Origin: Camelus dromedarius
Taxonomy: Eukaryota
Assembly (NCBI RefSeq): GCF_036321535.1
Contig: NC_087436.1
Coordinates: 28,026,001-28,090,000 of the forward strand
DNA length: 64,000 nucleotides
Direction: 5' to 3'
Shown in pieces: positions 1-64,000 of the stretch (position 1 is the first letter of the stretch; the number at the start of each line of letters is the position of its first letter). The translations under genes and the position numbers were made by a program. Under the pieces are notes generated by a model that saw only the letters and a program-made list of their open reading frames with translations, was not told the origin of the DNA and did no database searches.

Positions 1-2676
1 TTGTAAATTCCAGTTTTTAAAAAAAGACAATTTGCCACCTGTGCATGTTTCATCATACCCAGTGGAATGATAAAGCTAGCTTTTCACAGGTTTGGGTGAA
101 TATGATATGTTTTAGAAGAGATCCTATATCTTTGGTAACCATCTTAAATAATAGTTTAATTCAGCAAACTAAAGAAATAATAGTCAATGGTCTATGTTCT
201 GAGTTCACTGTTAGACACAGAACTAAATTATAATCCTTGATGCATCTGATTTATGATCCATGATTCTTTAAATTACAAACCTTCAATCCATATTTTCCAA
301 TGTGTAACCTATTAATGTATGCACACATATTTACACATATAGTGGTTATCATTCATTCATAAATATGTTATTAATTCTCTTTTCTCTGGACCTCTAAATT
401 ATTTTCTAGTAGGAACAAGCTTATAATAAATTTTCTCAAAAACTATATCCAATAGCACAATTTTGAAATGTTATTAATCTGAATTGTGGTTCATGATGTT
501 TCCTTTTAATTTGCAAAGTACTTTGACCTATAAGATCATTGCATGTTTAAACTGGCTTAATATAGACGATGTCCAAATAAACTAAAATTGCTATTTCAGT
601 CAATTGAAATAATTTTTCACTATAATGAACACACTTTTCTCATGCCTGTGTCTCTGACATGATGGACACTGATGGAATGTAAATACTACATTTAATGTTC
701 CTGGAAACAAATGATCAGTCTTGTTGGAATGACAGTTGAGGATCACATAACAGAATATTATGGAGACATTAACATTTTGTGAAATATACGAATTTAAGCT
801 TTTAGGATTCAGTTACAGCTTGCAAGGAAAATCCAGCAATTGTAGTTGTGTGTCCACTGCTGCTGTTACCCACAATCTGCTGGTGTAATCAACAGGAGGG
901 AGTTTGCCAGTGCCTGGACTGGATAAGCACTGGAGCAGGGCATGAAGCTTGGACCCTGTAGAGGATGGGAAGGACACTGGAAATGGTAATAAGAGAAAAT
1001 CGTGGGCTCACTGTGGATATTCAGTGGTCTTTATGCAGGACAAATGATGACCTTCCCTCATCAACAGCAATGGGGATGGACTATATTTGGATAATCTTAA
1101 TGCCAATTAAGTTGTTTATTATTCATTATATACCTTCAATGACATATACCAGAAACAGATTGTTTTCCTCAGGAACATACTTTAAAATGCTAGAATTTTC
1201 CCTTTGTCATCTTGGCCATATTCATATCCATCACTCATATTCCCATAAAACAAAATTACACTTAGCTAAGTAGAAAGTGCATATCGAATGCCTACAATAT
1301 GACTTGAAGTGTTGCAAATTTGCGTGTTTGAATTTGAATGCTTCCCGCTATAGTGAAGTGAGAAACAGTAGAGTGATCATTTCTCTGCAGTCTGGTAAAG
1401 AGCAGGAGAACAGGCCTGGAGAGTGCTTGACCCAGCTTGTGGGATCAGGGAAGAGCTCACAGGGCACTGATAAGCTCTTGGAAGTGAGGCTTATGATGAG
1501 TGACAGTTAAGAAAGCAAAAAATGAGAACATATATGTCATTTGTTTTCCTTATAAAGGATTTTACTTTTGAAAACAGCTTTAATTAGAACTATTCTATAG
1601 GGCCCAACTACCTAGAAAAATCTATTTGCTGGTCCTATGAATGTTTTCAAAAAATAATATATAATTTTAAAACATATATCTAGCTTAGAAAGTAAAAGTC
1701 CTGCTATGTATATTCCCAGTATTCATGTATTGCTATTCCTCAGAAAAATATTTCAACAGTATATTATTACCTTTAATTTTTAATATTTATCATTGTGGCT
1801 TTTTGTGGTTAATAAATGTGAGATTACTGATATCTTCAAAAGATAATTTCATAGGTATTAGTTTAATGTCACCATTCTGAATAACCAATTTCCACCAACA
1901 TTTTTCAAGACAAAATTCATGAACAGTTGACCAAGTTTTTATGCTGCAGGATTTTGCCTTTGCCATTTGGTTTCCCTTCAGTAGAGAATATATTTATCCA
2001 GTTAAAAATTGAAATTTCTTTGAAGAGTTTTCCATAGTTGGATATTTAAAATTTCAATTACATAATTTGTACCTTCATACAGTGTTTGAGTAGTCACCAT
2101 CTAATTTTTCAGTTCCTGCAAGTGAGGTACAGAACAAGTATGAAGGACATCGTGGGCCAAAGGGTGCTAGGTTCAGCTTGTGGGGTCATGAAAGAGATCT
2201 TTATTTGCAAACTTAAAAAATTTGCAGTTCACTATAATCTTCAAAAAAATTTTTTTAACCATTTTATCTATAAGATATTTTGACTAAAGATTTCAGGTTG
2301 TTTTTGAACAAATACAAACAAAATTTAATGCATTCACTTATTTAAACTATAAATATTATTGTGGAATACACAGGGTAATTTATAAGACAACCTTCAATGA
2401 CTCAAATATTTCTGAAGGCATATTGATTATCAGAAATGAAGAGAAAAATCCAGTATTCTAGGTTGAAGTATCAGTTTTCCAACAACTGTTCCATAAATTT
2501 TGTCAGTTACTATAGTTATCACATACACACACACATATATTATGTAATATATATATGTACATATATACACTTTATATAATTATGCCATATTTATGCCAAT
2601 TAGTAGCATATCATAGCTTTTGGTGAAACAATTATAAATTGTATATGCACTACCAATAATGCTAATATTTCTACTC

Positions 2677-3032
2677 CGTGATAGTTGATGTTATGTGTGA
2701 ACTTGAGAGTACTTTTGAATGAGATTAATATTTAAATGGGTGAATACTGGGTTAAGTGGATTGCCCTCTGTAATGTGGGTGGGCCTCATCTGATTAACTG
2801 AAGATCTACAGAGAACAAGAAGACAAGCAAGAGAAAGTTCTCCAATAGACGTCTTCAGTCTTCATTCTCACCACTGTTTCCTCTGGGTCTCTATCCTGCA
2901 GCCCACACTGCAGATCTGGAACTGCCAGTCACCATCATTTTAGGGGACAAGTCTTTACAATAAATCTCTACATATATGAAATACACACACATCCTACTGA
3001 TTCCCTTCCTTTGGAAAACCCTGATTAATACA
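2677..3032 (+). mobile_element. MLT2-type (ERVL) solo LTR
   Basis: Starts (c/t)GTGATAGTTGATGTTATGTGT. Contains the typical MLT2 segment GATTGCCCTCTGTAATGTGGGTGGGCCTCATC and AATAAA, and ends GGAAAACCCTGATTAATACA. Near-TSD TACTC (2672-2676) / TATTC (3033-3037). Confidence 0.85.
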
Positions 3033-3169
3033 TATTCCATAGGTTTTTAATTCTGTAGAAGTATCACTTTTACCAAAATATTTCCCCCTCAGAATTATTT
3101 GTATTATCAGTGAAAACAAACATTTCATCTCTATGCTAACCTTTTAAGTAAGTTTACAGTAGCATTCAG

Positions 3170-3582
3170 AATGTGTCCTCTAGGACAGACTAAAAAATTT
3201 TTTTTTGGGAGATGACTGATAACACACATACCCAACAAGCTATGTAAGAATTTATCACATACATGAGACTTCTTGGAGAGGGTAGGGCAGGCTCCTAAGT
3301 TGGAGCCAAAAGGGCTTGAGCAAAGGGAGGGGTGAAGTGGCTCTGATTTTGCTGTGGTTAGGAGGAGGGGCTGGAGTAAATGGGGCAGGAGAGTGTGGCA
3401 GTGCACTGACAGGGATGTGCTTTGTGCATGGGGTGTGAACTTCCCACTAGTGCAAGGGCAGGGACTATGCAAGCTTTTTCATCCCTTTACCCAAATATGG
3501 AGCAAGAGAGGAAGTGGGAGGTGTGGGACCTGAAAACTCCCAGTGATCAGACATCAACAGTAAAGTCAGACTCTTTATTACA
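3170..3582 (-). mobile_element. Solo LTR, probably ERV1 class (family not assigned)
   Basis: The minus strand begins TGTAATAAAGAGTCTGACTTTACTG, an LTR-like start resembling eutherian LTR consensi. The body is GC-richer than the flanks. The left boundary is approximate. Confidence 0.6.
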
Positions 3583-5941
3583 ACCATGAATCCATAAATT
3601 GTATAAAATATCAGCTGATCTTTGAAATGAGCTTACTCTGCATTTGAAAGATCTACCTGCATGTGTGTGCATGTGTGCGAGTGTCTATGTGTGTGTTTGC
3701 ATACTCAGGTTTGTACACATGGACAGAAGTAAGAAGTAAGTAAGTAATTACCTAGAGGTTTCCTGAGTAAAAAGGAGTAACACTGGAACTTCATAGTATT
3801 GGATTTCCTGATTATCAGAAATATAAACTTCACCCAGGGAAAGTATGTTACTCAGATTTTCTCAAGGTGACAAAAAAAGAGCAAAGAAAATGCCTTTTGG
3901 TGGCATTTATTTTCCCTTTGTGCTAGACAGCAAGTGATGGGCAGCGTAGAGATAGAAAATTAGCAATGAGGGAGGTTTAAAGAGAATAGAGACAGTTTGA
4001 AGTAGTTATGGGGAAAGAAAGGGTCAGTCGCTTTAATATGCTGTTTTAAGATTCCATGTCTGTCAGTGGCTGCCTCCCCCATCAATGAACGAATCTCCCT
4101 TTACTCTTTTATGAAATGATACTAGGCAGAAAAGAACACAACTGTCCCCACAGAATTTTGTCATTCAGAGTAGTAGTTATATCGGCTATGTTCTTGCCCT
4201 CAAGGCTGTACCTGGCTTGGGATTTTTTCTCAGTTTGTATAAATTGCAGTTAATCTAGTTAAGAAGGAAGGAAACTTTGATGTATTTTTATCATCACCAC
4301 TTCAATTAAATGTAATGTTTATATTTTTAATCCTGTACAAATGAAATTTAATATTTCTATGTGAAGAAAAATGAAATAGAATAAAATTTGGAAAAACAAG
4401 AAGAAAAAAAAAACCTGATTAACAGCAGCACTGGCTCCTATAATAACCATCTATAAAACACCACCTGAAAGACTCAGTGTCTATTTCAAGGGCTGCTGAA
4501 TTGTTAATGAGTAATTCAAGACAATTTGCTACTTAAATGGAAGTATGAATGAGTGTTATTACAGAAAACGTGTTAAATCATAAAGACAGTAGATAAGCAA
4601 GAGTTAAAACTGGTAGGAGGAAAAAATGTAAGAAGTCAATCAAATTAGCATGAGCTTAAATAAGTACCTTTTATACCTTTTGTTCCAACCAACAAAAGCA
4701 GCTGTTTAGCTATCTAAAGTGACTTAGATCCATTTGCATTTATCTCCTCTTAATACATTAAAATTTACCATGTAAAGACTAAGTCTATTTTTTCGTCTAT
4801 AGATCACAGGTGTTCAAGAAATTTAGCCAGTTCCCCAACCTTCTTTAAATACAGTTTCTCTAGATTTGAAATATGGAAATGAAATCAGCAGCTTTCCTAA
4901 CTCCTAGACTTATAAATTAAATTCAACTACATAAATTTTAAAGGTAATAAATTTTTATTTAAATATTTACTATCTTGTTTTTTATGTGCTTTGTATCTAA
5001 TAAAATGCTATAACAGTAAAAACTTTAGTTGTTCAGGCAGTGGGATAGTTGTGTTTATTTCACTATTACATAACCACAGTACAGGAAAATGAGTTGCTGT
5101 ATACATTTGTCATTACTTTAATTTTGAACCTGAGGACATACTGCCTACATAGATATGTAAGTACCTGCACAAATATATGACTTTTACCAAATAGACTGCA
5201 AATTATTCTAGAACAAAGCACAAGTCTGAACACAGATGCACAATGAACACTTTTTATTTTATTTTAAGGTTGTATTTTATAATTTATCAACTAAAATAAT
5301 TTAGGTAGGTAAATCCTCCAATTGAGAAACCAGTAAGTACTGCTATGAATACTGCCTATATGATAGTTTTCAACCAATTTAGATTAAAGGAATAAATCTA
5401 AAATGATTTTATTAAATTACTGTAAAAAGGTTTGCTCATAAGTACGTCATTTTTTAACATACACTTAAAGAATAATGAAAATGCATTCACTAGACAGATA
5501 TAAAATAGTTTATTCCCAGGTACATATAGATCTCAGGGTTAAAAATAATTATTTTCTTTTTATCCTGTTTCACAACTAAAATGATCAAGATGTTTAAACT
5601 AAATTTATGATCTAGTAAATGACAGTAGATACTACAGCTTTGTAATTAGAATCATCTTTTCCAACTTTAGATTTCTTTGCTATTTCATCATGACAATTAT
5701 TATACTATAAAATAAAACCTATGCTCTTAAACACCAAACGGTTCACCTTCTGTTAGACCACAGTGTTAGTTTTTGATTCTAAAATATGGAATTTTTTCTT
5801 ACTTGAATTTTCCTAATTTAAAAAGGCATGTTGTTAAATCTAATAGGAAGCTAATTAAAATGCTCAGCTATATGCTTCTAATTATAGGTTGTAATTCTTA
5901 ATAAGTTATTCTTAGAAGTTTAATATATATGTGTAATGATA

Positions 5942-7420
5942 TTATTATTAAAATATCAAGTTATCAAATTATCAAAATACCAATGGTATTTTTCACAGAA
6001 CTAGGACAAAAAAATTTTAATTTGTATAGAAATACAAAAGACCTCGAATAGCCAAAGCAATCTTGTGAAAGCAAATCAGTGCTGGAGGAATCATGCTCCC
6101 TGCCTTCAGACTCTACTATAAAGCTACAGTAATCAAAGTAGTTTGGTACTTGTACAAAAACAGACATGTAGCTCAATGGAATAGAATAACAGCCTAGAAA
6201 TAAACCCGCATACTTATGGTCAGGTAATCTATGACAAAGGAGCCAAGAAAATATAATGGAGAAAAGACAGTGGCTTCAATAAGTTGTGCTGGGAACACTG
6301 GACAGCTACATGTGAAAGAATAAAATTAGAACATTCTCTAACACCGTATACAAAAATAAATTCAAAATGTATTAAAGACCTAAATGTAAGATGGGACACT
6401 ATAAAATTCCTAGAGTAAAATATAGGCAGAACACACTTTGACATAAATTGCAGCAATATTTTTTTGGATCTGTCTCCTAGAGTAATGAAAATAAAAGCAA
6501 AAATAAACAAATGGGACCTAACAAAACTCAAAAGCTTTTGCACAATAAAGGAAACCATAAACAAAACAAAAAGACAACCTACAGAATGGCAGAAAATATT
6601 TGCAAATAATGTGACTGACAAAGGATTAATTTCCAAAATATACAAACTCATACAGTTCAATATCCAAAAAACAAACATCCCAATCAAAAAATGGGCAAAA
6701 GACCTAAATAGATATTTTTACAAATAAAACATACGATGGTCAACAAGCATATGAAAATACACACAACATCACCTAATTATTAGAGAAATGCAAATCAAAA
6801 CTACAATGAGGTATCACCTCACACCAGCCAGAATGGCCATCATCAAACAGTCTACAAATAATAAATGCTGGAGAGGGTGTGGAGAAATGGGAACCCTTGT
6901 ACACTATTGGTGGGAATGTAAATTGGTGCAGCCACTATAGAGAACAGTATGAAGGTCCCTTAAAAAACTAAAAGTAGAGTTTTCTTATGATACAGCAATC
7001 CCACTCCTGGGCATATATCCAGAAAAGATGAAAACTCTAATTTGAAAAGATACATGCACTCCGATGTTCATAACAGCACTATTTACAATAATTAAGACTT
7101 AGAAGCAACCTAAATATCTATGGATAGATGAATGGATAAAGAAAATGTGATATACATACACATACACACACACACACATACACACACACACACACAATGG
7201 AATATTACTCAACTATAAAGAAACGGATGAAATAATGCCATTTGCAGCAACAAGAATGCACCTAGAGATTATCATACTAAGTGAAGTAAGTCAGACAGAG
7301 AAAGACAAATGTCATATGATATAACTTATATGTGAAAGCTAAAAAAATGATGCAAATGAACTTCTATACAAAACTGAAATAGACTCACAGACATAGACAA
7401 TAAACTTGTGGTTCCCAAAG
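5942..7420 (+). mobile_element. L1 (LINE-1), 5'-truncated: 3' ORF2 and start of 3' UTR (left part of an interrupted element)
   Basis: ORF 6464-6727 translates to an L1 ORF2 C-terminal region (KAKINKWDLTKLKSFCTIKETINKTKRQPTEWQKIFAN). Stops and frameshifts occur elsewhere. Left TSD copy AATATATATGTGTAATGATA at 5922-5941. Confidence 0.95.
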
Positions 7421-7687
7421 TGGATTTTCCCAACCCAGGTGCAGTGAACAAAGGATCCAGGAACCCAGGAGAGGGAAGAATAACTCTCCAAAACCAGGTG
7501 CAGTGAAGAAGGCCCCCAAGAAAGGCAACAAGACCTAGGACCAAGAGGCAAGAGTGGATGAAGCCAGGAAGTCCTCTCAACAGCTGAACAAGGACACGAA
7601 GACCCCTTCCAGTGCCAGTGGGCCTGTGGGAAGTCAAAGGTAGAAGGAGCAGCCGAGATTCTTAAGTCCAAAGGAAACAAAAGCTGG
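7421..7687 (+). pseudogene. H1-8: Processed pseudogene of oocyte-specific linker histone H1.8 (H1oo), 5' piece (C-terminal tail coding region)
   Basis: Hand translation across frameshifts gives DFPNPGAVNKG...SPKPGAVKKAPKKGNKT*DQEARVDEARKSSQQLNKDTKTPSSASGP..GKSKV...TKAG. This is colinear with the human H1FOO tail as I recall it (EDPPN...PPKPGAA...GEARK...APSSAGG...KTKA). In-frame TAG at 7536-7538. Confidence 0.85.
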
Positions 7688-8240
7688 TGAGGCAGGAAGC
7701 CCCATAAGACTGGCAGGACCCCTAGGCAGGGCCACTGCTCTCCTCCCAGCACCATCCGGTTCCCTGGCCCAGAGGCTTTATCTCACTTTTTGCCTCTAAA
7801 GCAGCTAACTTACACCTAGAATTCTATTGGTTCCCTGAGCTCACTTCTGATTGGTTATTACTCTCACTTCTGATTGGCTATTACTCTCACTTCTGATTGG
7901 TCCACTTCCCTAACTTCTGATTGGTCCATTTGTAGTACTTCATTTGCATGGAGCCTCACTCCTGATTGGTCTATTTCTACAAAGCTTGTTCCTGGTTGGT
8001 CAACTTTTGTTGTATTTTATTTGCATATGATGTTGCAAAGTGTAAAACTGGCAGCCTATAAAAGGCCTGTGTAAACCTACAGACAGGGTCCAGAATTTGA
8101 AGTGTTAACTTCTCTGGGCTAGCTGGTGTAATAAACCTGAGTTCTCCAACTCTCCGAGTGCTGCTTGGTCTCTTACCTGGATCCAGGTTGCTGTCACAAC
8201 TGAGCTGTAACACTGAGCTGTAACACATTTTCCCGCAACA
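7688..8240 (+). mobile_element. Solo LTR (ERV1-type), 553 bp, inserted in the H1-8 retrocopy
   Basis: TG...CA termini (TGAGGCAGG...CCCGCAACA) with a perfect 4-bp TSD CTGG at 7684-7687 and 8241-8244. TATAAAA at 8057-8063 and AATAAA at 8130-8135. Confidence 0.9.
7826..8063 (+). promoter_or_regulatory. LTR U3 promoter module: six ATTGG (inverted CCAAT) boxes, two octamers, TATA box
   Basis: ATTGG at 7826, 7850, 7873, 7896, 7920 and 7965 (unit CTCACTTCTGATTGG, ~23-24 bp period). ATTTGCAT at 7942-7949 and 8019-8026. TATAAAA at 8057. The motifs are seen directly; activity is unknown. Confidence 0.65.
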
Positions 8241-8244
8241 CTGG

Positions 8245-8644
8245 GAGTCAGAGTTCAAAACCAGCAGTCACCAAGGGTAAGAATGGTGCTGCTTCCACAG
8301 CCAAAAAGAAGATGGGGAACAAGGTCCCTAAAGAGGTTGCTGCCTAGGGGGCTGGAGAGAGGCTGAAAGTCAAGGCTCCTGCTCTTCTCAAGGGCAGTGG
8401 GTCCAAGATGGAGCCTGTACCATTGGCCAGGAAGGCAGAGGCTCCCAAGGGCCCAAGGAGGCCTAGCATTCCCACCAAGTCCTCACCGTCCAAAATGGTC
8501 AATAAGAAGGCACAAGCTGAGAGCTAGAGGCAGGGTGGAGAGAGACTGGACTCTACATTTTTATTACCCTAAAAGCAGTCACTCTACTTACTTCACTATA
8601 ACCTATTTATCAATAAAGACTTTTTCCCCTGACACACAAAAAAA
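8245..8644 (+). pseudogene. H1-8: Processed pseudogene of H1.8 (H1oo), 3' piece with stop codon, 3' UTR and poly(A) remnant
   Basis: Translates SQSSKPAVTKGKNGAASTAKKKMGNKVPKEVAA*GAGERLKVKAPALLKGSGSKMEPVPLARKAEAPKGPRRPSIPTKSSPSKMVNKKAQAES*. This matches the recalled human H1FOO C-terminus (SKSSKPTASKVKNGAASPTKKK...AKGSGSKVVPAHLSRKTEAPKGPRKAGLPIKASSSKVSSQRAEA*). Premature TAG 8345-8347, natural TAG 8525-8527, AATAAA 8612-8617, A7 at 8638-8644. Confidence 0.9.
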
Positions 8645-8646
8645 CT

Positions 8647-8926
8647 GTTGGGATTAACAGACAAATACAACTATATATAAAATAGATAAACCACAACGAC
8701 CTGATATATAGCACAAGGAGCCATATTCAATATCTTGTAATAACCTATAATGGAAAAGATTCTGAAAATATATATAAATTTATCTATATGTGTCTATACA
8801 TGTATATATAATTGAATCACTTTACTATACACTTGAAACTAACACAACATTGTAAATCAATTATACATCAATAAAAAGTTGTTTCAAAAATAATAATGAA
8901 TAAATAAAAGTAATACTAATTATTTA
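8647..8926 (+). mobile_element. L1 3' UTR end and A-rich tail (right part of the element starting at 5942)
   Basis: GGGATTAACAGAC...ATAGATAAAC...ATTCAATATCTTGTAATAACCTATAATGGAAAAG...AACACAACATTGTAAATCAA is a cetartiodactyl-type L1 3' end. Right TSD copy AATACACATGTGTAATGATA at 8927-8946 (2 mismatches to the left copy). Confidence 0.92.
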
Positions 8927-9019
8927 AATACACATGTGTAATGATAGTTTTAGTTATAGCAAGTATGTATTGACTTATACACACACAACAGACATTTTGA
9001 AGATCAGTTTAAATTCATA

Positions 9020-9112
9020 ATCTCATTTATAATTACACTGCCTCAGTGAAGCTGATGCAATTTTATACTTTCATTTTACATGTGAGGGAAATAAGGTATA
9101 GAGAGATTAAGA
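9020..9112 (-). mobile_element. MIR SINE fragment
   Basis: CATTTTACATGTGAGGGAAATAAGGTATAGAGAGATTAAG resembles the MIR core (CATTTTACAGATGAGGAAACTGAGGCTCAGAGAGGTTAAG). Confidence 0.55.
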
Positions 9113-9129
9113 AAGTAGAAGGAAGAAAT

Positions 9130-11245
9130 TGACAAAGAAAAGTCCAGAATTTGAGACAGAGGAAGATAGGTAAAACCAGTAACACTAAAACTTTCTCTGT
9201 AAAGAGATTCAGAAGTAAAGATTTTTACTTCTTATTCTTTCAGAAAAGGCAGGCAAAGCAAGGCAACAGTGAAGCAGTATTTTCAAGAAATTTAAAAAAG
9301 AATGTATAAAGCAAGGACCTTACATCCAGCTAAGCTTTCCTTAATCTCAAAGCTATATAAAAACCATTTTGAATGTTGAGAATGTTGAAGAATATTGATC
9401 TCTTCTTTCTGAGGAATCCCATGGAGAATGAACTTCATCCAGCCAAAAGATGACTGAAAACTTCAGCAAAAAAACAACATTGATCATTTTATATGTTTGT
9501 TGAGCTACAGTTGCCACAAGGGTGGGCTCATGGGTTGAAAAATTACATGTAACATTATGGACTCTGACAAAGCAGAAAGGATGAAAGTAAAAATTGGGAT
9601 TGGGAGGGAACAGGTAGAAAAAAGGAAAAGAAGAATAAGATTATTGATTGATATGTAACTAGGTGCTAGTTAAAAGATACTGTATAAAACTAACATAAGT
9701 CTTTGGATAATGTTAAGTAAGAAAATACTTTAAAAATATGAACACAAAGGTAACCACTAAAATAAAATACAAAGTACCAAACTGGTAAAAGAAAAATATT
9801 TTAAGAAATTTTACTGAATGAAGAAAGATACAGAATGAATATAGTAGTCAGTAATTACAATGTAAGATAGTAAAGAAAACAGGTCAATCAATGTGAATGA
9901 GCGTAACTCATCCATTAAAAAAAAAACAGATTCTAAAATTTATGCATAAAGCAAAGTCCACCTTACGCTCTAATCAAAAGTTTTGGGAAAAAAAAAAAAA
10001 AGTAATGAGCAAATATTTATCAGGCAGTGGAAAATAGTGAGGCAAAAGGCCTTGTAGTCTTGATACCAAAGTAGAATTCAAGACACAAAGCGTTAGCAGA
10101 GATAAAAAGTTAATGTTAAAAGACACATCTCACAATGAAAATGAGCCGTTCTGAGTCCATATGAGTAAATAACGCAGAAACCATTTATGTAAAATTAAAA
10201 AATACGTTAGATATCATTAACATACCATTTATAGTACAAATGAAGTAGACAAAATTTAAATTAAATAAGAATATAAAAGATAGAGACAATATAATCAACA
10301 AGGTTAATCTCGTAGATAACTTCATTGAACAACATACCCCATTAGTAGAATATACTTTATTTTCATGTGTATATGGAAAGTCCAAAGTACACACACAAAA
10401 AATCAGTAGGTTTTATAACAGAAATAGGATAAAACTCAATCTGGAAAATAAAGTTAAATTGAAATAGAAAGATTCCTTCACACAGAAATTAAAATACTTT
10501 CTATTAAATTATTTTTTAGTAAAGAGGAAAATACAGAGAAATTACATGAGTTTAGAAAAATTCTGATAATTAAAATAGTACCTATCAAAATCCATGACAT
10601 ATATTTTAAACACTGATTGAAAGGAATTCCATAGTCGAAAAGATCTATATTAGTAAAAATGTAATGCTAATAATTTAAATGAATTTAGTCCCCATCATCA
10701 TAATGTGAAGAAGCAACAGCAAAATAATCTGAAAGAAAATACAATGAAGGAGATAATAAAGATAAAAGCAAACTCTAGTGAGGTAGAGAACAGAATAACA
10801 GATCAAATTAATAAATCAAAGGTCTGGTGTTTTGAAAATAATCAACAAGGTAGGCAAAACACCAGTTAATAGGAATGGAGGAACAAAAATTCTATAGAGG
10901 GCACTGTTAGAGTAATTGCCAACACAGTGATATAGATTGTAGATTGGATTGCTGCATCTATTCTAAATTTACTGAAGTTGATAACTGTAATAAAGTTATA
11001 TAAGAAAATATCCATAAATTCTTATGAAATATATACTGAAATTTTTTGAGTTGAAAGGCATGATATATAAATGATTCTTTAAAAAATCTCTCTCTCTCAA
11101 GAGAAAGAGCTTGAAAGCAAATGAGGTAAATGTTAACCACTATTACTAAATCTGGGAAAAATAGGAAAAGAGTTATATGGGTGCTCTTTGTACTTTATTT
11201 TTATAACTTTTCTGTAAGTTTTCATTCATTTTCATCTAAAATGGT
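9130..11245 (+). mobile_element. Old degenerate L1 (L1M/L1ME): ORF1 end, ORF2 endonuclease region, 3' end fragment
   Basis: Strongly A-rich plus strand. CCTTACATCCAGCTAAGCTTTCCTT is ORF1-like, AATGTGAATGAGCGTAACTCATCCATTAAAA resembles the ORF2 start, and GGTGCTCTTTGTACT...AACTTTTCTGTAAGTTT resembles an L1ME 3' end. Confidence 0.7.
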
Positions 11246-11279
11246 TTAAATTTGGTAAAGCTCTCTGCACTAATGGTAA

Positions 11280-11705
11280 TGTGTAGTAGATGGTTTTTGA
11301 GTCCAACATCACTTCTGTTTTTTCCATCTATGACTACATGCACCCTAACCAGAGTATATCTCATACCACTCATGTTTCTACCTCTGGGCTTTCTAAGAAT
11401 TCAGAAGACAAGGAAGTTCATGGGTCCTAGCCGTGGAGAGTGAGCCAGCAGATAACTATCCTGGTTACCTGTCTTTAGATGGACAGTTCTGGGAAATACT
11501 CTTCATGCTTCTCAGAGGTCCCAGAGGAGTCAAGACTTGCTGCCTAGAGGAAGGATTTCACTAATGCATATTTCATGGCATCATTTTCCCTCTGGTATCA
11601 CTTTCCCCATTGGCTTACTTTTGCTTCTGGGAAACACTCCCCAAATAAACTATCTGCATCCAAGTCCTTGTCCCAGGCGATGCTTACAAGAATATTCTAA
11701 GTACA
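11280..11705 (+). mobile_element. LTR16-like (ERVL) solo LTR
   Basis: The 3' part CCCAAATAAACTATCTGCATCCAAGTCCTTGTCCCAGG...TAAGTACA matches the LTR16-family end. Confidence 0.7.
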
Positions 11706-12216
11706 ATGTTTTGCATAAACCAGTCAAACATGTATAAAGAAATTAATAATCTCCCCTCTCCATTTTTAGGCAAGGCATTGATAATACCCTACTATATGCC
11801 CTTCTACTGCTTTCTCTGTGTTCAGAGATTCCTAAGTATCCTGTGTATCTATGTCCCTATACAGCATATATACACACAATATATAGGCAGTTTTCTTGTT
11901 TGTCTATTACAGAAAAAATGAGAACATACTAACATATGTAGCTGAGTTTGATTTGTTTACTTAGGAGCTTAATATTCATCTAAGTAAATAGATTTTAGCA
12001 ATTTTTAACGTATCTGTATCTACAATATAAAATGCCTCATTCTTCATTATATTAAACATTTTGCCATTGATTATTATTCTGGTTGTTTCTAGATTGTTTC
12101 CCACTACCAAATCTTTTCATTAAACATGATGGTTGTGTTTTGTCTGGTTTTAAATTTAAGATATTTTTCCCAGGATAGACATTGTTCAATCAGTGTCCTA
12201 AAATGTACTACATCTT

Positions 12217-12244
<28 letters not shown>
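12217..12244. repeat. (CA)n microsatellite
   Basis: Direct reading. Confidence 0.95.
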
Positions 12245-12247
<3 letters not shown>

Positions 12248-13083
12248 CAGCATTTCAGAATGTGAGCACCCACTTGCCAGTTTAACAAGAAAAACATAGA
12301 TTATATAATTTTGGTTTAGCTTAAAATTTCCACACAATTGGTAAACCTGAGCAAAATTTCATATGATTATTAGCTTATACAGGCTTTCTCTAACAGGAGT
12401 TGTTCATGCTCTTTGTCATTTTACATTAGGATTTTGTCTTCTTCTTGCCAGGTTGTAAGGAGGTCTTTAAATGTGAGCAGCATGGCTCCTTTTAACATTT
12501 GCAAACATTCACTCCTCACTCTTCTCCACATCACATCTCCTGGGGCCTCTTCATTCACATGCGTGGTGCTTAGACTGGCATGACTAGAACATGGCCCATC
12601 AGTACAGCTGTTGAAAATCGATTAAAGTAGCCAAGATCAGTTTTTCCAATTAAGTGACAACACTGCTTGTGTTATCCAGTGTGGTCATTAAAAATAAGCA
12701 AAGATTATGGACTTTATTTTAAACGTTGGGATGAAATTTAAACTGTTCACGAAGGGATGACCTGATTTTATCTGTACTTTAAAAGTTCAGTGTGACAACA
12801 GCACTGAGAATTACTATGCAAGAGCACATACAGGTAATGAAGCAGACTGTGTTCAGGAGGTAGACACAAATACATCTGGAGATATTTTAGATGTGAGGAG
12901 AGTAAATAAAAAAGGATGACATTCCCTACTCATATTCCTAGCTTGATTAGCTGGATTGAGATTTGTTTTAATGAAAAGGAGAAAAAAAGGAGGATGTAGA
13001 GGAAGAAAAGATGGAGGGGGAAGGAAGAGGAGGGGGGCTATAATTAAATTCTTCAGACTGTATGCATGAGAGACTGCTGCTTT

Positions 13084-13086
<3 letters not shown>

Positions 13087-13125
<39 letters not shown>

Positions 13126-13136
13126 TACATATATAC
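13087..13136. repeat. (CA)n / (TA) compound microsatellite
   Basis: Direct reading. Confidence 0.95.
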
Positions 13137-13260
13137 AATTTTATTTTTATCATTATAACAACTCAAGGGCACAGTTATGATTTCCATCCACATATGTGAA
13201 AACTGAATTAGGTTGCAAAACTTGTGGAAGGTAGTAGATGCAGTAGATGATTTGCCAGTG

Positions 13261-13477
13261 CAGTTGATCCTTCAACAACATTGGTGTGAACTGCGAGGGT
13301 CCACTTACATACAGATATTTTTCAATAGTAAATACTACAAGTACAACATGATCCAGGGTTATTTGAAACTGAGGATGCAAAACTGCAGATATGGAGAGCT
13401 GACTATAAGTTATACACAGATTTTGGACTATGTGGATGGTCAGCGCCCCAAGCCCCGCAGCGTTCAAGGGTCAACTG
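13261..13477 (+). mobile_element. Tigger2-derived MITE (TcMar-Tigger DNA transposon), both TIRs present
   Basis: Terminal inverted repeats CAGTTGATCCTTCAACAAC ... GCGTTCAAGGGTCAACTG. Flanked by TG (left) and TA (right), consistent with a decayed TA TSD. Confidence 0.88.
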
Positions 13478-16400
13478 TATTTCAGACAAGGTAGGTAGTA
13501 AGTAGAATCCATACCCCTAGCAACAGCAAAACAAGTTAAGTAATCTGGTCAGGTAGAGGTGATGGTGCCACAGTAACTAACAAATGGAATCTCAACTGGG
13601 TGATAAATTTACCCTTGAGTTTTAAATTATCAATTGAAAATATAAATTTGTAAATGATGCAAAATGATTCCTCATTAAGAACATGGATAAAGATGACATG
13701 GCATACACCAAAAATTGTAAATTCTTGACCTATGGATTATATCTGCTCTTCTTACTGTTTTACCTTTAAACTGAGAAGTGTTGTCCCACAAAATGTGTTT
13801 TTAAAACTAACTTAACTGACGATAGTTTTTGAGAGCATTCCCCTAAAATCTGCTCTTCTGTTTCGCTGTAAAAAATAGATCAGGCATCACTGAGCTTGCA
13901 TTCCTTTTCGAAACTAAATGGAAAGCACTTTGTGACTCTTTGGGTGAAGCATGTATTTTACATTTTGACACAATTTCTCCCTTGCCTATTGTGTCCTCAT
14001 TTTAAACCCAGCTTGCATTTCCTATATCCATGCTCAGTCCACTCATCAACTCACAGTACTCACAGTTATTTTATTTTTCCATTCTAGACCTATAGAATAG
14101 AATCAGGAAATGAAAATCTAAAATTTAAAGAAATTAATTTAATCCAAGGAATAAGTGTGTTTCAGGAAGGGGGAATAATTAAAGTGCTAATTTTACTCTC
14201 CTCACAATTAAAAAGAAATGTCCACTTAAATGTTTATTAATTTAAAACATACATATGCCAAAATGATAGTTAAAGATTCTGGGCACAGGGTTAATAAATT
14301 ATAAGCCAGATTCTGGTAGGGACAATGGTCAAGCAACTAAAGAGATAATCAAGGAAAGAAACAGTTATGTAATTGGTGACAAATAAAACAATAAAGTTTA
14401 TACCATGGGATAGAAGTAACCCAGAGTGAGACACATAATGCTTACAGTAGCTGTCTGTCTGTATGCTGCTGATTTTATTAATTTTTAAGAATTTTCTTTA
14501 TTTTCTTAATTTCTATGTCACAAATTTATATTGCTATATTAAAAAAGTAATCTGTTATATTTACAGTATCTCATAAAGAGACTTTTCCAAGATTCTCAAA
14601 TCCTTTGAAAAAAGCTGTCCATGGTATGCTGACTTGATTCGAAAAAAAAGGAAAGCTTCAAAATCCCTAGACATCCGCCCAGCTGTTTCTAGCTTCTGTT
14701 ATATTTATACTGATTCATCTAGCATGGCATATAATTAGTTGTTTGGGTTACTGAATAAAGCCTGACTGTACTTGATTATGATTCAGAACACATCATTTAT
14801 ATTGTCATTATGAAGGCAGTTTCAGGCCAAGGTGCATATCAACTCCTTTTTGCTGAGAAAAACATGTAGAAAAAATGGTACATAGCCTTCTTCAAAACAG
14901 TATAAATTATTTTCTGTATGTACTTAATGGAAACATTACGTGTTTTTAATTAAATACAAATATGCTTAGAGAGTTTTCCTAAAACACCCCTATATGGGTA
15001 ACAATGTCTATGGAAGTGGTTTTTTTTTTTTTTTTTAAACAGCCTTTTAGACTAACTCAAAGTCCACGTTTATGGAAAATTTCCTCTTAAACTTAGTTAA
15101 AAATAATTAATTTATATTTACAATGCATATAGCATACTTGAACAGTTGCATCTACCTGTAATAGTGGACACTGCAAACATTTGTTAAAGAGCAAAAGAAA
15201 GGAAGGAGGTGGGAATAGAGCTGTTATGGATTAATTCTCCTTTAGTAAGGTTTTCATATATACCATTACTTCACAAAGTATAATATTTCACACCAAATCT
15301 AAAATCATACACTAGTTCATATCTCAGTTTTCTAGACTGTTTGCCAGCCCTTAAGTTGTTGCTGTATTTTTTCAATCTCAAGTATTCTCTGATTTGAAAG
15401 TAACTGAACTTAGTTTTATTTTTAAAACAGCAGGGGTATGTATAAATGCATGACTGGCATGCAAACATTTAAGAATATTTTTCATGTATAATTAGCCCAG
15501 AAATCTAATTTCAGTGGAATATCTTATGAAAGTTATAAATACAGGAACAAATTTGCCTTATAATTTTCCATCCAAGATTTCAGTAAAAAGTCACAATATA
15601 GTTTAGGAGTCATAAAAGTCTTTAATTTATGTATCAATGCCTACCTTCATTTGGGCTGGTGATCTACCTAGCAGCATGGGAGGCAGTCCCCAATTGCTCG
15701 TATCAACTACCCGGTGACAGGAGTGCTGAGATTAATTGCTTTAAGGCTAAACCTGACTAAGCTATTCTAAAGGTCAAAGACTAGCTAAAAAGCACGTGAA
15801 GACTCTGGAAGCATTTAACTACTGCAAACTACTGTAATAAATTAGTGAAAATTTGCTGGTACCTTCTTTTTTGAAAAAAAAAAAAACAAAAAACAGAGTT
15901 TTAGTGTATTAGACTCTTCTTGTGTACTCTGGAATGAGACCAGCTCCCATCTTTTTATCAGTAAAATTGATTTAGGATTTTTAGCCCCAGCATTATTCTT
16001 GCTATATGAGGGAAACAATGCTAGTTTCTTTGGTGAAAGGGAATGTATTTTACAAAATAAAGGGAAAATACAAGACACATTTGATACCTGGGTGTAATCA
16101 GTATAAAGGTAGTCTCAAATTCTGCCATTGCTGCCTGCTATTCTTGGCTAATATCTACATCCTCCAAAAGCATCATTGAAGTGAACAGTCTGAGAGATAA
16201 GATCACTCATGGGCTTTGCTATTTCACATACCTGGATCCATCCCTAGATGGATGTTTTCTACAAGAAGCACATCACCATCTTAGTCCATGAGTTGCTACA
16301 TAGGTCAGTTACTTCTACAAATTAGGGTACATCTAAAACTAGTTACCTCAAATTCTCATCTGTGATATAAAATATCTGCTGCAAAAGTGTGTTGTCACTT

Positions 16401-19400
16401 TGCCTGAGATTAGGCAAAACTTGAACAGTTCAGAATCAGGGACACTGTTAGGAATGATAACCTCTATGATTAGATATTTAAAAACAGGATGACCAAAGAT
16501 AGTAGAATTGGAAATGAAAAGCACAGAAAAGATGAACACAATTTCCATTTGGTCAGAATTATTTACAAGCATCAAGAAAAATTAGGATTCCAGGGGGAAC
16601 AAAGTTACGGACAGGAGAATTCCCAGGTTTGTTACTCCATAGTTTGGGAAACAGACCCCTTTTGATTTAACTTTTTGTCAACCTTCATGTAAACTGATTT
16701 CTTTAAAATGTGGTTCATGTTTGTCCTAATTCATGAGCTAAAAGGCCAAGTTACGGGCTAGTTTATGTGGTTACTTAAACTGTAAACAACAACAAAAAAA
16801 TTAGCTTTTCTGGACATGTTACATCACTAGAGCAGATAAGGAAGTGGTCCTCAAGACCACAAGTTTCTTCTTTTCATTATTCAAAGCAGAGTTTCTGTAG
16901 CTTCTTGCCCACAGAAATGAGCAAGGAAAAAAATCTGCTGTCAAGATTGAGTGACAACTTGTAATAATTAACATCATGAACAATAGACAGCTTTCCTTAC
17001 TCCTACTCACTAAGCATGGTATTCAGAGTCATTGAAACTGTTTGAGAGATAATAAGGACTAAAGAACTTGCAGGTGTTATACACAGAGGCAATGAGCAAT
17101 GCAGTCATTATACCCCTCTAATTCCAACCAAAACAATCTCCCAAACAGTTGCAGAGGAACTTAATGGTGACTCATTTTAAGAAGGAAGGTTCTTAAGTGT
17201 AGCCGTGAGCCACAAACCTTTGGAAGGAAGATTAGTAGGCAATTTTTGGCCTCATAGTTATAACCTTTATGGGTGATTTTACCTGAAGTTTGGCTTCTAT
17301 CTAGCTACATCTCGGATTCCTTTAAACACCTGTGTGCCTGAGATTTGCTGCGAGATTGCCATTGCCATTTTCAGAAGAATTATGCCAGCTGCTTTGGAAT
17401 TGGTAAGGGATCTATTTGAGACAGAAAGAAGTCTAGGAAATGACTGAGAGGAAGAAAGCATACAGTCTAGTTTAGGAGTCATGCTTTTCATGTCATATAG
17501 ATGGGATTTTCTTTCCCAGGGTTGTCTTTTTGAATTCCTCCTTGAAATAGCAGCCATACTGAATCCTGATGAAACAACACCTGTTTCAACCCCAGGGCAA
17601 GCTTTTGGCCAGTAATCCTTTTGGATACTGATTCATTCAAGTCTGCATAATAATTAGTGAGTCAACTTCCCTGGTTGATTTCCATTCCTATGGGCAATGT
17701 TAACTCTTCTCTGATTTGAATTGGTTTTAATTCCAGAATATATCTTCTAACAAATGAGATCTAAGTTTAAAAATACAATTTCCTTTTTAAAAAAAATTGT
17801 TAAAGTAATACTTAATTTTAAACTTTTTATGTAATGAAAAATAAAAACTCCCCCAAAATTTATATTATACATTGCAAAGCATCAGTGGCAAAAATAAAAA
17901 TATAATCTAGGACTCTGGAAATGAATTCAGTGATGTTTCTTACTATGACAGTGTCTACATTTTTATTTACTTTATATAACTTTTCCTATTTTAATGTAAT
18001 CACTTAGTTGAAAATGACACTAAATAATGATGATGCGTACTTGTTGATTTCATGTGAACTGTTCTGTCCATCAACAACACCTTTGGCCCAAGTGGTGCTG
18101 ACAATAGACATGTTCCATGAACTAACTTTGATTATATAACTTTAAAATTAAAGCAATTAGGAAATTTGCATATGCTGGTACATAAATATTAATCTAGACA
18201 TGTCATCTATAACTCATTGTGACTATAAATTTATCACGTAAACTGATGCTTTTTAAATATGATATACATACTTTATTCTATACAATAAAGAGACTTACAA
18301 ATAATTTAAAACCTTTAAGTCTTTCATATTATATCTGCAAAATATTCAAAAGATGGATCACACAAAATACAGGTAAACTCAGTTACATTTCTGAGCATAG
18401 ATTTTAGGCCAATTGTAGGATAAGGGAGATAATAATCATTTTAAAAGAGGTTCCACTAAAATATTACATTTTCTCAACCTTGTCAAGCAATCACACAATC
18501 AGAGACATTCACTGGCTCTCTGATCATTCCATTCTCTGCCATCTGCCTCCTGTATTGCTACTGAAACTATTCTTACAGAGCTCTTCAGTGAAGTTCTTTT
18601 TAAAAGATCCAACAGAAATGATATGCAACAGAGAATTGTAAAAACTGCATTGAACTATATCTGATTCACACTGAGGAACATTAAGCAGGTTGAATAACTA
18701 TTCCATAGAAGTACATGTGATGATATGAAATACACTTCAATAACTTAATAAGGCATTCTGAATAGTGTATTTTAATTTGTGTAATCTACAATTAAAAACA
18801 TAATATTAAACTTCTAAATACTAGCTTATGTCTCGAATAGAGAGAGAGGTAGAGATCAGTAAGACTGAGTTACAAAATCATCGGGAAAAAATTTAAATCA
18901 CACTCCAATTATTGGACAATAGTTATTTTTAATCAGTAGTTCTGGGGATAATTTTATTTTCCTTGATGCTTGTTCTCCTCTATTTTAAAATTTATAAATC
19001 ACATACAGTATATGTTAAAAATACATTAAAATAAAATTAATAAATATGATGTGAGAGAAGATACTAATGCCTTAAATATTTATTTTTAAACTAAAGAAAA
19101 CTATGATACAGTACAATTTTTAAATTTAATATACAACCCCCCATATAATTTAATTATATTTTTAGTATTTCATACTTTTACAGTGTTAAAATGCTGATAC
19201 TTAATAATTAAAAAGAAGAGCTGCTACAATGTGGAAAGAAATCAGATCTGATGGCAATTAAACATTTAAAATAATTAACCTGAAATTATAACTATCAACT
19301 ATCAAATGTTGCTTTTTTCCATATATATTCTCAGTCACCTGGTATTACATTGCAATAAATTAAAGTTAATGAAAATTATTTTAACATAATATCTGAATGT

Positions 19401-20669
19401 TACCATCATTATGTTCTTACTATTATTATTTCCAAAAATGAATATTTCTTTCTAAAGGAAAGAAAACATATACATACACAAATTAGCAATTTAAACTTTC
19501 CGGACTGCTCAGATCCTATTCAATGAGTTTTTCTCTCTCAGCCTTGATCCCATGTGAAAATACCACTAGCATAACTAACCAAAATACAGTTCTGAAATGT
19601 ATTTGAAAAGAGTACTGGTTATTTTTACAGTGACTACAGATGCTGGCTATTTATTTTAAACTAAACTGTTTTGAGAATGACCTGGTGAGAGATCAGGAAA
19701 ACTGTTAGGAATTTATTTGATCATATTAAATAGTCATCCAATGTACAAGTTAACAACACAGTCATCTCCTAATTATAGAGGCAATGTTTATGAAATTCAT
19801 CTCTTACATATTTTATTTTATAATACATAACTTGGCATTGTTTTTATTCAGAACTCTCCTAGCTCATCTGTCCTAGAAAAAAAGGAGCAGCGTTGTTTTC
19901 ATTTCAACCTAGAATATCAGTTTGAGATATAAAGCTCTTTTGTGAGTTTAATTCCATCATAATCTCAGTGATGTCTAACAATTAGTGAAGTATGTGCATC
20001 TTTTCTCTAGTATCATGAAACATAAATTTATGATATTTAATATAAATGTTGAAGATACTGTAATGTAAAATAGTATAAAATTTCCTTCTGATGAATTAAA
20101 TAATGAAAAAATGGATATATTTAATAAATACCATTGCTTATGTTTTGATTTATAAGAATTTATATTATTCCAAGCCCTGACAATAGTAGTGCCACTTGAC
20201 TTTTGATCAAAAATGTTTATCCTTATTTTTCATACATTTAAGTGACTACATTCTTCAGTGTTTTGGAGGCCCACAGCCACTTGAATATACCTTAGACTTC
20301 TGTTTTACTTTGATATTTTATTTTATGGCAGCTATAACAAATTACCTAAGGTGGTTCTCTTCTGTGATAAGGGAATATTAATTCTCAGGAACAGATGTGC
20401 ACTTCCCAGTTTTCCTGCCAGGTACAATAGTTGTTGTTGGGGTTTTTTTTTGTTTCGTTTTTTGCAATTTCACTTTTGTTCTGACACAGCCCTGGCTACA
20501 GAGCTAAAGATGGAATACACATTTGACAAAATTTTTGAATAGGATGTTTAAAGGGCACTTTCAAATATTATTTATTTATTTGCTGTTGTGTTTAACTTCC
20601 AAGCATCTTTTTGACAATATAACATATTAGAAAGACATACAAAAATATGTAAGTTATGGCCAACTACAA

Positions 20670-21315
20670 AGTTTTAGGGCAACTTCAGTTTGCAGCAAAC
20701 AGTACACACAAAACTTCCTCATTTCTGATACCAATTGCAAGTTTGAGGGGCAGGGTTTACAAAGCTACCTTTGGGTTTGAGAATTCACTAGAAAGACTCA
20801 TAGAACTCACTTAAAGCTAATATACTTATGTTTACAGCTTATTACATACAAGGAAAAGATACAGACTAAAATCAGCCAAGGGAAGAAGTGCATAGGGCAC
20901 AGTCAAGCAAATGTACCAAATACAAGCTTCCCAACTCATGTAGTTATGAATGCATTAAAATCCCAGTATCAATGCCAGACAATACACATGGAGTCTTGGT
21001 AACCAGGGAAGTGTTCCACTCTAGTGTACAAAGTTTTTACTGGGCTCAATCACATACTACCCTTGTGACTGACCCTTAGCCTTCAGTCCCTCTGGAGACT
21101 GGGTTAAAACTATTATTTTCTAGTCTCTTCTGGAGTCAAAACTAATAATATGTGGCCCAAAGCCCCAGTCATGAAACACACTGTTGAACTGTCTGTTGGC
21201 CAAAGCCCCCAGGCAAATAAAGGCTAACCTACTGGGAAGGAATGTCCAATGGCCTAGAGATCAGCTTGAGGGAAAAGGCCAGATCTACCGTAAGGTAAGG
21301 TTAATTCGTCACTAC
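20670..21315 (-). mobile_element. MER21/MER77-like ERVL LTR
   Basis: TTCACTAGAAAGACTCATAGAACTCAC...AAAGATACAGACTAAAATCAGCCAAGGGAAGAAGTGCATAGGGCAC is the antisense of the MER21-group U5/R region. Confidence 0.7.
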
Positions 21316-22559
21316 CTAACAGAAATCAATCAATCAATCAAACAAAAACAAAAACAAAAACTAGACATAAACACATAATTCAGCAAACATGCAATGTAAT
21401 ACTTGTCATTACCATTTCTCCCATACTTGATATTTCCAATAATTTCTGTGACTTAGCTCACAATTAGAGTAAAACTATGATGTAACTGAAGGAAACTGCC
21501 TTGCATACTATTGAGACCTTTTGGTATGGACTTAGGTGGTCCTAGTTTTACATCTCAGCTCAGTTTTTAAAAATCTAGAAAAGAACATATTTCTATCCCT
21601 TGTTTCTAGAATCAGCCCCTAAATTAAAGGAAAATTCTCAAGGGTGCATCCCTCAGATCTCACTTTATAAATATTCTTTTCTAATGGTTTTATCAACATG
21701 GAAATTACAGGAAAGAGCAGAGAAAATAGCAAACTTTCTTTTCCAGTTATTTATTTTGTCCCCTTTTCAATCTCCTGTTTCTCCATACAGAAACTCTTTC
21801 TTCTATATTAACTAGAATCAATTAACTAGTGAATGAATCTTGTAGATTCAGATGTAGATTTTCATCATCCACATAAAACTCACAATCAGTAAACAAGTAC
21901 GTGGATAGCAAAAAACTTTGAGTATATAAAATAAAGGTACATAACCTCAAACAACAAAGGACTCCTAAAAAATCAAAAGACAAATGATCCTACAGAAATT
22001 TGGAAAATATTACTAATATTACTAATATGAAGTGTACACAAGAAGACAATCAAAAATGATAAAGCACAAAAAGATACTCAGCTTCACAAATAAACAGAGA
22101 AATACAAATTATATTGAGGAAAAAAATTGTGATTTTTGCAAAATAGATTTCCAGGAACACATATTCTTAAATATGGTTATTGGGATGAGATATTAACACT
22201 GTCTTCTGAAGTAACCCCAATGATTAACGTGTTATTTTGTATATAATTGACACTCAATTAATATTCATTAAAGAATGAATGGATTCTGGAGTATAAATCT
22301 GGAATGGATATGTTTTGTTTCTGATTAAAACTACTGATCATTAAGCAGATGGACTATAATATTGACCTTTGCTAAATGTACACCAAGTCCAGTCCTATGT
22401 GGAGGAAGAAGATTGTAGTAAATGTCCAGATATACTTATGTAATTAAACCACCATAGCAATGAAGCTACTTTCAAAACCTACTTATTGTAACCAAATCCT
22501 TACATGTATATAGTTACACAATTACAAACATATACATCATTTGGTGCCAATTTATGATC

Positions 22560-22735
22560 CTCATAATACGGTAAAATTCATAGTATAGGTTTATTATGCA
22601 TATATTATGAAAAAATGAAAAAACTTAGTAAGAAACACTGAGTGAAGCAGCCAAGGCTATAAAAATTTGTAAATAATGGAGCTGGAAGTATAATTCTGTC
22701 TTCTTGACTCTCAGTCCATTACTTTTCCTCCCTAG
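22560..22735 (-). mobile_element. MIR SINE fragment
   Basis: GAAACACTGAGTGAAGCAGCCAAGGCTATAAAAATTTGTAAATAATGGAGCTGGAAG...TCTTCTTGACTCTCAGTCC resembles antisense MIR. Confidence 0.5.
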
Positions 22736-23094
22736 TACTAAAAATCTCTTTCTAGGTAAACTCTAGAAGACTCAAAATTTATAGTATGTACAAAATAGTA
22801 TCAAAAATATTACAGTAATGTAAATAATTAAAGCAGAGCTAAAACTAATTTTTACATATATATACTTCTAAATTTCTATTTTCACCTAGTACTTTCTAAA
22901 CACAAATATCTATTGTATAAGATCGGAAAAGGGAAAATCAAACATGATGATGATTTTCCCCTTTTTCTTAGATTATTACTTCTGTAGTTTAGTTCTTTGT
23001 TATCATTGTCAGCCTCTTTCAGCATAGCAAGTCATCAGTGTCTTACACTACTTCCTAGGACTGCCATGTTCTCTCTCTTTCTTTTTTAAAAAAT

Positions 23095-23595
23095 AGATAT
23101 TATCCTTTAGAGCAATTATAGGTTCATAGCAAAATTGAGCAGAAGGTACAGAGATTTCTCATATACTCTTGACCCTACACATGCATAGCCTCCCCCACTA
23201 TCAACATTCTGCCCCAGAATGTCACATTTGTTGCAATAAGTGAACCCACATTGATATATCATCACCCAAAGACTACCATTGACATTAGAGTTCACTCTTG
23301 GTGCTGTGCATTCTGTGGGTTTGAACAAATGTATAAGATGTGTGTCTACCATTACAGTATCCTTCAGAGTTGCTTCACTGCCCTAAAAATCCTCTGTGCC
23401 CCATCTATTCAATTCTCCCCTCCCAAATCCTGGCAACCAGTAATTTTTTTACTGCCTTTTCCCGAATGTCATACAATATGCACCTTTTCAGATTGGCTTC
23501 TTTTATTTAGTAACATGCATTTCAATTTCCTCCATGTCTTTCATGGCTTGATAATTCATTTCTTTTTAGTGCTTAATAATATTACAATCGTGTTT
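23095..23595 (-). mobile_element. L1MC1-like 3' end
   Basis: TTTAGAGCAATTATAGGTTCATAGCAAAATTGAGCAGAAGGTACAGAGATTTC...CACTGCCCTAAAAATCCTCTGTGC matches antisense L1MC 3' UTR. Confidence 0.85.
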
Positions 23596-24919
23596 TTTTG
23601 GATAATCTTTCTTTTAAACTCAGCAGGCTTTCTGGTCATTATGGTTTCACATTAAACACTACAAATTAATTTTAACCAAAAAGAAAATATTAACTGGTAG
23701 GAAACTGTTGTCCTACCTCAGCTTTAAAACAGAATGGACTTAACAATTTAGAAGTTATTATTTATTTAAGCTTTAGTCAAATAGCTAAATCAACTTGGCT
23801 TTCACTTGGTTAAAATATTTCTGTTGTCTTAGAATGTTATATTCTCCTAAGTTCCATTTACTGCTCTCTTACTAATTTGAATTTCAGATTTCTCCAGAAT
23901 TATAGTTCCTAAAAGCATGAAGGTCATATTTGGCTCTTCTATTCCATATGGAGCTAATAAGATCAGATAGCCTTGATTTATAAAGAGACAAATGTGGATG
24001 CTTATTTCTATGTAGGTTACTTACCTACTACTAACTGGTCAAATACTTCATTATTATTATCATTATTATTTCTATAATTTTAATGATCATCATCATTATT
24101 TTATTGTGTTTCCTATAAAGTCTATCAAACACACAAGATAGTATATATTATTTTACACTTTAAAAATTGGAATCATAGGATACAACAGCCTCAAAATATA
24201 TTTTAGAGGAACATAAGTTGTTTGACCTATTTTTTAAAATAACATACATTCCTTTTTCAATTTTTTGACCCAAAATGATTTATTTTGATATATACTTTTT
24301 ACTGATCATTTCTGAAGAATACACAATATTTTTCTGGGTAAAATTTCATTGAGAACTTATGATTTCAAAATACTAATTATTAAAAACAAATGGTTAGAAG
24401 TCATAAAAACTGAACATTACTTTTTTCTGGCTTATATATTTAATTTCACTTGCAAGTATTATGAAATAAATATATTAATAAAACATTTTGAGTATATTAT
24501 TTGATCACATGAGCCAAAAACATATTACAGTGAAATATTTCTATAGTCATACAATCACCAGAGAAAATGAAATGATTAAGAAAACATTAAGAAATTATCA
24601 AGCCACCTTTGGTAAAATAAAAGTATTCTAATTTCAACTTTCAAAAATAAAGTTAGCTCTTACTGTCTAAATTCTCTATTGAACTCAAGCACCAAGGGTT
24701 GCAAAATGCAAACTATAATACATATTCATTGAAAAATATAGAATGATTCTGTTTTTACTTCAAGGCTAGGTAGAAAGTTATTGAATATATTTACTTCTAT
24801 AATGTACTTATGTTGACATTAATATATATGCTTTATGTTACACCAACATTGTTTTTCAAAACTCAAGATGTTCAGGGTCAATTCAACCTCTACTGGTTTT
24901 ATATACTTTGAACAATTCT

Positions 24920-24992
24920 CTTTTTCTCTCAATCTCCCTCCTCCTCCTCCTCCTCCTCCTCTCTCCCTCCCTCTCTCTGTCTCTGTCTTTCT
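24920..24992. repeat. (CCT)n / CT-rich low-complexity tract
   Basis: Direct reading. It gives rise to the poly-Pro/poly-Gly ORF artefacts. Confidence 0.9.
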
Positions 24993-25617
24993 CGCCTTAA
25001 TCTGGACTACATCTGTGTGTTCAGATACACATATGTACCAAGTAAAACCATTGATTTTTCTTTTCTGTTCTCGACACAACTAATGTATCCATACAACCTA
25101 ATAAAAATATGTTTAAGAATGGAACGTAAAACAATTTTATTAGGATATTATATGAGTTCATAATATGCAGCATACAAAAAAAGGGAAAATGTCTATGCTG
25201 CAGTCAGCTAGAGAGGTGGTAAAAAAAAAGCTACAAGAATCTGGGCTGCTTTTGAAATTGTTTTTAAAGACATTTTAGTTCAGAGTGGAATATGAAACAC
25301 TTTTGGTTAAAGTCTGATATTGCTTTAATTCCCAATTTGATTTCCTCTTTAAATAGGGGCAAAAAAATGTAAGTAATAAAAAAGGAAGATATAAAGAGAA
25401 AAGAAAAATAGTCTGTCTTCAATATCATCTCAAAAAGACACCACTCATTTTCGGATTCATGATAGCTAAAAATAAAGTGACCCTAAATCTCTGATATTAC
25501 TTGATACAAAATAAGCAGTGAATATGTTGTTAAAATTGGCACCATTCTCTTTCTATTAAAATGTATTCCAAAATTATATCATCAATTTTTAATAAAAGAG
25601 CAAAAATAAACATTGCA

Positions 25618-25888
25618 TGTACTATTTAAGAGTGAAGTCTTTATTCTTCCTAGTCCTGAGGAGCTCCTGAAATTAAGCCCTGCTTGCCTTCAAAGCCAAA
25701 TACTCTGAGACAATATAGTTATTCTCTAGTTTATGGATTGACCACGTGGGGGTATGGGATTTAATCATATCATGAGTCCGTCTCTCCTACCTGTTTAATT
25801 GTGATGTCTTCTTTATGTCTTTAGTTGTAGATCTTTTCTGGTAGGTTTCAGTCATTTTCATAGATGGTTGTACTGCAGAGAGTTGTTG
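25618..25888 (-). mobile_element. Inverted L1 5' UTR fragment abutting the L1 at 25889
   Basis: The minus strand reads ...GCAGTACAACCATCTATGAAAATGACTGAAACCTACCAGAAAAGATCTACAACTAAAGACATAAAGAAG...ATCCCATACCCCC...CAGAGTATTTGGCTTTGAAGGC...CAGGAGCTCC.... This resembles the 5' end of cetartiodactyl L1s as I recall them. Confidence 0.7.
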
Positions 25889-26838
25889 CTTCAATAAGTA
25901 GTCCTGGGAAAACAGGACAGCTACATGTAAAGAATGAAATTAGAACATGGTCCTGGGAAAACAGGACAGCTACATGTAAAGAATGAAATTAGAACAATCT
26001 CTAACACCGTATACAAAAAGTAAACTCGAAATGAATTAAAGGACTAAAGTAAGACCTGATACTATAAAACTCTGAAGAGGAAAACATATGCAGAATACTC
26101 TTTGACATAAATCAAAGCAATATTTTTTGGATCCCTCATCTAAAGCAAAGGAAATAAAAGCAAAAATAAGCAAATGGGACCTAATTAAATTTAAAAACTT
26201 TTGCACAGCAAAGGAAACCACTGACAAAACAAGACAACCTACTGAATTGGAGAAAATATTTGCAAATGATATCACCAATAAGGGATTAATATCCAAAATA
26301 TATAAATTGCTTATAAAACTCAACATCAAAACAAAAACAAAAACAAAAAAACTGATTAAAAAATTGGCAGAACTGACTAGACATTTTTCCAAAGAGGAAA
26401 TGCATATGGCCAACAGGTGCATGAAAAGATGCTCAACATCTCTAGTCATCAGGGAAATGCAAATCAAAAATACAATGAGATATCACCTCATACCTATCAG
26501 CATGGCTATCATCAAAAAGAACATAAATAACAAAAGTTAGTAAGGATGTGGAGAAAAGGGAACCCGTGTATACTGTTGGTGGGAATGTAAATTGGTGCAG
26601 CACTGTGTGAAACACTATGGGAGTTTCTCAAAAAAAAAAAAAAAAAAAAAGGAAAGAAAGAAAAAAACAGAGCTACCATATGACCCAGCAATTCTACTCC
26701 TGGGTACATATCCAAAGAAACCCAAAAAGACTAATTCAAAAAGATGTATACAGACCAATGTCCATAGCAGCATTATTTACAAATGACAAGTAGCATTATT
26801 TACAATTGTTAAGTATTCATTAACCCATGAATGGATAA

Positions 26839-26889
<51 letters not shown>

Positions 26890-27285
26890 GGAACACCACT
26901 TGGCCATAAAAAAGAACAAAAATTTGCCATTTGCAGCAACATTGATGGACTTGGAACACATTGTGCTAAGTGAAATAAGTCAGAGAAAGACAAATACTGT
27001 ATGGTATCACTTATATGTGGAATCTAAAATATACAACAAACTAGTGAATATAACAACAACAAAAAAGCAGACTCACAGATAAAGAGAACAAACTACTGAT
27101 TACCAGTAGGGAGGGAGATAATGAGCATTTAGGGGTAGCAGGAGTGGGAGGTACAAACTGCTGGGTATAAGATCAGCTCAAGGATCAACACAGGGAGTAT
27201 AGCCAATATTCTATAATAACTGTAAATGAAAAGTAGCCTTTAAAATTGTATAAAATGTAAGTAAATAAATAAACAAACATGTTTA
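25889..27285 (+). mobile_element. L1 3' ORF2 and 3' UTR
   Basis: ORFs 26127-26540 ([21 protein letters not shown]...[13 protein letters not shown]), 26592-26786 (ELPYDPAILLLG) and 26831-27082 (LPFAATLMDLEHIVLSEISQ) are L1 ORF2 C-terminal fragments. An A-rich tail follows. Confidence 0.95.
26844..26887. repeat. (CA)n microsatellite inside L1
   Basis: Direct reading. Confidence 0.95.
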
Positions 27286-30200
27286 AGTAATAATAAAATG
27301 ACAACAGAGATGCTGTTCAACTGGGCAAATTAACATGTACATAAAAACACCTGGGAATGAATTTTTCATAACAGTTTTTTGATGACAATTATTTGAAATT
27401 TATGATTCAAAACCAATGCAGATTAATCTTTTGTCTTATAAAATTTTAATAAGCAATACTTTTGTTGGTAATTAAATAAAATTTCCACCAAAGGTAAAAA
27501 TATTCCCCTGAAAACAATTCAGTTATTTTACACAAAGTTACAATTAATCCACAGAATTGAGGACATAAATGCTGCTTGTCATATTTTTTGAATATTACAA
27601 CTTTATTGGTATAAGCGCATGAAAGAATTCACTGGACTATGTTAAAACTTTGTTAAATCAGTGTCAGTTTTTTACACTTCTAAAACATAAAATGATATAT
27701 ATAGTGATAATATAGAGTGCCAACAAGCAAAGGAAACGTAGATGCTTACTTATTAATTTCATATTTTTGTATTATGTTCCCAAATTGTTAATTAGGGTGT
27801 AATCAGGGTATATGTATGTTTTGAAATAGCCCAAGATGAGATGAACAAATCTCTAAAAGGAATTATAAACACTAAGGCAGTATTTACATATGGGTCTTGG
27901 CATGATGATTGTGAGCAGAAATTTGTTAAGTAAAAGAAAAAGTTTAATTTACATACTCAATCATTATGATAGCTATGATAATCTAATGATAGATTTATTA
28001 AAACATTCAAACTAATTGTAATTTAAGAATTAGTCCAACTTAAGACAGCTTTTAGTAGTTAGAAACGTATAAACTTCTATTTATTTATTCTTATTGTGGA
28101 ATATTTTAAAATATTCATTTTAAAGTTATTCAAATATGAATATAAGATTATTGCATGATTTTGAACTATAAATGATCTTTGTTTAATCTCACTTAGAAAA
28201 CCCATGTAAATCAGATTTTTAGCATCCCCCCTGAATTTACATGTTTAAAAAATAAAAAATAAAATATTCTCAACATATTAAATAATCTAGAGATTAAGAA
28301 CAAGCAAACATTTTCTACATGTAAAAGAAATGATCACAGTATTGCCAACATTTTCATAAATCTATGTGTTCAACAGATTGTAAGAATCTAATATATAGTC
28401 TATTATGAAATTGGGGTTATAAAATAAAATACTGAAATATTTTCCTTAAAAATTAATAAATTTTGCTGGTTTTATTCTGACCAATATTACAGAATATCTT
28501 TTCTAATCAACAATCAGATATATTGTAAATATTACAGCTATTGATGTTAAAATAACAATACTGATAATAACAATAATGCCTGCCTATTGTTAGAGTCTTA
28601 CACCATAATATACTTAGAATGATTAAGTACATGGATCCAGGTAGAGCAAGATAGTTTTGTTTCCTCTATCTACTTATTATTTTAGAATGAATAGTTTATA
28701 TATCCAAGTAAATTATTCTTACTATTCATCTTTGTCACTTTCTCTTTTTCTTTCTGTCAATCTTTATCTATTTCTATCACTCTCTATGCAAAGTAAGTCT
28801 CAGATTGGTTATTCACTACAACTGTTGATAACCAGTGCCTGATCTGAAAATCAAATACAAGGGAGAGAACTGAAGGGGAGAGAGGTTCTAAATATCCACC
28901 CAGAGAATTACTCCTATGCTTAATATTTTACTCTTAGTGGTGTTAACATTTCAGTATAAAATCAACCTCAGGACTATACATTTAGCATGGCATGTAACCG
29001 ACAGCTGTGATATAACCTTTCTCAACATCTCAATAGGAAATACATGATTCAAAGAAAAATATAAAATTTCTATAAGGTGTCTTTGAAAAGAACTAGTAAA
29101 CAATCAATTCCCAAGATCTGGGAGATGGTTTCACTAACTGTAATATTTAAAAGAATTAGACTGAAAAATAAGCAATAGAAAATTTCTATGCTATGCCAAT
29201 GAAAACTAAAAAAAAGTTACCCAACAAGAATTGGTGAAATCATCATCTCTTTCTCTTTATTACCTCAACCTCCACCATTGGACTCCACCCATTAGTTTAA
29301 TCAGAAAGATTAGGAACTCTAGACTACAAACTCTGAAAACTATTTGTTCCCAGGACTTTAAATATATAATAATTAAATTCCTAGGATAAACCAACTAGAT
29401 CCAATAAGGAGTCATGAAGGTTATTACAAAGTGAGATATACTGTGATTTTCAAAAACTGGAAGTGTTTAAGCAAGCTGGATGACATAAAGCAGACACACT
29501 TTCTATGTTTTTCTATTTGTTTATATGTGATGTGCTTTTTAATAAGACAGGCAGTGGAGCTAAGATTAAATTCTGTCTCACATTGGCAGATCAACATAAA
29601 CTATATACTTGCCAGATGTTGGGAAAGAAATGAACCTATCAGACTGCTTTTATGTGAACATCTGAAAGATTACTGCACCAGCACAAATGTGGGTAACAAA
29701 CGGGCCCATGGCAACAAGAGACATCCTGGATGAGGACAGACAATCTCTCAAGGTTGAAAGCTCCTTGTTCTGTGATAAGTAAAGGAGAAAACAAACCACT
29801 CACACATAAATAGTATTGTGAAAGCAAAGATATAAGAGACTGAAAAGATTTCCCTGAAGAATGAGAAGAGAACTAGGCCTATGAAATAGGTTTACATATT
29901 ATGTAAACCTTTTTATGTAGGAAATTGAATATGATTTATAATTGTGTGGCATTATTCTGTGGAATAAAAGAATACGAGAAGATACGAATAGAAAAACTGA
30001 GATTAAAGGTACAAATCAAAAACCCAACAAGAGAATGATATTTAAGGGAATTAGTTCTAATATGCTACTTGACTCATTCAAAATGACCAATGGTATTTAC
30101 GTAATGGAACAAGGTGTGGGTTAAAATGATTGCAAAGAACTTTCCTCCCCCCAAAAGTAATACCAAAATTAAAAGCTACACTGGGGGGTAACCAGAAGAG

Positions 30201-30289
30201 AATTTTAACAATAGGAAGTGGAATTAATATAATGATGGAAAATTGAAAACGACCTGAATTTTGTTTTCATAAAATAACAGCAACATAAA

Positions 30290-31530
30290 ATAATGAGAGA
30301 ATAAGCATAAGAAAAGGAGTTAGTGACAACATAAAAAAGGAGATTCTAAGTAAAAACACAGAATATTAAAAAGAGATAGGTATCAGATATTTCCAGAGCT
30401 TAAGAAATAACTGAGTATGCAAAAAGAAAAATCTTTAACACAGGAGAAAATGAATAAAGTTACATGCACACTTAAATGTACTATATCACACTCTAGTATA
30501 GAAAACAAAGAGAATAGTGTATATGGTTTCTTATACCTTATTTTTTTTATACTTGGTTATCACTGGTGTATAGGGGCACCATTAATATTGTGCTATATAT
30601 TTTTATTCAGTAATCTTATTAATTTTTATCCTATTTCTGGTGGTTCATAGATTATGTTGAAGTTTCTATATAAATAACTACATTACCTAGAAGCAACCAC
30701 AAATTTTGAATGTCTTTTCAAATTCATATGGAATTTAGTATCTGGCTTCTACCATATTTCGGTGACTAGGACATCCAGTAAGAATAACAATGCACATTTC
30801 TGTCCTGTTCCTGATGTTATGTGGGATGCTTGTGAATTGCAATGTTAAATATTGAAAAAGATTTTATAGGTATGAAAGAGTAAATACAACCCAAGTTGTG
30901 CAAGACCTTAATATAGAAAATTGCAGAGCATTATTAAAGAACAAAAAGAATGTCTATAACTAGTATGAAAATTTTAAGAACATACTTTCTCTTGCAGTCA
31001 ACCTATAAAACCAGTGCCAATCTCATCAATGTATCAGTGAGATATAATTACAGAATTTGAAAAGGTGATCCCAAAATTCATATGGAAGACCAAGGCAATT
31101 GTAAGAAGATAGGAATAGAACATATCTATTGAAGGATAGAAAATTATTATAAAACTAAGAATATAATTTTTGACAGAGGTATAAATTACAAATTATAAAC
31201 CAATGAGACAGAGAATAGGTCAGATATAGACACATAAGTACACTTAGTTATTTGCCATATGCCGTATATGATATTTGTGGTGTAAAAGACATTATACATC
31301 AGTAAATTGTGCATGGATATTGAATATCACATATGAACATATATATACATATATATAAGCATACACATATATCACATACATATAAACAGAATTGGATCTT
31401 TACCTCATATGTACAGTAAAAGAATTGAAGTGGATTAACATACAAATAAGAAAAATAAAATTTTTAATTACTAGATAAAAATATAGAAGAATATCTCAGT
31501 GATCTCACCATAGGGAAAGGTTAAGGAAAT
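30290..31530. mobile_element. Old L1 fragments, mostly plus strand, with an antisense piece near 30640-30860
   Basis: GATCCCAAAATTCATATGGAAG and TTGGATCTTTACCTCATATGTACAG are degenerate ORF2-like segments. Confidence 0.6.
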
Positions 31531-31554
31531 AATAAAATTTGAAGTAAAATATTC

Positions 31555-31670
31555 ACTTATTTAATCATTCAACAAATATTAAGCAACTGCCATGTTCCAG
31601 AAATTCTTCTAATGCTAAGAATGTAGCAGTTAATGCAAAATTTCCTGTATCATAAAACTTACATTTTTGG
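31555..31670 (-). mobile_element. L2 3' end fragment
   Basis: CATTCAACAAATATTAAGCAACTGCCATGTTCCAG...GTAGCAGTTAATGCAAAA is the antisense L2 3' motif. Confidence 0.6.
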
Positions 31671-31807
31671 AGTTACTAGTTTTTAACAGCATCCAAAAGA
31701 ACATATAAATGCAGAATAAGAGAAGACATATCACACAAAGAATTACTATGCTCAATTTACTTTTTAAAATTAAAAAATATAAAGACAAAAACAAACAAAT
31801 ACAAGAG

Positions 31808-32306
31808 ATTGCAGGATATTCATCATTGCTTCATTCATCCATTTTTTTTAATCTTTCTCTATCATTTTCCATATCCCAGGACAAAGAATTTTGTAGACTG
31901 CATCAGGGTGTTCCTCTGCTCTCTAACTCCACATTTGGGTTTGGCCAGTGGGATCCATCAGCAAGAGACTGGAAGGCAATGAGGAGAGGAGGGCAAAATA
32001 TTTATTTTCCTGTCTACACTGCCTGCTTGGACACCTTCTGTTAACTACGTTCCTCTGTAAAAGGCACATCATCTGTAAGGCAGACATCTCCTACTACAAC
32101 TCTTTCCATGTTCTAGAAATCATTTACTACATCAGATCAGCCAGTATTAACAGCTCCTTGATGTTGTTAGCCCAAGGGTTCTTCAACACTTTATGTTGAT
32201 TTGCCGCAACACTACCCTCATCTTTATAAAATGCTTCTTTCTTAAACTCCTCAGTTATCTCATTTAAGTATACCATCCATTTTCTGTTAGAACCCTAACT
32301 GATATA
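31808..32306 (+). mobile_element. LTR33-like (ERVL) solo LTR
   Basis: GGGTTTGGCCAGTGGGATCCATCAGCAAGAGACTGGAAGG and the end CCATTTTCTGTTAGAACCCTAACTGATATA match LTR33. Confidence 0.75.
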
Positions 32307-33189
32307 ATTGACAGTAAAAATGAACAGGAAACTCACAGAAAAGTAAATCTGAAACAGCATTATGCTTCTATAAAGTCAAATTAAACTCAGTAGGAATCAG
32401 AGAAATGTAACACAAAACAACCAATATTTGGCATTCCCAACCTACTAGACAGGCAACAATTTAAAAAGCCTAATAATATCAGACGCTGTGCTGGCAAAGA
32501 TATGTGAATGTTTGCTGGAAAGGGTATAAACTATATATTCACTTTCAGAGAGCAATTTGGACGTATATAGCAAATATATATATAAACACACTCTATATGT
32601 AAACATATATATATACACACACATTTTATATATATGAACATGTGTGTATACACAATTAGATATATTTCCTAGAGAAATAATTATTTATGTACTGAATATC
32701 CATTTCAACTTTGTTACAGAAAATTAGTTAAAAAAACTAATTGTTCATCATTTAGGAAATGGAAATATATTTTGTAATATTTAAAAAAAGGGAATACTTT
32801 AAGCAGTCTAAGAAAAAAAAAACCTCCCCATTAGGAAAAAACAAATAATATAACTTGGAAAATTTTAAAAGATCATAACTGATAGCTGTAATAAAGTCAA
32901 CACTACTGATGACAAAACTCAGAGATGGAAAGAACCTATGTCTTTGATTACATGGTTCAACCATGGGTCTGGAAGCCTGTTGTACCTCTGAACTTCAGAG
33001 TTGTATGATCAAAATAACATCTTTACTGATTATATTAATTTGATTTAAATGCTCAATAAGCTTTCATCCAAGAAAAAAATCCATCATACAAATGAAAATA
33101 AGTCCAATATTTATAGTAATAAAATAAACTAAAAAAATAAAATGACATTATTCACAATTTCAAATAAAAATTTTAAAACATTAATTTTT

Positions 33190-36100
33190 GAAGCCAGTTG
33201 TTGGCTTGGAAAACTTTGTATGTTAGGGTCATACCGCCTGTTCGACTCCTTCAGTATTATCTTGAGTAGTTTTAACTAGTCTTGGTCCTTTGTTTTCCTT
33301 GCAAATATGAAATTAATTTGCCAGTCTTCAGAAAATCCCTGTAAGAATGTCTAATAGGACTGCATTGCATTTACACATATGTAGTATTGGAAGAATTGGC
33401 ATTCTTTATGGTAGTGAGTCTTCTAATGTAATGACTTGATTGATTCATCATTTATTTAGATTTTCTATAATTTTCCTCAAAACTTCTTCGTATTTTTCTC
33501 TAACATGTCTTTCATACATCTTTTGTTAAATGCATTCTTGTGTTCTTAATGTCTTGATGCTTTTTATACTGAATCATTGAAAAATATATTTTCTACTTTT
33601 GCTTCTTATGTATGAAAATGCACTTCACTTTACATACTGACCTTGTATCTTACAACCTTCAAAAACTCACTTAATTTTAACATTTAATCTGTAAGTAAAA
33701 TATTCTATATACATAACCTCATTTGTAAATAATGAGATTATTCATCCTTTGCAACATATACAAATATATTTTCTTGCCTTATTTCATTGCTTAAGATCTC
33801 CAGAATATTAAGCAGAAGTGTAATAGTAGGCTTTCAACACTTACTCATTTAATGTGATGTTGGCTGAGGTTAATTGGAGATACACTTAATTAAAGAGTCA
33901 ACTTTTTCTTGCAGTGCTTTTTTTTTTTAACTCATGAATACATATAGAATTTCATTACATTATTTTTCTGCATCAATTGAAAGAATGATGATTTTTCTCA
34001 TTTGTTAGTCATATTGATTTTAATATTGCTTATTATTTTTATTTATGTATTTTTTTTTTATTTCTCTCATTTTTTTTCTTTTACTTGTTTTGGGCTTCTA
34101 TGTGTTTCTTTTCCTAAACTTTTGGGACAGATACTTACATGACAGATTTTCAGCTTTTCTCTAATGTGTGTAATTAAGACTGTAAATTCCTTCTACGCAG
34201 AGTACTGGCCTAATTTAAAATTTTTAATCTGTGGCTTTGTATTATCATTCAGTTAAAATATTTTGTTATTAATTTTATTATTCTCTTTTGATTCACAGGT
34301 TAGTTAGAAATGCTTATATAATTCAAAATAAGATGAATTTTTCTAGCTTTCTTTGTTTTTGCATTCTATACCCCAAAATATACAATAAGTAATTTAAATA
34401 GGTTGAAACATTTGAGAATGGGTTTATGGCCCAACAATTGATTAATTATGGAAAACACTATCTGTGATTTAAAAATAAGAAGCAAAAAATTCAGTTCTTT
34501 TTTATTTGTGCTTGTCATAAATTCCATATTATTACTAAATTTTATTGTGTGCTTTTTTATCATTTACTGAAAGATGTTAACATTTCACAATCTTTGACTT
34601 TTTTACATTTAAATTTGTTAGATTTTACTTTTCATAGTTTGAACCTATATTATTAAATGCAGACAAATTTGGAATTACTTATTTGCTTCATTCATAATTT
34701 CTATCATTATGCTATAACAATGTATTTCCATTAGAGCTTAATTAATATATTAACAATACAGAATTCAAATTTTCTTTTCATTAGTGTTTTTATTCCATTT
34801 TTTTCACTTCAAAATTTCTGTATCCACATAATTGTTTCTTGAAATCAGTAGAGTTGTTTTTATCCAATCTCTTATTGTTATCTTTCAATCGAATTATTTA
34901 TTCTATATAGTTGTATTCTGTATCTATGCCTTTATCTACATATACTTCATGAATATGTACACATAATGTATTTAATGCATAATAATAAACTAGATAGGTG
35001 ACTTTTTCAATCTTTTATTTAGACTCATTTTTAAATTATTTTACATTCCTATTAACTTATTAATTATACATTATTGTACTACTATAGAAATGTTTACCCT
35101 AGAAATTTCAACAGGCTTCCTTCATTTGTTACATTATGTAAAAATTTACTTCTCTACTTTCTAGACAATGCATGAGTCAATTAGAACACTTAATATTTAT
35201 TTATTCCTTCTCAATATATGTTGCCATTTTATGTCTTCATTTCATATATAATTTAGCCTTTCCATATATATGTTTTTGTGTACAGTCATAATCAATTAAA
35301 TATGCCATCATAGTTATCATTTACATAATTTTACCTTTCCTAGTTGAAATTTTCTGCATCATAAACATAAAGGGAATAATTTCTTTTGTCTGAAGAAGAG
35401 TTTTAACTATTGTTGAATAAATTCTCATTGTTTTACTATGTCTGGAAACATCCTCATTTTTGAATTACATTTGACTCAATGTCAATTCTTGTTTAGCAAT
35501 AATTTCCTTAAAGCACATTCATTATATCCCATTTTATGCCAGCCTCCATTTTTCCTTTGAGAAATTAGCTACTATTCTTATTTTTACTCCTTTGAATATA
35601 AAGTCTTTGTTCCCCCCTCTGGTTGCTTTTAAGATTTTCAATTTCTTGGGTTTTAAAGTTTGCTATGATGTGACTTAGTGTCATTATACTTGTTTGTGTT
35701 CACGTGTGTGCAGAGTGGTGGGGGGTGATTTCATACTGCTAACTTTTATAGTGAGTCTTGAAATAATGACTTAAAACCTTTCATCAGTTATAAAAATTTC
35801 TTATTCTTTTCAAATTTACTTCTGCCTACATGCTCCCTCTCTTTTTCTTTGGGGGATCCAATTGTATGAATATTAGAATTTATAAATCTAAATATAATCT
35901 GCTCTTAAGTCCATCAAATATGCTATTAATTTCAGGTTTTCTTTTCAATTTTGTAATTTATGTTGGATTCATTTTAACAGTTTCTGTTATTTACCCCCAA
36001 TTTCCATCTGGTAACTTCATTACTGAAATATTTAACTGCATTTATTTAGAAGTCATAATCTGATAATTCTACTAACTTTATCTCTGTACCTTTGTACTTT

Positions 36101-36200
36101 CTATTTTGCCTATTGATTTTTGGTAATATATTGTCCTCCCTTATGCCTTGTTATTTTGTTTATTGTATTCCAGATATTTTGTCCTCTATGCCACAGTGGT
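33190..36200 (-). mobile_element. Old degenerate L1 (L1ME-like), antisense
   Basis: Long T-rich plus strand with antisense ORF2-like motifs (GGACTGCATTGCATTTACAC, TTTTTCTGCATCAATTGAAAGAATG, TCTGGTTGCTTTTAAGATTTT). Confidence 0.65.
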
Positions 36201-36699
36201 TTTCTGAAGATGTGAAACATTATTTTTACATATTTGTTGAATGTTTCTGGTTATTCTTAAGATTATTATTCTACAGATATATCTATAAAGCAGTGTATTT
36301 CCCAAATATATATAAATTTTACATTTAAAGAGCTATGTAATTGTTACTGCTTTGAGATACTTTAGTTTTCTTAATCTTTAAAGAAATGTGACAAAAATTA
36401 GAATGTCATATGTATAGTGCTCTGTATTAGTGAATATTAATTAGTGAGTCACAGTAAAAGGGAGAGTAGTAAAAGAGGACATTTGAAAATATCTGGATAA
36501 GCAAATTTAAATAGACTTCTTTCATCATTGAATTACTCTAAGATATTAATATGGGAATAAATAATCCTAAGTATCAAAAACGCATTAGTTACAAATATTA
36601 ACATATTTGCTGACATAAACATTTATATTAATTGAACGTCACACGGGATACATTTCCAAGCCTTAAACTGTTAGGTACTAGACTAGACGAACTTGAGAT

Positions 36700-37075
36700 A
36701 ACATCCATCTTTTCCATTATGTGAATTGGGATGATTAAATTTAAGATCAAATAAGGGGTCTTGTTAGCAACTGTCTTCAAATGTATGAATACTATTTCAA
36801 AGGAAGATACTGGCCACCTGTTCTCTTGCTTTACTGAGAATAAAACAAAAGCATTTGAAACTTATGTTTGAGAAAGGGAGTTTCAGGTTAGTTGTAAGAA
36901 ACAGCTTATTAACATTAAGAGTTGTTTAAACAGAAAAGTGTACTACCAAGGGAATTTATATAATGTGTTTCTCTGAATATCAGTAAGAATAAGACAGACA
37001 ACCATCTGTTTCAGTGGTTCAGTTTGTAGCCCTGCCTGAAATCACAGTGCTCAATTATAAAGCCTCTGGTAACAA
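36700..37075 (+). mobile_element. CR1/L3 LINE 3' fragment
   Basis: TTCAGGTTAGTTGTAAGAAACAGCTTATTAACATTAAGAGTTGTTTAAAC...TACCAAGGGAA...TAAGAATAAGACAGACAACCATCTGT resembles the end of CR1/L3 ORF2. Confidence 0.65.
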
Positions 37076-37379
37076 CTTCCATTTTATAAAGATGTATACA
37101 ATAACATCCATTTTATAGAGATGTATACAATATGGAAATGGCAGAGAGAAAAAATATGAAGGGAGTTTTCTGGAAAAAGGATGTACTCTAAGAGGAAACC
37201 TCACATAAACAAAACAGAAATAAGAGGTCATTTTAATAAACTTAATAATTTTTATGTTAGTAGATTTAATAATAAAATATTAAATTTTTATTTTATACTC
37301 TTAGACTTTCTGCATTTTAATCTATTTTATTTATACTATTTTGTTTTACTTTAGCCTGTTGATATTCAATCTCCTGGGT

Positions 37380-39010
37380 TTACAGTTTTGTTTTATTCTA
37401 AATAAATTTTAATTATAATTGACATGCAATAAAATGCCTATACTTTAAGTCTACCATTTAATTTTCAACAAACATACACTGAGTTAACTACCACCTAAAA
37501 CAAAATAGAGAACACTTTTATCGTCTCAGAAAGTTCTTCTCATGCAGCACTGATTCATCACTAACTCCAGACAACCACCAATCTGAATTAAATCACTGTA
37601 TCTTCACCTTGCTTGTTCTAAAAACTTCATGTGTATTATATATTAATGTATATTCATACATTATTAATATTCTGAATATTATGCATTCATATATATATAA
37701 TTTTGTCATTTCATTTGCTCAACAAAATTGTCAGAAATTTATTCATTTCTTTGTATTGATAGGTTGTTCCTTCTTACGGCTGAGCACCATTGATTATTCA
37801 TAAACCTGTTGATAGGCATTTGGATTGTTTCTGGTCTTTATCTATTATGAGAAAATCACTCTAAATATTACTACTGGACAAAATGTTTAAGGGGGATACA
37901 TATGTTTTTACTTAATAGATATCTAGATGTGGAATTGCTGGGTTATATACAGTAGGTAACTTTACAGGTAAATGCTACACATACATACCAAAATAGTTTT
38001 CCACCTTACACTTTCACCTACACTACAGAAGAGCTTCAGTTGTTCTGCATCCTTGTTGATATTTCTATTTTCAGTCTCTTTGATTTTAGCTGTTTTAGAA
38101 ATGACTGGCATTTCCTCATTAACTACTAATTTTGAACACATTTATGTCTTTATTGGGCATTTCTATGCTTTTCTGAAGTGGCTACTTTTTTTTTGCATAT
38201 TATTTGTATTTGTATTAGTCATTTGTAGGAGTTTTATATATATTGGTGCTGAAGTCTTGCCAGACATAACAACACGGGTACTTTTTCCCACCCTGAGTCT
38301 TGTGTTTTTATTTTCTTAACAGTGTCGTCTGTTGAGGAGCTCTAAATTTTTTTTTAAGTCTAATTCATCATTTTTTATTTTATTAATAATGATTCTTATA
38401 TCCTAAGATCATTATTAGCTACACAAAACAACATGGATGGCTATTAAAAAACTATAATAAAGTCCCTAGCTATAATTTTGGATTGGTCTAATTTGCTCTT
38501 TAGTTCTGTTCCCTGATTGCTTTCTATATTTTGAAGGTCTGTTTTTAAGTACATATGTAGTTCTGATTGTCATGTCTTCCTGAAAAGTCTACACTTTCTC
38601 ATTATGAAATGTTCTTCTATGTTTCTGTGATGCTCTTTGCATTGAGATCCAATTTTTAATATTAATAAAACCTCACCAGCTTTCTTGTGCTTACTAGTTA
38701 CAGAATATTTTTATTTTCCTTCACTTTCAAGTGTGAATCTTGTACCCAGCATATAGCTGGACATTGCATTTGTATCCAGGCTGACCACTTCTGCCTTTTA
38801 ATTATGTGCTTTTTAATAGACTTTTACCATTTATTTAATCAACTGTATTGAGTATAACTTTCTTTAATATAATTATTGAAAAAATTATATTTATGTCCAC
38901 CATATTGATATTTGTTTTCTTTCTACTATGCATTTTTGTTCCTCTGTCCTTTCTTTATTCAAGTTAACTAAGTACTACCCCTTAAATTTTCTGTTATTTT
39001 AAAAATATAT
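37380..39010 (-). mobile_element. Old L1 (L1MB/ME) 3' end and ORF2 fragments, antisense
   Basis: CCTGTTGATAGGCATTTGGATTGTTTCTGG and TAGATGTGGAATTGCTGGGTTATAT are typical antisense L1M 3' motifs. Confidence 0.7.
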
Positions 39011-39023
39011 TTTATGTTATATA

Positions 39024-39310
39024 TTGTTGGGCAGGATTTTTTTTCCTTCTATTTTTCTAGATTCTCTGGCTAGTTTAATAATTAAGTTGACATGAGACAG
39101 ATGAACAGGAGAAAATCAAAGTTTAATAACATGTATACATGGGAGAGACCCAGGAGGACTGAGCAACTCACCAAAATGGAGAAGCCCCCACCTTAAATAT
39201 TACCTTTTTTTAAAAAATACTACTTAAAGATAAAAGAGAATGTTGGTTGTATTGGTTTAGGACCTCAGAGAGGAGGAAGGCAATTCATACAGAGGTAGAA
39301 ATGTTTGGTT
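39024..39310 (-). mobile_element. ERV1-type LTR fragment
   Basis: Begins TGTTGGGCAGG (LTR CA end on the minus strand). AATTAAGTTGACATGAGACAGATGAACAGGAGAAAATCAAAGTTTAATAACATGTATACATGGGAGAGACCCAGG resembles laurasiatherian ERV1 LTRs. Confidence 0.6.
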
Positions 39311-40732
39311 GTTTACCAAAAATTTGCTGGCTACATAAGACAATATGAAATTTTTAACAACCTCCCTGTCTACACACCTAGTTCACACCAGTTATCTGTG
39401 GTGATAGCTCACTTTGGTATTTTGCCAGAAATCTTTATGTTACTGTGCCATAAATTACAAAGAAGGAGAAAACTCTTCCATAAATAATATAAACCTAAAT
39501 TTGCTTCTTCACTATATTCAACATCTGTATGAAAATCAAAATGTATGAGCATCTACTTTCCAACCATATAAATACTTGACATCTTGTAGGCAAAAAATTC
39601 TAGATCTTTTTACTAAACCTCTTGGATATTTTTATTAAGATATAATTTCCTGTTCAAAGAAAAAAATCTATGCTTTCTGAAGGAGGTAAGTAATGAAAAG
39701 GATAGACTTCCTCTATAAATATAGTTTTTGTCCCTAAGGATTAATGAGAAATTAATTCTACTTGAAAATACCTGCTCTTATGATGTAATCATGAAAAGAA
39801 ATATTTAAATATTTAAAAATCTAAGACTATTACATATATAACTCAGTAAAAACTACAGTACATATCTTTAGGTACAGTTATTTTTTTTTTCTTTTTCTGA
39901 GCATTAAAAAAGCCACAATAAAATTTTTTAGATATTTATTTTGTACTTTCAAATAATAAACTGCCTATAAACTTGAGGAGTAAAAATTGGATATACAGAT
40001 TTCATAACACATTTTTACTTTAAAATCTTCAGGATAGGGAGGATTTAATAGTGCATACCACTTTTTCCCACAAGTGCACTCTTGCAGTATACCAAGCTTT
40101 TAATTGTTAAGGGAGGCTAAATAAGGGATAAGCTAACAGCTTTAAATGGATATAAAATGCTATGTAGATAACAACTTTAAAAATGAATCTTTGATGTGTG
40201 TCTTCTTTTCATTTTTGCAATTAATTTTAGCTTTTGAAGTTCTTTGGCATTTAAGTCCACAGAGTATAAAATTGTGCATTAACTTAAAGATAGACCCATA
40301 TTTAGCACAAACAAGGTCAGAAGATCAACAGGATTAGAGACAAATGTTAATTTCAAATGTATAAACTCAACTTTACTGGGGCTTTTAAACCAACTAGCAC
40401 ACTTGCTCCTAATCAAAGGCTTTAATTTAATCATCAGAGACTGTAAGATGCTTTTCAATTCTACCTTTCATATGGGACAGACCAGCATTTATTGTCACAC
40501 GGTTTGAGTAAAATCCATAGATAAATCTAAAGTAGAAATCCAGAGACCCTAGGAGTTATGATGAAAATGTCTCTTTGAAGTGAATGGCATTAGGAGCCGA
40601 GACAAAGAAGCTCAAGCAAGTGCTGTGAATCTACTGTTGTTCTGCAATAAGTGGGAGAGGAAGAAGTTCTAATGTGAAAGAGCCTTCATGTTCCTACAGG
40701 GTAATACAATGTTCTGAATGTATATTCAAAGT

Positions 40733-41204
40733 TGAAACTGGTATCGTGTAACTTACATAAGGTAGAAACAAAATGATACATCAAGAACACCAAGCTTGTT
40801 TTGCTGAGTTCCAGGGAAGCAGCAGATATGGAAACAACTTGCTGACAGCCCCTTCCACACTGAGGAACTAGGATGACTGACAGTAAATTTTAGTCTGCAG
40901 GCCAAAACCCACCACATGTTACAAACTGAATTTTCATATGGAACCTCCAAAGAGGCATGAAGAGCAGGGACATCTTGCAGAGAACTCTTGAAACCTATAA
41001 ATTTCTTTCCATCAATCATATGAGCACCCTCCCCCTCTTATTCCCTACTCCCACCTTAAATCTCCCAGAGGCACAGATCTGAGCATCGCCTCCTATCTGC
41101 TTGGCCACCCTACAATAAGCCTTTTCTCTTTCTGCTGAAGACCACTGCCTTGATATTTGATCTTTCCATGTGCAGCTGGCAAGGAGCCCTCTTGTTTCCT
41201 TACT
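40733..41204 (+). mobile_element. ERV1-type solo LTR
   Basis: TATAAA near 40996 is followed by an R/U5-like GAGGCACAGATCTGAGCATCGCCTCCTATCTGCTTGGCCACCCTACAATAAGCCTTTTCTC. Boundaries are approximate. Confidence 0.6.
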
Positions 41205-42837
41205 GGTTGCACAGATTAGGGACACAATGAGGCAGAACTGGAAACCCTAGCCCTAGGTGAGTTTTCTTCTGTGATGTTTCCTGCTATATTTTCACATCAA
41301 CTCTCACAGGCTGTGAAGAAGCAAAAAGACATCTCTTCATTATCAGTTCATTTGACTAGCTTCATTATTGAAATTGATTATGAGACTCAACAAATCAAAT
41401 ATGCATTTGAAAATGCTAGAGCCAGTTTTACTTTCATCATATCAATTAGGTAGTCTTCAGATACACTATACAGATGCAAGTCAAAAACTATTTTACATGC
41501 ATCATCTTATTTAATCATCTAAACATCCATATCAAATATGTATTATATTTCTTGTTATAAGAAAGGATATGTGTTCAAATTGAGGCAGCTTCAAAGGGAC
41601 GACAACTGATGTTCTTCATTGTTGATGCACTGAGTTTCTGGAAGTGCAATCATTAATGCTCCCATGTACTCTCACTGTTTTCCTCACCTTCTGACTTCAC
41701 TGGCACCTCATCTGCTTTCCTATAACTTCAGAAACTTAAAAATGATTTCATAAAGACCTTTAATCAAATAGTGTTCAAGAGTGGGTCAATACTCTTATCA
41801 TAAAAATCCATTTCAAAATGCTCTTTGAGGAACAAAGATTATTACCACTGCCAAAAAATAAAAATGTTTTGCATGAAATATGATTATCTAATGGATTTCA
41901 ACAGTCTTATCTTGATTGACATAGAGACTTCAGAATGGCATTACAAAAGAAAACCTACAGAAACATGCTTCACTTAGCAACTACATTTTCAATTTCCTTT
42001 TCAAGTATTTACATTTATGAATCTTGTAGAAAACAATAACCCTGGTCGCATTCACTATGAGTTCTTTTATTCATTAGTTATGATCAGTGAACAATGTTTT
42101 ATGGTTTCATCAGCCACTTGCATTTCCTGAGTAAATGCAAAACAGTACAAATGAGCAAACAGATAAAGAAAATCTAAATGACAACAGACGAGATTATATA
42201 TTAAGAAAAATTATGGATAAATAACACAAGGGATGTTCAAGTCTGCTCAGTTCATTTTGCTGAATATTTTGGTAAATAGTCAATGTACAATCACTTTTCT
42301 GTACTTAATAACAGAAATATATTCAGAAAAGTAAGATTATGCTTTGACTTTTTTGCTTTTAGCTTTGTACAAAGGTTCTGTTTTGGAGAACTTTTCTTGT
42401 TTTTGATACCAAGAATGTATATCTTTTTAATTTTAAAATTTGATTGTGTTAAAATTTTCCTTACTTGGTGTTTATGAAAATTTTCCTCCCATTAATTAAA
42501 AATCTCTGTGCTCTATGATAAGCTTGTCTTCTTCTTGAGAAAATATTCTTTCTTCATGAAGAATATTTAATTATTGTTAAATTCATTCTAAAACACAAAT
42601 ACTAATATTTTTCCATTTTTTTTCAGAGAATAAATATGTATCACATTTAAGTGGAGGCCACTGGAACTAACCATATATATCCATGACAAAACTGTAATCT
42701 CTACAGTTGCATTTATACAACTAAAGCTTTAATTGAAAATATCATTGTCTCTAAAATATGAGTAATAAGGTCTATAAAACACAAATATGAGAAGTTCAAT
42801 AAAAGTAACTTTTAGGAATGTACCACTTTAAATACAA

Positions 42838-43978
42838 AATGAAATAAACAAATGGGACCTAATTAAACTTACAAGCTTTTGCACAGCAAAGGAAACCAAA
42901 CCAAAAAGACAACCTATGGAATAGGAGAAAATATTTGCAAATGATGTGACTGACAAAGGATTAATTTCCAGAATGTATAAACAGTTTATACAACTTGATA
43001 AGAAAAAAACAAACAACCCAATCCAAAGATGGGCAAAAGCCCTAAGCAAGCAATTCTCTGAAGACATACAAATGGCCAATAGGCACATGAAAAATGCTCA
43101 ATATCACTAATTATCAAAGAAATGCAAATCAAAACTACAATGAGGTATCACTTCACACCAGTCAGAATGGCCATCATTCAAAAGTCTACAAATGATAAAT
43201 GATGGAGAGGGTGTGGATAAAAAGAAACCCTCTTACACTGCTGGCGGGAATGTAGTTTGGTGCAGCCATTATGGAAAATAGTATAAAGATTCCCCAAAAA
43301 ACTAAAAATAGACTTATCATATGATCCAGCAATCCCACTCTGGGCATATATCCAGAAGGAACTCTAATTCAAAAAGATACATGGACCTCAATGTTCACAG
43401 CAGCAACGTATACAATAGCCAAGACCTGGAAGCACCCTAAATGTCCATCAACAGATAACTGAATAAAGAAGTTATGTATTTAAACAAGTGGTATATTTAT
43501 AAAATGGGATACAACTCAGCCATAAAAAAAAATAAAATAATGCAATTTGCAGCAACATGGATAGACCTAGAAATCATCATTCTAAGTGAAGCCATAAAGA
43601 GAAAGAAAAATACCATATGATATCACTCATATATGGAATCTAAAAAAAAGAAAAAAGAGGACACTTTTTTGAATTCATCTACAAAACAGAAACAGACTCA
43701 CAGACATAGTAAACAATCTTATGGTTACTGAGGGGAAGGAATAAATTTGGGAGTTTGATACTTCCAAATGTTAGCCACTATATATAAAAATAGATTAAAA
43801 AATTTCTTCTATATAGCACAGGGAACTATATTCAATATTCTGTAATAATCTTTAGTGAAAAATATATGAAAATTTATATATATATATATGTAGATGCAGG
43901 ACTGGGACATCGTGCTATACACCAGAAATGGATACATTATAACTGACTGTACTTCAATTAAAAAAATAAAATAAAATA
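42838..43978 (+). mobile_element. L1, 5'-truncated (3' ORF2, 3' UTR, A tail), camelid-type 3' end
   Basis: AAATAAACAAATGGGACCTAATTAAACTTACAAGCTTTTGCACAGC is ORF2. The 3' end GACTGGGACATCGTGCTATACACCAGAAATGGATACATTATAACTGACTGTACTTCAATT is followed by an A-rich tail. Confidence 0.95.
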
Positions 43979-44349
43979 ACAGAAATAATCTTCCAGTATC
44001 ATTTTATGCATTGTATGATAAATATATTTTCCAAAGTATATGAAAAAATATCATGTGTAATATTTCCATTTTATGTTTTCCTAAGGTCAAATTATAAAAT
44101 ACCTAAAATATGCTCATTTCACTAAAATATCATCTTAGTACTACTTCCACTTACAGATACTTTTCTACAATATACTCTATTTGCTTTGTTAACATATATC
44201 AGAAATCCCTACTTAAGTTCATTCCTCACATAGTAGAGGATAAATACACTATTAAAATAAAATGATGTTTAGTATCTATCACTGCAGTATACAATTGCAC
44301 TAAAGTAAGCTGAACAGTTTTATTTCAATTTTTATATTTATAAATCAGT

Positions 44350-44840
44350 GCAATTTGGCCAAAGGCCACCAGAACACATCTATGTTCAAAAATAACGTAA
44401 GGTTCATTGAACTTGCAGTAGTTGGGGAGGATGTACATGAAAGGAAAAATAGAGCATCTTGGTAAGAGGTAGTTTAGAAGTGATTATGATAGAATTTGAG
44501 GTTGTGGTGAACAATTCTATGGAGAGTTTAAGGAAGTAGTATCCAGTTTTAGAGTGGATACTACCAGAAAACAAGAATAATCTGGTAACTGAGACTCATG
44601 ATATTTTTGGATGGGAGAGGACCAAAGCTGAGGACGGGTTTGTCATTGGTAAAGAAGCAATTATAGGTCATGTTGGAAGAAGATTATTGTTATTGTTAAG
44701 GAGTGTTCTTGTCTCTGTTTTATTTCACCACAATCATACAGTGACTTGCCTGATCATTTTTTATATTCTCTGAAGACTGTTTATGTCCAATTGGAAATAT
44801 CAAAGCCTTAGTTGTCAGTTTTTAAGGCCATCTCTTCATT
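44350..44840 (-). mobile_element. Old ERVL-type LTR (family uncertain)
   Basis: GGCCACCAGAACACATCTATG...TTCATTGAACTTGCAG...CATCTTGGTAAGAGG...GTCATTGGTAAAGAAGC resembles old eutherian ERVL LTRs in antisense. Confidence 0.5.
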
Positions 44841-45169
44841 TACTTAGGGTAGAATTACTAAGCACAAGAAAAATATTCCAAATCTTTTCTGAGATTTCTT
44901 ATTACAGACATGTTCTAAATTATTCTAAACAGCAACAGAAAACAGTAAAATTAATGAAATGTTTTTGGTTTCTGGAAGTACAAACAGTCCTCACTCTGCG
45001 TGGTAATACAAGATTATCAAAATATCCATGCAAGCTGACACTGTACAAAGTGATCTTAATTATAAATGGGGAAAATAAAATTGTTCTGTGATTTAAAAAA
45101 AATTTGTCAAAATGTTAAAAACTACTTTATTGTTGGTTATAAATGTATAATGAAATAAAACAAATCATA

Positions 45170-45793
45170 AAACTAGTATTTATTTAGTACACTGTAATTT
45201 AAACCACCAGAAACATTGCAAATTTAAGTGTTTTATTTCTTTGCAAAAAGTTATCAAGAGTAGTTTGAACACTGCTTTTGTCTTTTTCTTCTCATTGTAT
45301 AACTTATAGAGTAGGAATCTTTTCTATGCCTTGGTAGATTGAATACTTCTAAGACTGTATCAATTCCCAGCATTTTATACCTCGTGCTTGCAATATTGGG
45401 AAGTTTCTTTGCTGCATTTTTATCTTTAGTGATCAATTCCCCCTTTTGATTTTCCATATCCATAATCTGTGTGTTCATCACTGGGAGACAAAACTGGAAC
45501 ATAATTACATACTTTACTATCTGTGTATGAACCAACAGCTACGCAGTGATCAATCACCAACAGACTTTGGAAGAAGTGTTCGTCTCTGATCATGATGTAC
45601 ATCTACTAAGTTACATAGTGATTTGTAGACTGAAGTGTTTGTAGCCAAGTTGTAACTTCATGCAATTACTCTTAGTTAATATAGCTTGATAACTATAATT
45701 TGAACTATGTAGTTGAGGGGCTGGTATCCTTGAACTAAACTATGGTAACTGAAATGCATTCATAGCAGAACCATGCAAAAAGAGGACTATCTG
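45170..45793 (-). mobile_element. Tigger13a-like DNA transposon
   Basis: The minus strand starts CAGATAGTCCTCTTTTTGCATGGTTCTGCTATGAATGCATTTCAGTTACCATAGTTTAGTT, followed by a TA flank. It contains the relic transposase start (ORF 45254-45535: MENQKGELITKDKNAAKK). Confidence 0.8.
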
Positions 45794-46029
45794 TATTTAG
45801 ATATTTCTAATGACCTAGCATTTAGTACATTTTCAATTATTTTATAAAATTTCATCAGTGCTGGATAATTTTTATATTATCATAACTATGATTATTTTAT
45901 TGAGGTGGAGAGAAAGCTCATTAAAAGTCTAATATTTTCTTGTGCATTATGCATGAAAGAATGCATTTACTATAGATTATAAAAAACCAAGTAAAATAAA
46001 TATTAAAAACTATATTATCCCACATAATA

Positions 46030-46940
46030 AGAAGTTAGAGTGGTTCTAGGGTTGATTAGTAGAATGGCTTGATGTCATTATAAATGAATCCAAGTTTCTT
46101 CTGTTTTTTCCACTCTACCATTATACCTGCCAGCTTTGTCCTTAGGTTAGTAAGTACCCTTTGTATGAGTTTCCTTGGGCTACTGTAACAAATTGTCAAA
46201 AACTGGGTGGTTGAAAACTCCAGAAATGTATTATTTCACAGTCCTGATGGTAGAATTCCCAAACCAAGGTGTCAGCAAAGCCATTCTCCTTCTGAGACTC
46301 TGAGTAGAAATCTTTCTTCTTAGCTGGTGGTGGCTGTCAATCCTTGTCATTCCGTGGCTTGCAGCTACAACACCCCAATCTCTGCCTCTCTCACCTCGCG
46401 GTGTTCTCCCTGTGTGTCACTGTCTCTTTTCTTCCTTTAAAGACACTTTAATTAAGGCCCATCCAATTCAGTATGACCTCATCTAAGCTTGGTTATCTCT
46501 GCAAAGACCCTATGTCTAAATAAGATCACATTCAGGGGCACTGGGGGTTAGATCATCAACATATCTTTTTGGAGGACACAGTTCAACCCATCATACCACT
46601 CGTGATCACAAAGCACTTGCGTGCAGTTCTGTTTATCCCATCCAGACACAAGAGCTAGACGAGACCAAAATTTCCTGTGTATCTGTTGAACCAAAGGCAC
46701 ATTTCCCACCAGAGGAATTTTTCCTTGTATCATTAGCTAGCTTGCTTTGTATACTTTTGTCCATAGTTATCACTAATAAGGGGAATGAACTTCAATGGTT
46801 GGGTTTTGTCCCGTCTCTTTTAAAACTCATAGGAATGCATGCTGAGGAGCCTGAATACCAGAGCATGGTCAGGACTCCACTGGGAAAAAGCAAAAAGATG
46901 GGAATGGAGATCAGCTAGACAGCCAACATTTGCCTGCTCT
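46030..46940 (-). mobile_element. Old MaLR LTR (MLT1J/K/L-like), split by a younger MLT1
   Basis: CCAAGTTTCTTCTGTTTTTTCCACTCTACCAT...CCTTAGGTTAG lies left of the insert, and GATCACAAAG...CATCCAGACAC...TCACTAATAAGGGGAATG...GACAGCCAACATTTGCCTGC lies right of it. Confidence 0.55.
46162..46595 (-). mobile_element. MLT1C-like MaLR solo LTR
   Basis: TGTATGAGTTTCCTTGGGCTACTGTAACAAATTG...CAAGGTGTCAGCAAAGCC...GCAAAGACCCTATGTCTAAATAAGATCACATTC...GGACACAGTTCAACCCATCATA. Confidence 0.88.
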
Positions 46941-47451
46941 GCTTACTTTCCATCACGTTGTATTCTCTTAACTTTAGCAGATTTTCAGAAGTGTAGTCCA
47001 GTCTGAAAAAGATGAATTTTGGCATTCAAATCTGCATCTTTTATTTACCAATTGTGGGACCTAAGCTCTTTGAACTCATTTTTGAAACAGCTGTTAATTA
47101 CTTTCTATAACTCTCATGAGAATAAAAAAGCTGAAGGAGTAAAAAGTTTCTGGAACATTAAACTTATTTAATAAATTAAAATTAATAACTATGCTTCCAC
47201 TATACTAGATATAAATACCTGGGGGTCACCTTCAGATTCTTCCTTTTTTAACATGATGTCAACGTATTCAGTGTTTTCCGTTTAGAGAACACTTTAACAA
47301 GAGTCATTTTTAAAATATATCCAATTTTATTGAATGCAAACATTGATCATCCTACCTATAATATTTATATCATCTTAATAATCTTCCTCACTCCTGTGAC
47401 AATAAGATTAATCAGACTTCTTCAAATTCAGTTTCCACTAACCTCACAGAA

Positions 47452-48365
47452 TTAACAGGAAATATATATGTTGGTCTCTGCTCCTAGTTCCTGGCACAGA
47501 GATCCTAAAATCCTTGTAATTTCACTACATGATAAGAATACCAGAAGCATCTCTTGTTCTAATATTTCACCCTGGACACAGAGCTCCCAAAGCCCTTGTA
47601 AATTCCTAGGAGCATTTTTTGTTCTAATGAGACAATTCTAGGTAGGTTTCTAGATGAGGACTGGTCACCAGAAAGGCCAAGTCATAATTAGATGTTTGTA
47701 ATATTCAGCCCCAACTCTCATTCTCTAGAGAGGGGAGAGGGGCTGGAAATGAAGTTAATAGTTGATAATGCCTACATGAAGAAGCTTCTATAAAATGCAA
47801 AGAGCAGAAGGCTTGGAGAACTTCTAGGATGGCAAACACATCCACACCACGAGCATGATGCATCCCAACTCCACAGGGACAGAAACTCCTGTGCTCAGGA
47901 CCCTTCAGACCTCGCCCTATGAATCTTTATCTAGAAGTTCATCTGTATTCTTTATCATATTCTTTAATAAACTGGTAAATGTGTTTCCCAGAGTTCTGTG
48001 AGCTTCTCTAGCAAATAATTGAATCCAAGAGGGAAGGGTTATGGGAACCTCTGATTTTTAGCCAACACAGACAGAATTTGTAACTTGAGGACCTACTACA
48101 TGGGATTGGCATCTGAAGTGGGAAGCAGTCTCGTGGACAAAGCCCTTAACCCATACAATCTGATGCTAATTTCAGGTAGATAGTGTCAGAATCGAGTTAA
48201 ATTATAGGTCACCAGCTGGTGTCGCAGAGGATTGCCTGGTATGGGGAAAAAAACCCACGTATTTGGTGACCAGAGTGTCAGAAGTGAAGTGGCCTGTGTG
48301 AGCAGAAAAGGAGACACACAGGAAAGAAAGACCTAGTAGCAAAAGCTAGGTTTTTCCTCATACAG
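47452..48365 (+). mobile_element. MER21A/B-like ERVL LTR
   Basis: GGTCTCTGCTCCTAGTTCCTGGCACAGAG, CTCCACAGGGACAGAAACTCCTGTGCTCAGGACCCTTCAGACCTCGCCCTATG, AATAAACTGGTAAATG, GATAGTGTCAGAATCGAGTTAAATT. Confidence 0.85.
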
Positions 48366-51300
48366 AAGGTTGAAAAACAAAGTTTCCCCAACACGTATAT
48401 TGTCAGTTTATGAAATACTATCCTCTAATCGCCACCCAAGCTAGTTCTCAATAGGGTTACAGGCAGATTCAAGTGACTTTTCTGCTAAAAACATACTTCT
48501 CAGCATTTTCTTCAAGGCCTATTCCAAGTATTTCCTTCCTGCAGCTTTCACAGATTATTTCAGTCAACACTGATCCCTCCTAGGAGAACGTAAGACCTAC
48601 TTTCTTGATTATACCGTTTGGTTCTTGATTGTATTTGAAGCTTCTGCTTATATTATATAGAGTGGTCTGTGATAAATGCCAAACTACGCATGAGGTATCA
48701 TATGCCAATATGATCAGATACACCTCTCCTTTGAAAGAGGGAATAAGGACTCTTTGGTGGAAACAGGGCCTTGGAAGACAATTGGGTTTCAACAGCTAGA
48801 AAGGCTGCATAGAGAAAACTATTGAAAAAAGAATGCAGCTTAGGACACCCAAATGCTGTATCACCAGGTGCTCAATACACTTTGGTTAGGACCCTTTTAG
48901 AAGAGGAAATTCTATAAATCTGTTGTCAACATAAAGCATTTGTTTTGAATTTCTAGTTTCTTGTTAAGTTGTCTAGTGTCATTTGTCTCATCATTTCCCA
49001 CCCTGTCTTGAACTATTTTTTCAGCATTCTAAGTTTCTTTTAAGTGATTAGAGATGTTGCATTTTTTTTCAAGGCACATACTTCCTTTTAACACGCACTT
49101 CAATAAAGACTGACTAAAGAGCTTGAAAGAGTTACTGTTGTTTGGAAAGTGTTCCAAAGACTTTTAGTGTATTTATATCCTCCGAGAATTAACATAATTT
49201 AGCCTCAAACTTTCAGTAAAAGCAGCTAAAAATAAAATAGGAAACTACAAAGTCTTAATAGTATGAGTTCCAGAATGTATTCTTAGTTTGATTTACTATT
49301 AAACCCCATTCTTTCTACTGTTATAAATACTGTGTATATTATTCACTACATGCAATGATACAAGAAGAAACTCTGTATTCATGAATTTCAAATCATGACT
49401 CATTGCAAACCCACAGAATTACAAAGAAAAAAGCCATAAGCCCAAGTCTTTCTAACTGGTCCACGAATAGCACTGTCTTCTTTAATGGCCACTCCACATA
49501 AGGTATGGAAATTTAATTATTCCCCAGAGTTCTCTATAGTTCAGGCATCCAGATGATATACTATAAAATGGGCCATATTGGCTCTTTGCTGCTCATTTTT
49601 CTTCATTGTGATAGAGTTGGTAAGAGTGCTCTTAGACATATTATTTTTCAAATCCAGATATTGTACGGAAAATTTTAATACTAAAATGTATAATATTTTC
49701 TATCAGAATTTTGAAAGATTTAAAGAGCCAGCTCATCCTCATAAAAATAAAAATAGGCAAATGCAAAAAATGCTTTAGATAGGTAATGATTTATTCTACT
49801 TTTAGCTTTATCCAAAGAATTTAATTAGGATGCAAAGAATGTTGTGAAAATTAAATCAATTTTATAGGCCACATAATTATTAGCATGCTATAATAGAGAA
49901 CATTTCGGCACTTACTCAATTGAATCTGTTCATTGTCAGTTCTCACCAATACCACAGTGAAAGAAACTAAATCATACAAGAAGACTCTGGTCATGGCACA
50001 GAAAATATTTGCTTCCCACTAACACCCATTCACAGGAGGATTGGGAGAGTTCTAAGAAATAAAGATCTTTTTATTAGGTAGCATTTGCTTTTAGCATTAA
50101 GTAGTGAATTCCTGACAGTGGCTGATGCCTTGGCCACCATGCTTCAGTAACAGAGCAATATCCCTGGGCAGGAAAAAAAAAAAAAAAAACCACTAAACAA
50201 ACACTGCTGAAGCAAACTCCCCCTGTGGAAACCATGCCCAAAACTGTAATTGTCATGTGGAACTATTCTTGTTCAGATATCTGGGTATAACAATACTTAA
50301 AGGGGGCTTCCACTTGAATACTCTTTTTTTCAACCTACAGAATATCTATTTGAAGTTGAATTAAATCATATTGAAGGACACATTTTATGCAAACTAGTCA
50401 ACTTTACAAATACTGCACTCAGAAAACTAACAATGATATTCAGTGTAATTCTGATGTTAATGCCCAAATTTCAATCACCAAGGACCTGAAAAAACTTCAT
50501 GAAGTAAAACTTAGATGAACTGCTGCTTTTCTGGTTTTTTTAAATGTCTCCTTTCCTTCAGTCCCTTTGTTCTCAATTATATTCTGTTTTTCCTTTAAAA
50601 TAATCAAAAGAAACAAACACAATAACAAAACGTCTACTAAATAAAAATATTTTTTGCAAAATAATTTATGCTTATTTTATAGATCTGGAAAATTCATAAA
50701 AGCATAAATAAAAAGTAAAAAAGATCAAGAAATTATACACACACACACACACACAGTCTGAGCCATTTCTGTAATCTTCATTAGTCCACTAATTTCCTTC
50801 ATTGCATGTGCAGAGATATTTTTGTCTTTCTGCCATTCTGTTACTCTAGCTACTGCTGTTTTTTAATAGATAATAAGCAAATCTGGGCAATCAATCCTAG
50901 GACATAAGGCAATCATCTGTCCTCCAGGTACACTAAAAAACACCCACTGCAATTGCTTTTAGCCTCAATATTCTTAGTCTCTGTGCTAATTCCTTTATAC
51001 TGGTTCCCTTCTCTGTGAAAGTGGCACTGTTTAATGAGTTCATGTTCAACTTCACCTTTTGGCAGGAAAACAATAAATTGAGGCTGAGTATAGTATGAAA
51101 AAACTCCTAGCCACACAGAAGTCATTGATTTTGTGTTACTTCATATGTCACATAACACATTATCAAACATCCCTTCTGGCTGTAGCAGCCCGTAACTCTG
51201 CCATTCAACAAGTTCATATCTGCTGTGTGAAAAATTCATGAACTCTTTGCAGTGTATCTGCATATCTATGATTCTGCCACTGTTATTCCCAAAAGTATAG

Positions 51301-52776
51301 TGTTGCATCAATGCAGAATATGGCCTGAAACCTCTGTGAGCGCTTGACATTTGAGCGTGAGAAAAAAAAATGTGTGTTTTCTTTCATATTTGCAATATTT
51401 GAAAATCACCAGTGTTAAAAATTTGAGTTGTGGAAGAGAGTATATTTCTCTTACATTTAATTAACCTAAGTTGCAATTTGAATGATTGTTTCTTTTCCTG
51501 GTAATATAAATGCTACCACATCCTTTTTATTATTAATTTTGGAGTATAACTGAAGTCTTCAATTTGGAAAACAGTGCATGAGCCATAGGGTTCTGGAAAC
51601 TAGTTGGTCATTAGAGAGAAGACTGTGAATTAAATGAATTATAGAGAGAGGCATGCATACTCTGTGGAAGTCTATTTTGTGTGTTGACTCCAGTGTACTT
51701 CAAGCAAATAAAGGAATCTGCACACTTTAAGTCATAATGGAGAAATTAAATCCAAGATATTTAACTGAATAAATAAGATCTCATCCATTCCAACATCTAA
51801 TGTAACTTACAGAATGAAATAGAGAAAAAGAAATAACAAATTCAAAGTAGCCATTGAAAGCAAGAGAGATGAAACCAGCATATCAGAATGATAAAATCTT
51901 TCTGGAAGTTATGAAGCAGAGAGAATGAAGATAAAGCCCAAGAAAAGTGAGGAACATAAAATTCCATACTGAGGAAAGGAAAGAATACAAAGATCAGAGC
52001 CAGTGTGGGGTGGGAGGAAACCAGCCATGGGAGACCAACCAGGCAACTAATAAAATAATGATGATGTCAAGTGAATCTACTTATTAGAAGAAATGGAATG
52101 ATGTCTTCATTTTGAAAGAATTTTTTAAAATTTGAAATTCTTACCCAGTTGTATTATTTAATTACAGAAACAAAATAGGGCATTTTTAGACATAAGAGTT
52201 TACCATTAAGAAACCCTGATAGAATTATATATTACTATTCTTAAGCAATATGAGAAATAACTCCAAATACCAGGAACATAACATGGTTGAGTAAAGAGAC
52301 ACACAAAATTTATAGCTAAGTGAATTAACTCTGAGAAGTCTTAAAGTAAACATAATATTTTAAAATTGGAATTAATATTTTAGATAATTGCAATAATATG
52401 TAAGAGTTAGTTTTGAGAAGTTTGAGGTGAAAACATGGAAAATAAATTGTATTTTGAGTAAAAAAATGGAAGCTCTAGGCACTTAACTGTAAAGGAAATC
52501 ACTAGATAAAGAAAAATATTATGTAGATCTTGCTAATAGAGTTACAAACACACATATACACAAATTTATGCATACATATATATTCGTATTGCAGTTAAAA
52601 TAGGAACAATTTAAACAAAAAATTTCAGAAAACATGCATTATATATGTGAACTCTATTTCTCTTCAATATCTCATACACATATAATATGAAGAAGAGATA
52701 ATGAGGATAAAACACAAAGGAATTGGGAAACCTAACAATAAAGGTAAAAGATCAAGCTAGTGTTGAGTGGGATTTT

Positions 52777-53059
52777 TCCTTCCTTCCTTCCTCCCTTCCT
52801 TCCTTTCTCTTTCTCTCTTTTTCTCTCTTTCTCTCTTTCTTTCTCTCGCTCCCTCCTCCCTTTCTTTCTTTCTCTCCCTCCTCCCTTTCTTTCTTTCCCT
52901 TCCTTCCTTTCCTTTCCTTCCCTCCCCTCCCCACTTTTTTTCCTTCCTTCATTCCTTCCATCCTTCCTCCCTCCCTCTCTCTCTTTCTTTCTTTCGTCCT
53001 TCCTTCCTTCCGTTCTTTCTTTTCTTCCTTCCTTTCTTTTTCTTTCTTTCTTTCTTTCA
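52777..53059. repeat. Polypyrimidine/polypurine compound microsatellite (CCTT, CTTT, CT)
   Basis: About 280 bp almost entirely C/T on the plus strand. It is the source of five spurious overlapping ORFs. Confidence 0.95.
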
Positions 53060-53354
53060 TCTACACATATCCACAACTGTATACACTAAAATTTAACCAC
53101 AGTTACTTATGTAGGAGAGAGAAATGTGACAACTTTGTATACGCATCCAATTGTTTGAGTTTTGTTTCTACCCATTGCCATTAATTCACATATTACTTTT
53201 ATAATAAAAATTATTATATATTTGGTATAAATTTTACCTATAAATTAATCTTTTGCTCTGCATTGCTAGCAATTTTTGTGTCTTCTCTTGCTTGTATAAT
53301 TTCAAAATCAATACATTTTATAGGTTTAGATTGTCTTAAAACTCTAACACTATA

Positions 53355-53690
53355 TCATAGCAGTAGAGAGAGTGGATTTTTGAGTTAGAAAAACCTGAAT
53401 TTAAATTACAATCTTAACTACTACACATAAAATAGATAAACAACAAGTTTATACTGTATAGCACAGGAAACAATATTCAATATCTTATAGTAACTTATGA
53501 TTAAAAAGAATATAAAATGAATATATGTATGTTCCTATATGACTGAAGTATTGTGCTGTACACCAGAAATTGACACAATATTGTAAACTGACTATACTTC
53601 AATAAAAATATATTAAAAATCACAATCTTTAACTTTCTGGTTTTTTGATTTTAGAATCATTACTTAATCTCTAAATCTTATGTTTTCAAT
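53355..53690 (+). mobile_element. MIR SINE interrupted by a short L1 3' end
   Basis: GCAGTAGAGAGAGTGGATTTTTGAGTTAGAAAAACCTGAATTTAAAT lies before the insert and CATTACTTAATCTCTAAATCTTATGTTTTC after it. Both resemble consecutive MIR segments. Confidence 0.55.
53420..53616 (+). mobile_element. Very short (~200 bp) L1 3' end insertion, camelid type
   Basis: ATAGATAAACAACAAGTTTATACTGTATAGCACAGG...GTGCTGTACACCAGAAATTGACACAATATTGTAAACTGACTATACTTCAATAAAAA. TSD-like AAATTACAATCTTAACT (53403-53419) / AAATCACAATCTTTAACT (53617-53634). Confidence 0.9.
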
Positions 53691-53879
53691 ATTGTGAGGA
53701 TAAAATAAAAACTGGTATATAGTGCTTTTGGTTTGCCTGCAAGTAAATACTCAGATCATGGTGGGCTGATTAGGACAATGCCGAAAATACTGAGGATGTA
53801 AGCGTCTCATAGTCTAAACATTCAGAACAAAACACATTCTTTTCCCCAGTGCATTCCTCATGCTATTTCAGTATCTCAT

Positions 53880-54300
53880 TTATTGATTCATTTACAATTT
53901 ATGCAATATTTATTTAATGTTTATTTAATATTTGTTAACTGTAGAGCTAGATTCTGGATGCACAAGGCAGATATGGACTCTATCCTAACGTGTAATGAAG
54001 TCCAGTGAGGGAGATGGATATTACTAAAGCAACCATAAACAAGAATAGTTTTAAATTAGGGTAAATATTAAGTAAAAACAAAATGAGATTTTTCTGAGTA
54101 TGAGACATTTACATTTATTGAATGAGGAAGAAACCTCTGGAAAAGCAACATGTAAGAAAATATGTGAAGGTATGAGAAAGAGACTCCGAGGAGAGAAGGT
54201 GGGGTTTGGAGCTCTCAAGACAGGCCAATATGCTAGAAGTCCTAGAATGGGAAAGATATGGTCCAATCAGGCCCAGGCTAAGATCCTTGGACCTTTTGTA
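53880..54300 (-). mobile_element. L2 fragment
   Basis: ATTCATTTAC...AATATTTATTTAATG...GAAGTCCAGTGAGGGAGATGG follows the antisense L2 3' pattern. Confidence 0.5.
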
Positions 54301-54559
54301 ATTGAGATTAGGTAAGAGAAGCAGAAGCCATAGAATGCAAGGTTTCATTTTATTTCATGCTAGGCATTATCATAATACTACTAAAGTTGAAAAACAAGAT
54401 AACAGCAAAAAATTCCAATTGTCATGTGAAGGATTGATTCATGCTATTAACCATTCTGAGGACCAGAAAGTTCTATTCAAATCTGTGACCTCCTTTCCAT
54501 TGCACTAGCACTGTGCTGTTAGGCTCTTACTCTTTCAGCTCTGATCTGCTAGATTATGT

Positions 54560-55120
54560 TCTCACAGTATGCTTGCCCTCAAGGTCACCATCCTTTCCCT
54601 CTAACCAAGGCCATCCTATATATGGTCACCAAAATGATTCTTCTAAAGTAGACTCAGATCTTATTACCCAGTTCAGAATAAGCCCCTAGAAGCTCACAAG
54701 TTTGGATTCCTAATTATGACAATAACTCTTTATAATCTGTTTACCATCTCTCAAGCAATACTCCAATTACACTGGGCAATTTGATATTCCCTACTTACTC
54801 CATGCAAATTCACAACACTGATGGGAAGTCCTATTTTTTTTCCATTTTTCAACTGCTGAAGCTCAAATGTGACATATTTCTTAAACTATAACTTCATTTC
54901 TCCATCCTAAAGCAATCGCAATATTTTAAATTTTCCCATTGCACTTATATTTACTTTGCTTAGAACAAATCTGTTACATTAAATATACTGAATTTGTTTT
55001 CATTCAGTTTAGTATTTCGAAAGCATATTGAGAGCAAACATACACATTTACCTTCGGATCTTGAGTGTCTAACATGACGCCTTGAAACTATTTGCTTTAT
55101 TAATGTTTGTTGAATTAGAT
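54560..55120 (+). mobile_element. L2 fragment
   Basis: CACCAAAATGATTCTTCTAAAGTAGACTCAGATC, ending TTAATGTTTGTTGAATTAG (L2 3' terminus). Confidence 0.5.
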
Positions 55121-56109
55121 ATTGAAATTTATTTATTATAACAATAAATCAATTAATTCTGCACATTTTCAGGCATAAAACTATATTTTGTGAGATTATG
55201 TATTAAAAACTTCTCTTTTTAAATTTCCATTATTGGAATATAGGTTTTTAGCAGGCTAAAATAGGTGTATCTCAAGATAAAAGGTTGTCAATTCTGAGTG
55301 CACAATATGATAATAATATATATGAAGTGATACAAGGATTTAAATGTATAAAATCTAATACTTCAATAAACAGTATTATAGTATTTGTTTTAAGCAATAC
55401 AATTTAAAATATAGTTGATGACTTTTTTACATTGTTTTAAAAATAGGTACCAAATACCAGTTAGCTTTTTTTCAGCTATTTTATTTCCTACTTTCTCTAG
55501 GTGTCAGAATGTCTATCAGCTTGCTTGTTATAATTCACTACATGACTAACTTGCCTTATCTAATACACAGTCTGCATATGGTGATGATATTTGTGGGAAA
55601 TGCACTGAAAGAAATTCTGAATTGCCCTCCCACCCTTATGCCACAGAGCCCTTTAAATAACATGATAGCCAAAGCAGAAGAACAATACACCAGATGCTCA
55701 CCCTCAGAAATCAACAGAGAAAAAGATTCTAAAATATGTTCAGTAATATAATCTCCATTTATGTTCAAAATCATCATTATGATAATTAATAGTAGCCCCA
55801 TTATGGAAAATGGTGTAAATAGAGATACAACAGGCAATTTCTCACTTTAGGTGTAAATCCTTGGATTGTGCAATCTCAGGACTTGGGTCAGAAATGTGAT
55901 AGCTGGCGATGTAGTATAAACGCCACAAGCAGAGAGAACAAGAAAAAAATCTAGGGAATTTGTATCTCAAAATATGGGACTGAAAATTAATGTAGATGTT
56001 AGCAGAAAGTATAAAATGGAAATATCATGATCCAAAGCATGCATTTTAAGGATAAGTATGGAGTAAATGATGCAAGGAAAGAAATATGTATTGGGTTATC
56101 ACTCTGTTT

Positions 56110-56450
56110 CATTATTAGTTCATTCACTGAACAAACTTTTGTGGATTTTAAAATTCTGGGCACCATGCTAGGTGCCATTGTAGCAAATGTAAAAGAGATC
56201 TGTTTTTGTCTCTTTGAATCTCATAGTTTAATGTAAAAATACGAAATATCAATTTAATAAAAGAAATATAATGAATTGGGGGGCAAGATAAAAATACTGA
56301 ATATTTTTACCTGGAGATTAAGAAGAGAGTCGTGGAAGGCTTCAAGAAATACGAGACATTTTACTTCTCTCTTGAATGACAGATAAGGGCTTGTCAAGTA
56401 GGTAAAAGAGATAGATATTTTAGAGAAAACATACTGCAAATTCTCAGAGT
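56110..56450 (-). mobile_element. L2 fragment
   Basis: TTCATTCACTGAACAAAC...CTGGGCACCATGCTAGGTGCC...GGAAGGCTTCAAG. Confidence 0.55.
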
Positions 56451-56942
56451 CACCATCAAGTTTAAATGAAAGATAACTGCTAATAGCTCATTTTGAAAAA
56501 TAGAAGAATATGTTATTATTAAGGTTCCCACAATGAGAACAAGTTTCTCAACGAAAATTAGAACAAGTTTCTCCTTTTGTTAAAAAATGCACACACACAT
56601 GCATACACATACTATTATGTTATTTGGACATCTATGCACATATACACATACAATAACTTACAAGTCATTACAAAATCATTTACTTCTGAATCTCAGCTGT
56701 TTTTAAAATGAAAACTGTATGATTTTCAATCTCTACATGCAAGCTTTTGAATGTCAGAATTAGAAGGGATTTTACCATTTATTAATGCAAATTCTGGAAT
56801 CTCTTCTAAAATATCTCTGCCTCTAAGCCACTTACTATGGGCTCTAATAAGCCCAATAACACATGACCTTCTGAGACAATTTTAATAATTATGTTACTAA
56901 CAAAACTATTAAAAAAATAAAAGATTGGGAAAGACAGTCTCA

Positions 56943-57387
56943 TGTGTGAGCTGGATTTCCACCCACATTAAGCTGCACAAGAATGGGCCTAGGACATGTG
57001 CTAGGCTTATCACCTTGTATGGCAATATTTTCCCCTGTTTTAGGCCAAATGAGTGCTATTTTGTTGCTGCTTAAAGCATGTGCATCATATGGCACCTGAA
57101 CAGACCCACTGCTGTATCTGTCCTTGGCAAGGTTCCTTTCACTGCAACATAAGAGTGGTGCAACTTGCCCTGCAACGACTATCACAAGAGACCCACTGGC
57201 CATGAGGAAATGAGGCTCACTATTGAAGCTGATCTTGATCTGTCTCCTCTCTTTGTAAGTAAAGCGTTGTTCCATGCAGTGCTTGACTGCAGGTGTTTTC
57301 CTTGGTGGCTCTAACACCAAGATTTGTTGGGCAGAGTGTTTAGAGTCCTCTGCTTGGATCGGTAACTGGTGCATGTTCTGCTCGACA
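56943..57387 (+). mobile_element. MER73/MER74-like ERVL solo LTR
   Basis: TG...CA-bounded (TGTGTGAGCTGGATTTCCC...CTGCTCGACA), with GAAGCTGATCTTGATCTGTCTCCTCTCTTTGTAAGTAAAGCGTTGTTCC. Confidence 0.65.
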
Positions 57388-57689
57388 AAAACTTAACTGT
57401 TAAAAATGTTAGAAAACAACTTCTTGAGTCAAAATGCCTTCCAGTAAATTTCACTTATTGTTCATAAGTATGCCCGCTGTTCACCACCACAACAATCAAC
57501 TCCAGTCTCACTTTGAGTTCACAGAAGTAACCTAATCCCTTCTCTGCATGAAAGCCCTTTTTACATACGTGTGTGCTCACCCTGTCTTCACAGCTAGTAA
57601 GAGTGAAGTCCCATATTGAAGTTCCTGATCTCAAATTTATTTGCCTAGATGGTCTTAGACAAATATTCATTCTCTCTCTTCCTTATTCC

Positions 57690-57820
57690 TACTTCTCAAA
57701 TGGGGATAATAATACCTCCATCACAGATTTTTTATAATGATTAAATGAACTAAAATGTAAAAGTACTTTGGAAAATATCTGGCTTCTAGTATGTTCTCAG
57801 TAAGCTTTGGCTATTATATT
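57690..57820 (+). mobile_element. MIR SINE 3' fragment
   Basis: AAATGGGGATAATAATACCTCC...GATTAAATGAACTAAAATGTAAAAGTACTT...GGCTATTAT. Confidence 0.7.
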
Positions 57821-59259
57821 AAGAAACTAAAGTCTTTATTATATACTATTTTGTGGACATTGCTTTACAAACTAATGGGCCTTATTTTATTAACTCCTCA
57901 AAAACTGAAAAATAGTGTGCCCCTATTTATGATTTGTTAATATTATACCTTAAAACCTAGAGAAATTCCAACACAGTCCAACTGTAGCAGCACTACTCTG
58001 TCCAATAACCTGCCCCCTTTAATAATGAGGATAGAACACAGTTCTCATTTTGTATAGAAGGAGAGGGAAGGTTAGGCACCCTTTTGGGAATTAAGGAGTC
58101 AGTGGGTGATTCCTTGTTCTTTAGTTTTCCTTCAGCCTAACTTACCAGTGGAGTGTCCCATAAATACTCATAAATCAGCTGAGACATTCCTGGAATTACT
58201 GCCACTGCCATGGAAGCCCCAATCAAAGCAGAGCACAGTATTATACCCCATATGTATTAAACCGAAAAAAAAAAAAGCAGATAACATAACCAGGATATGC
58301 CCAACACCAAGAAGGACTGGAATGCGTTTGAGTTGAATGGAAGGATGCCTGGGGACCCAAACCAATTAGCTGTGCAAGATCATCCCTGTTGTTTCATTAA
58401 CCTCATGGTAGTACTGTTACTTATTTATGAGAAATTTTCATTCCTACTTTTTGTATTTGGAAAAGATGTTGCCATAATACCAGTTTATACATGAGTTTAC
58501 AATAGTTGTCTTGGATCCCATAGAGTTACAGTGTGGCAGTTGTGTCCAACTTGAAGGTAAATAATTTTCCTCAAAGAGCAATGTCTTTCTTTTTCACTAT
58601 TGTTGAACAGGTACCTGGTAATCTGTTCCTCATTGGGCTCATATATAATGTGAACTGAGTAAATGCTATTAAAGAAACATTCCATGTTCAAAACAATTTC
58701 ACTGTAAGACTCAATTTAGAACTATAGTTTCACAGAGCAAAAAGAGATTCCCAAGTTATCCCATAAATGTGCTAATCCTGTTCTCAGGTTTTTAGCTGTT
58801 ATTGTGGGGTTGGAGATTTTTAGTATAATTTTATTTTATTTAACAAGTTTTGAATCTGTTTGAAATCCTGGGTCTTGTCTTCTAAATACTCTCCTTTAAT
58901 TGTGGCAAAAGAATTAAAAAAAAGTTCTATCAGCCCCCTTGTTCAAAATAATACAGCCTAAAGCAATTACCTTTTTTTGGCTGCTGATACAAGCCACTGA
59001 ATTGTATGACCCTACTGATGATTGGAATACATATAATTTGTCCACATATATAAAAGTGCACTCATATTTGTAACACCATGTTATACTTGTCTAGTTAAAT
59101 TATTTTAAGTCTATTGAATCATTTACGTTTCTATTTTGTCCCAGCTTTCTGAATTTGGTTCTATGTGCAGATCATTAATGCCAAGCAGAGCTAGGAGGCT
59201 GCAAACTGTCTTTCTGAGGCTTCATTGCCAAATGGCTTTAATTTGAAAGAAACACACTA

Positions 59260-59500
59260 TTGAAAAGGAACAAACTATTTACAGAAGCAAAAAAGATGGA
59301 TGATCTCAAAGCATTATGCTAGATGAAAGACATCAGATTCAAAGACTTATATACTGTAGAATTCCACATACAACACTCTGGAAAAAGCAAAACAATGGTG
59401 TTAGAGAATAGATCAGCAATTGCTTGTGTCTGGAAGAAGAGGTAAAGTTGAACTTAAAAAAAAAAGCATTATGAGGGCATTTTAGATAAAAGGAGACTGT
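59260..59500 (+). mobile_element. Old L1 (L1MB/ME) 3' fragment
   Basis: GATGGATGATCTCAAAGCATTATGCTAGATGAAAGAC...GGAAAAAGCAAAAC...GAGAATAGATCAGCAATTGC. Confidence 0.7.
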
Positions 59501-59507
59501 TTTGTTA

Positions 59508-61125
59508 ATGAGAGTGGTTCTAGAGGAACTGAATTGATGATGAGTTCTCTGAACTAGTTTCGGGGTTTCTGGAATTGACTCTCTAATCTGATTAGATTTA
59601 CAGATAATAATGAATCCATTTTCGGTAGTAAAAGAACACTGACTGTCTATAGAGTTACTTGAAATATGTGTCAGATAGTCCTAATCTACCTCTCATAAGA
59701 AGCAAGAACATTTTTAGAAACAAAGGAATATAATGCCCTTTGTTGATTTCTTCTGTAAAACATTAATAAACAGAAACCTCAGTAGGATAGAGCCAGGAGA
59801 CAAGAAGGAAGAGCTCTCACCCTACTATAGCGGACTCCAACAGGAAGAGACTTCCTCTATTTGCCTGGGAAGAGCTCAGCCAATGAGAAACTGTCACAAG
59901 TCAACCAATGAAAAGGCACTATGCTTTGAACTCTCAATTCCTCCAATAGAGTCTGTTTACTATCACCCTCTCAACTTCCTCTTCCCTTCTATGTAAGAAT
60001 TCTCCATTTTTGCAGGGAACTTGCACATGACTCACCATGGTTGCAGTCCCCAAATTGCAATCCTCTGCTGATTCCAAATAAACCCATTTTTGCTGTAGAA
60101 ATAACAGACAAGTCTATTTGTTTCAGGTCAACACTCCTAATGTCTCTGAACATAGTGGTGAAAGGAAAGGATGAACTCAGGGATTCAAATTCCCCACTAA
60201 GCTCCCCAAAATAACCTAAGAGTTTCTGGATATGCCTTATCTCCTGAAGTCACAGAACTAAAATTGCTAAAAATTAAATACATAATCTCATCCTGTGATG
60301 GGCTGAATTATACTGCAAGTTAAATTCTCATCCTCATAGGGTATCATCTGTTAATGTGAGGGCATTGAAAGTAAAAGAGAGAGAAATTTAGCTGTGGTTA
60401 GTAAGTGCTCAATCTGCCAGCAGTGGAGACCAACAGGGTCCTCAGTATGGCACAGTTTCCCAGGGCAATCAACCAGCTACCTGATGGTGGGCTGATTACA
60501 TTGGAATGCTTCTATTATAGAACGGGCAGCATTTTGTCTTTAATGGAGTAGATACACTGCATATGGATTTATCTTCCCTGCATGCAATGCTTCTGCCCAA
60601 ACTATCAGTTTTGGGGTCAGAGAATGCCTTATCCACCATCATGGTACTCCACACAACATTGTTTTTGATCAAAGAACTATTCATAGCAAAAGAAGTGACG
60701 CAATAGGCCCATGCTCATAGAACTCACAGAAAAGTAGGGTCTTTCCATGTCCCCACTATTCTGCAGCAGCTGGTGGAATGACCTTTTTGAGACTCAGTTA
60801 CAACATCAGCTAGGTGGCACCACCTTGCAGAGCTGAAAAAAGGGTCTCCAGAAAACCATGTATGCTCTGAATCAGAGTCCAATACACAATGCTGTTTCTC
60901 CCAAAGCCAGGGCTCATAGGTCTAAAAATCAAGGAATAGAAATGGAAGTAGTACCATTCACTATTACCCCTAGTTGTCCCACTAGCAAAAATTCTGCTTC
61001 CTGTGCCTATGAATTTATGTTCTGCTGGCTAGAAGTCTTAGTTTCAGAGGCAGGAATGCTTCACCAGCAGATACAATCATTCACTGAACTGTAAGTTAAG
61101 CCTTCCCCCCAGCCACCTTAAGCTC
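59508..61125 (+). mobile_element. ERVL internal fragment (leader/gag start, large deletion, integrase, dUTPase start), degenerate
   Basis: GAGAGTGGTTCTAGAGGAAC...CTCTCTAATCTGATTAGATTTA is ERVL leader. 60405-60720 translates across frameshifts to CSICQQ...QYGTVSQGNQPAT*W.ADYIG...ECLIHHHGTPHNIVFDQRT (ERVL integrase). Near 61020, GLEVLVSEAGML is dUTPase-like. Confidence 0.85.
59754..60133 (+). mobile_element. ERV1-type (MER34-like) solo LTR nested in the ERVL internal fragment
   Basis: TGTAAAAC...GGTCAACA termini, CCAAT boxes and AATAAA near 60077. Near-TSD CTTC (59750-59753) / CTCC (60134-60137). Confidence 0.8.
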
Positions 61126-61149
61126 CGCATGCTTTCTTCTTTTTGTACT

Positions 61150-61435
61150 TCCCTCTTTTGGTATGGGAGTGACTTTCCTCTGCCTGTCACACCATTGCAT
61201 TTTGGAAGCACATAACATGTTTTATTTCACAGATTCACAGCTGGAGAGCAATTTGCCTCTGAATGAATCTCATCTTGAGTTACACCCATGTCAAGTTTAG
61301 ATGATATTCAGACAAGACTTGGACTTCATGCTTTTGAGTTGATGCTGGAATGAGCTAAGGCTTAGTGGCTTTTAGGATGGATTAAATGTATTTTGCATAT
61401 GGGAAGAACATGGATTTTGGATGGCCAGGGGCAGA
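61150..61435 (+). mobile_element. MaLR internal 3' end (MLT1-int)
   Basis: CCATTGCATTTTGGAAGCACATAAC...TTCACAGCTGGAGAGCAATTTGCCTC...GAGTTGATGCTGGAATGAG...GGCCAGGGGCAGAA lies immediately before an LTR TG. Confidence 0.8.
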
Positions 61436-61800
61436 ATGCTCAATATCTACCCCCCTCCAGGTTCATATGTTGAAATCTTAACTTTCAAGGTGATAGTGTT
61501 AGAAAGTGGGGTCCTTTGGCAGGTGATTAGGTTATAAAGGTAAAGCCCTCATAAGTGAGATTTTTCACTTGTATAAAAAAAGGCCCAAAAGCTCCTTTGC
61601 CTCTTTCACCTTGTGAGGTTATAGGGGGACTAAGGCTATTAGTGAGGAAGTGGGCCTTCACCAGATAGCAAAACGATGGACTCTAAAAACAGGGCCTTGA
61701 TTTTTGGACTTCCCATCTATCCAGAATTAGGAGAAATAAATTTCTCTTGTTTATAAGGCAGCCAGTGTATGATATTCTGTGTAGCAGCCTGAAGAAGACA
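61436..61800 (+). mobile_element. MLT1A-like MaLR 3' LTR
   Basis: TTCATATGTTGAAATCTTAAC...GGTGATTAGGTTATAAAGG...GAGAAATAAATTTCTCTTGTTTATAAG...GTAGCAGCCTGAAGAAGACA. Confidence 0.85.
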
Positions 61801-62129
61801 CTACTCCATGAATTTGTTAAAATTTACAATATTGGCCAACGGAAAAATGTGAATTTTACCTGATGTAAATAAAAAGTAAATTTTAAAAAGCAAGTAAAAT
61901 CTAAGTGAATAGAATATTTGTTCACTGTAAAAGTTTGTTCACTCTTGTGTGTGTTTTAAATATGTAACAAAAATGCTTTCAAGGAAATATGAACAGAGAA
62001 CTAGCAAGAAAGAGAGAAAGGGGCAAAGTGGGAAGCAGGGAAGGATAGAACATTGAATGACTGACTGATGCTGTAGCTATAGAACAGTGCCATTATTTTT
62101 CCTAAAATGTTTCTATTTTTACTTTATTT

Positions 62130-62536
62130 GAGTAATTATTTCTTCAGTTCATGATGGGAGTTTTCCTCCCAGATTCCCCTGTAAGTTCTCTGAAGTCACT
62201 TTTGCTGATAAGTATTGCCTCCTCCAAGGTCACTTCTCTTTACCAGGACCTGCTCATCCAATGACTGTTCAACATAGTACAAAAATCTAGTCTCCTCACC
62301 CCAATTTGGTATAATTTCGAAGGACCACTCTCATTTCAAAGGGATCAGCTGAGATCTTTACTGAGACTATAGCATAATCCAGTTTTTCTTTTTTTTTCCC
62401 TCTCTTCAGTCCTGCGTCTGTCCTTTTCTCTTCCTTGTATAGGTAGTGAATACAAGAACATTCGAAGGTAAACTCCCTAAAAGCTAGTATGATCTCCATT
62501 TCAGATTCTAGTTTCCTGGTAACCCAGTCCACAACA
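62130..62536 (+). mobile_element. LTR16-like (ERVL) solo LTR
   Basis: CCAAGGTCAC...CATCCAATGACTG..., ending ATCTCCATTTCAGATTCTAGTTTCCTGGTAACCCAGTCCACAACA. Confidence 0.7.
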
Positions 62537-64000
62537 ATTCTTTCCACATTAGGAAAAAGAAATCTACTTCCTTTGTAGTGAATTGAATAAGTAAACATAT
62601 GGACTCCTCTAAAAACAGTGGAAAGCAGAAGATTGAGAACATCTGAAAACTATAAGCCATCATCCTCTTTTATAGACAGCATGAGTATGCAAAGCTATCA
62701 GCTCAGTTCAATTCTCAAAAGTTCTCTTAGTTCTCAAAGATTTAGCTCAGTTATTAGATAAAAGGAAAGGACTTAATCAATTGTCCTCAATTGCATTTTT
62801 GACTTCATTATAATTTCCTTTTGAAAGAATGTTTTTGATGCAAAACACCACAGAATGCATTTTTGTTGATTGTAGCCCCGACTTTTTTTCCTGAGAACAC
62901 TTACAAATCTTTGGATAAAATCTGTACTCTAGCTAATATATGATGTTGAAAATCTGTTTAAATTTCAGTTTTAACTTTACCACTGCATAAAAATATTGGG
63001 ATTGAAAAAAATCTGAATGAATGATTTAGCTTACCTTAGCAAAAATTTTAAGTATTCAATTTTTCTGCTAAGTAGATGAAGAGATATTCCCCTTAATATT
63101 TGGATATTGGTTTATTGTAGTTGCAACATGAGTATTTATAGGTGAAGACATTTAGTCTTGAAAATGTACTTTTTGCATAACTAAGAATAAAATGTTCAAT
63201 CTTTTTGAATTTCATGGTGAGTTGAAACAAAATAAAAGTGTTTACATCAAAAGTTAATAGTTTAGATCATGAGTTGAGGTGGGACAGGGAAGTTAAGAAG
63301 GAGACATAAATAAATTACTTGGGCAGAGAAGAAACAAATTCATAGAGAGAGGTGGTAACACATTGTCAGGAGATAGCTTGAAACAAAATAGGTGAAAATC
63401 ACAAAGCAGAGGAATGAAGCACAGAAAGGGAAAGAAAATTGCAGAGGAGTAGCAAAAGCAAAGGCTTAATAGTTATTCTGAGTGGGACATGTTAACAGCA
63501 TGCCAAAAGAATTAGGATCTAATCAGTCTGGAGGCCCAAAGACTGTGTAGAAGAGACAGAATCAGATAAATGGAGTCTATAAAAAAAAGTCAAAGGAACA
63601 AACTGATTTTGAAGGGAATATTATGTTCCTGCCAAAATCCCTTGATTCAAAAAATGAAAGACAGATGATCCCTTGTGTTACATGACAGTTGGGTCATAAT
63701 CTTTATTTTATGCACGGATAAGAATGACACTATTTTCAGTCAACCCACAGAAGATCTAGGACATTATCTATCCATCAAGGGAAAGGTTGACCCTTTACTA
63801 AAGAAAAAGTCCTGAAAAATTAATCGTGGACTATTTCTTCAGAATTCATTTTTATATGAATATATATATGAATGAAATAGTCCTACATATAGAACATAAT
63901 TTATTGTGTATGTGATTTACTGCAATGGTTCTAACATTTGAATTAATGATGTGACTTCCTAAATTTTCAAATGCAGTAAAAGCTCTTAACTGACTTCTTT

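What the first reader, a model, noticed from the sequence alone, without database searches (positions are those of the whole stretch)
7421..8644. Hidden retrocopy of the oocyte-specific linker histone H1-8 (H1FOO/H1oo) inside an L1 3' UTR
Seen: a GC-richer island interrupts the L1 3' UTR. It is absent from the ORF track because of stops and frameshifts, but hand translation gives a Lys/Ala/Pro/Ser-rich tail ending ...KGSGSKMEPVPLARKAEAPKGPRRPSIPTKSSPSKMVNKKAQAES*. A short 3' UTR follows, with TTTTAT (8559-8564, CPE-like), AATAAA (8612) and an A run (8638). Established: H1-8 is a polyadenylated, intron-containing maternal mRNA largely restricted to oocytes and early embryos, unlike replication-dependent H1s. 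Inference: the copy records retrotransposition in the female germline or zygote. Because it is buried among repeats it may be masked and unannotated.
Basis: partly seen in the sequence, partly recalled or inferred. Interest (0 to 1): 0.7.

Follow-up and report, generated by a model that had tools for sequence, protein, structure and literature searches.

The report
Egg-histone retrocopy sandwiched inside an L1
A dead, intron-less copy of the tail of the egg-cell histone gene H1-8 sits inside a LINE-1 jumping gene in place of about 27 of its bases and is split by a retroviral LTR; it is one of six H1-8 copies found in this camel genome and likely records reverse transcription in an egg or very early embryo.

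Summary
Observation confirmed. Window 7422-8644 is a 5'-truncated processed pseudogene of H1-8. It crosses two exon junctions of the five-exon parent on contig C17 without the 792- and 415-base introns, keeps the CPE-like motif, AATAAA and an A tail, lacks the globular domain, and carries stops and frameshifts. A 553-base solo LTR with a 4-base duplication splits it. It has no duplication of its own: it replaces about 27 G-rich bases of the L1 3' UTR, with microhomology at its 5' join, while the whole L1 has a 21-base duplication. Copy and L1 cannot be told apart in age (ratio 0.86, 95% interval 0.58-1.23); a protein tree places the copy early on the camel stem. Five more H1-8 copies lie at unrelated loci, and human H1-8P1 is a listed symbol, so this is not a one-off. 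Best reading: later L1-driven insertion with target-site deletion (0.55). Live rival: one out-and-back template switch, L1 to H1-8 mRNA to L1 (0.33). Egg or early-embryo origin is inferred from mouse and cattle expression. Expression of the copy was not tested.

The parts
5922..5942 (+). Left copy of the target-site duplication of the whole L1
   Evidence: 18 of 21 bases match 8927-8947 (D20); 0 of 297 control pairs of AT-rich 100-base stretches reached 18
5971..7424 (+). 5'-truncated L1: end of ORF2 and first part of the 3' UTR
   Evidence: ORF2p matches; related copies align from 5970-5972 and up to 7424; 9.0% and 9.4% non-CpG difference from the L1 majority
7416..7424 (+). 5' join with microhomology: GGA shared by L1 and H1-8, preceded by CAAAG present in both at a one-base offset
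   Evidence: side-by-side of window, L1 copy L035, parent and C27 copy
7422..7687 (+). H1-8 retrocopy, left half (3' part of exon 3, start of exon 4; exon 3/4 junction after 7657; premature TAG 7536-7538)
   Evidence: 78% to parent mRNA 486-710, E 7e-46; junction crossed without the 792-base intron; stop read
7684..7687 (+). LTR target-site duplication CTGG, left copy (right copy 8241-8244)
   Evidence: 13 of 24 sister LTRs also show exact 4-base duplications
7688..8240 (+). Solo LTR, 553 bases, TG...CA, six ATTGG boxes (7826-7965), TATAAA 8057, AATAAA 8130; same sense as the retrocopy
   Evidence: 1687 first-look candidates, best copies 92-93% identical; termini and duplications; motifs
8241..8644 (+). 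H1-8 retrocopy, right half (rest of exon 4, exon 5; exon 4/5 junction after 8275; premature TAG 8345-8347; parental stop 8525-8527; 3' UTR)
   Evidence: 84.6% over 390 bases to parent mRNA 758-1147, E 2e-122, across the 415-base intron
8558..8644 (+). CPE-like TTTTTAT (8558-8564), AATAAA (8612-8617), A7 tail remnant (8638-8644)
   Evidence: same motifs at the same offsets in the parent's 3' UTR; the A run is absent from the parent's genomic sequence
8645..8647 (+). Three unassigned bases (CTG) between the A tail and the resumed L1
8648..8926 (+). L1 3' UTR end and A-rich tail, resuming a median 27 bases downstream of the left break
   Evidence: 71 of 87 L1 loci are contiguous across this point, gap 6-50, median 27; 8.6% from the L1 majority over 8648-8880
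8927..8947 (+). Right copy of the L1 target-site duplication

Best explanation
This is a dead, spliced, 5'-truncated copy of H1-8 mRNA that L1 reverse transcriptase likely pasted, likely in an egg or cleavage-stage embryo, into an L1 that had probably landed not long before, losing about 27 target bases instead of duplicating them. Shown: spliced structure, tail, truncation, missing L1 bases, microhomology, later LTR insertion. Inferred steps: (1) an L1 inserted and made the 21-base duplication; (2) ORF2p took an H1-8 mRNA by its poly(A), primed at a nick or break just 3' of the G-rich tract of that L1's 3' UTR and copied about 670 bases; (3) the cDNA end annealed to CAAAG/GGA upstream of the tract and end-joining removed the tract; (4) at roughly a fifth of the present age a provirus entered and was reduced to a solo LTR. 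The copy would make no histone: it starts at codon ~161, past the globular domain.
For: Two introns absent. A tail at the same site as in four sister copies. No duplication next to the joins and a 27-base gap fit target-site deletions as described in PMC10760644 (passage: truncated, A-tailed, no TSD, few to thousands of bases lost; 5' microhomology). Point estimate of age is slightly younger than the L1: 30 changes seen, 34.9 expected at the L1's age after correcting for base make-up; about 2 of the 30 may be ancestral states, giving 0.80. No second case of an A tail abutting this L1 position was found (1 match, the window itself; 0 matches), so no recurrent switch site is shown. None of the other five copies abuts this L1 segment. 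LTR is younger: nearest pairwise non-CpG distance 3.7%, about 1.9% per lineage. [quoted passage not shown]
Against: The 3' join is not an L1 endonuclease site: the A tail is followed by CTG-TTGGG, whereas priming at the nearby AT/AAAT site should have left AAATTAGGAG behind the tail; this needs extra changes or an endonuclease-independent break. The ages overlap fully (0.58-1.23). Copy and L1 are in the same sense. The lost bases are the very tract in which 6 of 28 L1 copies end (2.4 expected, P about 0.03, chosen after the fact). All of this also fits one event. Camel expression of H1-8 was not tested.
Confidence: 0.55

Rival explanations
1. One event with two template switches: ORF2p copied the last ~280 bases of an L1 RNA, stalled near the G-rich tract, jumped to the poly(A) end of an H1-8 mRNA, copied ~670 bases, jumped back to the L1 RNA just upstream of the tract through the CAAAG/GGA homology, and copied 1.45 kb more; the single outer duplication closes the whole L1-mRNA-L1 unit.
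For: One duplication round everything and none round the copy. Same sense. Ages indistinguishable; left and right L1 parts equally old (9.0-9.4% and 8.6%; ratio 0.86). 3' join is not an endonuclease site and has three extra bases. The skipped tract is enriched for L1 5' ends (7 of 29 loci, 6 of 28 after merging one duplicate pair). Double switches are on record for LINEs (PMC2104539, passages).
Against: No second example at this L1 position (strict patterns, which miss decayed copies). The enriched L1 5' ends lie 16-30 bases upstream of this join, not at it. Published tripartite cases join three different RNAs, and the 17 human mRNA/L1 chimeras of PMC13174262 (section 13) carry the mRNA at the 5' end of the L1. 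Microhomology and target loss are ordinary for sequential insertions.
Confidence: 0.33
2. An ordinary insertion with a normal duplication whose joins were later eroded by deletions in the unstable G-rich tract, or a chimeric H1-8/L1 cDNA that recombined into the resident L1.
For: The tract varies widely among L1 copies (gap 6-50 bases; 4 of 71 at 13 or less).
Against: Needs separate deletions at both joins; the 5' microhomology points to a join made at insertion.
Confidence: 0.1
3. Segmental duplication of the H1-8 locus, or a copy of a different gene.
For: None found.
Against: Introns of 792 and 415 bases absent; no flank homology with the parent's downstream DNA or with other copies (0 hits); protein hits are H1.8.
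Confidence: 0.01

Closest known systems
Processed pseudogenes made in trans by L1 (PMC2912911, PMC4314676; passages read); human H1-8P1 (one table row in PMC12519442)
   Same: Spliced, A-tailed, 5'-truncated, distant from the parent, decayed; an H1-8 pseudogene symbol already exists in human (its structure was not checked).
   Different: No target-site duplication; nested in a same-age, same-sense L1 with loss of its G-rich tract; six copies in one genome.
L1 insertions with target-site deletion (Gilbert 2002, Symer 2002, as summarised in PMC10760644; passage read)
   Same: 5' truncation, A tail, no duplication, small loss of target, 5' microhomology.
   Different: Those are commonly at endonuclease sites; this 3' join is not. 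The cargo is an mRNA, not L1.
Bipartite and tripartite LINE chimeras (PMC2104539, passages; PMC13174262, abstract and sections 10 and 13)
   Same: Several same-sense pieces inside one duplication; partner's 3' end joined to a truncated L1 3' part.
   Different: Here the outer pieces are two colinear parts of one L1 (out-and-back), which I did not see in the parts read. Contemporaneous arrival, the test used in PMC13174262, could not be run.
Pseudogene recycling by solo LTR promoters in oocytes (PMC5538554; passages read)
   Same: A sense solo LTR with TATA and CCAAT-type boxes lies in an older pseudogene, upstream of an intact CPE-like motif and AATAAA.
   Different: Those are ERVL/MaLR LTRs with transcripts shown; this LTR makes 4-base duplications (ERV1-like, recalled rule), carries its own AATAAA, and no transcript is shown.

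Membership tests
Processed pseudogene of H1-8 | Best match is H1-8 | tested here: met
   parent model 344 of 347 residues identical to a camel H1oo protein; parent exon 2 holds PF00538
Processed pseudogene of H1-8 | Exon junctions without introns | tested here: met
   exon 3/4 and 4/5 junctions crossed; 792 and 415 bases absent
Processed pseudogene of H1-8 | Poly(A) remnant not templated by the parent locus | tested here: met
   A7 at 8638, 21 bases after AATAAA ends; parent has no such run; short and decayed
Processed pseudogene of H1-8 | Distant from parent, coding capacity lost | tested here: met
   C1 versus C17; starts at codon ~161; TAG stops; indels of 1, 3, 8, 3, 1 bases
Canonical TPRT insertion | Target-site duplication round the insert | tested here: not met
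   no repeat next to the joins; 27 target bases missing
Canonical TPRT insertion | L1 endonuclease site (TT/AAAA) at the 3' join | tested here: not met
   tail followed by CTG-TTGGG; an eroded AT/AAAT site cannot be excluded
Insertion with target-site deletion into a resident L1 | Empty site (L1 with intact tract) existed before the insert | not testable with these tools
   no related genomes are held for this window
Insertion with target-site deletion into a resident L1 | Loss of target bases with 5' microhomology | tested here: met
Tripartite template-switch chimera | One duplication round all parts, same sense | tested here: met
Tripartite template-switch chimera | Parts arrived at the same time | tested here: inconclusive
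   age ratio 0.86 (0.58-1.23); cross-species presence test not possible
Solo LTR of an endogenous retrovirus | TG...CA ends, short duplication, dispersed sister copies with the same ends | tested here: met
LTR-recycled, expressed pseudogene | Transcript starting in the LTR and ending at the H1-8 poly(A) signal | not tested
   no reads were laid; two RNA runs hold 0.41 and 0.37 of sampled words, which does not show start, strand or RNA origin

The most novel reading that the evidence does not exclude
An L1-mRNA-L1 sandwich made in one reaction: in an egg or cleavage embryo on the early camel stem, L1 reverse transcriptase left its own RNA at the G-rich 3' UTR tract, copied a maternal H1-8 mRNA and returned to the same L1 RNA. 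That would be an out-and-back template switch by a mammalian L1, and would tie L1 reverse transcription itself, not only trans-mobilisation, to the cell in which H1-8 mRNA is stored; the six H1-8 copies would show that this route was used repeatedly.
Probability: 0.3. Interest if true: 0.65.

Novelty: new member of a known kind. Interest (0 to 1): 0.38.

Why it matters
When in development heritable retrotransposition happens is an open question, and a review names retrocopies of genes restricted to one germline as the clue to look for (PMC4314676, passage; PMC6681178, passages, calls evidence for the human germline limited). H1-8 is such a gene, and six independent copies of different ages make a small dated series rather than an anecdote. 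The copies also keep ancestral states of a fast-changing gene on a lineage with no living side branches: this copy keeps the outgroup residue at 21 sites where the camel gene has changed. The copy itself is almost certainly without protein function, an H1-8 pseudogene symbol exists in human, and the join can be explained by known L1 behaviour, so the interest is moderate unless the single-event reading is proven.

Tried and rejected
Expression: no reads could be laid on the stretch, so it is open. At least 322 of 1671 31-mers (0.19) also occur in other repeat copies held, so the four small shares need no transcription of this locus; the two larger ones exceed that floor but could be DNA carry-over. 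Recurrent switch site at the tract: pattern searches gave only the window and nothing; the control position gave 7 rows at 6 loci, mostly A-rich L1 variants. DNA tree of the six overlapping sequences was unresolved (supports 12-43). 3' UTR fold is not unusual (z 0.29). Pfam found nothing in the three window peptides. A third 'stop' at parent codon 246 sits in an ambiguous indel and is not counted. Literature: 'H1FOO + retrocopies' and 'H1foo + processed pseudogene' gave 0 papers; six pseudogene-name terms gave 1 paper, a table row. Other searches. The library lacks most subscription papers. Supplements of PMC13174262 and PMC2104539 were not opened and may list L1-mRNA-L1 cases. PMC5470649 and PMC10356639 (passages) added nothing decisive; PMC5538555 was seen as abstract and opening only. 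Earlier-findings look-ups by sequence, by words and by relatives found nothing on H1-8.

Full report
Observation. The sequence at 7421-8644 is as described. The 58-residue open tail finds 5 proteins, 3 of them named histone H1.8/H1oo, best E 7e-13. The flanks are L1: two frames match human ORF2p residues 981-1081 and 1098-1153 and thousands of first-look candidates exist in the genome.

Parent. Own-genome searches found the parent on G000:C17, minus strand: five exons, introns of 4575, 1735, 792 and 415 bases with GT-AG ends, an open frame of 347 residues, 344 of 347 identical to a Camelus H1oo protein, with the linker-histone domain in exon 2. The genome is therefore a camel's. Mouse H1foo also has five exons (PMC9688445, passage).

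Retrocopy. The window copy covers parent mRNA about 481-1150. It crosses the exon 4/5 junction in one BLAST alignment (84.6% over 390 bases) and the exon 3/4 junction in the multiple alignment. It begins at codon ~161, so the globular domain (codons ~46-122) is missing, and it has two clear premature TAG stops and five indels. The CPE-like TTTTTAT and AATAAA sit at the same offsets as in the parent; the A run is not in the parent's DNA. That TTTTTAT is a CPE consensus is recalled, not from a call.

LTR. Bases 7688-8240 begin TG, end CA and are flanked by CTGG on both sides. Sister copies are 90-93% identical; 13 of 24 show exact 4-base duplications, and the nearest differ by 3.7% at non-CpG sites, about 1.9% per lineage. 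It entered the retrocopy, so it is younger. It points the same way as the retrocopy and holds six ATTGG boxes, a TATA box and its own AATAAA. I describe it only.

The joins. Of 87 L1 loci fetched (a few are duplicates of one another), 71 run through the point of insertion, with 6-50 bases (median 27) between the equivalents of 7424 and 8648; 9 had only the right part, 5 only the left, 1 both far apart, 1 neither. Those bases are the G-rich tract, and they are missing here. No repeat lies next to the joins. At the 5' join GGA is shared by L1 and H1-8, and CAAAG precedes it in both at a one-base offset. At the 3' join the A tail is followed by CTG and then L1; this is not a TT/AAAA site. The L1 as a whole has a 21-base duplication, 18 matches, reached by 0 of 297 control pairs.

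Ages. The L1 differs from the majority of its relatives by 9.0% (7.5-10.8) in ORF2, 9.4% left and 8.6% right of the insert. The H1-8 copy has 30 private non-CpG changes in 332 sites, 9.0%. Corrected for base make-up, 34.9 are expected at the L1's age: ratio 0.86, interval 0.58-1.23; 0.80 if two ancestral states are removed. Only the right half of the copy enters this count. A protein tree of 21 rows (C33, C28 and C27 left out as too short or too decayed) groups parent, this copy, C6 and C36 at 80/82 support, with this copy branching first, inside an artiodactyl clade at 97/98; support is moderate and the rows are pseudogenes. The copy shares the parent's derived residue at 7 sites and keeps the outgroup residue at 21. 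No absolute date was computed.

Sister copies. Five more H1-8 pieces lie on C6, C27, C28, C33 and C36. With the window copy, 4 of 6 cross at least one junction (C1, C6, C27, C36); C28 and C33 match exon 5 only and end in short A-rich runs at the same site. Their 1-kb flanks share nothing with each other or with the parent's downstream DNA (0 hits). Private changes run from 6.6% (C36) to 20% (C28), so they likely span a long time; C28 and C27 may predate camels. The count is a lower bound.

Mechanism. Both leading models use ORF2p and the H1-8 poly(A). In the sequential model the mRNA copy enters a resident L1 with target-site deletion, a known outcome (PMC10760644, passage). In the single-event model the enzyme leaves L1 RNA near the tract and returns to it. 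For the latter: one outer duplication, same sense, equal ages, a non-endonuclease 3' join, and an excess of L1 5' ends in the tract (7 of 29 loci within 30 bases, 6 of 28 after merging a duplicate pair, 2.4 expected, P about 0.03, after the fact). Against it: those ends lie 16-30 bases from this join, no second case turned up, and the chimeras in the parts I read of PMC2104539 and PMC13174262 have other layouts. I put them at 0.55 and 0.33. The test that separates them, an empty orthologous site, needs genomes not held here.

Timing in development. [quoted passage not shown] If camel ancestors were alike, all six copies arose in an egg or cleavage embryo. This is inference: camel expression was not tested, and low expression in other germ cells cannot be excluded. 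PMC4314676 names such copies as clues to the timing of heritable retrotransposition.

Expression of the copy is open. Two RNA runs of one reproductive-tract study hold 0.41 and 0.37 of the sampled words, above the 0.19 floor that other repeat copies explain, but nothing was laid, so DNA carry-over is not excluded.

Novelty. A processed pseudogene with a target-site deletion and a nested LTR is a new member of a known kind; a human H1-8P1 symbol exists. I found no paper on H1-8 retrocopies. Interest 0.38; 0.65 if the out-and-back switch is proven.

Noticed in passing
G000:C6:73842225-73842814, C27:7619306-7619711, C28:22895702-22895932, C33:18058352-18058600, C36:2982808-2983156: Five further H1-8 copies of different ages at unrelated loci; C6 joins mRNA position 320 directly to 649; C27 lacks the 3' end; C36 keeps a 16-base A tail.
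   Followed up: partly
window 7657; L014 (C6); L018 (C27): All 3 copies that cross the exon 3/4 junction lack the first CAG of a CAGCAG acceptor, so the templates likely used the distal acceptor, while the camel and whale protein models use the proximal one; two buffalo isoforms differ by just this residue.
   Followed up: partly
L088-L116: 7 of 29 L1 3' fragments end within 16-30 bases of the join, inside the G-rich tract: a possible 5'-truncation hotspot of this L1 family.
   Followed up: partly
G000:C17:3890532-3899203 (L011, L012): The camel H1-8 tail changed fast after this copy arose: 21 sites where the pseudogene keeps the outgroup residue.
   Followed up: partly
L037, around local 1750 on the minus strand: Another L1 copy breaks off right after the AAATTAGGAG motif, at the equivalent of the window's 3' join, and continues into non-L1 sequence.
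   Followed up: no
P0023, P0038, P0042, P0083: Several carnivore proteins are named 'H1.8-like', some marked low quality; they may be H1-8 retrocopies in other mammals.
   Followed up: no
window 26036-26540: A second L1 ORF2-like fragment on the plus strand (motifs recalled, not searched). No other long frame in 9000-64000 looked like a gene.
   Followed up: no
window 7150-7197: A (CA)n microsatellite has grown inside the L1 near the end of ORF2.
   Followed up: no
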